A stretch of 63,586 nt of DNA, counting the filler, from Octopus bimaculoides (Eukaryota), in assembly GCF_001194135.2 (NCBI RefSeq). It is 3 parts of 2 records of this genome, joined end to end, with 100 filler letters (N's around TTAATTAATTAA, not from the genome) between each part and the next. Parts side by side here need not be neighbours in the genome. Positions count along the whole stretch, not along the records: positions 1 to 30,243 come from NC_069001.1; 2 more parts are not named here. One strand, given 5' to 3'. The notes under the pieces were generated by a model. The model had not been told where the DNA came from. It did no database searches and was given only the letters and a program-made list of their open reading frames with translations. Shown one piece after another: positions 1-63,586 of the stretch (the first letter of the stretch is position 1; each line of letters begins with the position of its first letter). The position numbers and the translations under genes were made by a program.

Positions 1-12655: not shown

Positions 12656-13574
12656 AAACTGATTCTGTGTCCAATTTTCGCTAATGGATTCCTCATCTAG
12701 TTGTTAAGCTAGCGAGAGAGAGAGACAAGAGAGGAAACGGCACTGAAAGGCGGATTCATGTTATATGCCGGCCGGTATCAACCAGTCAGAACAAAAAGTC
12801 TAAAATTCATGTCTTCTCATTTTCTCACTTGCTGCATTCTATTTATTTTCACTCGCAAGATTATTTTTTCTTAATTCGTTGTCATCCTTCTATATTTCTC
12901 TTTGTTGTTTCGGATTATATTGTAATATATTAAATTAATTTGTGTGTATATATCTATCAAACTCTAGCCCTCTCTGTCTTTCTCTCTCTCTCTCTTTATA
13001 TACATATATATATGTATACACACACACACGTTTGTGATAGAGCTGACGATATAATTATGTTAAATTTGAGATTGAGTGGGGGTAGAGGTGGATGATGATT
13101 AATAATAATGCCCTAAGGTCATTTTTATTTTATAATTATAAGTTAGGTGGGAAAAAATATTATTTTTCAGTGCACGTGTTGATCGAAATAGTTTTTTTAA
13201 ATTTTATTTTATCATTGACTTAGTTGTATAAAATCGGGTTTATTTATCTTGTTAAAATTTGATGTTGAGGATTATAATTTACGTTTATAAGAGAAATTAT
13301 TCATACATTAGGTCTATAAATATGTGTGTATACATCGATGTCACATACTGAAGTTTGATCTATATAGATAGATCCCATTTTTAAACAAATTATTTTGAAT
13401 TTCAACTCTTCTCAGCACAATGTGGCATCTTAAATGTACTTAATACTGTGCTTACTCAGTGCGGCTTTATATAGTCTAACGTTTTTTTGTTTTTTTTACC
13501 AAGTTTCCTGCGAGCAGTCAGTGTCCTTACCTTATTCTCAGGCCTCTTCCATCATGTACGCACGCGTGTGTGTA

Positions 13575-13623
<49 letters not shown>

Positions 13624-15401
13624 GAGAAAGGGTGACTGCACGTTAGTACTTTGTACAAAATTAAAATATATAGTGTGGTATTAAAGCCGAAACTTTATAA
13701 TCGCTTTTTAGGGAATAAAGCTGTTGGATTAAAAAACAAAATAGTTTTCTTTTTACATATTGATGCCTTTTGTCGAATGAATGAGCAATTACAATGATTT
13801 GTTGTAAAATGTGATGGAAGAGCGTGAGGATAGGAAATGAATGTACACACGATATACAGGTATAAGTATATAACTAAATATGGGGGAAATAATGATATTG
13901 TTTATTTAAAAGTGGAATTTGGCTTTTGTAGGGTTTTTGTTACGCCGAAAAGCGGGTGGTGTATGTATATTTTACCTCCGCCAGTCTTCCTTGCTTTCAA
14001 TATTATTGTGAAACTTGTTAGAACGTCGGTGGAAAAAATGCTTTGCGGCATTCGTTCTGGGTTCAAATAATACGGCCGAGATTAACTTTGTTTTTCATCC
14101 CTTTCGGTGTCGATGTAATCGACTAACCCCCTACCTATAAAAAAAATTTCAGGCTTTGTGTCTATAATGTATAGAATTATCATTGTCAGACTTAATGGAG
14201 TTCTCTGGTGGTGGTAGTGGGGTGCTTTGCGGCTTTAGTTCCTGCTTCTTGACGTTCTGAGTTCAAATCCTGCATACGTTGATTTGCCTTTCATCCCTCC
14301 CAGTGTCGTTAAAATATTACTATGTGGCGGGTTAAATGGCATCGACGAAACCCGCTTCCCCTCAAAATTGCTGGCCTGTGATTTACCTCTACTAGAAATA
14401 GTTATTTACAAATCCATTTCTGAAATATCAAACAAGCAAGCTAGCGGTCTCGAACACGTTTTCGCAAGTTTCTTTCATATTTGCAGCCTCTTATGTGCCT
14501 TGTATGCGCGTGCGCCAGTTTGTCTCCTTCCCCCTTCATCCTTCGATGCCTTCAAGATTTGTAATATTGAAATGTTTTGACTGTTCATTAGTGATTTGTT
14601 AGTCTCCATCGTCACATATATGTGTGTTCACATAGATGTGCGTGTGTGTATGTATATTCAACGATCTTGTAACTAACTGCTGGTTCGTTCGCGCTTGCTT
14701 TTCTTTCATCCCGCTCCCTGCTTTTTTTCCCTCCTAAAACGTGTAACATAATACAAGGCCCACAGGGGTTTAGCTAACAAACCGTTACCGAAATTTTTTT
14801 TGTTTTTTTAATTTTCCTATTATAACATATTTGCCCCTTCACCGACGACTTCTAAGTTTTTTTTTTAAACATTAAATCTCGCAACATTTTGACTAGGAAA
14901 CTATAAAATTAAAAGCAATTCAGAATTTGTTATTGTTTTTGCAGTGCCATATGTCAAGTAATTTAATCAAAGATAATCCCTAATTAGAAAGTTGCAGTGA
15001 ATCATTGTTTAATTCATGATAACTAGATTGAAAATATAAATAAACAGTATTGAGAACAAAAATTCTCTATTCTTGGTGGTTTTAAAAAAATTTTTTTTTT
15101 AACTGTGAATCTTGGATTTAAAGAAAAACCGCTTTAGATACAAAAGGTCAATGGCTGTCGAGCATTTATTAATTTTTTTTTCTTTTCTAGTACATAAATG
15201 CTTTTATAGTTTGAAATCCAGCAAGTGATTTGATAACGCGAAGGAAAGTCGTGGTTGCAATTTTGTAGTTTTAAGGATTTGTGTGTGTGTTTAAAAAATG
15301 CTATTTCACTTAGCATTGGCTTGGATTTTGGTGTATGTCCTGTAAGTGATCAGTCGTTATTGGTAAATTGACCGTGTAATCATGATTTCTTTATCGGATG
15401 T

Positions 15402-15850
15402 CATTATCATGTAACGTCCACTTTTTTTTTTTTCACGCCAGCAAAGGTCAGACGGAATTTTTTGAGACAGACTATTCCATGGCCAGATACCCTTTGTGTC
15501 GCCAACCCTCACCTGTTTCCAAGCAACGTAATATTTTTCAATAACTGGGCATGTTTCTCGTAAAAGACTAAATTAATCTCGCTTGCCTCACCATGATGTT
15601 TATTTACAAGCATCACGTGATGTCTAGAACAAAGGTGCGCGCGGTCAGCACGTGTGTGTGTGTGTGTGTGTATCGTCGTTTCAATTTCCACTTTACCACG
15701 CTTGCATGGGTCGGACGGAATTTATCGATTTTTCTACAGCCGGGTGCCCTCCCTGTTGCCAGCCCTTACTTGTTTCCAAGTAAGGTAATATTTCCTTATG
15801 CTCAGACAATATTGAAAACCAAGGACACGTTTTTGCATGACAGTGACAGT
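15402..15850 (-). mobile_element. Two inverted copies of the RTE-tailed short element
   Basis: ACCTGTTTCCAAG / ACTTGTTTCCAAGTAAGGTAATATT and CTTGCATGGGTCGGACGGAATTT are reverse complements of the 735-905 element. Confidence 0.7.
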
Positions 15851-17693
15851 ACATATATGCATATTTAACAGGCTTCTTTCAGTTTATCCACTAAATCCAC
15901 TCACAGGGCTACAGTAGAAGGCACCCACCTTAGGTGCCACATAGACATACACACACGATGAGCTTCTTTCAGTTTCCGTTCACTAAGTCCACTCCTTAGG
16001 ATTTCGTCAGGCTGAGACTATAGATGACACTTGCCCAAGGTTCCCAAGACCGCAAGGTTGGGAATCAAGCTGTTTAACCATACAGCCAAGTCTGTAATTT
16101 TTCTGTTACTACTGTTGATATATTGCTTTCTATGTGGTTTTTAGTGAAGATATAATTTCTGCAGCTCACCACAGTATGTCGTTTCTCGTGCAAGGTTGTT
16201 TGATTCATATTTTAATTGTTACTAAAATTGGGACCTCTTGTCATTCAGGTGCTAAGAGGAACAAGTTGCATTAAGTGTCCTGCCTTCAGTTTTGGAGAAA
16301 CTCTGAGTTACGTAATTGATTTTTGGTTGAGTGATGTAAGGTCCTGCTGGTTTGTCATGACAATTCTATCATAAAGGGCAAATAATTTCTGTTCTTCCAT
16401 TGTGATCACTTACAACCTTTATTCTTAGCTATGCTTTATGGTCAAAATATAATTGAATGACCTTAGTCTGTGATAGCTACCGTAGCATACAATAACTTGT
16501 AACCTACAATAATTTTGGAGTATTTGTATTTTCGACTTCTAAAGTCGGAATGAATTCACTAGGACATGAAATGGTTACTTTCTTGAATAATAAATCTCAG
16601 TGTGTATGTTTTAGTATATGGTAAACCTATGATGCATGTTAGCAGTGGCGTGCAATGGACTAGAAGCAACATTACCTTGCTTGGTGACTAGAAGGGCATC
16701 CAGCCATAAAAGAATCCAACCATTCGTTGCCGGTTGAACGCCTATTGTGCAACAACCGACTGCACGTGGAGAGGAGCCAGGAAGCAACACCATGTTAAAG
16801 CTTATCTTCAAGCATTTATCTAAAATTAAAAGACTTAACCGTTTAGCATTTAAATTAACTATATCTAGCCAAGTCTGACCTCTCACACCTTCCCTACAAT
16901 GTCAGTCAAAAATTAAACAATCACATCGTTAAAATCTTGAAGCCACAACATAATGCATGATTAATTCAAAACAATGTGAATAAATAAGTATTACATTCAA
17001 CAGGTACTAAAAGCTAGTGTATTTGATGGCCTATAAGACGCAACTTTTTTACCCATAAAATCCCCTTATGTCCAGTGCACTCAGTGTATGCGCTCAAAAC
17101 ATATGCTACCATCTATTGGTGAACAATCGCCTATGGTATGTTTATATCGAATGTGGATGCAATAAATTGCTTGTAATTACTGGTAATAACAAAGTTATAC
17201 AGGTAAATGAAGGAATTAAAACATTATTTTAGTGCATCTTATAGGCCATCAAATACAGTACTTATTTTATATCCTCATAGACCTCCAATTCCTTGTTTGC
17301 ATTTAATGTTCCTCTGTTTGTCATTTGGGATGTGATTTAAAAGCAAAATGGGTGAAGTCTTACTGATTGTTAAAATTATCTTATTGAACTGGATTTTAGC
17401 CTTCCTATGCAGAGCCAATTGTTTGTTGGGTTTATAGTAGTAGTAATCATGATAACCAACTTGAAAGATTGTTGGTTCTAGTCTTGCTGCTGTGTTGTGT
17501 GTTTGTCCAAGGTAAATCTCACATCTTGCGATTCACTTAGATATTGTTGGGTAGTGTTAATTTGTTACTACATGCAACAGCAATGTAATTTTTGTATCTT
17601 CCCTGGTACCAGCTGTAAAGGACTGACGTCCTAACTTATTTAGTGTCCTCTCCATAAAACTATAGAGATTAAACACTGATTCATGATATAGAT

Positions 17694-18050
17694 GCAGGCG
17701 TGACTGTGTGGTAAGAAGCTTGCTTCCCAACCACATGGTTCTGGGCTTGGTCTCTCTCTGCATGGCACCTTCAGCAAGTGTTCTCTACTGTAGCCTTGGG
17801 CCGACCAATACCTCGTGAGTCAATTTGGTAGGTGGAAACTGAAAAACTTGTATGTGTATGCCTTTGTGTCTATGTCCCACCACTACCACCACATCTTGGT
17901 AGTTTGGCAAGAGTTCAATAGAATAAGTAACAAGCTTGAAGAGGGGGGGGAATTAAAATTAGTACTGGGGTCGATTCATTCAACTACGAATTCTTCAAGG
18001 CGGTGCCCCAGCATGACCGTAGTCTAATGACTGAAACAAGTAAAGCATCA
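17694..18050 (+). mobile_element. tRNA-derived SINE family A copy
   Basis: GCAGGCGTGACTGTGTGGTAAGAAGCTTGCTTCCC ... CAGCATGACCGTAGTCTAATGACTGAAACAAGTAAA. Confidence 0.85.
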
Positions 18051-20357
18051 AAAATATAACACATGGAAAGATTAAATATCTTCCCAAGTTCGTGACCTTA
18101 ACGTATAACCAGTCTGTCTACGAAGGGAGAGAACTCTAGAAGGTTGCAGCTTGAGAGAATATCGATTTTGAAACGTGTAAGAAAAAAATATCAATGTATT
18201 TTGTTTGAGTTGATAATGTAGCTTTCTAGCTCAAAGGAGCAGACTCTGTTCTGGTAGTGATAGAAGGGGCAGTTTTCATTGTCAGGTTTTTTTTAAATAT
18301 ACTCTTGAATATATGTGCATATAGCAGCAGTGCACCTTGTCTCATTTTTCTATGCCAAGTTCACATAATGATAATTCATTCCAAGTTATATGTTCTGATC
18401 AATCTCAGGATGGAATTTGCATTTGATGGACCAGTGTAAGGTGTCTACAGCTTTTATTTTATCACTTGTGTCCATTAGGTTATATTGTAAGGTGACATAG
18501 CTCCACAACCTGAAACTACAGAATCCTTCTATCAGTATTAGTTGACCGAATATTCCCCAAGTATAGCTTTATGAAAGACGAACTCTCGGGCTCGGCTATT
18601 TCCTGGAGATATAACTAAGACAAGGTGCAGGCATGGCTGCATAGTTAAGAGAAGTTGCTTTGGTACCATGTGGTTAGGGGTTCAGTCCCTCGGCATAGCC
18701 ACTGTTTGTGACCAATATCTTGTGAATGAAATTGATAGACAGAAACTGAAGTCCATCGTCATATTCTGTACATGAGAGTTGATGTTGCTCTCATCTTCAA
18801 ATGTGTGTGTATGTACATTCTCTGACTGTAAATAAGAGAGCCTCAATTCATACTGTTTTGTTTCCAGTCATTTTCAAAAGCATGTCTTGACTATTTATCT
18901 TCGTTTTTGCAGATGTTGGAAAGTAAATGTTCAATCAATGTTGAGAACAGTCTCATTTTGTTTGAGTATGTTCCCTTCTTTATAAGAAATGAATACACTT
19001 TCTTATAGTTATTGTGGCAATGAACCATTGAATGATATTTTGTATTATTCAACTTCAGCAAATCAGAATTATGGCTAGAAATAGTCAAATCAGTCCCTAA
19101 AACTTCGGAGAGAATAAACAAAGACGGCTTGAATACCTTTATTCATAGGGCTGGATTTAACCCTTTGTCAAATGTTATACTTATATGTTCATATTTTATA
19201 AAATTAATCCTGTATTATCTTGTAGCTTTGAGGTTTTGAAGATGTGATTGTTTATTTTTAGAATGACATTGCAGGGTAGGTGTGAGAGGCTGGATCTGGT
19301 TAGTTTGAACATGAAACAGGTAGAATATTGGGCTGGTTTAAATGCTAAAGCATTAAACATCAACACCTGTAATGTTTGACTTTTGTACCATCAATACTAT
19401 CAATGAAATATTAATTTCATTGATAGTATTTCTGAATATATTTGCATACTGGCGTCGATTTAATCTACCCTCCTCCAAAATTTCGGGCCTTGTGCCTAGA
19501 GTAGAAAAGCTATCAACTCGTTTTATATTTTTCATTTACCTGGCAAGTCAGACTGGCTTTGTGTGTGGAAATCTACACTGATACATCATCAGACTCAACT
19601 AGATGAGAGTAAATTACATTGATGAAGTCAAGATGACGAAAATATGCCAAATTCTCCTCTACCTGCAGGGAGGGACCACTATTTCCCTCCCTGCAAATTA
19701 ACTGAGAAATTAATTACCTGAAATTATCTCCCCTGCTCTTCGATAGTTTCTAATCATTGCCAAGCAATTCTTTCTTACTCAGAGTGAAATTTCTAAGAAT
19801 TATCATGAAAGTTTTGTATTGTTTGTTTGTAAAATATCAAAATATAGGGAAAATGTAAATATTAAAAATCATGTAGTGTTTGTCAGTAGAGATTAACAGT
19901 CCACCTTCTCAAAGAAAATATCCATTTTGAAATATTTGAACTACAAGTACTAATCAGGACCATTAATAATTACAGGGCCAGAAGGCAGTTATTTCAATCC
20001 TAATGCTGACATGCTTATTTTAAACTGTGGTGAATGACCAAGAAATTAAGTTGGTCAGTAGCACAAGAAAAAAACTATTTTATTTATTTACATCTTTATA
20101 ATCATTCTGTTTTACTATCAGCAATAAGTTATTGCTGCTGTTAATTCATTAAAATTATTAAGCTGCTGCTAAGTAGGTGGTTGCCTTTCTTGTATTTCTA
20201 TTTTTGTCATCATCACTTGTATGTAGTTATCTTACTCTTGCTAGTAAATACATTCAGTTTACTGTCAAATGTTATACTTATTTTTATTTATTCAAGTTGG
20301 TTTGAATTATGTATAGCTTCAATGATGTGATTATTTTTATTCTCTGGTCTTATCCAG

Positions 20358-20472
20358 AGTACAGCATCAGTGAAAGGAAACCCAGTCAGTTTTGTGTGAG
20401 TCTAGGTCTTTGACATGTCTCATTTATAGCAGATATATGTCCATTTGCTTATTTTCTGGTCTACATGATTTG
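20358..20472 (+). other. Candidate 5' UTR exon of paralog A
   Basis: Pyrimidine-rich acceptor TTATTTTTATTCTCTGGTCTTATCCAG ending at 20357 and a donor TTG|GTAAGT at 20473. No transcript evidence. Confidence 0.35.
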
Positions 20473-20618
20473 GTAAGTGGCCCACATAAACATTGGTCCC
20501 CTTCACTGGGCCTAGCAAGAGCCATCACTTTGATTCTCTTTCTCTCAGTATGAAGTTCATTTAAAGTTTGTTCTGCTCTTACTGCTGAGTGTTTGTAATC
20601 AACAAATCCAAATCCATA
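20465..20618 (-). pseudogene. Inverted partial copy of paralog A CDS (RRM1 RNP1 to RRM2 RNP2)
   Basis: By manual alignment the reverse complement matches 21768-21935 with 13 mismatches over 151 aligned nt, deletions of 6 and 11 nt and a 3-nt insertion. Confidence 0.93.
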
Positions 20619-21504
20619 CCTGCAACCTGGTGAATTCTGGGCTTGTACGTGAACAGTTCATCAGGATTCCCTTGCATCTCAAAATGTGGCTGATGCTGCT
20701 CATCGGTACCTTATGAAAATAGTTGCTCCACTCCCCTTATCTTAGACTTCTGAAAAGGTTCCATGTAGACTTCGTGGTATTAGATGTGGATGGCTTTGCC
20801 TGTATCTTTATCTTGGATTCAACTGCTTTTTTAATCAAGTTTTGTATATTAGCCCCACTTTTGTTACAGGCTTGTCTTGAACTGTTCTAGATTAAAAAGT
20901 TGTTTCAATTTACATTCCAAATACTTACTAATGATTAAGTTATTTTACTAAATTCTACCGAAGTTTCAAAATGGACTGGAACAAAAGCAGTGTATTTCCA
21001 CATAAGTGATAATTAAAGAATCCAATAAATCTTTTTATTGGAATTGAACTTGAAACCCGAGCAAAAGTAAAAAGAATCTAATATTTACTCTCTTGACAGT
21101 ATATTATTAGCATGTCTGATTTAGAACTCCTTTATACATACAATTACCATTAGAACCTAATTCAAAACTAAACACCCATCCTCTCCTAATGAGTTTTCTG
21201 ATATTAAGTTGTTGTTTTTTTTTTGTTATAGATTTACTTGATGTCTACATTCACAAGCACTCTCATCACAAATTCTGACAGAATATTCTTACATAGTTTA
21301 TAAATATATTTAAAAAAAAAAAATCCGTATTAATGTCTTAACACTGCTTCTGGAGTTTATGCAGTTACATCAGTAGTGAGTATTGAACTACACACATGAA
21401 AACGTGGTTTTTATTGCAACTGCGAAAAATAATTACCTACATCAATGAAGTTTATGTTTGTTTTGTTGTTTTGTTTTTTAATCTGTGATTGGATAATAGT
21501 CCAA

Positions 21505-21531
21505 TTAACTTTTCTTCTTTTACTTTTCTAG
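21505..21531 (+). promoter_or_regulatory. Splice acceptor of the paralog A coding exon
   Basis: TTAACTTTTCTTCTTTTACTTTTCTAG|G: long pyrimidine tract plus YAG|G, 71 nt before the ATG. Confidence 0.75.
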
Positions 21532-21579
21532 GGAGAAAAGCCCTGTGCAACTGTTAGCAATCACTGTGTTGGAGCTGTT

Positions 21580-21645
21580 ATGACAGACAAGGGACTGTTG
21601 CCATGGCAACAGAAGATCACTGTGAAGATAATGGTGGGAATCTAA
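21580..21645 (+). promoter_or_regulatory. Out-of-frame uORF overlapping the start of paralog A (MTDKGLLPWQQKITVKIMVGI*)
   Basis: ATG 23 nt upstream of the main ATG and downstream of the acceptor at 21531; stop TAA at 21643-21645. Confidence 0.5.
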
Positions 21646-22559
21646 CCAACTTAATAGTGAATTATATCCCACAAAGTCTTTCCAATGAAGAATTCCGAGC
21701 CATGTTCCTGACCATTGGTCCAATTAAGTCATCAAAAATAATTCAAGACAGGGCAACAGGATACAGCTATGGATTTGGATTTGTTGATTACGAACACCCA
21801 GAAGATGCTGCAAGAGCAGTTCAAACTTTAAATGGACTTCATATTGAGAACAAAAGAATCAAAGTGGCTCTTGCTAGGCCCAGTGGACTTGGAGTGAAGG
21901 GGGCCAATGTTTATGTGAGCCACTTACCAAATCATTATGCTCAGAGCGACCTTGTTAAGCTCTTTGAACCTTATGGTATTATCATCCGTTCCAGAATAAT
22001 GACTCATCCTAACACTAACCAATCTAAGGGAGTAGGCTTTGTTTTGTATGATCAGAAAAAAATGGCAGAAGCTGCCATTGCTGACTTGAATCAAACTATA
22101 CCTCCAGGTGGTAGTGAGCCAATAATAGTAAAATTTGCTAATGAAGCTCCCAATTCTAAAAAAACTCGCCCTCCACATGAACAATACATGAACAATAATA
22201 ACAGCATACAACAAACTTTCTCCACGCCTATGCTCATGCGTAATGAACGATTTACAAGTCCGGTGCCTGTCAATTACTCTCCTAACAACCCCAACCCTAA
22301 CCCAAATAATGACATGTCTAACAGTCCAGTGTTGTTTATCTACAACACTGGCAATATGGATGAATCTGACCTGGGCCAGCTTTTCTGCGGCTTTGGTACT
22401 GTGCAAAAGGCCAATATTGTGCGTGTACATCAGAAGACAAAAGGTTATGGCTTTGTCACGATGGCTAACCAACACGAAGCAGAAAATGCTGTCGGCAGGC
22501 TCAATGGATACCGCTATCGCGGTTGGGGACCTCTCCAAGTCTCTTTTAAAAACAAATAA
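21603..22559 (+). CDS. ELAV/Hu/Sex-lethal family RNA-binding protein with three RRMs (divergent paralog A), intron-free CDS, 318 aa
   Basis: RRM1 TNLIVNYIPQ...GYSYGFGFVDY, RRM2 NVYVSHLP...KGVGFV, hinge, RRM3 LFIYN...KGYGFVTM...LNGY...LQVSFK. Strong start context GCCATGG, in-frame TAG upstream at 21555-21557, and a splice acceptor TTTTCTAG ending at 21531. Confidence 0.95.
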   Translation: MATEDHCEDNGGNLTNLIVNYIPQSLSNEEFRAMFLTIGPIKSSKIIQDRATGYSYGFGFVDYEHPEDAARAVQTLNGLHIENKRIKVALARPSGLGVKGANVYVSHLPNHYAQSDLVKLFEPYGIIIRSRIMTHPNTNQSKGVGFVLYDQKKMAEAAIADLNQTIPPGGSEPIIVKFANEAPNSKKTRPPHEQYMNNNNSIQQTFSTPMLMRNERFTSPVPVNYSPNNPNPNPNNDMSNSPVLFIYNTGNMDESDLGQLFCGFGTVQKANIVRVHQKTKGYGFVTMANQHEAENAVGRLNGYRYRGWGPLQVSFKNK

Positions 22560-23329
22560 TTTACTTGAGTCTTATGGGTTATTTTCATTTACACCCCCCC
22601 TCTTTTTTTTATTTTTTACTTTTTTAGTTAAAAATATCTATACTCTTATTTTGTTTTACTATTAATTTACTTTTCGGCTTCTTTACTGTGGAATTTAAAA
22701 AACAAAAAGTGGCAATTGAAGCTGCTACCAACTGTGTATCACTTTGGAGGTGATTTCTCCTCCCCTTCCCTCTCAAAGGTTACAAAGTTATCAGTAATTT
22801 TAAGAAATGGCAGCTTCCCTTTCTTTTAACTTTATTATTACATATTGTTCTTAAGCTAATTAGTGGCAATACAATAGTTGTTGCATTTTCTTTTATTATG
22901 ATTATTATTATTTCTTTATAGTTACCTTGACTTATTTTCAAAAGAACTTAAAAAATGGTAACATCTTGTATTGATAGATGTGTGTTTAAAAAAAAAAAAG
23001 CAAAAACAAAAACTGATACTAAGGGATTAGCATGTTTTGTGGCTTCAATACACAAACGCAGCAGTTTGACAAAAAAAAAAACAAAAAAATAGCACCCCTA
23101 ATGTAATTTCATTTCACCTCCCCCTTTTTGTTTTTAATTTATTGAATTTTTAAATTTATTTTTATACGTTTTCCTCCCAAAAACCTTTTTTCTCCCCTTC
23201 CTCTCTCTCTCTCTCTTTTTAGTAAGAACGCAAGCATTCTTGCAAATGTCCATATTAAGGCAGAAAATATTGGTTTGACTGGTCCACTATTCATTATTCA
23301 ATTATGTTAGGTGTCTTCATGAATGTATG

Positions 23330-23610
23330 AATAAAAAAAGCAAAAACAACAAAAACATCTCAGATCATTCCTTGTAATATTTTCTAATAAATAAATTCTG
23401 CTGGCTGTAATGCTGCCACAAAAATTGTTTTGCTCCAGTGCTTCTCTCCTCCCTCCCTCACCACATTGCTAAGGCAATCATGACTTTGAATTATATATTT
23501 CCCTTCCCTCTTTTTCTTCTCCATTTCAGTTCCTGAAATCATTTGAAGAATCTTATAAAGAACTGTCTTGGTACAATAAATATATTGACTCAAGCTGACT
23601 TGGTGTGTTC
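23330..23610 (+). terminator. Cluster of candidate polyadenylation signals for paralog A
   Basis: AATAAA at 23330, 23386/23390 and 23575. TGTA precedes the first; a GT-rich TTGGTGTGTT follows the last. Confidence 0.5.
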
Positions 23611-23842
23611 CTTCACCTCATCTGATATATATATGTGTGTATATATCTAAATGTAAGAATAAGCCAGATGTTGATAAAGTTGAAACTGGAATCTGTAACT
23701 TAAATTCAAAATTAGCTCTTCAAATGCGAAGTCTCTGGGTTAACTCTCCGTGCTGAAGCATGCCTTCAGAATATAAAACAAGTGAATTAATAAGTAAAAA
23801 CCCATTAAACTTTCAAATAGCACAAATCAAAATGGTGCTTAC

Positions 23843-23848
23843 TTTATT
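23843..23848 (-). terminator. Candidate distal polyadenylation signal for paralog B
   Basis: AATAAA on the minus strand followed by U/GU-rich sequence. It would give a 3' UTR of about 4.2 kb. Other minus-strand AATAAA occur closer to the stop codon. Confidence 0.3.

Positions 23849-63586: not shown

What the first reader, a model, noticed from the sequence alone, without database searches (positions are those of the whole stretch)
20465..21935. ELAV paralog A has an inverted copy of its own coding sequence upstream: a built-in fold-back (candidate ADAR exon-complementary sequence)
Seen: the reverse complement of 20465-20618 matches CDS 21768-21935 (RRM1 RNP1 through RRM2 RNP2) at about 91% (13 mismatches over 151 aligned nt, three small indels). 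It lies upstream of the 21531 acceptor, so probably in the intron. The ORF track does not show it. Established: intronic ECS elements pairing with exons direct ADAR A-to-I recoding (e.g. GluA2 Q/R), and coleoid cephalopods recode neural transcripts extensively. Inference: a pre-mRNA starting upstream of 20465 would form a roughly 150-bp imperfect duplex closing a loop of about 1.15 kb. A gene-derived inverted duplication would thus have created an editing, splicing or endo-siRNA switch on an ELAV/Sxl-family regulator.
Basis: partly seen in the sequence, partly recalled or inferred. Interest (0 to 1): 0.92.

Follow-up and report, generated by a model that had tools for sequence, protein, structure and literature searches.

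The report
Decaying inverted self-copy in ELAV intron
An octopus ELAV-family RNA-binding-protein gene carries, inside its own upstream intron, a broken backwards copy of about 170 bases of its coding sequence; the copy could pair with the exon in the unspliced RNA, but it drifts like ordinary intron DNA, so it is most likely a harmless duplication relic and not a built-in editing switch.

Summary
Window 20465-20632 is an inverted copy of CDS 21754-21935 of ELAV paralog A (about 90% identity, three indels, blastn E 1e-43). The window is Octopus bimaculoides chromosome CM046621.1.

A spliced transcript from a congener joins an exon at 10719-10758 to the acceptor at 21531. The arm therefore lies in a 10.8-kb 5'UTR intron of the same pre-mRNA. 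Folding predicts an arm-exon duplex of about 150 bp (-233 kcal/mol, against -86 for shuffled arms).

The arm is also present at the orthologous site in O. vulgaris. It is absent from Argonauta hians and from decapodiform loci, so it arose on the Octopus lineage.

It shows no sign of selection:
- Between the two Octopus species it diverges at the intron background rate (8.1% against 8.2-8.9%; CDS 1.1%).
- Each lineage has its own deletions.
- Its substitutions ignore codon position and do not favour keeping base pairs.

No matched RNA and DNA data could be reached, so editing is untested. The best reading is a neutrally decaying inverted gene-fragment insertion. It is a plausible but incidental dsRNA or ADAR substrate, not a demonstrated exon-complementary sequence.

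The parts
10719..10758 (+). 3' part of the non-coding first exon (5'UTR) of ELAV paralog A; donor G|GTTAGT begins at 10759
   Evidence: The first 41 nt of transcript contig L003 match this stretch 41/41 and then continue at the 21531 acceptor. The canonical GT donor is read directly from the sequence.
10759..21531 (+). 5'UTR intron of paralog A (10,773 nt, GT-AG); it contains the inverted arm
   Evidence: The acceptor ttttctAG|GGAGAAAAG is conserved in O. vulgaris and Argonauta hians.
20465..20632 (-). Inverted arm: a frameshifted, non-coding copy of codons 51-111 of paralog A. The CDS-like sense is on the minus strand. It is transcribed as part of the + strand intron and so is complementary to the exon.
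   Evidence: Orthologous copy in O. vulgaris at L006 8838-8972.
20633..21753 (+). Loop of about 1.12 kb closed by the predicted duplex. It holds the branch region, the 3' splice site (21531), the 5'UTR of exon 2 and the start codon (21603).
   Evidence: MFE and centroid folds of 20450-21949.
21754..21935 (+). Exonic target of the arm: source of the copy, from RRM1 RNP1 to RRM2 RNP2
   Evidence: Cofold gives -233.1 kcal/mol and 149 intermolecular bp, against -85.7 +/- 4.5 for shuffled arms.
21603..22559 (+). Intronless CDS of ELAV-family paralog A (318 aa, three RRMs)
   Evidence: TIGR01661 ELAV_HUD_SF scores 285.8 bits, above the 279.1 cut-off. The encoded protein is identical in O. vulgaris and in a third Octopus species' transcripts.
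28022..28948 (-). ELAV-family paralog B (308 aa), convergent neighbour; context only, not part of the fold-back
   Evidence: 73% nucleotide identity to A over 276 nt.

Best explanation
A piece of about 180 nt of paralog A's own coding sequence was copied in inverted orientation into the gene's 5'UTR intron, 1.1 kb upstream of its source. This happened on the Octopus lineage, after the split from Argonauta and before the O. bimaculoides / O. vulgaris split. The mechanism was probably a templated or fold-back repair insertion at the DNA level; that is inference. The copy never served as coding sequence and has since drifted as ordinary intron DNA. Because it is transcribed within the same pre-mRNA, an imperfect intron-exon duplex of about 150 bp is expected to form briefly, between transcription of the exon and removal of the intron. 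That helix is long enough to be bound and promiscuously deaminated by ADAR. Any such editing is most likely an incidental, low-level by-product and not a selected switch. Shown: the copy, its intronic position, its age bracket, its neutral evolution and the predicted duplex. Inferred: that the duplex forms in vivo, and that its effect is negligible.
For: 1. The copy is real and highly non-random.
2. It is intronic in the same transcript.
3. It is orthologous in O. vulgaris. The two arms share an 11-nt deletion and 7-8 substitutions. Each also has private lesions: a 6-nt deletion and 5 substitutions in O. bimaculoides, and deletions of 13 nt and about 20-26 nt plus 2 substitutions in O. vulgaris.
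4. Between-species substitution divergence of the arm is 8.1%, with 33 of 168 nt gapped. The flanking intron is at 8.2-8.9%, the CDS at 1.1% and the 3' non-coding DNA at 0.5-3%.
5. Arm-versus-CDS mismatches fall 4/7/5 on codon positions 1/2/3, so there is no coding constraint. Only 4 of 16 are wobble-compatible, so there is no excess of pair-preserving change.
6. The O. vulgaris CDS changes inside the target are not matched by arm changes, so nothing is compensatory.
7. There is no arm in Argonauta hians, which has the same 5'UTR acceptor and 6.7 kb of upstream sequence in hand, nor in decapodiform loci. At 16 of 16 informative sites the arms carry the Octopus state and not the Argonauta state.
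8. The duplex is strongly predicted in both species.
Against: A long dsRNA needs only overall complementarity, so a neutral substitution rate does not exclude a function. Both species still keep a very stable predicted duplex (-233 and -192 kcal/mol). Seven of the ten O. vulgaris-lineage synonymous changes in the CDS fall inside the 182-nt target (binomial P = 6e-4). The arm also carries more gapped bases than its flanks. Together these could mean selection is acting on the pairing. No same-species RNA/DNA comparison was possible, so appreciable editing, siRNA production or a splicing effect is not excluded. Only two genomes carry the arm.
Confidence: 0.6

Rival explanations
1. Functional fold-back: the intronic arm is a selected exon-complementary sequence that recruits ADAR to recode RRM1/RRM2, or that modulates splicing or nuclear retention of ELAV paralog A.
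For: The architecture is right: intronic arm, same pre-mRNA, a loop of about 1.1 kb containing the 3' splice site and AUG, and a duplex of about 150 bp. It is retained with a strong predicted duplex in two species. Coleoids edit coding sequence heavily in neural tissue (PMC9068888).
Against: The arm evolves at the neutral rate, has lineage-specific deletions and shows no compensatory or wobble-biased change. It is absent from Argonauta and squids, whose orthologous protein is 94% and 82% identical and so works without it. Transcripts of a third Octopus species encode the unedited protein. In squid, editing is reported as enriched in CDS and 3'UTR relative to introns and 5'UTR.
Confidence: 0.15
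2. Mildly deleterious self-dsRNA under selection to be broken up: the duplex causes unwanted hyper-editing or RNAi of an essential regulator, and both partners are accumulating pair-breaking changes.
For: On the O. vulgaris lineage, 7 of 10 synonymous CDS changes lie in the 182-nt target (P = 6e-4). Five lie in paired positions (four break a pair, one becomes a wobble) and two lie opposite the arm's shared 11-nt deletion. None matches the arm. The O. vulgaris arm lost about 33 nt. The predicted duplex weakens from -233 to -192 kcal/mol. The gapped fraction is 20% in the arm against 8% in the flanking intron.
Against: The numbers are small. O. bimaculoides shows no such CDS cluster. The arm's substitution rate is not raised above the intron rate. 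A local mutation cluster or an unseen gene-conversion donor would explain the pattern equally well.
Confidence: 0.1
3. The arm belongs to something on the minus strand: an exon of an antisense transcript, or a fragment carried in by a mobile element.
For: The CDS-like sense is on the minus strand. A weak flanking direct repeat TTCTGGTCT / TTCTGGGCT could be a target-site duplication.
Against: The frame is broken and lacks a start. No minus-strand gene is called there in either annotated genome. There is no poly(A). The flanking repeat is not significant (P about 0.06). No other copy of the flanks exists in the window, and there is no Rfam family.
Confidence: 0.04
4. Assembly artefact (chimeric fold-back read).
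For: Inverted duplications can be produced by library or assembly artefacts.
Against: The arm is 10% diverged from its source and carries indels. It is found at the orthologous site in an independent O. vulgaris assembly, with shared derived changes.
Confidence: 0.01

Closest known systems
Intronic exon-complementary sequences (ECS) that direct site-specific ADAR editing, such as the GRIA2 Q/R site or Drosophila ion-channel ECSs (from established knowledge)
   Same: An intronic segment in the same pre-mRNA is complementary to coding exon sequence. The duplex must form before splicing.
   Different: Classical ECSs are short, lie close to the edited exon, are conserved as strongly as the exon, and are tied to a defined edited adenosine. 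This arm is a 170-nt gene-derived copy that evolves neutrally, is lineage-specific and has no demonstrated editing site.
Long inverted-repeat dsRNA in introns or UTRs (for example inverted Alu pairs) that is promiscuously hyper-edited; in squid, the 'ubiquitous' intronic and 3'UTR editing over repeats (PMC9068888)
   Same: A long, imperfect intramolecular duplex formed by two inverted copies; expected to be edited non-specifically; no selection on the sequence.
   Different: Here one arm is the gene's own coding exon and not a second repeat copy, so promiscuous editing would hit codons of RRM1 and RRM2.
Hairpin-RNA (hpRNA) endo-siRNA loci of Drosophila and young plant MIRNA genes, born by inverted duplication of their target genes (from memory; not tested here)
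   Same: The origin: an inverted duplicate of a fragment of a protein-coding gene, giving a long hairpin complementary to that gene.
   Different: Those loci carry both arms outside the parent gene and act in trans through Dicer products. Here there is a single arm acting in cis, and no small-RNA evidence.
Pseudogene fragments or templated insertions from nearby sequence made during DNA repair
   Same: Short, non-coding, frameshifted, neutrally decaying, and lying close to its template.
   Different: Its inverted orientation inside the parent transcription unit gives it an RNA-level consequence that most such fragments lack.

Membership tests
ADAR exon-complementary sequence (ECS) | Intronic sequence of the same pre-mRNA, complementary to exon sequence | tested here: met
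   Inverted match, E 1e-43. Spliced contig L003 places the arm inside intron 10759-21531. The transcript evidence comes from a congeneric species.
ADAR exon-complementary sequence (ECS) | Forms a stable duplex with the exon | tested here: met
   In silico only. The MFE and centroid of the 1.5-kb fold pair the arms end to end. Cofold gives -233 kcal/mol, against -86 +/- 4.5 for shuffled arms. O. vulgaris gives -192 kcal/mol.
ADAR exon-complementary sequence (ECS) | A-to-I editing at exonic adenosine(s) that depends on the element | not testable with these tools
   No same-species RNA/DNA pair could be reached. Transcripts of a third Octopus species encode the unchanged protein. Their A>G differences from the genome at 21755 and 21887 cannot be told apart from species differences.
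ADAR exon-complementary sequence (ECS) | Conservation of the element well above intron background, with pairing maintained | tested here: not met
   The arm diverges 8.1% and is 20% gapped, against 8.2-8.9% in flanking intron and 1.1% in the CDS. Deletions are lineage-specific. Only 4 of 16 changes are wobble-compatible and none is compensatory. The arm is absent in Argonauta and decapodiforms.
hpRNA / inverted-duplication-derived small-RNA locus | Inverted duplicate of a target-gene fragment, with both arms in one transcript | tested here: met
hpRNA / inverted-duplication-derived small-RNA locus | Dicer-dependent small RNAs of about 21-22 nt from the arms | not testable with these tools
Processed pseudogene (retrocopy) | Poly(A) tract at the 3' end and flanking target-site duplication | tested here: not met
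   There is no A-run at either junction. The best flanking direct repeat, TTCTGGTCT / TTCTGGGCT, is reached by 5.9% of random intron positions.
ELAV/Hu family (TIGR01661), host gene | Whole-protein score above the curated cut-off; three RRMs | tested here: met
   A scores 285.8 bits and B 337.2 bits, against a 279.1 cut-off. PF00076 is recorded three times.
Sex-lethal family (TIGR01659), host gene | Whole-protein score above the curated cut-off | tested here: not met
   A scores 194.9 bits and B 224.7 bits, against a 486.2 cut-off. A GenBank submitter names a squid protein in the 90%-identity cluster of A's closest squid relative 'sex lethal' (UZQ18772.1).

The most novel reading that the evidence does not exclude
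The arm is a young, Octopus-specific self-targeting hairpin. In unspliced pre-mRNA it exposes the RRM1-RRM2 codons of an ELAV-family regulator to ADAR hyper-editing or Dicer. That pairing matters for fitness. Either it is exploited as a lineage-specific tuning device, or it is being dismantled, as suggested in O. vulgaris by the cluster of pair-breaking synonymous changes in the target together with the two arm deletions.
Probability: 0.12. Interest if true: 0.7.

Novelty: new member of a known kind. Interest (0 to 1): 0.33.

Why it matters
If the duplex is edited in vivo, this would be a dated case of a coding exon gaining a long ADAR substrate through a single inverted self-duplication, in an animal group famous for recoding. 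Natural controls exist: the arm is intact in O. bimaculoides, partly deleted in O. vulgaris, and absent in Argonauta and squids. That would show how editing substrates are born and whether new ones are adaptive or merely tolerated. As the evidence stands it is an ordinary decaying gene fragment in an unusual position. It is worth one look in existing RNA-seq data and does not justify a functional claim.

Tried and rejected
**RNA or DNA contigs covering the arm.** I looked up the exact products of three small ORFs in and beside the arm. None is on record.

**Edited protein variants.**
- The 90%-identity cluster of protein A has only two members, neither a variant.
- A search with the first 150 residues found no Octopus fragments. 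It did lead to the Argonauta locus.

**Published editing tables.**
- Liscovitch-Brauer 2017 is not held.
- The stored part of the Zhang 2023 recoding table has no ELAV or Sex-lethal row for octopus. That file is cut, so this is not evidence of absence.

**Identity of the runs behind the transcripts (SRR11869385-91).** No paper cites them. I call the source 'a third Octopus species', based on 95-96% nucleotide identity to O. bimaculoides and 94-95% to O. vulgaris.

**Literature on a cephalopod 'sex lethal' gene.** Nothing was found.

**Other ideas tested and set aside.**
- Target-site duplication: not significant.
- Gene conversion from the arm as the cause of the O. vulgaris CDS cluster: rejected, because no derived state matches either arm.
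- Conversion from paralog B: only 3 of 7 states match.
- Known RNA families: none in the window.
- Pfam on the retroelement-like ORFs at 7067-7931: no hit.
- More octopod genomes through paralog B's exact protein: only the same two genomes came back.

Full report
**Source of the window.** The exact 318-aa product of the ORF at 21603-22559 is encoded on Octopus bimaculoides chromosome CM046621.1 (GCA_001194135.2). The fetched locus L001 is identical to the window over all 18,641 comparable bases. The piece holds two ELAV-family genes with intronless coding sequences. Paralog A is at 21603-22559 (+, 318 aa). Paralog B is at 28022-28948 (-, 308 aa). They face tail to tail and are 58% identical as proteins. 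Both pass the curated cut-off of TIGR01661 (ELAV/HuD) and fail that of TIGR01659 (Sex-lethal). A GenBank submitter named a squid protein in the 90%-identity cluster of A's closest squid relative 'sex lethal'.

- The repeat finder reports four collinear inverted segments that together join 20465-20632 to 21754-21935.
- In an all-against-all blastn of the window, this is the strongest repeat of the whole piece (E 1e-43).
- The gapped alignment has 16 mismatches in 162 columns (90.1%). Relative to the CDS the arm carries an 11-nt deletion, a 3-nt insertion and a 6-nt deletion.
- Read on the minus strand, the arm translates as ...RYGFGFVDYKHSAVRAEQTLNELHTERKRIKVMALARPS and then loses the frame. 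It is therefore a non-coding fragment of codons 51-111, from RNP1 of RRM1 to RNP2 of RRM2.

**The arm is in the gene's own pre-mRNA.** Four assembled transcript contigs (Logan, SRR11869386-91) encode exactly the same protein. They are 95-96% identical in nucleotides to the window and 94-95% identical to O. vulgaris, so they come from a third Octopus species.
- One contig, L003, begins with 41 nt that match window 10719-10759 perfectly. It then continues at the AG acceptor at 21530-21531.
- The window has a canonical donor, G|GTTAGT, at 10759.
- The other three contigs start exactly at that junction.

Paralog A therefore has a non-coding first exon and a 10,773-nt 5'UTR intron (10759-21531), and the arm lies inside it, 900 nt upstream of the acceptor. 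One caveat applies: the transcript comes from a congener, and O. bimaculoides transcripts themselves could not be reached.

**The fold-back is physically plausible.**
- Folding 20450-21949 as one RNA pairs the two arms end to end in both the minimum-free-energy and the centroid structures.
- As a two-strand problem, the arm and target give -233.1 kcal/mol with 149 intermolecular pairs. Uninterrupted runs reach 30 bp. One hundred shuffled arms give -85.7 +/- 4.5 kcal/mol.
- The loop of about 1.1 kb contains the branch region, the 3' splice site and the start codon.

**Age of the arm.**
- The orthologous O. vulgaris locus (L006, GCA_951406725.2) is collinear with the window, and the arm sits at the same place.
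- The two arms share an 11-nt deletion and 7-8 substitutions relative to the coding sequences. This points to a single origin before the species split.
- Argonauta hians (L027) has the same A/B gene pair. Its A protein is 94% identical, and it has the same acceptor about 70 nt upstream of the ATG. It has no inverted copy in the 6.7 kb of upstream sequence fetched.
- A decapodiform genomic contig (L017) and squid contigs (L018, L019) also lack the arm.
- At all 16 informative sites where the Octopus coding sequence differs from Argonauta, the arms carry the Octopus state. Four of these are sites where Octopus is derived relative to both Argonauta and squid.

The copy was therefore made on the Octopus lineage, after the split from Argonauta.

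**Is the arm under selection?** Every test that could be run says no.
- Between O. bimaculoides and O. vulgaris the arm differs at 8.1% of aligned sites, and 33 of its 168 bases fall in gaps. The 82 nt before it differ at 8.9% and the 899 nt after it at 8.2%. The intron further upstream ranges from 5 to 15%. The CDS differs at 1.1%, and much of the 3' non-coding DNA at 0.5-3%.
- Each lineage has damaged its own copy. O. bimaculoides lost 6 nt that O. vulgaris keeps. O. vulgaris lost 13 nt and a further 20-26 nt that O. bimaculoides keeps.
- The 16 arm-versus-CDS mismatches fall 4/7/5 on codon positions 1/2/3, so the copy was never constrained as coding sequence.
- Only 4 of the 16 are changes that would keep a G-U pair. 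That is no more than chance, and no change in the exon is matched by a change in the arm.
- True exon-complementary sequences are defined by conservation comparable to the exon (established knowledge). That feature was tested and not met.
- Even so, the damaged O. vulgaris arm is still predicted to pair with its exon (-192 kcal/mol, 123 bp; 119 of 135 arm bases paired to the target in the 1.5-kb fold). Neutral drift has not yet abolished the duplex.

**One observation does not fit neatly.** Ten synonymous substitutions are assignable to the O. vulgaris lineage across the 957-nt CDS. Seven of them lie in the 182-nt arm target (binomial P = 6e-4; Fisher P = 0.0013 on all eleven differences). None copies the state of either arm, so this is not arm-to-exon gene conversion. 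Of the five in paired positions, four break a pair and one becomes a wobble; the other two lie opposite the arm's shared 11-nt deletion. Together they cost about 13-18 kcal/mol. The third Octopus species shows no such excess (2 of 16 fixed differences fall in the target). This could be chance clustering, an unseen conversion donor, or selection against the pairing. I rank the last as a minority reading.

**Editing was not tested.**
- No same-species RNA/DNA comparison was reachable.
- The key cephalopod editing tables were either not held or stored truncated.
- The available transcripts show no non-synonymous difference anywhere in the CDS. This argues only against majority-level recoding in that third species, whose arm status is unknown.
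- For context, in squid the neural, recoding class of sites is concentrated in coding sequence, while intronic and 3'UTR sites mostly overlap repeats and are edited ubiquitously. Editing is enriched in CDS and 3'UTR relative to introns and 5'UTR (PMC9068888).

**Verdict.** It would make an unusually long intron-exon helix. The evidence favours a neutrally decaying inverted gene-fragment insertion (probability about 0.6). A selected editing or splicing device is less likely (about 0.15), as is a duplex under selection to be dismantled (about 0.1). It is a new example of a known kind: an inverted-repeat dsRNA former and gene-fragment duplicate. Its interest is as a cheap, well-controlled test case in existing RNA-seq data, not as an established regulatory element.

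Noticed in passing
window 21754-21935 against L006 10053-10234: Seven of the ten O. vulgaris-lineage synonymous substitutions in the 957-nt CDS of paralog A cluster in the 182-nt stretch that pairs with the arm (P = 6e-4). None matches the arm or consistently matches paralog B.
   Followed up: partly
window 22630-23829 and 26230-29429: Non-coding DNA downstream of both ELAV genes differs from O. vulgaris at only 0.2-2.6% of sites, against about 8% in the intron. These are probably long, strongly constrained 3'UTRs or regulatory sequence.
   Followed up: no
window 21603-28948; L006; L017 10001-16752; L027 10001-17516: The tail-to-tail pair of ELAV-family genes A and B, both with intronless coding sequences, is kept in Octopus, Argonauta and a decapodiform. 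It is therefore an old coleoid arrangement.
   Followed up: partly
window 20472-20478: The inverted copy creates a consensus 5' splice-site motif, G|GTAAGT, on the transcribed strand (reverse complement of CAC TTA CC). AG dinucleotides lie about 45-50 nt upstream, and all of this is conserved in O. vulgaris. It could define a cryptic exon, but no transcript shows its use.
   Followed up: no
L018 1749-2702 (+) and 3871-4455 (-): One 4.9-kb squid contig from a sequencing-run assembly carries orthologue A and part of B on opposite strands only about 1.2 kb apart. If it is RNA, the convergent transcripts may overlap.
   Followed up: no
L006 1-9944 and 10001-10858: The O. vulgaris annotation splits gene A into a 78-aa product that ends just inside the CDS and a 285-aa product that starts at an internal Met. 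The full 318-aa frame is intact and identical to that of O. bimaculoides.
   Followed up: yes
L027 16530-17516: Argonauta hians protein A is 328 aa. The extra residues are expansions of the Pro and Pro-Asn repeats in the linker before RRM3.
   Followed up: no
window 5170-6082, 9041-9295, 17694-18064; 7067-7931 (-); 8747-8820: There are several diverged copies of an interspersed repeat of about 250-400 nt. There are also overlapping minus-strand ORFs that look like a retroelement remnant, with no Pfam hit, and an assembly gap of 74 N.
   Followed up: partly
window 20445-20464 and 20633-20652: A short direct repeat, TTCTGGTCT / TTCTGGGCT, flanks the arm and could be a target-site duplication. 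Matches this good occur at 5.9% of random intron positions.
   Followed up: yes
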